Part shown: piece after piece, positions 1 through 39,549 of the stretch
Layout of the letters: every line of letters starts with the position of its first letter
How positions within the stretch are numbered: position 1 is the stretch's first letter
Source: an uncultured Spirochaetota bacterium
GTDB lineage: Bacteria; Spirochaetota; Spirochaetia; SZUA-6; Fen-1364
DNA length: 39,549 nt
Assembly: GCA_963745235.1 (NCBI GenBank)
Contig: CAVUXE010000012.1
Coordinates: 1 to 39,549 of the forward strand
Direction of reading: 5' to 3'
The notes under the pieces: generated by a model
What the model saw: only the letters and a program-made list of their open reading frames with translations
Told to the model about the DNA's origin: nothing
The model's database searches: none
Translations under genes and position numbers: made by a program

Positions 1-64
1 TGGCGAACCCCACCTGTTGCGGCGCAGCGAGCTAGGCCATAGTCCCTCCTCGAGGAGGGACACG

Positions 65-370
65 ATGAAGCACGACCGGGAGTTCTGGACTCGTCACGTT
101 GAGAACTGGCGGGCAAGCGGGCTGACACAGAAAGCGTATTGCACTCGCCGCCGGCTGGCGAAGGGAAGCCTGGGCTACTGGGCATCGACACTGGGGCGGC
201 GGAAGGCAGCGGTGACGGACCTGGTGGAGGTCGGACGTACCGAGGTCAAGCCGCCGCAGTCGAACTGCCCTATCGAGTTGGCCGTGCAGGGTGGGTATCT
301 GCTTCGGCTGTGGCCGGGGGTGGAGCCCGCACACCTGCGCCTGGTGCTCTCGGTGCTGGAGCGCCGCTGA
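65..370 (+). CDS. tnpA: IS66 accessory protein TnpA
   Basis: FWTRHVENWRASGLTQKAYC...SLGYW motif; GAGGAGG upstream of ATG 65. Confidence 0.9.
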   Translation: MKHDREFWTRHVENWRASGLTQKAYCTRRRLAKGSLGYWASTLGRRKAAVTDLVEVGRTEVKPPQSNCPIELAVQGGYLLRLWPGVEPAHLRLVLSVLERR

Positions 371-723
371 TGATCGGCTTGGAGGTCAAAGAGGCGCGGG
401 TCTTTGTGCGGCCGGGCCGCACCGACATGCGCAAGCAGATCAACGGGTTGGCCGTAATGGCGGAGCAGGTGATGGAGGCCAGCGTCTTTGAGCCTTCACT
501 GTTTCTGTTCTGCAACGGTGAGCGACGCATTCTGAAGGCGTTGTACTGGGATCGCAATGGGTTTTGTCTATGGCAAAAGAGACTGCAGAAAGATCACTTC
601 CCCTGGCCTCGAAGCAGCGAGCAGGCCCGCTTGGAGATCGACACGGAGAAGTTGCGCATGCTGCTGGAGGGCATCGACTTCTGGTCGGCACACCAGCCGT
701 TGAGCTACCAGCGAGTGAGCTGA
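370..723 (+). CDS. tnpB: IS66 accessory protein TnpB
   Basis: TDMRKQINGL...LFLFCN...LKALYWDRNGFCLWQKRL; ATG overlaps the tnpA stop (TGATG). Confidence 0.95.
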   Translation: MIGLEVKEARVFVRPGRTDMRKQINGLAVMAEQVMEASVFEPSLFLFCNGERRILKALYWDRNGFCLWQKRLQKDHFPWPRSSEQARLEIDTEKLRMLLEGIDFWSAHQPLSYQRVS

Positions 724-765
724 AAAAAGATAGCCGAAAGCGGGAGAAATCATTGCCTTCGATCA

Positions 766-2325
766 TTGGGCTGTGATACTCTGCCCCGCGTGGAGGGGAA
801 CGTCGAGACGCTCGTGCTGGAGAACGCGCAGCTGCGGCGAGAGATTGCCGAACTTGCCAAGCGCGTGGAGATCCTCGCCGAGCAAAACGCGTGGCTGAAG
901 CAGCGGTTCTTCGGGCGCAGCAGCGAAGCGCTGAGCCTCGAGGAGCAGCGTCAGCTAAAGCTGTTCGACGAGGCGGAGCTTGCCGCCGCAGAGTCGGAGA
1001 GCACACGGGGGCAGCTCGACCTGGTTCGCATTCCCGAGCATGTGCGGCAGCAGCCCAAGCGGAGACCGCTACCGCAGGCCCTCCCGCGAGTAGAAGTGAT
1101 CATCGACATCCCCGAAGAGCAGAAGCACTGTGGCTGCGGCGCTGAGTTGGTGCGCATCGATGAGGAATCCAGCGAGAAGCTGGACGTGATTCCTCCGCAG
1201 CTTCGGGTGATTCGTACCATTCGACCGATGTACGCCTGCCATGTCTGCGAAGGCTCTGGGGATGAAGGACGGCCGGCGGTGCGTATCGCGCCGATGCCCC
1301 CCGCGATTATCGACAAGGGAATCGCAAGCGCAGGGTTGCTGGCCTACATCGTGACGAGCAAGTTCTGTGACTCTCTGCCGCTGTACCGCCAGCAGAAGCA
1401 GTTTGCGCGCATCGGGGTGGAGCTGTCCCGTCGGACGATGGCCGACTGGATGATCGCGGCCAGTGAAGCGTGCGCTCCGCTGATGAAACTCCTGGAGGTG
1501 AAAGTACGCTCGGGGCCGCTGCTGCAACTGGATGAGACACGCCTTCAGGTCCTGGGAGAGCCCGGACGAGCCAACACTGCGCTGAGTTACATGTGGGTCG
1601 CCCGTGGAGGGCCACCCGAGGCGCCGGTGATTCTGTACCACTATGCCCCCAGCCGCGGCACGGAGGTAGCAGTAGAGATGCTCGGGGACTACGAAGGCTA
1701 CGTACAGACCGACGGCTACGAAGTCTACGACCGAGCCTGTGACGGAGCGAAGAACGTGGTGCACGTTGGATGTTTTGCCCACGCACGTCGAAAGTTCCAC
1801 GATGCGCACAAGAACTCGAAAAAGGCGGGCAGCGCGGAAGAGGCCTTAGCGACGATCGCCGGACTGTACCGAGTAGAGAACCAACGGGAGCGCTACACGG
1901 ATCCGCAGGAGTTTGCGGCCGAACGACGTCGGCAGGTGGAACCAATTCTGGCGGAGTTCCACACCTGGCTGGAACGCCGAGCCGCTCAGGTTCCTCCCGA
2001 GACGTTGCTGGGCAAGGCGGTCGGCTACACGTTGGGGCAATGGCCCAAGCTCATTCGCTATCTGGACCACCCTGCGATGACCCCGGATACCAACTTGGTC
2101 GAAGGGGCCATACGTCCCTTTGTGCTAGGCCGGAAAAATTGGCTGTTCTCGGGCAGCCCCCGAGGTGCTACCGCCAGCGCGGTGCTGTTCAGCATCATCG
2201 AGACAGCTCGCGCGAACGGCAAGGAACCCTACTGGTATCTGCGCCAGCTCTTCGAGGCACTCCCAACGGCCCGTTCGGAGGCTGACATCCTGCGCCTATC
2301 CCCGTTCCGCTCCGCCGAGCCCTGA
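766..2325 (+). CDS. tnpC: IS66 DDE transposase TnpC (true start may be GTG 790)
   Basis: FGRSSE, CGCG zinc finger, LPLYRQ, LQLDET, QTDGY, CFAHARRKF, NLVEGAIRPFVLGRKNWLF. Confidence 0.97.
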   Translation: MGCDTLPRVEGNVETLVLENAQLRREIAELAKRVEILAEQNAWLKQRFFGRSSEALSLEEQRQLKLFDEAELAAAESESTRGQLDLVRIPEHVRQQPKRRPLPQALPRVEVIIDIPEEQKHCGCGAELVRIDEESSEKLDVIPPQLRVIRTIRPMYACHVCEGSGDEGRPAVRIAPMPPAIIDKGIASAGLLAYIVTSKFCDSLPLYRQQKQFARIGVELSRRTMADWMIAASEACAPLMKLLEVKVRSGPLLQLDETRLQVLGEPGRANTALSYMWVARGGPPEAPVILYHYAPSRGTEVAVEMLGDYEGYVQTDGYEVYDRACDGAKNVVHVGCFAHARRKFHDAHKNSKKAGSAEEALATIAGLYRVENQRERYTDPQEFAAERRRQVEPILAEFHTWLERRAAQVPPETLLGKAVGYTLGQWPKLIRYLDHPAMTPDTNLVEGAIRPFVLGRKNWLFSGSPRGATASAVLFSIIETARANGKEPYWYLRQLFEALPTARSEADILRLSPFRSAEP

Positions 2326-2357
2326 CCCGACAGGGGTGGGGTTCGCCACTCGCTTAC

Positions 2358-2628
2358 GCTTACAAAGAATGGGCCCATTGGCGTGCTCAAACATGGAACC
2401 TATCTCTCTTTCATCACGGATCCGGGAAAAACGAGACTGTGGTTTACGTTCGAGTCTTCGGTGTCCGTGGATCTGGACGTGGTGGCCGGGCAGTCGTACT
2501 ACGTCAGAGCCGCTGGAGGGTTCTTGTACGGGGGATTCGGCAATCAGAGAGGAGTGTTCACGGAAATACTGACACCGGAGAAGGCGAAGAAGGACGACCA
2601 AATACTATACTGCAAGAAGGTCGAATAG
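2358..2628 (+). pseudogene. 3' part of a DUF2846-like lipoprotein gene interrupted by IS66
   Basis: The frame is open from the IS end: GPIGVLKHGTYLSFITDPG...LDVVAGQSYYVRA resembles DUF2846; no proper start or RBS. Confidence 0.6.
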
Positions 2629-2674
2629 CTCAGCCGCCGCGAAGTTCGCCGAAGCGACACGGCGCGGTGGTTGA

Positions 2675-3307
2675 CTACGGTTCGATGTCCCTGCGCCTTT
2701 TTTTCCCGCTTCTCGCTTCCCGCACAACTTCCTTGAAGGTCTCCCTGCATTGCTTTCGTACGGCAGGATCGTAGCTTTCGATCATTTCTTTCGAGAACCT
2801 CGCGAGGTTGTTCTTTATCAGGGCTTGGACATCCGCAAGGTCCTTGGCGGCAGTGGATGGGCCATGCTCGCGCAACTTATCAAGATAGACCGCGGTTTTC
2901 AGCTGAACCAGGTCGTGTAACCCTATGAACGTTGCTCCAAAGGAGGCGTCAAACTCTCCGACCTTGCGCGGATCAGGCATGGGAATGACCATGCCCCAAT
3001 CTTCATCAGCGAAAAGTATGTCAATCCGAACGCCTGTCTTCTGGTCCAGGCAGATGTCAACGCCCTCACTTACGATTTCCCCCTTGAGGGGAAGCGCCTT
3101 CACCCAATCCTTCCTGAAGGTGAGCACGTCCACATCGATGGTCGTACGGGCATGGCCGTTGCGAATAACCGCCATGCCTCCAATGACACAGTAGGGAAGG
3201 TCATGTGCGTTGCACAAAGCGTGGATTCGTCGGACCACCTCCATCATCGGAGAGTCAGATGTCATGTCGCCGTTGAGCTTGAGTATCCTGGCTGCCGTCA
3301 TTTCCAC
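2675..3307 (-). CDS. Nucleotidyltransferase-fold protein (AbiEii/MNT-like)
   Basis: YCVIGGMAV...HARTTIDVDVL (GG...DxD) and the later LK...KDLADV motif. Confidence 0.8.
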   Translation of the reverse strand: MEMTAARILKLNGDMTSDSPMMEVVRRIHALCNAHDLPYCVIGGMAVIRNGHARTTIDVDVLTFRKDWVKALPLKGEIVSEGVDICLDQKTGVRIDILFADEDWGMVIPMPDPRKVGEFDASFGATFIGLHDLVQLKTAVYLDKLREHGPSTAAKDLADVQALIKNNLARFSKEMIESYDPAVRKQCRETFKEVVREARSGKKRRRDIEP

Positions 3308-3333
3308 GGGCTTCCACTCTTCCCCTGCTTTGA

Positions 3334-3361
3334 ATTATACCATGGAACCCTTTTAAGGCAA
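3334..3361 (-). promoter_or_regulatory. Sigma70-type promoter of the nucleotidyltransferase gene
   Basis: Minus strand TTGCCT-16 bp-TATAAT with an extended -10 TGn. Confidence 0.55.
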
Positions 3362-3479
3362 AATCGCTTTGGAGCCTTGCCAGCAGATCTGCATAGGGAA
3401 GCGTCAAACAGCATCTTCCTACAAAAAGTTTCGCACAGGTACAATAGCGGCCTTCTGCGAAGCGCTACCATGATCCGTT

Positions 3480-4493
3480 ATGAGAGGAAAGACACTTTCG
3501 GAGCTCGCCAGCTCCGCATTCAAAGAGCACCGCAGGCTCGTTGCGCCCCTGGCCGGATTTCCCGGCGTGGAGATGATCGGAAGCACTATCAAGCTGGCGC
3601 AGCAGAACTTCGGCGAGCACTACAAGGCGATCCGAAGCCTGGTGGACAGCTACTCCCCGGACCTGGTCTTTCCACTGATGGACCTGTCCGTGGAAGCCAA
3701 CGCGCTTGGCCGGTACACCGTCTTCCCGCGTGGCGAATCAGCCACGGTCCCCAAGGACACCTTCGACATGGAAGACCTGGAAAGCCTCTCGAAGATCAAC
3801 ATCACATTCGACACGAGGCTTATGGGCTATGTAGAAACGATCAAGATGATGAGCGTCTCCCTGCCCCCTTCCATTCTTAGGGGAGCGTACGTTGTAGGGC
3901 CTTTTACTCTCGCGGCGCTCATGATGGGGGCGGACGAGGCGGTCATATCGACAATCCTCGACTCGGAAAAGCTGCACCGACTGTGTCACTTCACCACGGA
4001 GCGCATCCAGGAATACATCCAGTTGCTTCTCGCTTCAGGCGCGGACGTCATTTGCATACTTGAGCCAACAGCAGTGATGCTCAGCCCCGAGCAGTTTTCC
4101 GAGTTCTCAGCCATCTACATCCACCACATCACGACGAGCTTCAAGTACAGCGGCGCGAACTTCGTCTACCACACCTGCGGAAACACCATGCACCTCGCCG
4201 AGAAAATGGCGCGCGCCGGAGTGCACGGAATAAGTCTCGACTCGAAGGATGCTGGCGTGGACCTCCCCGCAGTTGCCAAACGATTGCCCCAGGACGTCGC
4301 GGTGATCGGGAACATCAGCCCCGCGACAACCATGCGGTTTGCAAGTCCGGCCGAGGTCAGCAAGGAGGTTGGTGAGCTTCTGAAAGAGATGGAACGGTTT
4401 CCGAACTTCGTGCTGAGCACCGGATGCGATCTTCCTCAGGAAACGCCGCCGCAGAACATCAGCGCTTTCATGGCGGCGGGCCGCGCCTGGTAG
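3480..4493 (+). CDS. Uroporphyrinogen decarboxylase / MtaA-CmuA methyltransferase family protein
   Basis: MDLSVEANALG, GPFTLA, LEP, YHTCG, GNISP, LSTGCDLP: intact H-x-C...C zinc motif. Confidence 0.9.
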   Translation: MRGKTLSELASSAFKEHRRLVAPLAGFPGVEMIGSTIKLAQQNFGEHYKAIRSLVDSYSPDLVFPLMDLSVEANALGRYTVFPRGESATVPKDTFDMEDLESLSKINITFDTRLMGYVETIKMMSVSLPPSILRGAYVVGPFTLAALMMGADEAVISTILDSEKLHRLCHFTTERIQEYIQLLLASGADVICILEPTAVMLSPEQFSEFSAIYIHHITTSFKYSGANFVYHTCGNTMHLAEKMARAGVHGISLDSKDAGVDLPAVAKRLPQDVAVIGNISPATTMRFASPAEVSKEVGELLKEMERFPNFVLSTGCDLPQETPPQNISAFMAAGRAW

Positions 4494-4611
4494 CGGCGGC
4501 AAACAGAGGCGCCTGGAGGACCGGACGCGGCCGCCTCCCCCATCGCCTCCCGCGATGGATTTGCTGGCAGGCACGCGGTGGGGAGCCGATGGGGAATATG
4601 TCCGACACTGA

Positions 4612-5598
4612 CTAGTACGTGAGCTCTCCCCTCGGGCTTATCCCCCGGGGCTCCTTCCCTTCGGCCACAGAGATAACGAGATACCACTCGCGGATCGCGC
4701 CGGGCGCGAGCTGGCTTCCCATGCCCCACATCCTGGCGAAGTCCACCCTGTCCATCCCCGCCGTGGCCGGCTCCGGGGCGATGTTGTATTGTCCCGCCAG
4801 GCCGCCCTCGTTCAGCCACATCCCGAGGTAAGGGACTTTTTCCGCGGGGAATGACAGGCCGATAGTGAGCTTCTTTGCGTTGTCGCGAAGCATGCACCAG
4901 CCCTCGGTGACCTTTGCGGCAAAGTAGTACTTCTGGTAGCCGCGGTCGTTTCGCCGTGGGACCACGTCCAGGCGTATCTCCCGTCCGTCAGGGCGTCTTG
5001 CCACGGGGAAATCATAGCGCTCCCCGTATCCGCCGAGGACTTCCCCCGGCACAGCGTTGATGATTTTTCCCATTCCCCCGGGCACAATGAATCTCATTCC
5101 TTCAGTCGCATTGAAAAGCGGGTGGGCGGCCCAGAGGAAGTCCATTGGAAAGCCCGAGTGGTTCGTGGCAGCGTACCGCGTGACGAGCCGCTCTCCTTCC
5201 AGGGAAACGGTCTTCTTCAAGGTGTAGGGAAGACGCGTACCGCTCACCGTCAGCGTCACGGAGTCCGGCTCCAGCGTGTGCGTCCAGGGTATCGTCCAGA
5301 CCTCACCGTGGTCGGGCAGCTCGACCCCTGCCCATGGCGCCGACTCGTAGAAGCACCGGGAGATCGTGGGAAACATCTCGTCGAACCCGGCGAACTCGCC
5401 CTTGTCGTACGAATCTCCGAAGCCGGTTGGCGCAAAAGCAGGTGACGGGTTCTGCCAGAGAGTTTCCGCCCCGAGCCCCGTGTGCACGAGGGAAATGGTC
5501 TTTGCTCCCCACGCGGGAAGGATGACCGCCCGCAGCTTCCCGTTGTCCAGGATCACCGCGTCCTGGTCCTTGTACCTGCCGCGAGACACGACGCTCAT
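4612..5598 (-). CDS. Aldose 1-epimerase / galactose mutarotase-like protein
   Basis: GAKTISL, GFDEMFPTI, PDHGEVW, WAAHP, YLGMW, APEP. Confidence 0.8.
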   Translation of the reverse strand: MSVVSRGRYKDQDAVILDNGKLRAVILPAWGAKTISLVHTGLGAETLWQNPSPAFAPTGFGDSYDKGEFAGFDEMFPTISRCFYESAPWAGVELPDHGEVWTIPWTHTLEPDSVTLTVSGTRLPYTLKKTVSLEGERLVTRYAATNHSGFPMDFLWAAHPLFNATEGMRFIVPGGMGKIINAVPGEVLGGYGERYDFPVARRPDGREIRLDVVPRRNDRGYQKYYFAAKVTEGWCMLRDNAKKLTIGLSFPAEKVPYLGMWLNEGGLAGQYNIAPEPATAGMDRVDFARMWGMGSQLAPGAIREWYLVISVAEGKEPRGISPRGELTY

Positions 5599-6848
5599 GC
5601 TTCCCTCACCGCCTCGAAGAGGGCAATGAGGTTCTCCGTTGGAACCGTGGCCTGGATGTTGTGGACGTTGTTGCAGACAAACCCGCCGCCGCGGGAGAAC
5701 ACGGAAATGTTGTGCGCCGCCTCTTCTTTCACCTGCTCAGGCGTCCCGAAGCTCAGCGTATGCTGCGCATCCACCGCCCCGCCCCAGAAAGTGAACTTCT
5801 CCCCATACTTGCTTTTGAGGATCTCGGGCGACATTCCCGCGGCCGATATCTGCACGGGATTGAGGATGTCGATGCCCGCCTCTGCGAAATCGTCCAGGAA
5901 GGCGACTATGGAGCCGCACGTATGGTAGAAGGTCTTCCATCCCGTGTTGGCGTGGACCCAGTCGTTCATCTCCCTGTGCAGGGGCTTGAACATCTCTCGA
6001 TACGCCGCCGGCGAGATGAACGGTCCGTTCTGTGAACCGAAGTCCGTGCCGCTCATCACCACGACATCGATCCTGTCCCCGACGGCCTGGCGGTACATCT
6101 GGAGGTTCTTCATCTGCAGCTCCAGCTGCAGGCGGAAGATCTCCTGGACGTAATCTTTCCTCGTGATGGATGAAACGTACCATTCCTCGGGGTCGCGGAT
6201 CCCCTTGGGATGCGCCACGGCGGGCCCCGGAACAAGGGCGATATCGCCGAACCCTGCCCCCCAGAAGTTCCCGATCAGGGAGTAGTTCGAGCTTTCAAAC
6301 CAGCGCCGCGACGTCTCCTCGAGGAACCGCAGCTCTTCCTCCGTGTACAGGCTGTAGCTCTGCGCCACCCACTCCTTCGGATCCAGCTTTGCCTCATCGA
6401 TCGGCTCCTGTCGCACGATCGAGTCGAAATAGAAACCGCCCGTGGGCATCCTTCCCGAGGGCGGAGCCGACCTGTCTCCCTTCGGGTACTGGACGATGTC
6501 GCCGCTCGGCAGCACGTCGTACTCGAAATGCCCAGAGATCTCCACCTCGGTCCCATCGAAAAGCGTGAAGCGTTTCCAGTTGTCGTTCCGGTACCCGAAG
6601 ATGGTCGTGGGGAGCTCGATGCCGAATGTGTCCACGCCGAGGGCTTTCTTCACGGGCTCCTCGACCACGCCCAGCATCTGGAAGGGATCGTAGACCCGCG
6701 GGATGCCGCCGCTGACGCCGAGCGCTGCTCGCAGGCGCTTGTACGCGCTCACGTGGATACCCGTTACGAGGGTGCTTCCCAGGTCCAGGGGCACGTGGTC
6801 CGGCTCCTGGTGGTGGATTGCCATGCGGACCCTTTCCCGCGGCGTCAT
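5595..6848 (-). CDS. URO-D family protein / putative methyltransferase
   Basis: MTPRERV...HQEPDHVPLDLG, GTDFGSQ, YHTCG, DILNPVQ, FWGGAVD, NNVHNIQ. Confidence 0.9.
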   Translation of the reverse strand: MTPRERVRMAIHHQEPDHVPLDLGSTLVTGIHVSAYKRLRAALGVSGGIPRVYDPFQMLGVVEEPVKKALGVDTFGIELPTTIFGYRNDNWKRFTLFDGTEVEISGHFEYDVLPSGDIVQYPKGDRSAPPSGRMPTGGFYFDSIVRQEPIDEAKLDPKEWVAQSYSLYTEEELRFLEETSRRWFESSNYSLIGNFWGAGFGDIALVPGPAVAHPKGIRDPEEWYVSSITRKDYVQEIFRLQLELQMKNLQMYRQAVGDRIDVVVMSGTDFGSQNGPFISPAAYREMFKPLHREMNDWVHANTGWKTFYHTCGSIVAFLDDFAEAGIDILNPVQISAAGMSPEILKSKYGEKFTFWGGAVDAQHTLSFGTPEQVKEEAAHNISVFSRGGGFVCNNVHNIQATVPTENLIALFEAVREA

Positions 6849-8023
6849 ACCCTGGTCCTCATCTGCTGGGGCACGGCCCGGGTCTTCACCTTGCCTGCTA
6901 TGGCCTTTCTCCGCGTCTGGATGCGCTCCACGTCGATGGGGTAGGTTCCGTACTCGTGGGCTGTCGCATACAGAGTCTCGGTATTTTCCACGGGGATCAG
7001 GTCGTGGATTTCGCTGGAAGACCCGACGAAAAGACCACCGTCCGGTCCGAGCTTCTCCAGGAGCTCCAACGTCTCGTCCTCCACGTCAAAGGTGTTTCCC
7101 TGCGGCAGCGTCACTTCGCAGCAGACATTCCCGAACAGGAGCTTCGAAGGATAGCGGGCGTGGATGTCGAAGATATCGTTGCACCCGTTGCGCTCCACGG
7201 GGTGCAGGCCGTCCGCTCCCAGCGTCTCGAAAACAATCGGCAACGCGGCTCCATACTGGCCGTCCGTGTGAAAAAGGAACTTCAACCCCTTCTCGTGAAT
7301 GGGATCCATGATCCAATGCCAGCGCGGCACGGCATGCTCCCTGATGAACTGGGGGCTGAAGATGGGCCCGCCGGAGCCGCAGATGTCTTCCCCCATGAAG
7401 AGGAGCGGGGACGACGGGTGCTCGGCATAGACCTGGGCGATGTACGCGGAAAACTTTCCGGTACAGTCCATGATATGGCTTACGAGCTCAGGGGCGTCAT
7501 AGATGGCCTGGGCGAAAAGCTCCATGTCCATGTAGGAGTACGTATCCGTAACAGGTCCTTCCACGCCCCCCACCCACACGAGGTCATAGCGGTCGCAGAC
7601 CTGCTTGATGTACGTGATGAACGGCGTGAACCATTCCCTGATGTCCTCGAGCTTCGGGAGCTTCGGCATGTGCTTCTCAAGCTCGGCGAGCGTGGAGAAG
7701 GGCCGCTTTGCAATCCACGCGGTGCCGCCTTTCTGCTCCACTTTCCAGTTGTCGGGATCCACGCCGAAGAACCGGATCCAGTTGACGATCTTGGAACCCA
7801 TCCAGTGGTTGACCGGGTCGTACGTGTAGCGCGTCATGTCCAGGCCGACGGCCTTGAACGAGGTCGCGTTCATCTCCACGATCTGCTCGAAGGAGTAAGT
7901 CTTCGATTTATCGTAGCCGGCATGGCGCATCAGGATCTGCTCGTTGTCTACGAAGTCCCAGGTCAGGACCCGGTCAACCGGTTTCCTGTCAAGGGCGAGG
8001 CCGAATCGTTCGAGGTTTGTCAT
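6845..8023 (-). CDS. URO-D family protein
   Basis: MTNLERF...PVDRV, GEDIC, FHTDG, LHPVE, FGNV, GSSSEIH; start at ATG 8023 after GGAAAGG. Confidence 0.85.
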   Translation of the reverse strand: MTNLERFGLALDRKPVDRVLTWDFVDNEQILMRHAGYDKSKTYSFEQIVEMNATSFKAVGLDMTRYTYDPVNHWMGSKIVNWIRFFGVDPDNWKVEQKGGTAWIAKRPFSTLAELEKHMPKLPKLEDIREWFTPFITYIKQVCDRYDLVWVGGVEGPVTDTYSYMDMELFAQAIYDAPELVSHIMDCTGKFSAYIAQVYAEHPSSPLLFMGEDICGSGGPIFSPQFIREHAVPRWHWIMDPIHEKGLKFLFHTDGQYGAALPIVFETLGADGLHPVERNGCNDIFDIHARYPSKLLFGNVCCEVTLPQGNTFDVEDETLELLEKLGPDGGLFVGSSSEIHDLIPVENTETLYATAHEYGTYPIDVERIQTRRKAIAGKVKTRAVPQQMRTRV

Positions 8024-8060
8024 GATCACCCTTTCCTTTCCATCTGGCTCTTCCGAAGCC

Positions 8061-9020
8061 CTAGCTCTTCCGAAGCTGGTCGAGGTACACAGCGGCCAGG
8101 AGAACGATGCCGGTCGCGATCCACTGGTAGTAGGAAGGCATCCCCACCATGATGAGGCCGGATTGCAGAACTCCGACAATGGCCACGCCGATCAGGCTCC
8201 CCCAGATGACCCCTTCACCTCCGGCAATTGATATGCCGCCCAGGACGCACGCGGCAATGGAGTTGATCGGGTACTGGGTCCCGGCATCCACCTGGGCGGA
8301 GCCCAGCCGGGAAGCAAGGACGATCCCCCCAAACCCCGACAGGAGCCCGCTGAGCGTGTAGGTCAGGATCCGGATCCTGTCCACGTTGATGCCTGATAGC
8401 CGGGCGGCTTCCGGGTTGCCTCCAATGCTGTAGATGGAGCGGCCGAAAACGGTGAAGCGCAGCACCACGTAGAACAGGGCGTAGATCAGGATGAGGAGGA
8501 TGATGGGCAGGGGGATGCTTGCGACCCGGGTGGTCCCGAGGAAGCGGAACGCGCTCAGGTTCACGCCGATGGCAAACCCGCCGCTCACGAGGAAGACGAC
8601 TCCCGAGAGGATGGTCATCATGCTCAGCGTCGTGATCAGGGCGTTGATCTTCAGCTTCGTGATGAGAAGACCGTTCACGAGGCCGATAGCCGTGCCAACG
8701 GCGAGGCCGAGGAAGAACCAGGTCCAATAGTTGCCGTTGTCCTTTGTCAGGATGGCGACGATCATTCCCGAGAGCCCCGCGATGCCGCCCACCGACAGGT
8801 CGAAGGCGCCCGTGAGCAGGATCATCGACTGGCCAATGCAGACGATCCCGATCACGGAGATTGTGAGGCCGATGGCGAAGACGTTCTTCATGTTGAGGAA
8901 GTAGGGTGAGGAAACGGAGAAGATGGCAACCAGGGCAATCAGCACAAGGAGCATCCGAGCCTGGTTGAGGGCTCCGCCCACCCGATGCGTGGTCATTCCC
9001 TTCGCTATTCCGTTTGTCAT
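8061..9020 (-). CDS. Monosaccharide ABC transporter permease (RbsC-like)
   Basis: FDLSVG, FGRSIYSIGGNPEAARLSGI, IAACVLGG; hydrophobic; start overlaps the ATPase stop. Confidence 0.93.
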   Translation of the reverse strand: MTNGIAKGMTTHRVGGALNQARMLLVLIALVAIFSVSSPYFLNMKNVFAIGLTISVIGIVCIGQSMILLTGAFDLSVGGIAGLSGMIVAILTKDNGNYWTWFFLGLAVGTAIGLVNGLLITKLKINALITTLSMMTILSGVVFLVSGGFAIGVNLSAFRFLGTTRVASIPLPIILLILIYALFYVVLRFTVFGRSIYSIGGNPEAARLSGINVDRIRILTYTLSGLLSGFGGIVLASRLGSAQVDAGTQYPINSIAACVLGGISIAGGEGVIWGSLIGVAIVGVLQSGLIMVGMPSYYQWIATGIVLLAAVYLDQLRKS

Positions 9021-10533
9021 TCCGTGCACGCCTCCACCTTGCCGATTGCGTATTTGATGACCGTCTCTTCCGTGAGCCCCTCGTTCTCCTCGAAGCGCAT
9101 TGCGATGCATCCATTGCGGTACACGAAGATGCGGTCGCAGACGCTGAGGATCTCGGGAAGCTCGGAGGAGATGAAGATGATCCCCTTGCCGCTGTCCGCC
9201 AGCTGCCGAAGGAGATGATAGATCTCGGTTTTGGCTCCCACGTCCACGCCGTGGGTCGGCTCGTCGAAAATGATCACGTCCGAGCGGGAAGCCAGCCACT
9301 TTGCGATTGACACCTTCTGCTGGTTGCCGCCGCTCAAGGTCCCCACGTTGGATTTCATGGATGCAGCCTTGATTGAGAGCTGCTGAATGTAGTCGGCCAC
9401 TACGCGGGTCTCTTCGGCCCCGCGGATGAATCCCCAGCGCGACAGCCTTCCGATGAACGGCAGGGTGATGTTGTTGCGGATGGAAGCCCTGAGAATGACT
9501 CCCTGGGCGATCCTGTTCTCTGGCACCAGGCCGATGCGGTGCTCCACCGCCTCGATGGGAGATCTGATCTGGACCTTTTTCCCGTTGATCAGGATGTCGC
9601 CGCTTTCGGGCCTGTTCACCCCGAAGATCGACATGACAGTTTCCGTGCGGCCCGAGCCGACCATGCCGAACAATCCGAGGATCTCCCCGCGATGGAGCTG
9701 GAAGCTTATGTCCTGGACGCTCTTGCCGTTTGTGAGGTGGCGGACTTCGAAAAGGACGTCCCCCCGCCGCGAGGCTGCTCCGGCCGTTTGCTCATACAAG
9801 GCGAGCTCCCGTCCCACCATCATCGAGATGACCTGGGATTTTGTCACGTCTTTCGTCTGCCGGGTGGAGACGTACCTGCCGTCCTTGAAGACGGTGACCC
9901 GGTCTGCGATCTGGAAGATCTCGTCCAGCCGGTGACTTACGTAGATGAGGGAGATGCCCTTCGCCTTGAGCGTGGCGATCAACGTGAAGAGCTCCCGGGT
10001 TTCCTCGTCGGAGAGGGAGGCCGTGGGCTCGTCGAAGGCAATGACCTTCGTGTCGAAGATGAGCGCCTTGAGGATCTCCACGAGCTGCCGATGCCCGGTG
10101 CCGAGGGATTCCACCGTCTCGTTCACCAGGTGCTCCATGTTGAACGTCCTGGCAATCTGGTCCGCGCGCCGGCGCAGCTCCCCCACTGGATCAGGCCCGA
10201 GGCCCCCCGGGGGTAGAGCCCCATGAAGATATTCTCCGCGACGGTGAGCTTCGGAGCGAGCTGGATCTCCTGGGGAACGATTCCGATGCCGCTCACCCGT
10301 GCCTGCAGGTTGTCCCGGAAATCGACTTCCTTCCCGTTGTAGAGAATGCGCCCGCTGTCTTTCTGGTACACCCCGCAGATGATCTTGATGAGGGTGCTCT
10401 TGCCGGCGCCGTTCTCGCCCACGAGGGCGTGCACCTCCCCGCGCGCCAGCTCGAACTGGACTCCGTCCAGGGCGTGGACGCCTCCGAAGCGCTTGCACAC
10501 GTTCTCTGCTTTCAGAACAAGGCCGTCAGTCAT
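9017..10533 (-). CDS. Monosaccharide ABC ATPase (RbsA-like) with a one-base frameshift near 10180
   Basis: GENGAGKST in ORF 10123-10533 continues as FDEPT...LSGGNQQKV...FDEPTHGVDVGAK in another frame; a G5 run sits where G6 (TGG GGG GAG) would restore the frame. Confidence 0.9.
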
Positions 10534-10553
10534 CGCTCTCCCTTCCCCCGGGG

Positions 10554-10586
10554 AAAGCCGCGCGGGAGATTGTCTTCCCGCGCGGC
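10554..10586 (-). terminator. GC-rich hairpin after the solute-binding gene (attenuator or mRNA stabiliser)
   Basis: GCCGCGCGGGA...TCCCGCGCGGC 11-bp stem followed by a short U run on the minus strand. Confidence 0.55.
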
Positions 10587-10599
10587 AGAATCGGAATCT

Positions 10600-11589
10600 C
10601 TAGAAGGACCAGTTGAAACTCTTGTAGTTGTCCTTGGTGACCACATCCCCCGACACGAGTGTCATCGCGGGCATCGCCTTTTTCTTCGTCAGGTAGTCGA
10701 AGAGAATCTGCACGGCAGCCTGGCCTTCCTTGAAGGGCTGCAGCTTGGTCACGATGTAGCTGTCGTGAGCCTTCTGGAACTCCTCGTAGGAGGTCTTGTA
10801 TCCGCCCAGGCCGCAGCTGAGGACGTTCTTCAGGGGGAACCCGTTCTCCTCGAACACGCGCAGGGGAGCCAGCGCGCCATCATCGTTGATTCCCGTGACG
10901 ATCCAGTGGGTGACCTCGGGGTGGGCGGAGAGAATGCCGCTTGCCACCGGGAGGTTCTCCTCGAACATGCCCGTCTTCGAATCCTGCACGATGAAGTCGG
11001 AGTCCTTGAGTTGGGGCAGGTCCGCCTTGAGCGCCTGCTTGTACCCCACGGTCCTGTCGTGCACAACTGACAGGAAGGACATGTCTATCTGCATGACCTT
11101 CACGACGTTCCCCGGCGCGAAGAACCCGCGCTCCTTGGCCAGCTTGGCAAGGGCGTGCCCGCCCATGACGCCGGTTTCCGTGGTCGGAAGGCCGACGTGC
11201 GGGATCTGCGCGCCCGAGCTGTCCTGGATGGTGTCATCGATCGTGATGATGGGGATCTTGGCCTCACGGGCCTTTTCCACCACCGTCGGACCGAGGGTCT
11301 GGTGCGTGACAACGACCATGAGGGCGTTCGCGCCCTGCCCGATCACGTTGTCGAGGGCCTGCATGAACGCCTCGTCCTGCAGGTTGGCGTCGACCCCGAT
11401 GTAGTCGATGCCGAGCGCCTTGGCCTGCGCCTTGATGCCGTTCTCCTCTTCAATGAACCACGGGTGCGTCAGCATCTTGCAGACGTAGGCGAACTTCAGC
11501 TTCTTGGCCTGCGCTGAGACAGCCGGGACGGCGAATGCCACGACCAGCAGCACCGCAATCGCGATAATCAAACCCTTCTTCAGCTTCAT
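10600..11589 (-). CDS. Sugar ABC substrate-binding protein (Peripla_BP_4 / arabinose-binding-like)
   Basis: Signal peptide MKLKKGLIIAIAVLL...VSA; KMLTHPWF, INDDGALA; AGGAG RBS. Confidence 0.9.
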   Translation of the reverse strand: MKLKKGLIIAIAVLLVVAFAVPAVSAQAKKLKFAYVCKMLTHPWFIEEENGIKAQAKALGIDYIGVDANLQDEAFMQALDNVIGQGANALMVVVTHQTLGPTVVEKAREAKIPIITIDDTIQDSSGAQIPHVGLPTTETGVMGGHALAKLAKERGFFAPGNVVKVMQIDMSFLSVVHDRTVGYKQALKADLPQLKDSDFIVQDSKTGMFEENLPVASGILSAHPEVTHWIVTGINDDGALAPLRVFEENGFPLKNVLSCGLGGYKTSYEEFQKAHDSYIVTKLQPFKEGQAAVQILFDYLTKKKAMPAMTLVSGDVVTKDNYKSFNWSF

Positions 11590-11689
11590 CGTCTTCTCCT
11601 TTTGCCGGAAAATGATTTCGAGACCAGAACGCGGAAACCCCATCCACCTCCTTTCATCGCAGTCGTCAATGCAAACGTCTGGCCTGTCA

Positions 11690-13108
11690 TCAATCGTAGT
11701 AGAGCATCCGCAAGTAGTATTCTTTCTCCGCAAGCTCCTTCTCGATGCTCGCACCCTCGAAAAGGATCTTCTTGACCGCGTCAACGCAGAGGACCATTGC
11801 TTTCTCGAACATGGGGTTTCGGGCATCGATGGATCTGGCGTGGCGCAGCTGCTCGCGGTAGGTTGCAAAAAGGCCGTGTGAAAACTCCGGTGCGCCGTGC
11901 AGCTCCCTCCGTGGAGGGAGGATCCCGACCTGGGAGCTGTACCACGAGGACAAGTCCGGGTCTGAGGTGAGCGCCTCCACGAATCGCGCCGCGTGGAGCT
12001 TGTTGCGGCTCTGGGCGCAGATTGCCAAGGCGTGATTGTACATCCACGACTGGGAATCGGCGCTGGCCTGCACGGGGTTCAACAGCACGTGGAAGTTCGC
12101 CTCGAAGGGCAGCCCGGTGATCTCCTCCAGGAGGTACTTGATCCAGGGGCCGTCGGAAATGAACCCGATCTTGTTGGCAGCGAACCTCTTTCGGATCGTG
12201 AAGATATCGGAGGCAAAGATGCGATTTCCCGTCACCAGCTCGCGAAGCCAGCGGAAGCCGGCCGCGTTCTCAGGGGAATCGAAACGCAGCTCGCCGCTGT
12301 CATCGAGCAGCTCCCCGTTGAATGCCTGAAGAAACGTGTAGATGCTGAGATAGTCGTTCTCCACCCCCGGCGTGTACCACAGGCCGAACGCGGAGGGCGG
12401 GTCGTTTCCGCCGATGCAGTCGATCCTGTGGCAGCACTCGAGGAACTGGGACAGGCTCATGGGCGAAGGGGGAATATCGAGCCCCGCCTGTGCCAGGACG
12501 TTCTTGTTGGCAACGAGCGCGATGGGGCAAAGCCCCCATGCCACCGAGTAGATGTGGTTCTGGAACGTGCCGCCGAAGAGGTCCTGGACAGGAAGGCGCG
12601 AGGCGATGTTCTCGCCGCTCAACAGGTCATCCAACGGCTCGAAAGCGCCCGACGAGGCGAAGTAGCTTGTCCAATGGGAAACGATCTGGGCGACGTCGGG
12701 CGCCCGGCCGCTCCCGATGAGGCGCGTCAGGGTGTTTCGAGTCTCGGGGTACGTGGTGGGAATGATGTCGACGGAAATAGATGGGTGGCTCTCTTCGAAC
12801 TTGCGGACCAGCTCTGACAGGATCTCACCGCCCCGCGGCGTTTCCTGCATCCAGCTGAGGAAAGAGATCTTCACCTTGCGGTCGGATACGATCGTCCCTT
12901 TGCCCTGCTTCTTGAGCAGGATTCCTTCGGCAACGAGCAGCGAAAGGGCCTGGCGGATGGTGGAGATGCTGGTGCCGAAATCAGCCGCCAGCTTCGACTC
13001 GCTGGGGATGGATTTCCCCGAGGGATATGCGCCGTCGACAATGCGTTTGTGCAGGACGTCGCGAACCTGGAGATACAGGGGATTGTAGTTGAGCTTTCCG
13101 TCCGTCAT
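11690..13108 (-). CDS. GntR-family regulator fused to a family-1 solute-binding domain
   Basis: PLYLQV...IPSESKLA...STIRQAL...KQGKGT (GntR wHTH), then APDVAQI...YSVAW...NKNVL...DGPW (SBP fold); no signal peptide. Confidence 0.9.
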   Translation of the reverse strand: MTDGKLNYNPLYLQVRDVLHKRIVDGAYPSGKSIPSESKLAADFGTSISTIRQALSLLVAEGILLKKQGKGTIVSDRKVKISFLSWMQETPRGGEILSELVRKFEESHPSISVDIIPTTYPETRNTLTRLIGSGRAPDVAQIVSHWTSYFASSGAFEPLDDLLSGENIASRLPVQDLFGGTFQNHIYSVAWGLCPIALVANKNVLAQAGLDIPPSPMSLSQFLECCHRIDCIGGNDPPSAFGLWYTPGVENDYLSIYTFLQAFNGELLDDSGELRFDSPENAAGFRWLRELVTGNRIFASDIFTIRKRFAANKIGFISDGPWIKYLLEEITGLPFEANFHVLLNPVQASADSQSWMYNHALAICAQSRNKLHAARFVEALTSDPDLSSWYSSQVGILPPRRELHGAPEFSHGLFATYREQLRHARSIDARNPMFEKAMVLCVDAVKKILFEGASIEKELAEKEYYLRMLYYD

Positions 13109-14210
13109 TGTCGGCAGGGTGTGTTCGTCACCGCATCCACCAGGGCCTGGATGTTCTCCACGGGCGTGTCGAGCTGCACGTGGTGGGTGGGCCCGATGAT
13201 CAGGCCGCCTCCCTTGCCGATGGTGGAAAGCCTCGTCGCGACCTCTTTCCGCACGTCATCGGGTCCCCCGAAGGGCAGGGTATGCTGCTCATCGATCGAG
13301 CCCCAGAAGCACAACTGCTTCCCGTAGGTCTCCTTGAGGAAGGCAGGATCCATGCTTCGGGGCTGCACGGGATTGAGCACGTCCACTCCGATCTCGATGA
13401 GCTCGGGGATCACGGGGTAGATCAGGCCATCAGAATGGTAGGCAACCTTCAGGCGGGGATTGATCCCCTTGATGGTGGAGATGAACCGCGCCATGCGAGG
13501 CTTGAGGAACCTGCGCCACGTGTCCGGGGACATGAGCATGGCGTTCTGCGTGCCGATGTCGTCTCCGATCCAGATCATGTCCACCCCCATGCGCGTCAGC
13601 CGCTCGGCAGCGCGCAGGTGATGAAGGAACGGGATGTCAAGAATGGCGTCGGCGGTTTCCGGCGCGGAGACGAAATCCATGAGGAGGCGCTCGTAGCCGC
13701 GAAGAGCCCACGCCGTCTCGAAGATCGTCGTGACCGTCACGCCGACAATCCAGTATTCGTCCTTGAAAGTGTCGAGGACCCACTGGGCTTCCGAGTAGAG
13801 CCCGGGGGCCTCGGGGTCCGGGGCGCGGTAGCCGGAGATTGCCGCGTCATCCTCAAGAGGATGATCCACCATCTCCGTGTAGAATCCCTCGCCGAACCTC
13901 GTGGAATAGGATGAGTTCCGCCACGTGATTCCCCACGAATCTTTATAGGTCTCGCTGCCCGGGATTGAAGACATCGTTTGCGTAGTAGCTGTTTGCCCAT
14001 CCCACGGAGGTCAGGAGCATGTCCTCCCCGAGCGCCCTTTCCAGCTCGTACGTATTGCCGCCGCCATGGGGATTGTGATGGGAGTCTGAGGCAATGTTCA
14101 CGGATTTGCGAAGCCTGTGCAGCGAACTCCGGCGTGAAGCTGATCTGCATCGGGCAGCGATCAGGCTCCTCGTGGTTCAGGGACATTGAGACACGTTCCC
14201 TGTGCTTCAT
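13105..14210 (-). CDS. URO-D family protein with two one-base insertions (near 14118 and 13960)
   Basis: Three frames join as MKHRERV...FTPEFA / RLRKSVNIASDSHHNPHGGGNTYELERALGEDMLLTSVGWANSYY / SETYKDSWG...GDDIG...YHSDG...NPVQP...GPTHHVQ. Confidence 0.85.
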
Positions 14211-14261
14211 TCAATCCTCCACTGGCAAGATCTATATCTGCGGTGAGAGCGAAAGCCTCTC

Positions 14262-14277
14262 AGTCATTCGAATGACT
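14262..14277. promoter_or_regulatory. Perfect 16-bp palindrome, candidate GntR operator
   Basis: AGTCATTCGAATGACT lies just downstream of the predicted minus-strand promoter. Confidence 0.6.
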
Positions 14278-14293
14278 AGTAAGATTTTTGGCC

Positions 14294-14321
14294 AGTATAC
14301 AGGACTCAGATCAGTTGTCAA
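14294..14321 (-). promoter_or_regulatory. Sigma70 promoter of the URO-D/ABC operon
   Basis: TTGACA-16 bp-TATACT on the minus strand. Confidence 0.7.
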
Positions 14322-14399
14322 ATTTATTCTGAAAGACTTCCAAATAGCATTTTCGTACAAGAATTTCGTGAAGGCTGCGGCGAACCCTTCCCTCTCACT

Positions 14400-14427
14400 C
14401 AGCGCGCTCCACAGCAGGAGCGCGCTG
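14400..14427. repeat. Inverted repeat (11-bp stem)
   Basis: CAGCGCGCTCC-acagca-GGAGCGCGCTG. Confidence 0.6.
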
Positions 14428-14519
14428 CAACTCTCGGGTTGATGCAGACGCCATGATTGCGATACAAAAATCCCATGGGAGGCTCTTGCCCTCATGGATG
14501 AAGCTCGGAAGATGGCACT

Positions 14520-14861
14520 ATGCGACGAAAGATCCGGGTAAGCTCGAACCACGACGAGCAAAAGGAAGAGCGGTTGCGGCCCAGCAGGTTTCTCGGCTAT
14601 GACAGGGACTCGCTTGGCATGTACGCCCTGCGCCGCGAGATGTTCGAGGTAGCGGAATCCCAGTTCCGGCGGGCCGCTTACCTCAATCCTTTTGAACCCA
14701 GATTCAAGCAGCATCTTGCGTGGGTTCTGTACAAGCAGGGCAAGCTTGTCGACGCAAAGCGATACATCGTGGAGGCGATCGGTCAGAATCCGCGGGACAA
14801 CGACAGCAGGCAGGTTCTCACGAAGATTGAAGAGAAAATGGGGGGCAGATCAATTCCATGA
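14520..14861 (+). CDS. Small tetratricopeptide-repeat protein
   Basis: LG...AESQFRRAAYLNP...LAWVLYKQGKLVDAKRYIVEAIGQNP; stop overlaps the next start (ATGA). Confidence 0.8.
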   Translation: MRRKIRVSSNHDEQKEERLRPSRFLGYDRDSLGMYALRREMFEVAESQFRRAAYLNPFEPRFKQHLAWVLYKQGKLVDAKRYIVEAIGQNPRDNDSRQVLTKIEEKMGGRSIP

Positions 14862-15481
14862 CCAGGCTCATTCTCGTGCGGCACGGGCAAACGGACTGGA
14901 ATGTGAACGAAAGGTTTCGTGGTCGGTTCGACGTGCCTCTGAACGCGACAGGATTGCACCAGGCGCAGTTGACAGCTCGATGGATCGCAGCTTCGTGGAA
15001 GCCGACGGTGGTCTATTCCAGCCCTCTTTCCAGGGCTCTCTCGACAGCGGAGGAGATCGCAGCCTCACTGTCCCTGAGCGTTGAAAGACTTCCCGAGCTG
15101 ATCGACGTGGACTTCGGCCAATGGGAAGGCCTGACCCCGGATGAGGTTCGCGCGAGATGGCCGCAGGAGATCCATGCCTGGTACTCAGCCCCGCACACCG
15201 TTCGCATTCCCGGGGGTGAGGGCCTAGACCATGTCCGCGAGCGCTGCATGGCGGCGCTTGCGCGTATCGGATCGAAACACGCGGGCCAGACCGTGGTCGC
15301 GGTTGCCCACACGGATCTCAATCGTACCCTGCTCCTTGTGGTGCTCGGACTGGGAAACGATCGGCTCTGGCATCTGAGACAGGACACCTGCGCCGTCAAC
15401 GAGATCGAGATCGAAAACGGCGATTTCACGCTTGTTTCCATGAACGAAACCGGCCACCTTCGCCGGCAACAACTGCCGTAG
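14858..15481 (+). CDS. Histidine phosphatase (GpmB/CobC-like phosphoglycerate mutase family)
   Basis: LVRHGQTDWN, SSPLSRA, DFGQWEG, GGE, VAH. Confidence 0.92.
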   Translation: MTRLILVRHGQTDWNVNERFRGRFDVPLNATGLHQAQLTARWIAASWKPTVVYSSPLSRALSTAEEIAASLSLSVERLPELIDVDFGQWEGLTPDEVRARWPQEIHAWYSAPHTVRIPGGEGLDHVRERCMAALARIGSKHAGQTVVAVAHTDLNRTLLLVVLGLGNDRLWHLRQDTCAVNEIEIENGDFTLVSMNETGHLRRQQLP

Positions 15482-15523
15482 ACCTGCATTGGCTTCGTCG
15501 TTGCCAGGCCGGCGTAGCCCGTC

Positions 15524-15552
15524 TTGCTCGTTCCTCCGATTGCCTGTAAATT
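15524..15552 (+). promoter_or_regulatory. Candidate promoter of riboswitch 1 transcript
   Basis: TTGCTC-17 bp-TAAATT, 6 nt before the aptamer. Confidence 0.5.
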
Positions 15553-15558
15553 GGGTCT

Positions 15559-15608
15559 GGAGATGGCATTCCTCCGTTGAACCGCCCTGCTGGCTGATGA
15601 TGCCTGAG
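15559..15608 (+). ncRNA. Fluoride riboswitch (crcB motif) #1
   Basis: GGAGATGGCATTCCTCC...AACCGCC...GGCTGATGATGCCTG: P1 GGAG/CTCC, pseudoknot GGCAT/ATGCC, conserved GATGG, AACCGC and GCTGATGA. Confidence 0.9.
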
Positions 15609-15676
15609 CATAAGCGAGCCTGCCGCGCGTTCTGCGCCGTCTTTTGCGGCCAGGTGGTGGGGAGGGCCGGAGAGCA

Positions 15677-16126
15677 ATGCCATTCAACGAAAATCACAGA
15701 CGCTACCTTCTCGCGACTTTTCAGCACATCGACAAGCTCATTGCGCGGGCTGTCGCCGCCATTGGACCGGCGAACGGTAGCCCGCTCTTTCCATCTTGCG
15801 CTCCAGACGTGACCCCTGCCCAACGGCAGATCATTGCTGACAGTCTGTCCAATTTCTGGAACGTCGCCCGCCGCTTCCTCGATGCCGTGCCCGTCCGCCC
15901 GGACGCGCCGTCGAAGGGGGCACTATGGTCGTTCCACGTGGCTCTCGACTTCGTCTGGGTCTCCCTTGCCGAACTGGAGCCGAAGCATCTCGCCAATTAC
16001 GGGCCCTTGGACGAAGATGCAGCCTCCGAGACAGAACGCGCACTGGCGGAGTTACAGGCGATTCTCCGTCAACTCACGGAATACCTGGACCGAGAAATGG
16101 GCGGCGGAGTCCAGTCCCATGCATGA
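15677..16126 (+). CDS. Hypothetical helical protein (149 aa), resembling the N-terminal module of some bacterial dynamin-like proteins
   Basis: GGAGAG RBS; MPFNENHRRYLLATFQHIDKL...SPLF...DVTPAQ...ELEPKHLANYGPL; the dynamin resemblance is from recall only. Confidence 0.7.
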   Translation: MPFNENHRRYLLATFQHIDKLIARAVAAIGPANGSPLFPSCAPDVTPAQRQIIADSLSNFWNVARRFLDAVPVRPDAPSKGALWSFHVALDFVWVSLAELEPKHLANYGPLDEDAASETERALAELQAILRQLTEYLDREMGGGVQSHA

Positions 16127-16356
16127 AAAGAGTGAGGCACAGATCCGGGAAGGCAGGCAGACGGCGCTCAGGTTCGTCGTCCTGATCGGCATCCTGAGCT
16201 TCTTCGCGGACTTCGTTCTGGTTCCTGGGCAGCGCAGCGCTTGGGTTTCTCTACGGGGTATCGTTGTTCTCACTGATTGCCGTGTCAGTCGCCTTGCAAC
16301 TTGGTGGGGTGCCCTGGTTCTGGCGTGTTGCGGTCTTGCGCGGTCGCGGCTCATGA
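16119..16356 (+). pseudogene. MFS transporter with most of the gene deleted
   Basis: First helix ALRFVVLIGILSFFADF joins out of frame at about 16215 to last helices FWFLGSAALGFLYGVSLFSLIAVSVALQLGGVPWFW...stop 16356. Confidence 0.75.
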
Positions 16357-16374
16357 CGGGGAGGTGTCTGCTTC

Positions 16375-17910
16375 ATGATTCGTTGTAGCGTGCTTACCAA
16401 AGAAGTTGATGGCAACGTCACGCAGGAGGCCCCAGAGGCTCCTGATTTCTTCGGTGACCTGAACCTGGATCAGATCGTGGATGGCATTACAGCGGGCAAA
16501 CAGGAATACAATCTAAAGCCATTCTTCAACGCTCCCCTGCGGGACGTGGATGCAATCATGTATCGCCAGGAAGTCATGAGAGACCTTGAAGACCGGCGCC
16601 TAGCCGACAAGGTCGATGCCTTCGCGAAAAACATGCGCGTGATGCGACAACACCTCACGCAGGCGGAGAAGCTGTACCACAAGCACCAGAAGGAGAGGTG
16701 GTTCCTGGACGCCGTAGAAATCTATTGCGAGGCGGTTCAAGGCCTGGCGCGCGAGCTGGCGGACCCGGCAGTGAAATCGCGCGGGATCATGGCTTTCCGC
16801 GAGTATGCGGCAGGGTATGTGACCTCCGAAGGCTTTTCCTCCCTCCTTGGGCAGACAAGAAAACTGCAGGCCGATCTGTCCTCAGTGCGATATTGCACCC
16901 TCGTGAGCGGACCCCGTGTCAGGGTGAGAAAGTATGAATCTGAAATCGACTACAGCGAGGACGTGCTGCAGACATTCGAGAAGTTCAAGCAAGGTGCAGT
17001 GAAGGACTATCTGGTCGCGTTCCGAAGTGGAAACGACATGAACCATGTCGAATCTCAAGTGCTCGACTGCGTTGCCCGGTTGTATCCTGAGATATTCCAG
17101 GACCTGGACGAATATTGCATTCGCAACGCCGGCTACCTTGATGAGACAATTGCCGCTTTTGACCGGGAAGTGCAGTTCTACCTTTCCTACCTGGACTTTA
17201 TTGCCGTTCTCAGGCATGCCGGACTGCCATTCTGCTATCCGGCTGTTTCCGACACAAGCAAGGAAATCTTCAGTGTCGAAGGCTTCGACCTGGCCCTTGC
17301 CCGCAAGCTGGCGGTAGAAAGCGCGTCCGTCGTCTGCAACGATTTCTTCCTGAAAGGAAAAGAGCGCATCATCATCGTGTCCGGTCCGAACCAGGGCGGC
17401 AAGACCACCTTCTCTCGCGCGTTTGGGCAGATGCACCACCTGGCCGCGCTCGGATGTGCGGTGCAGGGCCGGAAGGCGCAGCTTTTCCTCGTGGACAGGA
17501 TGTTCACCCACTTTGAGAAAGAGGAAGACATAAGAAACCTCCGGGGAAAGCTGGAGGACGACCTGGTGCGCATCCACCGGATCCTGGGCGAGGCAACGTC
17601 CGACAGCATCATCATCATGAATGAGATCTTCAACTCCACGACGTTGAAGGACGCAATCTTCCTCGGAAAGAAAGTCATGGAAAGGGCAATCAGCCGGGAT
17701 TTGATCTGCGTCTGCGTGACATTCATCGATGAGCTTTCTTCCATGAGTGAAAAGACCGTCAGCATGGTCAGCACAGTCGATGCCGCCAACACCGCTGTCC
17801 GGACCTTCAGGATCATGCGCAAGCCGGCGGACGGGCTTGCGTATGCGATATCGATCGCTGAGAAGTACCGGCTCACATATGATTCTCTTCGGGAACGCAT
17901 ACCCTCATGA
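16375..17910 (+). CDS. MutS-related ATPase A (domain V, no mismatch-binding domain; MutS4-type pair)
   Basis: FFGDLNLDQI, YRQEV, VVCNDF, Walker A SGPNQGGKTT, FTHFEKEE, IIIMNEIFNSTT; GGAGG RBS. Confidence 0.9.
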   Translation: MIRCSVLTKEVDGNVTQEAPEAPDFFGDLNLDQIVDGITAGKQEYNLKPFFNAPLRDVDAIMYRQEVMRDLEDRRLADKVDAFAKNMRVMRQHLTQAEKLYHKHQKERWFLDAVEIYCEAVQGLARELADPAVKSRGIMAFREYAAGYVTSEGFSSLLGQTRKLQADLSSVRYCTLVSGPRVRVRKYESEIDYSEDVLQTFEKFKQGAVKDYLVAFRSGNDMNHVESQVLDCVARLYPEIFQDLDEYCIRNAGYLDETIAAFDREVQFYLSYLDFIAVLRHAGLPFCYPAVSDTSKEIFSVEGFDLALARKLAVESASVVCNDFFLKGKERIIIVSGPNQGGKTTFSRAFGQMHHLAALGCAVQGRKAQLFLVDRMFTHFEKEEDIRNLRGKLEDDLVRIHRILGEATSDSIIIMNEIFNSTTLKDAIFLGKKVMERAISRDLICVCVTFIDELSSMSEKTVSMVSTVDAANTAVRTFRIMRKPADGLAYAISIAEKYRLTYDSLRERIPS

Positions 17911-19403
17911 AGGCATTTCTTCTGTCCAGGGACCAGGACTTTGATCTCCAGCGGAAACTGCCCTCGAATGAGCTGGCGCTGACGCAGGACCTGGAGCTGC
18001 AAACCCTGTTTGCCGCCATGGGGCTCGAAGACCAGATCCTCCTGGATGTGGCGCGGAAGGTTGTGCTTTCGACGTTGAACGATGTGGATGCGATCCGTTA
18101 TCGCCAGGACATCCTGAAGGATTGCCTGAAGAACGCCGCCACTGTTCGGGAGATATACAACCTGGCAGTCGAATCAATCGAAAAGGAAAAGAAGCACTAC
18201 CTGGGGATTTTCAGCAACTATCCGTCCACGATACTGCACAGGTCGGTTGACGTGCTTCAGATGTTCGTGGGCCAGCTGAAAAGCCTGCGGGGCGTCGCAG
18301 ATGAGCACGCCCACGGGTTCCAGTCAGAGGGCTTCACCAGACTTTTCGCGATGCTGCAGGCGGAGCTCAACGAGGAGTATTTTGCCCTCATCCAACACCA
18401 CCTCAGGGAACTTGCCCTGCGGGGAGGAGTTCTGATAAGCGCGGAGTTGGGAAAAGGGAACAAGGCAAGCAATTTCGTGCTTCGAAAGCAGAACGACCGT
18501 CATGGCCTGGTGCAGCGGATTTTCTCGAAGAGATCTCCCTCCTGCTCATTTTCCATCAGCGAACGGGATGAGAACGGAGCAAAGGCCCTGGCAGAACTGC
18601 GGGACCGCGGGATCAACCTGGTTGCCAACGCGCTTGCGCAGTCAACGGATCATATTCTCAGCTTCTTTCAGATGCTGCGGACCGAACTTGCCTTCTACGT
18701 GGGATGCTTGAATCTCTCAGAGCGGCTTGCGGTCAAGGGGGAGCCGACGTGCTTTCCCGAGGCGTCCAAGCCCGAAGACCATCGGCTGACTTTCCGGGGG
18801 CTTTACGATGTATGTCTGACCCTGAGCATGGAACCGCGGGCTGTTGGCAATGACGCGAACGCTGACGGAAAAGACCTCATGATCATCACAGGGGCGAATC
18901 AGGGCGGGAAGTCTACCCTGTTACGGGCCATGGGTCTTGCCCAGCTCATGATGCAAAGCGGCATGTTCGTGCCTGCGGAGTCTTTCCGATCCAATGTCTG
19001 TAATGCGCTCTTCACGCATTACAAGAGGGAAGAAGACACGACCATGCAGAGCGGAAAGCTCGACGAAGAGTTGAAACGGATGAGTGAGATCGTGGACACC
19101 CTGATTCCCAACTCCATCCTGCTCTTCAATGAATCTTTTGCCGCAACGAACGAGCGGGAAGGATCGGAGATCGCTCGACAGATCGTTGGCGCGCTGTCGG
19201 AAAAGGGGGTCAGGGTCTTCTACGTAACCCACCTGCACGATTTCGCGCACAGCTTTTTTATCAGGAAGATGGAAAAGGCAATCTTTCTGCGTGCGGAGAG
19301 GAGAGACGACGGGGCTCGGTCGTTCAAGATCCTTGAAGGCGAGCCCCTGGAAACAAGCTTCGGCGAGGACCTGTACACGAAGATCTTCGGAAACGGAAGC
19401 TGA
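17907..19403 (+). CDS. MutS-related ATPase B (domain V; MutS4-type pair)
   Basis: ATGA overlap with gene A; YRQDIL, AVGND, TGANQGGKST, FTHYKREE, LLFNESFAATN, VTH. Confidence 0.9.
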   Translation: MKAFLLSRDQDFDLQRKLPSNELALTQDLELQTLFAAMGLEDQILLDVARKVVLSTLNDVDAIRYRQDILKDCLKNAATVREIYNLAVESIEKEKKHYLGIFSNYPSTILHRSVDVLQMFVGQLKSLRGVADEHAHGFQSEGFTRLFAMLQAELNEEYFALIQHHLRELALRGGVLISAELGKGNKASNFVLRKQNDRHGLVQRIFSKRSPSCSFSISERDENGAKALAELRDRGINLVANALAQSTDHILSFFQMLRTELAFYVGCLNLSERLAVKGEPTCFPEASKPEDHRLTFRGLYDVCLTLSMEPRAVGNDANADGKDLMIITGANQGGKSTLLRAMGLAQLMMQSGMFVPAESFRSNVCNALFTHYKREEDTTMQSGKLDEELKRMSEIVDTLIPNSILLFNESFAATNEREGSEIARQIVGALSEKGVRVFYVTHLHDFAHSFFIRKMEKAIFLRAERRDDGARSFKILEGEPLETSFGEDLYTKIFGNGS

Positions 19404-19422
19404 ACGGAATTGGACCCTGTCT

Positions 19423-20835
<1,413 letters not shown>

Positions 20836-20867
20836 GGGACCCGTGGCGGAGTGACGTCGCAGGCGCA

Positions 20868-21734
20868 TCATCCTATCCATTTTACCGCGGCCTCGCAGAG
20901 TGAGGGTACCATTGGGATCAGTATGCTGGTGCCTTTCGAGCAGACTTCGAGGCCGATGTCCCGGACATGCGCTCCCGTTATATTGCACCGTGGAATGATA
21001 AAGGAGTCCACACCGTAAGGCTCTGTGGATTCCGTGGGGTCGCAGAGGTACACAAGCTCGAAGGGATTCAAAGCGATCAGTTGCCTGTGATGAGCCTCCT
21101 TCCGAGACTTTCCCCGAACTGACGCGAGCGCAGAGATGACAGGAGAGTTCCGCGAGAGACGGACGAGTGGGTCTTCGAGAAGGACCTTCCACTTGAAAGG
21201 CAGCTCCTCACGGCCTGGATCAACGGCTGGCAGCGGTTGGGGGACTCCCGCCAGCCTCCTGCGCAGAGCCAGGAGCGCCGGCTCCATTTCCTGACGAGCC
21301 ACCGTGTTGTACCTGATCGTCAAACGATCTCCAAAGGGGACAAAGCTCAGGCGGCCATAGAGGAGAATAGCCACATCCTCTATCGCGGCCACCTTTTCCA
21401 GCGGGATCGTGATCTTTACACCCGGTTGGGGCTTCTCCGTCCAGAGTCCGACGGCCCTCTCTCCGAGGGCCAAGACACTGTTCGGCGATATCACCTTCTG
21501 GGCGAGCGAGCCGATGGAACGCACCGCCCATGGGATTATGAAAATCTGACCCAGCTCATGGATGCTACAGACTTCGTCGAGGGCTTTCCTTGCTCCAGCG
21601 GGGATGTCTTCCTCCCGGCGCGGAGTATAGGGGTGACTGGCTCGTTCAGCGCGAAAATAGGGGCCACCCTCCGCTTCGGTAAAACGGATTTCCCACTTCT
21701 CGGCTGGGTCTTGGGGGCGAACAGCAGCACGCAT
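20868..21734 (-). CDS. Hypothetical protein (288 aa) downstream of a fluoride riboswitch
   Basis: Long ORF with GGGAGG RBS and globular composition; no family recognised. Confidence 0.75.
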   Translation of the reverse strand: MRAAVRPQDPAEKWEIRFTEAEGGPYFRAERASHPYTPRREEDIPAGARKALDEVCSIHELGQIFIIPWAVRSIGSLAQKVISPNSVLALGERAVGLWTEKPQPGVKITIPLEKVAAIEDVAILLYGRLSFVPFGDRLTIRYNTVARQEMEPALLALRRRLAGVPQPLPAVDPGREELPFKWKVLLEDPLVRLSRNSPVISALASVRGKSRKEAHHRQLIALNPFELVYLCDPTESTEPYGVDSFIIPRCNITGAHVRDIGLEVCSKGTSILIPMVPSLCEAAVKWIG

Positions 21735-21761
21735 AGGCGAGGGCCTCCCTTTGCAACACTG

Positions 21762-21808
21762 TCAGGAGTTATCAGCCTTTACAGCGGTTAGGGTGAACTC
21801 CATCGCCC
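21762..21808 (-). ncRNA. Fluoride riboswitch #3
   Basis: Minus strand GGGCGATGGAGTTCACCC-TAACCGC-TGTAAAG-GCTGATAACTCCTG: pseudoknot GGAGTT/AACTCC; one C-A mismatch in P1. Confidence 0.85.
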
Positions 21809-21973
21809 AAGTACATATGTATGTCTTTGGCGGCCCGGCGTCAACCACGCCTGCAAAGAGTCTGCATCGATGAGGAGATATTTGGCTGAGGTAGCGAGAC
21901 CGCCCTGACCCTGGCTGATCAGGGTACCTTACGGATGCTCTTTTGGTCGGCCAAAAAATGTTCCCATTTCCGC

Positions 21974-22290
21974 TGTAGATCGGCAGATTAAACGACCCCC
22001 ACCCGTCACTTTTGGCGACCCCACCCCCGTCACCTGAACGACCCCGACCAGCGATTGGCCGCCACAAGATCGTGATCCGCGCGATCCGAGATCTGGCAGC
22101 CCGAGAAGGTTGGCTGAAAGCCTGCGAGGTGCCGCGCGAGGGAGAGATTGCCCGGCTGTAGGAGCAGACGCTCGGCGCCAGCCGCCAAGCCGCGCATCCG
22201 CTGGAGGTGTAAATCGAAACAGGAGTGGCTTCGGAAAATGCACAGCTTCCAGGTTATCCATCGGTTGCTGAACCAGATGGGGGTGACTGC
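21974..22290 (+). mobile_element. istA: IS21-family left-end remnant with degenerate istA 5' part
   Basis: TGT terminus, three GACCCC(ACCCGTCAC) subterminal repeats about 23 bp apart, then GRHKIVIRAIRDLAAREGWL...HPLE...EWL...FQVIHRLL with stops and a frameshift. Confidence 0.6.
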
Positions 22291-22775
22291 GAAACCCATG
22301 ACGTTCGGCCCGCCCTGGGGACAGGGGCAGCACCGGGTCGAAACGGTCAAGGCGTGGACGTGGGGCTTCTCGTTAAGGGCAGAACATCGCGGCGTGGCGG
22401 GGCGGGTTGATATACAGCCCGATGATGTCAGCCAGTTCCTTTCAAACTCCCGGGTCATCGGAGACCATCTAGCGTTCTAGCCGATGCGGCTTCAATCCGG
22501 CCTTGGTCCATATTCGAGCCACCATCATGTACGACACGCCCAACTCGGCTGCGAGCTTTCGTGTGCCCCAGTGGGTCGAACCATCCTGCGGACCGTTGCG
22601 AGTCTTTGCAAGGATCTTCGCCTCCAGCTCCGCCGTTCGGACGCGAGGCTGATTGATACCTACACCTTGACAGTCATACAGCAAACGATCCCACTGAAAC
22701 TTGGCGCTGCTCTTCAGCCAAAAGGCTTGGTGAGCGTCGAAGCTTGCAAGGATAACCGTCTTCGACGCAACGCGT
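22291..22775 (-). pseudogene. IS630-family transposase fragment
   Basis: GSTHWGTRKLAAELGVS...LKPHRLE*...DDP / ADIIGLYINPP / LPLSPGRAERHGF across shifted frames. Confidence 0.85.
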
Positions 22776-22777
22776 AG

Positions 22778-23410
22778 CTATTCGGGTAGTCTTGCGGCAA
22801 TGTCTCTCTTGCCCTGCTCGGCGAACTCGGGCATCAGCCTCAATTTCCGAACAAGCTCGCGCTCCTGAGAGCGGCCGTGGTACAGATCCAGCACTTCTGC
22901 AACGGTGATATGATTGGGATGAGTGCGTATCAGTTCGAAGGAGTCACCGGTGCTCACAAGGCCCTCCCCTAAGGTTCGCATATGGAACCCAAGCTTGGCT
23001 GAATCCCGTGCTTTAATCCAAAGGCCAGAAATGCCTGTCAGTCGATCAAGGGTACGGCAAGGATCGCGAGGCAGCGAGATCTGAACCACGGCCTGCCCGG
23101 CTTGGAAAACGTCACCGATGCAGACGTCATTTTCACGAACGCCTTCCAGAGTGAGATTCTCGCAGAACGCACCGTACTGCATCTCATACCCATGCACTGA
23201 TTTCCACCAGTGGTAGTGTTCGGCGATGTAAACGCAAACGGATCGGTCTCTCCCGCCATGGTAGCGCAAGTTTCCCTGCCCGTCTCCGTCAAAGTTTTCG
23301 AAGCGAAGGAAAGCATCTCTTACGGCAGACTTCGATCCTCCTGTAACGAGCGTCCCATCGCCAACGGCTACAGATCTGGGCATACCGACGAAAATAGCCG
23401 CCACTTTCAC
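22778..23410 (-). CDS. MOSC-domain protein (YiiM-like)
   Basis: GDGQGNLRYHGGRDRSVCVY, GAFCENLT, CIGDVF, ISLPRDPC. Confidence 0.9.
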   Translation of the reverse strand: MKVAAIFVGMPRSVAVGDGTLVTGGSKSAVRDAFLRFENFDGDGQGNLRYHGGRDRSVCVYIAEHYHWWKSVHGYEMQYGAFCENLTLEGVRENDVCIGDVFQAGQAVVQISLPRDPCRTLDRLTGISGLWIKARDSAKLGFHMRTLGEGLVSTGDSFELIRTHPNHITVAEVLDLYHGRSQERELVRKLRLMPEFAEQGKRDIAARLPE

Positions 23411-23866
23411 GGTTCTCTCCTTGGTCTATGACTATGGAAGACGCATTTGAGTGCTGCTGCCAGCTTGCGGCTCCATCGCTTAGCGATATCCAGATTCGCA
23501 GTCGTGCAGCAGCTCGGCTAACAAACCAATTTCTAGACGGCAACGTTTGGCGACTCAAACAGCTCTTCATTTGGCTAGTTTTCCACTTACCCGTCCCACA
23601 AGTGGCGTTCCTCCGGAACCTTCTCTATGATATCAAAATTCAATCGTTGCTTTCCAGGCAGGACTATGTGCGGAGTGCCGTCAGTGCATGCATGGATTCC
23701 CTGATATTGTCGAAGCTCGATCTCGAAACAGTCGACAAATGCGACGCGGAAAGCATGGCAAAGGACAAGACACGGAAGCCGACGCACGAAAAAATGACCT
23801 ATTCAATCTGCTTGCCGCCGAATCGCGTAGAACTTTCCTCCTGGAAGGCGCGCGGACCTCTTTAGA

Positions 23867-24055
23867 TCAGCCCGATGATACCAACGTTGAGTCTATCTCT
23901 ACGCAAGGCTCCAGATACTGCTTGATGGTCTTTCTCGTATGCTCCATTACCTCTTCGAGAGACTCTCCCTGTGTCTGGCAGCCTTCAATCTCAGGCGAGA
24001 AAGCGTAGTAGCCATGAAGGTCTTTCTGGAATACAACACTCACTCGATACGTCAT
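23867..24055 (-). CDS. hicB: HicB-family antitoxin (short form)
   Basis: YRVSVVFQKDLHGYYAFSPEIEGCQTQGESLEEV. Confidence 0.8.
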   Translation of the reverse strand: MTYRVSVVFQKDLHGYYAFSPEIEGCQTQGESLEEVMEHTRKTIKQYLEPCVEIDSTLVSSG

Positions 24056-24244
24056 ACGTGATCCCATTTTCTAGAGTCGGTCCATCCCGGCCGCTTCTTG
24101 AATCACGTCACTTCATCCGACAATAGCGGAAATAGATATGCTTGAGTCTCTTAGCAAGACTTTCAAACCTCCCGGAACTCGCTGTATAGCGGATACGCGC
24201 TGCGCGCCCTCGGCACAGAGGAGCCTTGTTCCGACGGGACATCG

Positions 24245-24495
24245 TTGAGGCAGACAGAGAATGCCTCCAGAGAGCCGCCACCCAAGCGGGAGCCACCAGC
24301 CAAAGTGAATGCTACGCCTTTCTCCAAGAAGCTGCTCAAGCGCTCCGAGGCTGCAGAGTTTCTGGGATTGAGCAGGGCCACTCTCTATAAGCTGACCATG
24401 ACCCGCAGATCCCTTTCGTCAACGTCGGCAGCCGCACGATGTCCAGCGAGGAGCGCCTTCAAACTTGGATCAAAGCTCGTGAGCACCCCCGATGA
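24245..24495 (+). pseudogene. Excisionase-like HTH protein with a frameshift near 24405
   Basis: LLKRSEAAEFLGLSRATLYKL continues in another frame as QIPFVNVGSRTM...LQTWI. Confidence 0.7.
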
Positions 24496-25006
24496 GCGCT
24501 TCCCCCGCAAAGTGGGCCGACACTGACAGAGGAATGTCCCTTTCGGGCTTGTCGAGCAAGGGGCTGGAAACTCCTTCTCATTCGCCGAGGAAACCCGAAC
24601 GACGCCGCGGAGGCGCACGTTTCTGTTGCCTATCCAAGCTTCGCCCGCCTTTCTGCCCATTCCATAGCTTCAGCGCCGCCGTCTTCCTGCTTTTTGAGAT
24701 CGCGTCTTTAGTCATTTTGAAATGGCCGGTGTCGGACTTTGGAGAATGGCCCCACCTGCCTTCTCAGCGCCGAGCGTGCAGGTGTGCTTCTCCCAGAGGA
24801 CCTTTGAATGGTGGCGAGAATGCCTTGAAGCCTTTCAACAGTGCGCAATCTTTTGTGATTGAAGGTTATCTCTTGCGATGGCCTACGTCGAGGTGATCCC
24901 TTCCCGCCCGAACGCGATCTCCTCGCTTATCGCTACCCCTCAGACCAAAACGGCATTTCGTGTGATATACTACCTGCAAGAAAAAAGACATGAGGAAGGA
25001 GAAAGA

Positions 25007-25579
25007 ATGAAAGTGCTGCTAAAGAGAGCCCTGCTTCTTTCTGCGATTCTGGCAATTCTTTCCTGTGCAGGCATTCCGAATCCGAAATCACCGGATGAAA
25101 CTCTCGTCATCGGGTCTCTGCTCCTCGATTTCCCGGATGGCTTCTTTGACTATCCTCCACGGACCATCGCATCGGGCGTCGAGATATCAATGGTGAACAC
25201 TACCGAGAACTACGCTTTCGTCGTGCGGACTGGGCCGAATGGCTACTACACATTCATCAGCAACGGTCATGATACGTACTCGCTGGAGCGGTACCACTAC
25301 GAGGAGACGATCGTCTCCCAGCGCGTCAACATGCAAGGCAAGCTGAATGTGCCTGTCTCTGTTAGCCCAGGTAAGGTTCGCTACGTGGGCGCCTTGACCA
25401 TTACCTACGCTCGGCCAAGTCGCTCGAACAAGGAAGCCGTGAAGGCAAACCTTTGGAACTTTGAGACCTCCGCCACATGGAAGTACCGGGAGGATGAAAT
25501 GATCGACTACATCAAGTCGATGGACCCGGAGAGCCAATGGCTCTCTCTGGAGATCGACATCAAGACAGGTTTGCAGTGA
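25007..25579 (+). CDS. Hypothetical lipoprotein
   Basis: AAGGAG RBS; MKVLLKRALLLSAILAILSC lipobox; PGKVRYVG. Confidence 0.8.
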   Translation: MKVLLKRALLLSAILAILSCAGIPNPKSPDETLVIGSLLLDFPDGFFDYPPRTIASGVEISMVNTTENYAFVVRTGPNGYYTFISNGHDTYSLERYHYEETIVSQRVNMQGKLNVPVSVSPGKVRYVGALTITYARPSRSNKEAVKANLWNFETSATWKYREDEMIDYIKSMDPESQWLSLEIDIKTGLQ

Positions 25580-26049
25580 CGGTTTCGGCGGGAGAGGTCA
25601 GTCTGCCCGGCAGTACGGGTCTTTGCAATGACTTGAGCGTTCCCTCCCGAGAAGTCTGTCGGAGGATGCCTCCTGGACACCGGGGCCGATCTTCTCAAAG
25701 AGGCACGGAGGCATAACTGCGAAAAATCCCTGAACGCTCCATGCTGACGATCTCCTGCGCCGGGAAATGCAATTCCCCCTTTGGGAGCACGGAGCCCGCG
25801 CCGGGCAAGATCTTCAAAGAGCGCCGGGCTGTTTCATCTAAGCCTTCCTCGTCGCGTCATCTCGGCGCGCCACCAGGTCTGGCGCAGAGAGTGAGCATGC
25901 ATCCTGCGGTGGCTATGCTAAGGGAAGAAAAGTGGCCCCGGATGCGGAGATCATACCGAGGCCGCGGTGCATGGAGTTGTGAGGATTTACCGTCTGCCTT
26001 CTCGGCAGCCGAGGCGTGTGCTTATTATAGAGGCGACCTATGCCTTGGC

Positions 26050-26604
26050 CTACTGAGACGCTTCTTCCAGTTTCTTCAGGGCGTCAGTGCCTTTCAGGTT
26101 GTACCGTGCGTAGTCATAGGCCGTCATTCCTGATTTGTCTCTCGCTTTGGCGTCGACGCCTGCGTGCAACAGTACGATGATCATTTCTGGATTAGGATTG
26201 CTTTCAGCGGCCCAGATCAGCGGGGTCCTGCCGTCCTCGGTACGAACGTCGCGGTTCGCGCCAGCCCGCACGAGAGTGGTAGCCACCTCAGGGTTCTCGT
26301 TGCTGGCAGCGGCCCAGATCAACGCTGTTCCGCCTATGCCGGGTCGCTTGTCCCGAGCCTCTATGTCCGCACCAGCCTTCAAGAGTATTGAAATCACTTC
26401 GGCGTTCTTGTTGTCCCTGGCGGCCCTCATCAGTGGCGTCATGCCATCGATATCCGAGGCGTTGACGCTGGCGCCATTGTTGATTGCATCTTGTACTGCC
26501 CGCGCCGTCCCAGTCTGCACCATCACAAAGAGATTCGTCGTCTCCGCGTACGCCGAAATGGCAACAAGGACCGCAAGAGCCGCAACGAGCATTCGTTTTT
26601 TCAC
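26050..26604 (-). CDS. Secreted ankyrin-repeat protein
   Basis: Signal peptide (AYA); repeats GMTPLMRAA, GGTALIWAA, GRTPLIWAA, GMTAYDYA; GGAGG RBS. Confidence 0.92.
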   Translation of the reverse strand: MKKRMLVAALAVLVAISAYAETTNLFVMVQTGTARAVQDAINNGASVNASDIDGMTPLMRAARDNKNAEVISILLKAGADIEARDKRPGIGGTALIWAAASNENPEVATTLVRAGANRDVRTEDGRTPLIWAAESNPNPEMIIVLLHAGVDAKARDKSGMTAYDYARYNLKGTDALKKLEEASQ

Positions 26605-26778
26605 TTTGCACCTCCGTGGCTGATTGCTACTTTACGTCGGCGCCGGACTAGGTTGACAAAACGATTATATCATGCCTGCAACTGCGTTGAAGAGCGTCAG
26701 GCTGTTTCCTTTTCCTGGCAAAGCAAAGTTCACATCTCTAGACAAGTTCCGGCAGAATGATGCGCACGTCTGCCTTGC

Positions 26779-27030
26779 CTACTTGGACGCTTCTTCGAGC
26801 TGTTTAAGGGCGACTGAGGCTCAGCCTCAAACTGTAGTTGCTCCCTGCGTAATCGAGAGCGGTCTTTCCTGCATTATCTTTAGCCTTTGCGTCAGCGCCC
26901 GTCCCCGAGAGGTGCAATAATCCCTTCAGGGTTTGAGTTTTTCTCGGCAGCGGTGATAAACGGAGTGCGTCCCATCGCGCCTTGCGCCTCGACCTCCAAG
27001 CCGACCTTGAGGATAGTGGTGGCCCGCACG
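26779..27030 (-). pseudogene. Degenerate 3' part of a paralogous ankyrin gene
   Basis: GRTPFITAAEKNSNPE / GADAKAKDNAGKTALDYA / ALKQLEEASK* parallels the intact neighbour's ALKKLEEASQ*. Confidence 0.75.
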
Positions 27031-27093
27031 TCGAATGAGGCTTTATGGGCAAGGCTTGGCAGCAGTTACATCACACTGGGCTGACCGCGCGGA

Positions 27094-27966
27094 CTACTTG
27101 ACCGCCCCCAGGGAAAGCCCGGCCGCAAGGCGGCGCTGGGCAACGACGAACACCACCAGGATGGGGAGCGAACCTATCACGGCCAGCGCCATGAGCCCGC
27201 TCCAGCTCGCGCCGTAGGCGGAAATCTGCTGGCTGATGAGCGCGCTGATGGGATATGTGTCCGGGCTCGTCAGGATGCTGATGGCGTACAGGAACTCGCC
27301 CCATGCCAGGATGAAGATCAGCGATGCGGCGGTAGCGATCCCGTTGGACATGAGCGGGACAATGATGCGTAGGAACGCCGTTGCTGGTTTCGCTCCGTCC
27401 ATAGCGGCTGCTTCCTCGATCTCCCGCGGGATGCCACCCACGAAGGGGCGCAGCACGAGGACGGTGAAGGGAAGAAACAGCGCCGTGTCCGCCAAGATCA
27501 CTCCCGGGAGAGTGCCAAGCAGGCGCCAGACTCCGAGTACACGGTACAAGGGGATGATGGTTGCGGTCTGCGGTATCATCTGCAATAGCACTAGGGCTCC
27601 CAACCCGATCGTGAGCGCCGCGCCCCGGATCCTGTCCAGGCCATAGGCAGTGGGGACACCCAAGAGCAACGTCAGGAAGGTCGTGCCCAGCGAGATGATT
27701 GCGGAGTTCAGCGCAGCCTGGCCCAGCGTGCCCTCTTGGGCGATCTCGACGTATGCGTGGAACGACGGCTTGAAGATAATTCCGCCGGGATTGGCAAAGA
27801 TGGCGCGGTTGTCCTTGAGGGAAGTGGCCACGAGCCAGAGGAGCGGAATCCCGTACACCGCCACGAGGAAGACTATTCCCACCAGGATCCACGCTGTCAT
27901 GCTCTGGCCTGGACCATGACGCGCGTTGGGGAGACGGCCGCCGGGGCTGCGGTGGGCGCCCCTCAT
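27094..27966 (-). CDS. Carbohydrate ABC permease (MalG-like)
   Basis: IPREIEEAAAMDGA EAA loop; AWGEFLYA; GLSLGAVK. Confidence 0.92.
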   Translation of the reverse strand: MRGAHRSPGGRLPNARHGPGQSMTAWILVGIVFLVAVYGIPLLWLVATSLKDNRAIFANPGGIIFKPSFHAYVEIAQEGTLGQAALNSAIISLGTTFLTLLLGVPTAYGLDRIRGAALTIGLGALVLLQMIPQTATIIPLYRVLGVWRLLGTLPGVILADTALFLPFTVLVLRPFVGGIPREIEEAAAMDGAKPATAFLRIIVPLMSNGIATAASLIFILAWGEFLYAISILTSPDTYPISALISQQISAYGASWSGLMALAVIGSLPILVVFVVAQRRLAAGLSLGAVK

Positions 27967-28856
27967 GTCTCCTCCGTTCGGCGCAGCGCCCGCACGTAGA
28001 CCAGCGCAAGCACCAGGACAATAAGAACCGTGAAGACAGCGACGCTCGCACCCAGCGCGTACTTGTAGTTGATGAAAGACAGGCGGTAGCTCAGGAAGGG
28101 AAGCGTGGTGCTGGCCGTGCCCGGTCCGCCGTACGTCATGACGTAGATGAAGTCGAAGCTTCGAAACGCGTAGACCACGGTGAGAACCGTCAAGATCAGC
28201 GTGATGGGAAGAAGAAGCGGAAGTTTGATGCGCATGAAGACCTGAAGCCGCGTTGCACCGTCCACGGAGGAGGCGTCGAGCAGCTCCAAGGGAATGTCGA
28301 TGAGAGCCGCCCTGTACACCATTGCGCCGAAAGGAATGACCGCCCAGGAGTTGACCAGGGCAACCGAGATGAGCACGAGGTTCTCCTGCACGAGCCACAG
28401 CGGGCCCGGGCCGGAAGCGGTAAAGAGCCCCAGAATCGTGTTGACGAGGCCGCCGGGGAGAAGCAGGAACTTCCATAGGCTTCCCAGCACCACGGGCGGC
28501 ATGGCCCACGTGAACACCATGAGCGCCAGCCCCAGTGCAGACAGCCGTCCCTTTGCCTGAAGCAGCGTTGCTGCGCCGAGCCCCCCGAGCATCCCGACGC
28601 CCACAACAACGGCCACGAAGACCAGCGTGTTCCTGAACGCGAGGAGGAAGTCTTCTAGGTGGAAAAGGGAGCGGAAGTTCGCAAGGCCGGTGAAGGGCCA
28701 GCTGCCGCGGACGATGTTCAGCGTAGTCACGCTGCTCAGGCTCATCCAAATAAGGTTCACGAACGGGTAGAAAGCGAGGACTAGGAGGTAGACCCCGCCG
28801 GGGATGATGAAGAACAGGGAGACGCGTGGACTGATAGACCTGTGTGGCGCCCTCAT
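27963..28856 (-). CDS. Carbohydrate ABC permease (MalF-like)
   Basis: FTGLANF, IPLELLDASSVDGA, FDFIYVMTYGGPG. Confidence 0.92.
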   Translation of the reverse strand: MRAPHRSISPRVSLFFIIPGGVYLLVLAFYPFVNLIWMSLSSVTTLNIVRGSWPFTGLANFRSLFHLEDFLLAFRNTLVFVAVVVGVGMLGGLGAATLLQAKGRLSALGLALMVFTWAMPPVVLGSLWKFLLLPGGLVNTILGLFTASGPGPLWLVQENLVLISVALVNSWAVIPFGAMVYRAALIDIPLELLDASSVDGATRLQVFMRIKLPLLLPITLILTVLTVVYAFRSFDFIYVMTYGGPGTASTTLPFLSYRLSFINYKYALGASVAVFTVLIVLVLALVYVRALRRTEET

Positions 28857-28893
28857 GGATGGCTCAGTATACTACCCACGGACTGAGGATGTG

Positions 28894-28928
28894 AAATGCG
28901 CCGGCTGCCGCATGGTCGAGCCGGCGCA
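28894..28928 (-). terminator. Hairpin after the solute-binding gene
   Basis: TGCGCCGGCT...AGCCGGCGCA stem with a short U tail. Confidence 0.45.
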
Positions 28929-28945
28929 AAAGAGGGGGTCAGAAG

Positions 28946-30169
28946 CTACTTCGCCAGCTCTGCCTGCACGCCCGTCACAGCCTTCTGGGCGGCCGCTGCG
29001 GGTTTTTCCTGGCCGGCGATCACTGCGCTCCACTGCTGCCCCACGACGAGCTGCGCGTTCTGCACCTTGGTCACCGGTCCGGCATCAGGAGGATAGATCG
29101 CCCCTACGCTCTGCACTTCCTGCGCGAAGGGCGCCAGAAGCTGGTCCGAGGTGACCGCAGGATCTTCCGCCGCGTCTTTTCTTGACGGGATGCTTCCCAC
29201 GTCCTTGAATGCGACGAGTTGTCCTGCCTTGCTGAAGTAACTTGCTTGCAGATACGCCCAGGCCAGTTTCGGGTTTTTGGAGAACGCCCCGATCGATTCC
29301 GCCTCTCCGCCCAGGTAGACCTTGGCCGGGTTCGGGCCAGAGGGCAGTGCAACAACACCGTAATTGAAGTGAGCGTTCGCCTTCGCGGTTCCCAGCTGCC
29401 AGTTGCCGTTCTCCGTGAACGCGACGTCACCCACAGTGAAGGCCTGGAACGGCTCCGCCTGCTCCCAGGTCACGACGATGCGGGAAAGGTAGCCTTTGGA
29501 AGCCCATCCGGAAACCAGGGAGAAAGCCTTCTCTGCAGCGCTGGCATCCGGGCCGGAGTAGGACCAACCGTACGCGGACATCCAGGGATAGGACTGCCAT
29601 TCCCCCTGGTCGTTGGGCTTCCCCGTGAGGGTGATGCCCTTGTAGCCCGCCTTTGTCACCTTCTGCAGGGCAGCCGTCAATTGGTCGATCGTGGTGGGCG
29701 GCTGGACTCCAACCTTGTCCAGGATGTCCTTGTTGTACCAGAGCCCAAGGAGATTGACGTATCCCTGGACCCCGTAGACTTTTCCGTCAATAGAGTGGAC
29801 CACTGCAGGAGCAAAGAGGTCCTTGTCCTTGAACGAGCTCCAGAAGGGGGTGAGATCGATGATGGCTTTTGCATCAACGAATTGTCCGACGTTCGGTCCG
29901 TTGTAGACTACCACGTCAGGGCCGGTCCCGGCCGCCGCGCCGGCCACCACCTTGTTCGGAAGCTGATCATAAGGAACGAACACGTAGTTGACCTGCACTT
30001 TAGGGCTGGTCTGGTTGTACAGGACCGCCAGGTCCTTCAGTTCCTGCACCTGGCTGTCCACGCTGAAGTAGTGCCAGACGGTCACCGCGCCGCTTTGCGT
30101 GCCTTTGCCGCAGGAAGTCACTACGACGGTGAGGCCGGCCACAAGGAGAAGAGGAATGAGCTTTCTCAT
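28946..30169 (-). CDS. Sugar ABC substrate-binding lipoprotein (family 1)
   Basis: MRKLIPLLLVAGLTVVVTSC lipobox; GPDVV, LWYNKDIL, NGNW; GGAGG RBS. Confidence 0.92.
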   Translation of the reverse strand: MRKLIPLLLVAGLTVVVTSCGKGTQSGAVTVWHYFSVDSQVQELKDLAVLYNQTSPKVQVNYVFVPYDQLPNKVVAGAAAGTGPDVVVYNGPNVGQFVDAKAIIDLTPFWSSFKDKDLFAPAVVHSIDGKVYGVQGYVNLLGLWYNKDILDKVGVQPPTTIDQLTAALQKVTKAGYKGITLTGKPNDQGEWQSYPWMSAYGWSYSGPDASAAEKAFSLVSGWASKGYLSRIVVTWEQAEPFQAFTVGDVAFTENGNWQLGTAKANAHFNYGVVALPSGPNPAKVYLGGEAESIGAFSKNPKLAWAYLQASYFSKAGQLVAFKDVGSIPSRKDAAEDPAVTSDQLLAPFAQEVQSVGAIYPPDAGPVTKVQNAQLVVGQQWSAVIAGQEKPAAAAQKAVTGVQAELAK

Positions 30170-30251
30170 AAAACACCTCCAGAGGGAACGCGACAAGACA
30201 CGTAGTGTTTCTTCATTCCATCCTACGTCTTACGTCGCGCTACCTCCTCCA

Positions 30252-30315
30252 GTCAAACCCCTGGTAGACACCCTGTCAAGACTCAGCAGAAATGTTGTCA
30301 ACCCCTGGTAGACAC
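30252..30315. repeat. Direct repeat pair, candidate operator
   Basis: GTCAAACCCCTGGTAGACAC (30252-30271) and GTCAACCCCTGGTAGACAC (30297-30315), interleaved with minus-strand TTGACA hexamers. Confidence 0.7.
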
Positions 30316-30397
30316 AAAACCCGTTATTGTCAGCTCTTGCAGCCCACTCGTCGGCATCTATTTCATCAAATTCTGCTAAAACACAAGCCTTTAATCT

Positions 30398-31310
30398 GTA
30401 AGCGCTCTGTGAACCGCCTTGCGGACTCAGATCTCTCGGACGAGCTCGTCGGGGCGAAGATTCTGCGGTAGCAGCCGCTCGTCGTCTTCGGTCGAGGTGG
30501 CGCCAATCACGTTGGCCAGGAGAAATCGCAAGTACCAGTAGGGCTCGTGCCCGTTGGCCTTCGCGGTCTCAACGATGCTGCACAAGGCGGCACTGGCGTA
30601 TGCGCCGGCGGGGGTGTCGGCAAGAGGAAGTTCTTTCGTCCCACGACAAGGGGCCGTATCGCGTTCTCGGCCAGATTGTTGTCAGGACGCAGGATCCCAT
30701 TTTCCGTATAGCGGGTCAGCCGATCCCACTGTCCCAGCGCGTACCCAACAGCCTTGCCCAGCAGGCCTTGCGGCGGGGTCTGGTCATTCAGCAATCCAAG
30801 CTGCTCCTTGATCTTCGTGAGGATCGGCTGAGCTTTCTGCTGCCTGAGCTCGGCTATCTGCGGGGCGCCAAGCGTGGGCGGCTCTCCCGTTGGAGCTGAC
30901 CTTCGTGACATCCACGAACTTCCGTCGCGCATGCGCCCAGCAGCCGAGCATCAGGATGCCTGGCTTCTTGCCGAGCTTGTCGTAGCCCTTGTAGCCGTCG
31001 GTCTGAACGTAGCTTTCATAGTCGTCGAGAAACTCGAAGGGCACGTCCCCGCTTGGCGAAGGAAAGTACTGAAAGACCAGCGACGGTTTCTCGGGCTCTC
31101 CCCCACGGTAGACCCACATATAGGATTTCGACTCTGGCTCGCGGCCGGGCTCTTTCAGAACCTGCAGCGTTGTCTCGTCGATCTGCACATGGGGGCCCGC
31201 ACGGATCTTCTGGCTCAACAACTCCAATAGCGGCTCAAGGCGCTGGGCCGTCTGAATTGCCCAGTTGCACATCGTCGCTCGCGACAGATCCACCCCAATA
31301 CGGGCAAGAA
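30398..31310 (-). mobile_element. tnpC: Decayed IS66 element (right end plus tnpC fragments)
   Basis: GTAAGCGCTCTGTGAACCGCC terminus at 30398; LSRATMCNW, QIDET, QTDGY, CWAHARRKF, DNNLAENAIRP with a deletion and frameshifts. Confidence 0.9.
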
Positions 31311-31675
31311 TCTTCCAAATCGTCCTTATGTACACCTGATTCACAAAGGCCGGATTCATGCTGGCCTACCAGGAGACCGGCAGCGCCAAAGGCAAGTCTG
31401 TCCATGATTTGATTCGGGTGTGGCTCGTTGATGAGGAGCACACGCTGTACAGCCAGGGGAAGCTGAAGGAAGAACAGCGCTGCGCCCAGCGGGAGTCGGA
31501 CAAGACCCGAACGAGACGGAGGTGCGCTCACCACGCGTGGTAGAGGATTACGAGGGGTAGCATAGAGGTATCTTTCCACCATACCGAGGATCACTAACTT
31601 CCATGGACGGGCGGGGAACGCGGATATAGGATTTGCGCCATACCCGCTTGCGGGAAGATTGCTGAGGAGGATTCC

Positions 31676-32944
31676 ATGAAGAGAACCCTGGCCGTACTCG
31701 TGGTGACCGTGCTGGCGGCGCTCATTGGGGTTGCCGCTTTCGCGCAGACCGCCAAGACGCCCGTGACCCTTTCCATCATCGCCAACCAGGATTGGGTCAC
31801 CAAGCCATATATGAAAGCCGCCTGGGCGAATTACGAGAACGTCACTGGCAACAAGCTGGACATCCAGGCGCTGCCCATCGACAACTGGGAAACGGTCATG
31901 AAGACCCGCGCGGCAGCAGGAGAGCTGCCCGACATCGTCATGACTTTCGCCGGACCGGTCCTGGACGCCATGCGGCCCGCGGAAAACTTCTTCGACCTCT
32001 CCAACGAACCATTCGTGAAGGACCTGAAACCATTCGTCCTTCCTCAGGTCACATATAAGGGCAAAATCTACGGTCTTCCTCTCTGGGAGGGCTCGGTCTC
32101 CGGCACCCTGTACAACAAGGACATTTTCAAGAAGCTTTCCATCTCCGTTCCGAAAACCCAGGCCGAGTTCTGGGCCGCGTGTGACACCATCAAGAAGGCC
32201 GGCATCACGCCGATCTACCTCGCCTTCAAGGATATCTGGCCGGCCTTGCCCCAGTTCGGCCTGGACCCGATGGCAAAAAAGTACAGCGGCTTCGTGGACA
32301 AGCTCAACTCCAACAAGCTCACGTTCGCCGGCGTACCCGAGTTCACGAACCTGGTCAGCTTCTACAGGAAACTCGTGGACAAGGGTTACCTCGGCGCCGA
32401 TTTTGTGAGCAACACCTGGGACGGACAGGCCAAGGCACTGGGAGAAGGCACCTACGCCATGGCCCTCGCGTGGGACCAGTACCTGTACTCCGACCTCGAG
32501 CCGCGCTACGCCGGCGCCGCGGCGCACTTCGGCATCATGCCCTTCTTCATGGGCGTGGCTCCCGAGGGCTCCTACGAAGGCCCGAACGCGTGTATGACGT
32601 TCGTCAACAAGAAGGGTAAGAACGCGCAGGAAGGACTGGCATTTCTGCGCTTCCTGGCCAAGCCCGAGAACCTCAACCTCGCCTACAAGGATGTCTTCAC
32701 AGAGAGCTACTTCAAGAGCGTGACCACCAACCGGGTTTCCCCCCAGGTGGCAGAGGCGCGGACCTCGGTGGACAAGCTCATCCTGGCTTCGGTGCAGGCG
32801 GGCATCGTGGGTTACAGCCAGGTGGAAAGCGTGAAACCCATCCAGATGATGATGCTGGACCAGCTGAGCGTGGCGGACACGGTAAAGCAAATAGACGACA
32901 TCAGGATCAAGGTGGCCAAGGCGCGCGGGCTCGCCGGATTCTAA
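31676..32944 (+). CDS. Oligosaccharide ABC substrate-binding protein
   Basis: Signal peptide (AFA); GELPDI, YNKDIFKKL, AGITP; GAGGAGG RBS. Confidence 0.92.
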   Translation: MKRTLAVLVVTVLAALIGVAAFAQTAKTPVTLSIIANQDWVTKPYMKAAWANYENVTGNKLDIQALPIDNWETVMKTRAAAGELPDIVMTFAGPVLDAMRPAENFFDLSNEPFVKDLKPFVLPQVTYKGKIYGLPLWEGSVSGTLYNKDIFKKLSISVPKTQAEFWAACDTIKKAGITPIYLAFKDIWPALPQFGLDPMAKKYSGFVDKLNSNKLTFAGVPEFTNLVSFYRKLVDKGYLGADFVSNTWDGQAKALGEGTYAMALAWDQYLYSDLEPRYAGAAAHFGIMPFFMGVAPEGSYEGPNACMTFVNKKGKNAQEGLAFLRFLAKPENLNLAYKDVFTESYFKSVTTNRVSPQVAEARTSVDKLILASVQAGIVGYSQVESVKPIQMMMLDQLSVADTVKQIDDIRIKVAKARGLAGF

Positions 32945-32969
32945 GACCGCCTCGAGTTCGTCAAACACG

Positions 32970-33006
32970 AAGGCCGGGGACTGCAAATGGCAGCCCCGGC
33001 CTTTTT
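32970..33006 (+). terminator. Rho-independent terminator / attenuator after the SBP gene
   Basis: AAGGCCGGGG-A-CTGC...GCAG-CCCCGGCCTT followed by a T run. Confidence 0.75.
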
Positions 33007-33129
33007 CGTCTTTGCTTTAGGCATGGAGCGATGACGGCTGCTATTGGCGGCGAACAATGTATCTTTTTTCCATCTCCGCGGTCGGAAAGGTCCATTCCCA
33101 GCGGATGGAGCCCGCCCTACTGTGACAGC

Positions 33130-34032
33130 GTGAGACCGGGCAACCTGGCAAACGTCAAAGCCGCCTACCCGCTCTGGATGACCATCCTGCCGTTCAGCGT
33201 CTACGTAGTGTTCCTGGTCTTACCGTCCACTGCCGGCTTCACGCTGGCGTTCACGAACTGGAGCCCGTACGCCGAAACACTGCGTTTCACCGGCCTGCAG
33301 AGCTTCGTTTCGATGTTCACCGAAAAGGTCTATGCCGTGGCCCTGGCCAACACCCTCATCTTTGCGGTGGTCACGACCCTCGGCAAGGCAGGGCTGGGGC
33401 TCATCCTCGCCCTCGCGCTCAACACCGCCATCCGCTCTCGCAACCTGCTGCGCACCGTCTACTTCTATCCCGCGGTCCTCTCTCCGCTGGTGGTCGGCCT
33501 CCTCTTCTCAGCGATCTTCGACGCAAAGGCTGGCCTCGCCAACCAGCTCGTGGCGGCGCTAGGGGGTTCTCCCGTCTCCTGGCTGGGTGGAAGGGGAACC
33601 GCCCTGTTCGTTTTCAACTTCGGTGAGATCTGGCGGTCCACCGGCTATGCCATGGCCATCTTCCTCGCGGCCCTGCAGGGCATTCCCGTGGAGCTGCGCG
33701 AGGCCAGCATGATGGATGGCGCCTCGGCCTGGAGGCGCTTTCACAGCATCACGCTGCCCTACCTGATGCCGGCCATCAACCTGGTGCTTCTCACCAGCAT
33801 GCTGTTCGGGCTGAAGATCTTCGACCTGGTCTACATCCTCACCGGGGGCGGACCCGGCTACCAGACCGAGACCATTTCCACGCTCATCCTCAACCAGTTC
33901 GGCCAGGACATGTACGCGCAGTCCACCGCCACCAACCTCGTCTTCACGCTCATCCTGGTATCCTTCGCCCTCGCATTCCAGGCTTACCAGCGAGCCACGG
34001 AAGTTTGCGGCATGAAGGAGATCGCGGCATGA
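33130..34032 (+). CDS. Carbohydrate ABC permease (MalF-like); start uncertain
   Basis: AFTNW, ALQGIPVELREASMMDGA, FDLVYILTGGGPG. Confidence 0.9.
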   Translation: MRPGNLANVKAAYPLWMTILPFSVYVVFLVLPSTAGFTLAFTNWSPYAETLRFTGLQSFVSMFTEKVYAVALANTLIFAVVTTLGKAGLGLILALALNTAIRSRNLLRTVYFYPAVLSPLVVGLLFSAIFDAKAGLANQLVAALGGSPVSWLGGRGTALFVFNFGEIWRSTGYAMAIFLAALQGIPVELREASMMDGASAWRRFHSITLPYLMPAINLVLLTSMLFGLKIFDLVYILTGGGPGYQTETISTLILNQFGQDMYAQSTATNLVFTLILVSFALAFQAYQRATEVCGMKEIAA

Positions 34033-34865
34033 TCGCACAGAACCGGGCGGAGGGCAGGATCAAGAGGTCGGTCGGCGCTGTCCTCCTGTGGCTGTGTGCG
34101 CTCGTCATCCTCATCCCGCTAGTGGTTGTCCTGGTCACGTCCCTGAAGAGTCCAAAAGAGGCGGGCTCGCTCAACCTTCTCCCGCCGGCCGCGCCGCTGT
34201 TCAGCAACTATGTCACGGTGTTCACGGAAGGAAGAATCGTCCGCGGCATCTGCAACAGCCTCATCGTGACCGCCACGGCCACGGTCCTCATCCTCCTTTC
34301 TGCCTCGGTGCTTGCCTTCATCCTGACCCGCCGCAGGACGCGAATGACCGTTTTCATGGAGAAGAGCATCACTCTCGGATTGGTGGCGCCGTTCACCGCA
34401 CTTCCCACCGTCATGCTTCTCAAGACCCTGGGGATCCTGGGCACGCGCGGCGCCCTGGCGCTGGTCTACACGGCGATGTTCCTGCCCTTCACCACGATGA
34501 TGCTCTCCGCATTCGTGAAGACCCTGCCGCGCGAGCTGGACGAAGCCGCCATCATAGATGGCTGCTCGGGCCTTGCGCTGTTCCAGAGGATCATCCTGCC
34601 CCTCCTCACCACGCCGCTCATGACCGCTTTTGTGCTGAACACGATGTGGGTCTGGAACGACTTCATGATCCCGCTGTACCTTCTGAACTCCGCGGCGCGC
34701 TGGACCCTTCCGCTTTCCGTCTTCAGCTTCTTCGGCAAGTACAACCATTCCTGGCAGTACATCTGCGCCAACATGGTCATCGTCTCCGTGCCCGTAACCA
34801 TCCTTTATCTCGCAGGCCAGCGCTCGATCATCTCGGGCATGACCACGGGCGCGGTGAAGGGGTGA
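34029..34865 (+). CDS. Carbohydrate ABC permease (MalG-like)
   Basis: LPRELDEAAIIDGC, WNDF, GMTTGAVKG; AAGGAG RBS. Confidence 0.92.
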   Translation: MIAQNRAEGRIKRSVGAVLLWLCALVILIPLVVVLVTSLKSPKEAGSLNLLPPAAPLFSNYVTVFTEGRIVRGICNSLIVTATATVLILLSASVLAFILTRRRTRMTVFMEKSITLGLVAPFTALPTVMLLKTLGILGTRGALALVYTAMFLPFTTMMLSAFVKTLPRELDEAAIIDGCSGLALFQRIILPLLTTPLMTAFVLNTMWVWNDFMIPLYLLNSAARWTLPLSVFSFFGKYNHSWQYICANMVIVSVPVTILYLAGQRSIISGMTTGAVKG

Positions 34866-34883
34866 AGGTGGTACAATAAGGCC

Positions 34884-36647
34884 ATGCTCGCCAGGCGGTT
34901 TACCAACCGGCTGCTGCTCACCAACCTCGCAATCCTCCTGGCACTCCTGGGTTGCGGCGGCCTGGCCCTGTCCTTCGTCCTGGGCGGCTTCCTGGGCGCC
35001 GATTTCCGGACCCAGCAGGAATACCGCGTGGGCAAGATGGCGGAAGAGCTGGATGGCGTCCTGGCGGAAATGAATCGCCTGTCGGTTTCCATCCTCGCTT
35101 CCCGGCGGATCAAAGACATCCTGCTCGACATCCCTCGCGGCGGCCAGGGCAACTACTTCCTCACCCACCCCGCCACCCGCTACGAAGTCCTGGACCTGCT
35201 CCTGTCCTACACCGGCCTCAAGCCGCTGCGGGGCCGCATCTCCCTCGTCTCGGACAACGGAGATCTCATCGACCTCTCCAACCAGCAGGACGCGTTGGCC
35301 TTCACCAAGCCCGAGATCGCGCACATATGGGAAATGCGGGAGGCGGCCTTGCAGGGAGAGCCTAAGGCGCTCCTGCCGCCGGCGCCCGAACCCTGGTCCA
35401 GGCGGCATGCCCAGGTCATCACCTTTGTCCGGCGCCTCCGGGACACAGAGCAGCACTATGGCTGGCTGGAGGTCAATGAGCAGGTGGAGTCCCTGCGTTG
35501 GATTTGGGAGTCACGCGGCAGCGCGCCGCCGGCGCGGATCGGCCTTTACGACCGCGCCGGCACGCTGCTCTATGCCAACTTCGCGGGGGCGCCCGCCAGC
35601 ACCGCGGGTCTTGAGAACGGGCGGCGTCTGCATTCGGGAGCCGCAGCGTTCCTGGCGGACCTGGACAACGCCGACTGGAAGCTGGCCTATTTCTCCGACC
35701 CACGGAGCCACGAGATGCTCAGGGACCAGACCATGGGAGTCCTCACCGCGAGCCTGCTGGCCGCCTTTGTTCTCATGGCGCTCTTCTCCTGGCTGGCCCT
35801 CACGCGCGTCACGAGACCGGTGCGCATGCTCACGGACGAGGTGCGGCGCATCACGAGCCTCAACCAGGACTTCAGCCCGCCCGACCCGCACGCGCCGGAG
35901 GAAGTGGCCATCCTGGCCGGTGCCTTCCGGGACCTCCTTGTCTCCCTGCGCAGGGAGCATGCGGCCCGGCTTCGGTTTCAAGGCCAGGAGATGAGCGCAC
36001 GGATGGCGGCGCTGCAGGCCCAGCTCAATCCCCACTTCGTTTTCAACACACTCACCTCCATCTCGGCCTACGGCAAGAAGCGGGATGGAGCAACCGTGCA
36101 GCGCATGTGCAAGGACCTCACGGCCATGCTCCGCTACTCCCTTCACAACTCCAACGACCCGGCCACGGTCGGCCAGGAGCTGGACCAGGCGGAGGGCTAC
36201 CTCGCTCTCATGGGAAAGCGCTACGCCCCCTACCTCGAGTATCGAATCGATAGATGTACGGAGGCGTCCGACATTCACGTCCCACGCCTGCTCCTGCAAC
36301 CCATCATCGAAAACTGCTTCGTCCACGGCTTTGCCGACACCCCCGGGCCGTGGCACGTCGAGGTTGGATCGCGCCTGCAGGCAGCGAACTGGGAAGTGTG
36401 GGTGAAGGATTCCGGCACCGGAATGGACGCCGAGCACATCCGGCGCCTTCTTGCCGAATTCGAGGCGGCCCTGGCCCAGGAGTCCTCGAGCGTCTTCGAG
36501 CGGGATTTCTCCCGCGGCAAGCTCGGCCTGCTTAGCACTTTCGCGCGCCTTCGTGGGCTTTACGGAGAGCAGGCGGTCTTCTCCCTGGAAAACGCGGATG
36601 GCAGGGGGCTCTTGGTGCGCATAGGGGGGCCGCATGGCCGCACTTGA
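34884..36647 (+). CDS. Sensor histidine kinase, YesM/LytS type
   Basis: Two TM segments, HAMP, LQAQLNPHFVFNTL, LQPIIENCFVHG, DSGTG. Confidence 0.93.
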   Translation: MLARRFTNRLLLTNLAILLALLGCGGLALSFVLGGFLGADFRTQQEYRVGKMAEELDGVLAEMNRLSVSILASRRIKDILLDIPRGGQGNYFLTHPATRYEVLDLLLSYTGLKPLRGRISLVSDNGDLIDLSNQQDALAFTKPEIAHIWEMREAALQGEPKALLPPAPEPWSRRHAQVITFVRRLRDTEQHYGWLEVNEQVESLRWIWESRGSAPPARIGLYDRAGTLLYANFAGAPASTAGLENGRRLHSGAAAFLADLDNADWKLAYFSDPRSHEMLRDQTMGVLTASLLAAFVLMALFSWLALTRVTRPVRMLTDEVRRITSLNQDFSPPDPHAPEEVAILAGAFRDLLVSLRREHAARLRFQGQEMSARMAALQAQLNPHFVFNTLTSISAYGKKRDGATVQRMCKDLTAMLRYSLHNSNDPATVGQELDQAEGYLALMGKRYAPYLEYRIDRCTEASDIHVPRLLLQPIIENCFVHGFADTPGPWHVEVGSRLQAANWEVWVKDSGTGMDAEHIRRLLAEFEAALAQESSSVFERDFSRGKLGLLSTFARLRGLYGEQAVFSLENADGRGLLVRIGGPHGRT

Positions 36648-37375
36648 GGTCTTCATCGCCGAAGACGAGCCTCCCATCGCGGAGATGATTGCCTCCATGG
36701 TGGACGAGTCCCCTGCCGGCTTTCGCACCGCGTTCGTCGCGCATGACGGGAGAAGCATGCTGGATCACCTGGCCGCCAACCGGCCGGATCTGCTCCTTGC
36801 CGATATCCGCATGCCCGGTCATGGGCGGCCTGGATCTCATCCAGGCGGCGCGCAAACTGCATCCCGACCTTCCCTGCGTGGTGATCACCAGCCATCCCGA
36901 CTTCGAATACGCCCGGGCCGCCCTCCGGGCGGGGGCCATGGACTACGTCCTGAAGACCTGCTTACCTGAGAGCCTGGACGAGGTCCTCCTTCGCGTGCGC
37001 CGGTCCCTTGGGCTCGAAGGGCTGGCGGACGGGCCGGACGCGCGAATGGACACCGGGGCGCGGCTGAAAGAGCACTTGGACGGCATCGTCAGGAGCCCCT
37101 TCGATCTGCGGGAGGTCGCCAGGTCGTGGGGCTACAATCCCCTGTACCTGTCCCGGGCCTTCAAGGCCCTCGTCGGTGTCTCCCCCAAGCGCTACCACAC
37201 GAAGGCAAAGATCGATCTTGTCATCGCCATGCTCAAGAAAGATCGCCGGCTCCTCCTCAAGGAGGCCGCTTCCATCATTCATTTCGATGACGAGCTGTAC
37301 CTGGCCAAGGTGTTTCGAAAAGAGACGGGTATGAGCTTTTCAGAGTTCCGGCGAAAACTGGAAAAGGAAGGATGA
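36634..37375 (+). CDS. Response regulator with AraC output (YesN-like); one-base insertion near 36815
   Basis: IAEDE...PDLLLADIRMP shifts frame to VMGGLDL...DFEYARAALRAGAMDYVLK...YLSRAFK...FRKETGMS; ATGCCCGGTC has one extra C. Confidence 0.88.
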
Positions 37376-38715
37376 CCGCTGAGATGGAAGAAGGCCACCT
37401 GGGACGAACCGAATGGTTCATGAGGGCACGGTTTGGAATGTTCATCCATTGGGGGCTGTACGCGATCCCCGCCTGCGGTGAATGGATCCAAAGCCAGGGG
37501 CGGATCACAGAAGAAGTCTACCGCGAGTATTTCGACTCGTTCGATCCGGTGGACTTCGACCCAGGAGAATGGGCCCGTCTTGCCAAGAAAGCTGGCATGA
37601 GATACGCGGTCCTCACCGCGAAGCACCACGATGGGTTCTGCCTTTTCGACAGTGCACTGACCGACTACAAGTCCACCGCCACCCGGGCCGGCCGCGACCT
37701 AGTGGCCGAATACGCACAAGCCTTCCGGGCCGAGGGCCTTGAAGTTGGGCTGTACTACAGCCTGATCGACTGGCACCACCCTGACTATCCCCACTTCGGT
37801 GATCGCCATCATCCCCAGCGGGATGACGCGACCTGGCAGGGTCATGGTCACGACTTCAACCGCTACCTCGACTATCTCCACGGCCAGGTCAGGGAGCTTT
37901 GCAGCAACTACGGCAAGCTTTCCGTTCTCTGGTTCGACTTCTCCTATGACAGACTCTCCGGCGAAGCGTGGCGCGCTACCGAGCTTGTGCGAATGGTCCG
38001 CTCCCTCCAGCCTTCGGTGATCATCGACAACCGCCTGGAAGCATCCGGAGAGAGTTTCGGTTCCATCGCTGGAGGCGAGCCGAAGGAGTACGCCGGCGAC
38101 TTCGCCTCTCCCGAGCAGATCATTCCGCCCGAGGGCGTGCGGGATGAGCGCGACCGCGCGATCCCCTGGGAGGCATGCGTCACGATGAACAACCACTGGG
38201 GCTACGCGGTCGCAGACCACGCCTGGAAACCGCCCCGCCAGCTCCTGAGAAAGCTCGTGGAATGCGTCTCCAAGGGTGGAAACCTGATCCTCAACGTGGG
38301 GCCGGATGCCCGCGGCAGGATCCCGCTGGAGTCCGTTCGTGCCCTGGAGCGCATCGGCTCCTGGCTTGCCTCCAACGGAGCGAGCATCTACGGGTGCGGG
38401 GCAAGCGGCATTTCCCGGCCCGAGTGGGGTTGTTTCACCAGGAATGGCCGCAAGCTCTACGCGCACGTCTTCGAGCCGCCCATTGGATCCCTGGCACTCC
38501 CCGGCCTGGGCGGCGGGAAGATCGCGCGCCTGCGGCTGCTGGCAGACGGATCCGAGCTTCGGCAAAATGATGCCTGGAACACCAAGGTCTTTTCTGATCA
38601 CGCCTTCGTGAACTTCGGCGAACCGCCTGATTTCACCTTTCCGCTTCCGGATGAGGATGACACGGTAATCGAGATCGAGCTCCGGGAGCCGACGAGTAGC
38701 GCTGCCGCGCCCTAA
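37372..38715 (+). CDS. Alpha-L-fucosidase, GH29
   Basis: RFGMFIHWGLY, TAKHHDGF, YYSLIDW, LWFD, SKGGNLILNVGP. Confidence 0.95.
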   Translation: MTAEMEEGHLGRTEWFMRARFGMFIHWGLYAIPACGEWIQSQGRITEEVYREYFDSFDPVDFDPGEWARLAKKAGMRYAVLTAKHHDGFCLFDSALTDYKSTATRAGRDLVAEYAQAFRAEGLEVGLYYSLIDWHHPDYPHFGDRHHPQRDDATWQGHGHDFNRYLDYLHGQVRELCSNYGKLSVLWFDFSYDRLSGEAWRATELVRMVRSLQPSVIIDNRLEASGESFGSIAGGEPKEYAGDFASPEQIIPPEGVRDERDRAIPWEACVTMNNHWGYAVADHAWKPPRQLLRKLVECVSKGGNLILNVGPDARGRIPLESVRALERIGSWLASNGASIYGCGASGISRPEWGCFTRNGRKLYAHVFEPPIGSLALPGLGGGKIARLRLLADGSELRQNDAWNTKVFSDHAFVNFGEPPDFTFPLPDEDDTVIEIELREPTSSAAAP

Positions 38716-38851
38716 CGCAGCCTGCGCCGTATCGCCTCATCTTTCATTTATGAGATACTATGCTGGGGCAGCAGGTATTGGCACTCAGGAAGCCACCATT
38801 CTTCGATGTATGGGATGGACTTCTTGACCGAGGCAACTTGGGCGAGATGGT

Positions 38852-39022
38852 CTATTGTTTTGGCTCAGGCACTCCGCCTGACAGCTATTCGGCGACGGTC
38901 AAAAGCGCGGCATCCCGTTGCATCTCACTCGTCGACCGTCGGCCAAGGGAGCGTTTGGTTGCTGGGTTGTATAGCTTGCAATACCAGATCTTGCCGCGTC
39001 GGTACAATGAAAAACGGCGCAT
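38852..39022 (-). pseudogene. 5' remnant of a tyrosine integrase
   Basis: MRRFSLYRRGKIWYCKLYNPATKRSLGRRSTSEMQRDAALLTVAE*LSGGVPEP resembles integrase N-terminal arm-binding regions (recall); GGAGGGGAG RBS; about 110 bp past the tRNA 3' end. Confidence 0.65.
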
Positions 39023-39129
39023 CTCCCCTCCCCCGGCAACGGGGGCTTTCACCGTTGCTTACAGTGGACTAAGGATCGCGCCGGTTTTCCGGTAGCGGTC
39101 TGCAGACCCTTTCATCGAAAGGGTTAATA

Positions 39130-39202
39130 TAGCAGGGGCAGGATTTGAACCTGCGACCTCCGGGTTATGAGCCCGACGAGCTTCCAACTGCTCTACCCTG
39201 CG
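39130..39202 (-). tRNA. tRNA-Met (CAT), initiator type; CCA not encoded
   Basis: CGCAGGGTAGAGCAGTTGGAAGCTCGTCGGGCTCATAACCCGGAGGTCGCAGGTTCAAATCCTGCCCCTGCTA; unpaired C1 and three G-C pairs in the anticodon stem. Confidence 0.97.
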
Positions 39203-39213
39203 TCGTTTCAACG

Positions 39214-39242
39214 AATATAGGCTAATGCGCCGGTTCAGTCAA
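39214..39242 (-). promoter_or_regulatory. tRNA promoter
   Basis: TTGACT-17 bp-TATATT. Confidence 0.75.
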
Positions 39243-39348
39243 GGGAGTCGGCGCGAAAACGCCGCTGAAACGCCAATTTTCCCCCAATCACTTGACATGG
39301 CCTCGCGTTCCGTGAATAACGTACAAACATACTCAGAAGGAGGTCTTT

Positions 39349-39549
39349 ATGCTCAAGAAAATTCTGTCGGGAGGAGTCCTTGCGCTTGCCCTGTTCGGGG
39401 TCGTCTCCTGCGGGGCAAAGCAGCCGTCGAAGATCGTCATCGCCTCCGACGCCACCTTCCCCCCCATGGAAATGGTGGACGAGAACAAGAACATCGTCGG
39501 GCTCGACGTCGACCTGATGAACGCAGCCGCAAAGGCCGGCGGGTTCGTC
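39349..39549 (+). CDS. Amino-acid ABC substrate-binding lipoprotein (family 3), cut by window end
   Basis: AGGAGG RBS; MLKKILSGGVLALALFGVVSC; IASDATFPPMEMVD...GLDVDLM. Confidence 0.9.
   Translation, partial: MLKKILSGGVLALALFGVVSCGAKQPSKIVIASDATFPPMEMVDENKNIVGLDVDLMNAAAKAGGFV

Follow-up and report, generated by a model that had tools for sequence, protein, structure and literature searches.

A MutS4A/MutS4B gene pair of a fluoride-riboswitch island: a predicted heterodimeric ATPase with asparagine at both Walker B motifs

The window analysed here, a 39,549-nucleotide stretch of DNA from an uncultured Spirochaetota bacterium, carries two adjacent genes for MutS-type ATPases that match the MutS4A/MutS4B subfamily, a family tied to fluoride riboswitches across phyla and marked throughout by an asparagine in the Walker B motif. 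In the explanation that we prefer, and to which we give about an even chance, the two proteins would make up a heterodimeric clamp ATPase, induced by fluoride and with sites that bind Mg weakly, which may also tolerate fluoride.

MutS4 pairs were named 19 years ago and are widespread and strongly conserved across phyla. In species-representative genomes, relatives number at least 561, and matches with E ≤ 1e-30 comprise 991 clusters at 50% identity; the loci come from more than 10 named phyla, with 54-68% identity to the window protein. Literature searches on fluoride riboswitches or crcB together with MutS, on fluoride riboswitches with enolase and mismatch repair or with MutS-like proteins, and on aminomutase reactivases with MutS yielded nothing on function, Weinberg 2010 being the one paper returned for crcB. 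The present analysis joins three threads, namely the phylogenetic study of MutS4, the appearance of "mutS" in lists of fluoride-riboswitch genes and the biochemistry of the Escherichia coli MutS D693N mutant, which together make the place of a MutS paralog in a fluoride regulon a bench question.

Anatomy and subfamily of the gene pair

The upstream gene, mutS4A (16375..17910, + strand), encodes a 511-aa protein with a MutS_V ATPase domain, and mutS4B (17907..19403, + strand) encodes a 498-aa protein with MutS domains III, IV and V. The stop codon of the former overlaps the start codon of the latter in the tetranucleotide ATGA (17907..17910, + strand), as had been noticed from the letters alone in the first-pass annotation, which described two paralogs of about 500 aa coupled in this way. 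Their paralogy is borne out by an alignment of 406 columns in which 25% are identical (E 2e-20). MutS_V (PF00488) is the sole Pfam domain in each protein, scoring 61.5 bits in A (E 1.3e-16) and 74.7 bits in B (E 1.2e-20) against a Pfam gathering cut-off of 30.2.

The arrangement is a property of the family, since mutS4A lies immediately 5' of mutS4B in all 77 loci that have both genes, with a 4-nt overlap in 66 of them (61 ATGA, 5 GTGA). In the passages that Lin 2007 (NAR, PMC2190696) devotes to MutS4, MutS4A and MutS4B are adjacent genes in which the A stop codon overlaps the B start codon, and both proteins, like those of the window, have the C-terminal MutS ATPase region only. The earlier reading of the pair as a MutS4-type tandem thus agrees with adjacency and overlap as described there, and by these two features the genes match the subfamily, their clade placement being a prediction. 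MutS4A/B were found scattered over distant phyla in that study; the window pair is a new member of the same kind. A Thermoanaerobacter genome among those with related loci (L001/G001) has a MutS4 pair together with MutS1-like and MutS2-like genes, a set that agrees in kind with the row for T. tengcongensis in Table 2 of Lin 2007. Fluoride and riboswitches are absent from the description of MutS4 in those passages.

Nucleotide-binding sites

In A, the Walker A motif (17383-17409) reads GPNQGGKT and Walker B IIIMNE, with Asn416-Glu417 at 17620-17625, and Phe450 (17722-17724) occupies the position of the H-loop histidine. In B, Walker A (18891-18917) reads GANQGGKS and Walker B ILLFNE, with Asn408-Glu409 at 19128-19133, and the H-loop His442 (19230-19232) is present. 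The GxNQGGK pattern and the asparagine in both Walker B motifs are therefore as first reported. HMMER alignments to solved MutS2 proteins and to Taq MutS place LLFNE of B opposite LVLIDE, LVLFDE or LVLLDE, and GKL of B on the Ser-Thr-Phe (STF) loop, which had also been proposed, so that the change from Asp to Asn and the replacement of STF are supported by alignment beyond the reading of patterns. Where canonical MutS has Asp-Glu and Ser-Thr-Phe, the pair has Asn-Glu and Gly-Lys-Leu/Phe.

Motifs were counted in 72 MutS4A and 80 MutS4B proteins from related loci, and in 150 distant representatives at 42-57% identity. The Walker B Asn is a family-wide feature of MutS4, being found in 72/72 A, 79/80 B and 148/150 representatives; the Glu that follows it occurs in 72/72, 80/80 and 148/150, respectively, and the Walker A Lys in every A (72/72) and every B (80/80). 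The loop that replaces STF (G-K-L/F) has its Lys in 72/72 A and 80/80 B, and Lys or Arg in 147 of the 150 representatives. The H-loop position is asymmetric, with His in 80/80 B and Phe in 71/72 A. The conservation of Asn-Glu, the inequality of the A and B sites and the G-K-L/F loop with its near-invariant Lys are newly counted here. Because Phe replaces the catalytic H-loop His, the A site probably binds ATP rather than turning it over.

The loss of the Walker B Asp in both subunits, and of the H-loop His in A, could also point to a sensor or scaffold without hydrolysis, in which the Asn sites would bind ATP or Mg-fluoride species as a signal and not as fuel. This is very improbable, given that the catalytic Glu, the Walker A Lys and the His of B are essentially invariant, and that E. 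coli MutS D693N is still an active ATPase according to the reported kinetics. That mutant has a residue change identical to that of MutS4 at the same Walker B position. As far as the sections of Lebbink 2010 (PMC2857095; PDB 3k0s) on this mutant go, no metal occupies its site when ADP is bound, it binds ATP with a Kd of about 0.5 uM whether or not Mg is present, and at 10 mM Mg its kcat matches the wild-type value, reaching 18 per min at higher Mg; Mg2+ binding is thus weakened and ATPase activity retained, with hydrolysis still requiring Mg. D693N is, however, an engineered single mutant impaired in mismatch repair, whereas the Asn of MutS4 is natural, is found in both subunits and is accompanied by the trans-loop Lys. 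A MutS-ADP-BeF3 complex has been solved, judging by the title of PDB entry 1nne. It was suggested in the first-pass annotation that the altered Mg site may tolerate or sense Mg-fluoride, which the D693N biochemistry, its one line of argument, makes plausible by analogy. Since D693N needs Mg for hydrolysis, resistance to trapping by metal fluoride would not follow automatically.

Fold and predicted heterodimer

Structural modelling of the single subunit covered B. A model built earlier on 21 close homologs reached a pLDDT of 54 and was left unused; the AF2 model retained has a pLDDT of 87.8 and a pTM of 0.86. Its residues 13-498 align to residues 532-1081 of MSH3 with a VIA-align Z of 29.3, and comparisons with E. 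coli MutS 260-784 and with MutS2 cores gave Z of 23-27 and 24-26, respectively. In the model, domains III (lever/core) and IV (clamp) precede the ATPase domain, although both went undetected in B by sequence alone (HMMER against solved MutS2 and Taq MutS). On this predicted structure, the B fold is that of MutS domains III, IV and V only.

MutS4A and MutS4B very likely form a heterodimer, a proposal of the first-pass annotation that gains from the fixed A-B order in 77/77 loci, the overlap in 66/77, the existence of two natural A-B fusions (P0126 and P0147) among the 150 representatives, and complex modelling. The A-B model has an ipSAE of 0.66 against 0.00 for the best control. The mark applied was attained by 116 of 157 solved complexes, as well as by 2 of 215 mismatched pairs; since MutS dimers have already been solved, likeness may account for some of the pass. 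Contact agreement between runs was at least 98%, with partner pLDDT of at least 81. The confident interface joins A 102-236 with B 104-256, which are clamp-like hairpins and not the ATPase heads, in contrast to solved MutS dimers, which join through their ATPase domains. No confident contact between heads appears in the A-B model, which is not read as such contact being absent. Because the interface sits at the hairpins, reasoning about composite nucleotide sites assumes an engagement of the heads that is unseen in the model.

The clamp segment of B is basic, with a median net charge of +5. As whole proteins, A and B are acidic (median pI 5.8 and 6.0, respectively), and the N-terminal part of A has a net charge of -9, a composition that speaks little for DNA binding.

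Relation to other MutS-type ATPases

Domain I, which in MutS1 carries the Phe-x-Glu motif for mismatch binding, and domain II are absent from A and B by Pfam and from B by fold; the Pfam scan of both proteins gave MutS_V only, with no Smr or KOW domain, and there is no mutL among the 30 window ORFs scanned, all in line with what had first been noticed except for KOW, which was added here. The pair scores 56-63 bits on TIGR01070 (MutS1) against a cut-off of 641.7, and 45-67 bits on TIGR01069 (MutS2) against a cut-off of 400. The same genome encodes a separate canonical MutS with STF, DE and His, which serves as an internal control. Canonical mismatch repair was rejected on the absence of domains I and II, the lack of MutL in the window and the presence of this MutS. 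The PADLOC defence models gave matches of 13-20 bits, at the level of the P-loop, for B and none for A.

Several known ATPases share part of this architecture. The MutS2 cores of Thermus thermophilus (7vuf/7vuk), Thermotoga maritima (9kce) and Bacillus subtilis (7qv3) have, like MutS4B, domains III, IV and V without I and II. MutS2 is nevertheless a homodimer with DE, STF and His, as well as KOW and Smr, whereas MutS4 is a predicted heterodimer from two genes, with NE and GK(L/F) and neither extra domain. The eukaryotic MSH2-MSH6 and MSH2-MSH3 pairs, and heterodimeric ABC ATPases with one degenerate site, resemble MutS4 in their paralogous subunits and unequal nucleotide sites. The MSH pairs, in contrast, have DE and His in both subunits and mismatch-binding domains, MutS4A having Phe instead of the H-loop His. 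KamC, the lysine 5,6-aminomutase reactivase ATPase, is similar in length (about 500 aa) and in having a MutS_V-type domain, with weak collinear matches to A and B. Its profile (NF052383, cut-off 300 bits) gives 72.4 bits for B (E 3.2e-20) and 34.3 bits for A (E 1.2e-08), far below the cut-off, and 220-248 bits for MutS2 proteins, which it fits far better; KamC-type reactivase was rejected as the family of the pair.

The likeness to MutS2 raises the idea that the pair remodels a target other than DNA, as B. subtilis MutS2 does on ribosomes, the candidates being ribosomes stalled through the trapping of GTPases by fluoride, or an enzyme that fluoride has poisoned, for example enolase. The match to the MutS2 core (Z 24-26 to 7qv3, 7vuf and 9kce), a solved structure that by its title shows MutS2 on collided disomes, the weak KamC likeness and the presence of enolase in 20 of 80 loci, adjoining the pair in the window, speak for it. 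We consider it quite unlikely all the same, as the KOW and Smr domains are missing from A and B, the KamC scores favour MutS2 over the pair, and co-location with enolase is common to every island gene.

Fluoride riboswitches across related loci

The MutS4 family is tied to fluoride riboswitches across phyla. RF01734 scored above the gathering threshold in 9 of 11 related loci, and a custom riboswitch model gave 123 matches in 932 kb, distributed over 63 of 80 loci. The fraction of homologous pairs preceded by a fluoride riboswitch, which the first-pass annotation had named as a check, was determined in the 68 loci with at least 1300 nt 5' of A. A same-strand riboswitch lies upstream of the pair in 58 of them, within 300 nt in 34, at 301-1000 nt in 7 and further away in 17, with none in the flank of the remaining 10; at a stricter threshold of 34 bits the figure is 40/68. 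In 12 of the 17 loci with a distant riboswitch, the interval is occupied by co-directional island genes.

MutS genes behind fluoride RNAs are of a known kind, because Weinberg 2010 (PMC2864571) listed mutS, termed DNA repair mutS, among the genes associated with crcB RNA. The context is the same as here, a MutS-like gene with RF01734 in its 5'-UTR; the passages concerned give no subfamily, heterodimer or motif analysis. A 2024 review (PMC11139923) contains no mention of MutS.

The upstream unit in the window

Three of the four RF01734 matches in the whole 5.85-Mb genome lie in the window. The one upstream of the pair (15550..15613, + strand) scores 49.0 bits in cmscan (gathering 34, E 9.4e-11) and 32.6 bits with the custom model R1. 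It is followed by a weak terminator-like hairpin (15625..15647, + strand), a 5-bp stem and then CGTCTTTTGC, found by pattern scan and a possible expression platform, and by U149 (15677..16126, + strand), a 149-aa ORF that is the first after the riboswitch. Next come the N-terminal remnant of an MFS transporter (16122..16217, + strand), in which similarity ends after about 30 codons, and a second terminator-like hairpin (16224-16245) in the gap before A, likewise from the pattern scan and not above shuffle expectation. Terminator-like sites in the region number 4 against 4.5 expected from shuffles, so that the hairpin at 15625-15647 is a lead only.

U149 gave no Pfam or NCBIfam family. Three further homologs have 59-68% identity, and blastp returned 16 ORF matches (E ≤ 0.006) in 13 related loci, five of them being the N-terminal part of dynamin-like GTPases. 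U149 is a member of a small family of helical proteins met with repeatedly in fluoride islands. The MFS remnant matches the N-terminus of the MFS protein of locus L024 over 23 residues (65% identity, blastp) and is similar to eight other island MFS N-termini, and an intact MFS gene lies between riboswitch and MutS4A in L043. DNA contigs from other samples, in several studies, bridge both junctions of the U149/remnant/A arrangement.

The description of the window pair as under fluoride control stands in part. The riboswitch is real and the linkage in the family is extensive, but it is not adjacent to mutS4A, from which it is separated by 761 nt that span U149 and a 248-nt gap (16127-16374) with the remnant. 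Fluoride control would need read-through across U149 and the remnant. The distance, the gene remnant and the hairpin at 16224-16245 could instead mean that the riboswitch governs U149 alone, with A and B transcribed from an undetected promoter within the gap that deletion of the MFS gene left behind. The minimum-free-energy fold, which pairs the aptamer with the ribosome-binding site and AUG of U149, would hint at translational control of U149; the fold of the leader (15545-15685) does no better than those of shuffled sequences (z -0.77, not significant). This arrangement seems unlikely to us, since no sigma-70-like promoter was found in 15300-19700, U149-like genes stand directly 5' of mutS4A in four related loci (L004, L014, L015 and L022), and longer riboswitch-led operons that end in the pair are common among the distant cases. 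A search of 14000-23000 with the custom model, filters off, gave no second or degenerate riboswitch before A.

Candidate mechanism and the link to recombination

In the fluoride-induced clamp that we prefer, MutS4A and MutS4B would be obligate partners in a heterodimeric MutS-type ABC ATPase, each subunit consisting of lever (III), reduced clamp (IV) and ATPase (V) domains alone. The pair is a regular member of the fluoride-riboswitch regulon. In the window, the proposed transcription unit is ordered riboswitch, U149, MFS remnant, mutS4A and mutS4B, and from its distal position in this riboswitch-led unit the pair would be made when fluoride rises. Both sites have Asn for the Mg2+-coordinating Walker B Asp and Lys in the loop that replaces Ser-Thr-Phe; by analogy with D693N, nucleotide binding would be largely independent of Mg2+, the metal would be lost in the ADP state and hydrolysis would still be possible. 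Such an enzyme would be hard to trap as ADP-Mg-fluoride. Its cycle as a clamp gated by nucleotide and acting on nucleic acid, in all likelihood DNA, could for that reason go on under fluoride concentrations that poison the ordinary Mg-dependent enzymes of phosphoryl transfer.

A bolder version, which we put forward as distinctly tentative, regards MutS4AB as a naturally fluoride-proofed NTPase. Here the exchange of the Mg-ligand Asp for Asn and the added trans Lys would allow nucleotide to be bound and released with no Mg2+ held tightly, leaving transition-state mimics of the ADP-Mg-fluoride type unable to lock the sites. A ring closed at the clamp hairpins, much as an SMC is at its hinge, with the ATPase heads as its gate, would sustain DNA recombination or repair while fluoride disables conventional Mg-dependent ATPases, among them the MutS of the same cell. 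If true, the Asn-Glu and Gly-Lys signature would amount to a design rule valid in general for P-loop enzymes that resist metal fluoride.

One experiment connects MutS4 with recombination. Kim 2017 found that a MutS4 operon raised homeologous recombination in Mycobacterium smegmatis (27/36 against 5/16 sequenced colonies), in an assay that was small and heterologous and a paper in which fluoride is unmentioned. By this result, the claim that the ATPase is unrelated to mismatch repair, sound as regards the absent recognition parts, has to be qualified. The pair could then be a modulator of DNA recombination or repair, a clamp like MutS2 or MSH4-MSH5, in which Asn-Glu would be a lineage quirk and the presence in fluoride islands would have nothing to do with the Mg site. 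Such a role, possible but in our judgement doubtful, draws on that assay, on a B fold identical to the MutS III-V core, on the basic clamp segment of B and on the island GTPases, which have no matching change of the Mg site. Against a lineage quirk, the Asn is kept in nearly all of the distant representatives, though one base change would restore Asp, and it co-occurs with the invariant trans-loop Lys, the two together indicating selection on site chemistry.

Among the island NTPases, 26 full-length ORFs for dynamin-like GTPases were examined; the canonical GxxxxGKS/T is present in 25, and DTPG is kept as well. Because they retain canonical motifs, a general re-tooling of Mg sites in island NTPases was rejected.

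The "MutS4 island" of Mycobacterium yongonense described in Kim 2017 comprises enolase, hydrogenase/NADH-dehydrogenase genes and MutS4A/B. This content matches that of the fluoride islands studied here, which suggests, from gene content, that the island be reinterpreted.

Downstream neighbours

Convergent with the pair lies a gene for enolase (19423..20793, - strand; TIGR01060, E 1.1e-198). The match begins at residue 31, and translation probably starts at Met28 of the listed ORF, close to 20712. A second fluoride riboswitch (20735..20806, - strand; RF01734, 54.2 bits, E 1.9e-12) forms the enolase leader. Further on, a 288-aa ORF (20868..21734, - strand) gave no Pfam, NCBIfam or PADLOC match, and its Atlas matches are to unnamed clusters alone; it lies directly behind the third fluoride riboswitch (21756..21816, - strand; RF01734, 42.2 bits, E 1.6e-08).

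MutS4 identity and pair architecture

The two MutS-like ORFs of the window, A (MutS4A, 511 aa, 16375-17910, + strand) and B (MutS4B, 498 aa, 17907-19403, +), overlap by ATGA, share 25% identity over 406 columns (E 2e-20) and have MutS_V as their sole Pfam match (E 1.3e-16 and 1.2e-20, respectively), both scoring far under the cut-off of each NCBIfam model for MutS1, MutS2 and KamC. Their A-before-B, overlapping layout matches the description of MutS4A/MutS4B in the available part of Lin et al. 2007 (PMC2190696), according to which the function of these proteins had not been studied. The pair is MutS4A/B within a fluoride regulon, that is, an already known kind of system, and a MutS4-fluoride link will not surprise riboswitch specialists. 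Newly added are the quantified riboswitch linkage of MutS4 pairs, a family-wide Asn-Glu / Gly-Lys / His-versus-Phe signature, a III-IV-V fold, a predicted clamp-end heterodimer and a connection to the biochemistry of an engineered MutS; a clean, testable handle is thereby gained on a very widespread, long-unexplained gene pair.

Relatives of B number at least 8000 scored candidates (all E <= 0.001), with 65-92% identity to B among the 119 matches listed, the window's own protein excluded. Of 604 pattern matches in species-representative genomes, 561 were relatives, and the record titles of the best 80 loci (54-70% identity) name more than 10 phyla. A immediately precedes B in all 77 loci having both genes, the other three of the 80 being cut by contig ends, and a 4-nt overlap occurs in 66 of the 77 (61 ATGA, 5 GTGA).

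Nucleotide-binding sites

The first-pass annotation had described a tandem MutS-like pair with Asn at Walker B and GKL for STF. This reading is correct, because in HMMER alignments of B with solved MutS2 and Taq MutS, LLFNE falls on LVLIDE / LVLFDE / LVLLDE, G-K-L on the S-T-F position and VTH on the H-loop TH; the canonical MutS of the same genome has STF, MDE and THF. Across 72 A and 80 B sequences, the window's included, the Walker A Lys, the Walker B Glu and the Lys of the G-K-L/F loop are invariant, and the Walker B Asn is found in every A and in 79 B, with a single Asp in locus L007. The position before the loop Gly is Ser in 77/80 B and Arg in 59/72 A, and the H-loop residue is His in 80/80 B and Phe in 71/72 A. 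Of 150 distant representatives (42-57% identity), 148 carry Asn, 148 Glu, 145 His and 147 a loop Lys or Arg. Judged from these motif counts, the A and B sites are asymmetric, and both have lost the Mg-ligand carboxylate and kept the catalytic base.

The same residue change was engineered in E. coli MutS (D693N) by Lebbink et al. 2010 (PMC2857095). In the accessible part of that paper, the metal site of D693N is empty with ADP bound, the ATP Kd is about 0.5 uM in Mg or EDTA (wild type, 0.034 uM in Mg and 0.32 uM in EDTA), and kcat equals that of the wild type at 10 mM Mg and goes up to 18 per min when Mg is raised further. In addition, MutS sites do take metal-fluoride nucleotide adducts, as the title of PDB entry 1nne indicates. 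By analogy with these data, it is reasonable to propose that the MutS4 sites, through the Asn and the positive charge added by the trans Lys, would bind Mg2+ weakly and withstand trapping by ADP-Mg-F. The earlier interpretation, a heterodimeric ATPase outside mismatch repair whose altered Mg site may tolerate or sense Mg-fluoride, is partly supported. The canonical motifs of the island dynamin-like GTPases count against the generality of a Mg-site change: in an alignment of 26 full-length proteins the G3 motif DTPG is conserved to at least 90%, and a GxxxxGK(S/T) P-loop is present in 25 of them.

Predicted fold and heterodimer

The AF2 model of B (pLDDT 87.8, pTM 0.86; 142-row alignment with both paralog families) retrieved only MutS, MSH and MutS2 chains among its top Foldseek matches, down to E about 1e-15, and VIA-align scored it at Z 29.3 against MSH3 532-1081, at 23-27 against E. 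coli MutS 260-784 and at 24-26 against MutS2 cores from residue 1. On the strength of these matches, B is modelled as lever, reduced clamp and ATPase, the III-IV-V fold; the order of secondary structures would put its hairpin 175-194, between the lever helices, at the place of MutS domain IV.

Prediction of the complex of A 14-511 with B, using separate alignments for each, favours the heterodimer suggested earlier, with ipSAE values of 0.66, 0.66 and 0.64 vs 0.00 for three controls, thus passing a mark reached by 116/157 solved complexes and 2/215 mismatched pairs. Contact agreement between runs was at least 98% and partner pLDDT at least 81; likeness to solved MutS dimers may add to this pass. 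The confident predicted interface joins A 102-236 to B 104-256, with strand pairing of A 171-177 with B 175-181, and is not the canonical ATPase one. Moreover, two of the 150 distant representatives, P0126 (1026 aa) and P0147 (942 aa), carry an A-like half and then a B-like half on one polypeptide; they are natural MutS4A-B fusions or else gene calls frameshifted at the ATGA junction.

Fluoride riboswitches and island neighbours

The Rfam model of the fluoride riboswitch (RF01734) scored above gathering in 9/11 loci, with a same-strand match upstream of the pair in 8/11. A covariance model of our own, built from 21 aptamers of related loci, gave 123 matches at E <= 0.01 across 932 kb, in 63/80 loci. 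After leaving out 12 loci whose flank upstream of A was shorter than 1300 nt, a same-strand riboswitch was found within 300 nt of A in 34 of 68 evaluable loci, at 301-1000 nt in 7 and beyond 1000 nt, up to 3.3 kb upstream, in 17. Homologous pairs are thus preceded by a riboswitch in 58/68 loci, or in 40/68 at the stricter 34 bits. For 12 of these 17 distant riboswitches, the stretch up to A holds co-directional genes for enolase, dynamin-like GTPase, MFS, Usp or Na+/H+ exchanger. In 10/68 loci this model found no upstream riboswitch within the available flank, several of them being long co-directional runs of such island genes that reach the flank edge. The mutS-fluoride riboswitch association was known in outline, since Weinberg 2010 (PMC2864571), in the part available, already lists mutS among crcB-RNA genes; MutS is mentioned nowhere in a 2024 fluoride riboswitch review (PMC11139923).

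Recurrent neighbours in the 80 loci are dynamin-like GTPases and Usp (24 loci each), MFS and enolase (20 each), Na+/H+ exchangers, CrcB and Mrp/NADH-dehydrogenase-like proteins (12 each), His_Phos_1 (8) and pyrophosphatase (5). Several of these classes coincide with riboswitch-associated genes named in the same review (fluoride exporters, Na+/H+ antiporters, pyrophosphatase, enolase, haloacid-dehalogenase-like, formate hydrogen lyase), where no mention of dynamin was found. Dynamin-family GTPase genes, exemplified by L058:7622-9376 (-) and L071:8259-9851 (+), often lie directly behind a fluoride riboswitch (loci L038, L048, L062, L070, L075).

Possible substrate and role

The only MutS4 experiments found in the literature are those of Kim et al. 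2017 (PMC5742357), who describe in M. yongonense Type I a 13-gene "non-mycobacterial island" with enolase, NADH-dehydrogenase/hydrogenase genes and MutS4A/B. This gene content is that of the fluoride islands analysed here. In their assay, homeologous rpoB recombination in M. smegmatis was raised by the MutS4 operon (27/36 vs 5/16 sequenced colonies); fluoride, riboswitch, Walker and ATPase are mentioned nowhere in that paper. The clamp segment is basic in B (median net charge +5) but not in A (-2); taken as a whole, both proteins are acidic. DNA would be the likeliest MutS4AB substrate, if with less than an even chance. A MutS2-like role at the ribosome may apply instead, as may enzyme reactivation; the lead for the latter, KamC (the lysine 5,6-aminomutase reactivase ATPase), is weak.

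Organization of the island in the window

Only four fluoride riboswitches were found in the whole 5.85-Mb assembly. The one upstream of the pair (15550-15613, +; Rfam, 49 bits) begins 69 nt after a His_Phos_1 (phosphoglycerate-mutase-like) gene (14858-15481, +) and has a weak hairpin and T-run just downstream. It is followed by U149 (15677-16126, +), an ORF without Pfam family and one of an unnamed group of helical proteins, about 140 aa long, with conserved LNENH... and ...YG segments. In related fluoride islands its relatives are stand-alone genes, often beside enolase or mutS4A, and in L042, L058, L064, L071 and L072 the N-terminal domain of dynamin-like GTPases is U149-like. In the minimum-free-energy fold the aptamer 5' half (15562-15576) pairs with the U149 GGAG/AUG region (15670-15684, +), which could be an anti-RBS arrangement, with a z of -0.77, no better than shuffles. 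U149 and A are separated by 248 nt, whose first ~30 codons (16122-16217, +) resemble the N-termini of MFS transporters placed elsewhere between riboswitch and mutS4A, and then give way to unrelated sequence; this looks like the remnant of a deleted MFS gene, and both junctions are bridged by DNA contigs from runs of four studies. No second riboswitch was found in the gap before A, and a scan for promoter-like sites found none. In the window, the fluoride control assigned to the pair by the first-pass annotation is therefore plausible, though it would be indirect.

On the opposite strand, enolase (19423-20793, -) lies behind its own riboswitch (20735-20806, -; 54 bits); as the listed ORF start overlaps this aptamer, the true start is probably Met28, near 20712. 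The third riboswitch (21756-21816, -; 42 bits) leads, after 21 nt, to a 288-aa ORF (20868-21734, -) without Pfam, NCBIfam or PADLOC family or homologs among the 80 loci, whose neighbours in the Atlas are clusters without a name (0.94-0.96); the PH-like leads there are faint (0.81). The fourth (G000:C40:7319-7383, locus L082) precedes a Na+/H+ exchanger elsewhere in the genome. No CrcB was found in this assembly, which is 86% complete. The matches of a CLC-type gene (G000:C59:31312-32350, L089/L090) lie in two adjacent frames; a frameshift or an error of the assembly could explain this. Mobile elements in the window comprise an IS66 element (TnpB and transposase, 139-2325, +), a second IS66 transposase fragment (30784-31359, -) and, right beside the fluoride island, a small HTH_32 transposase-like ORF (22469-22684, -).
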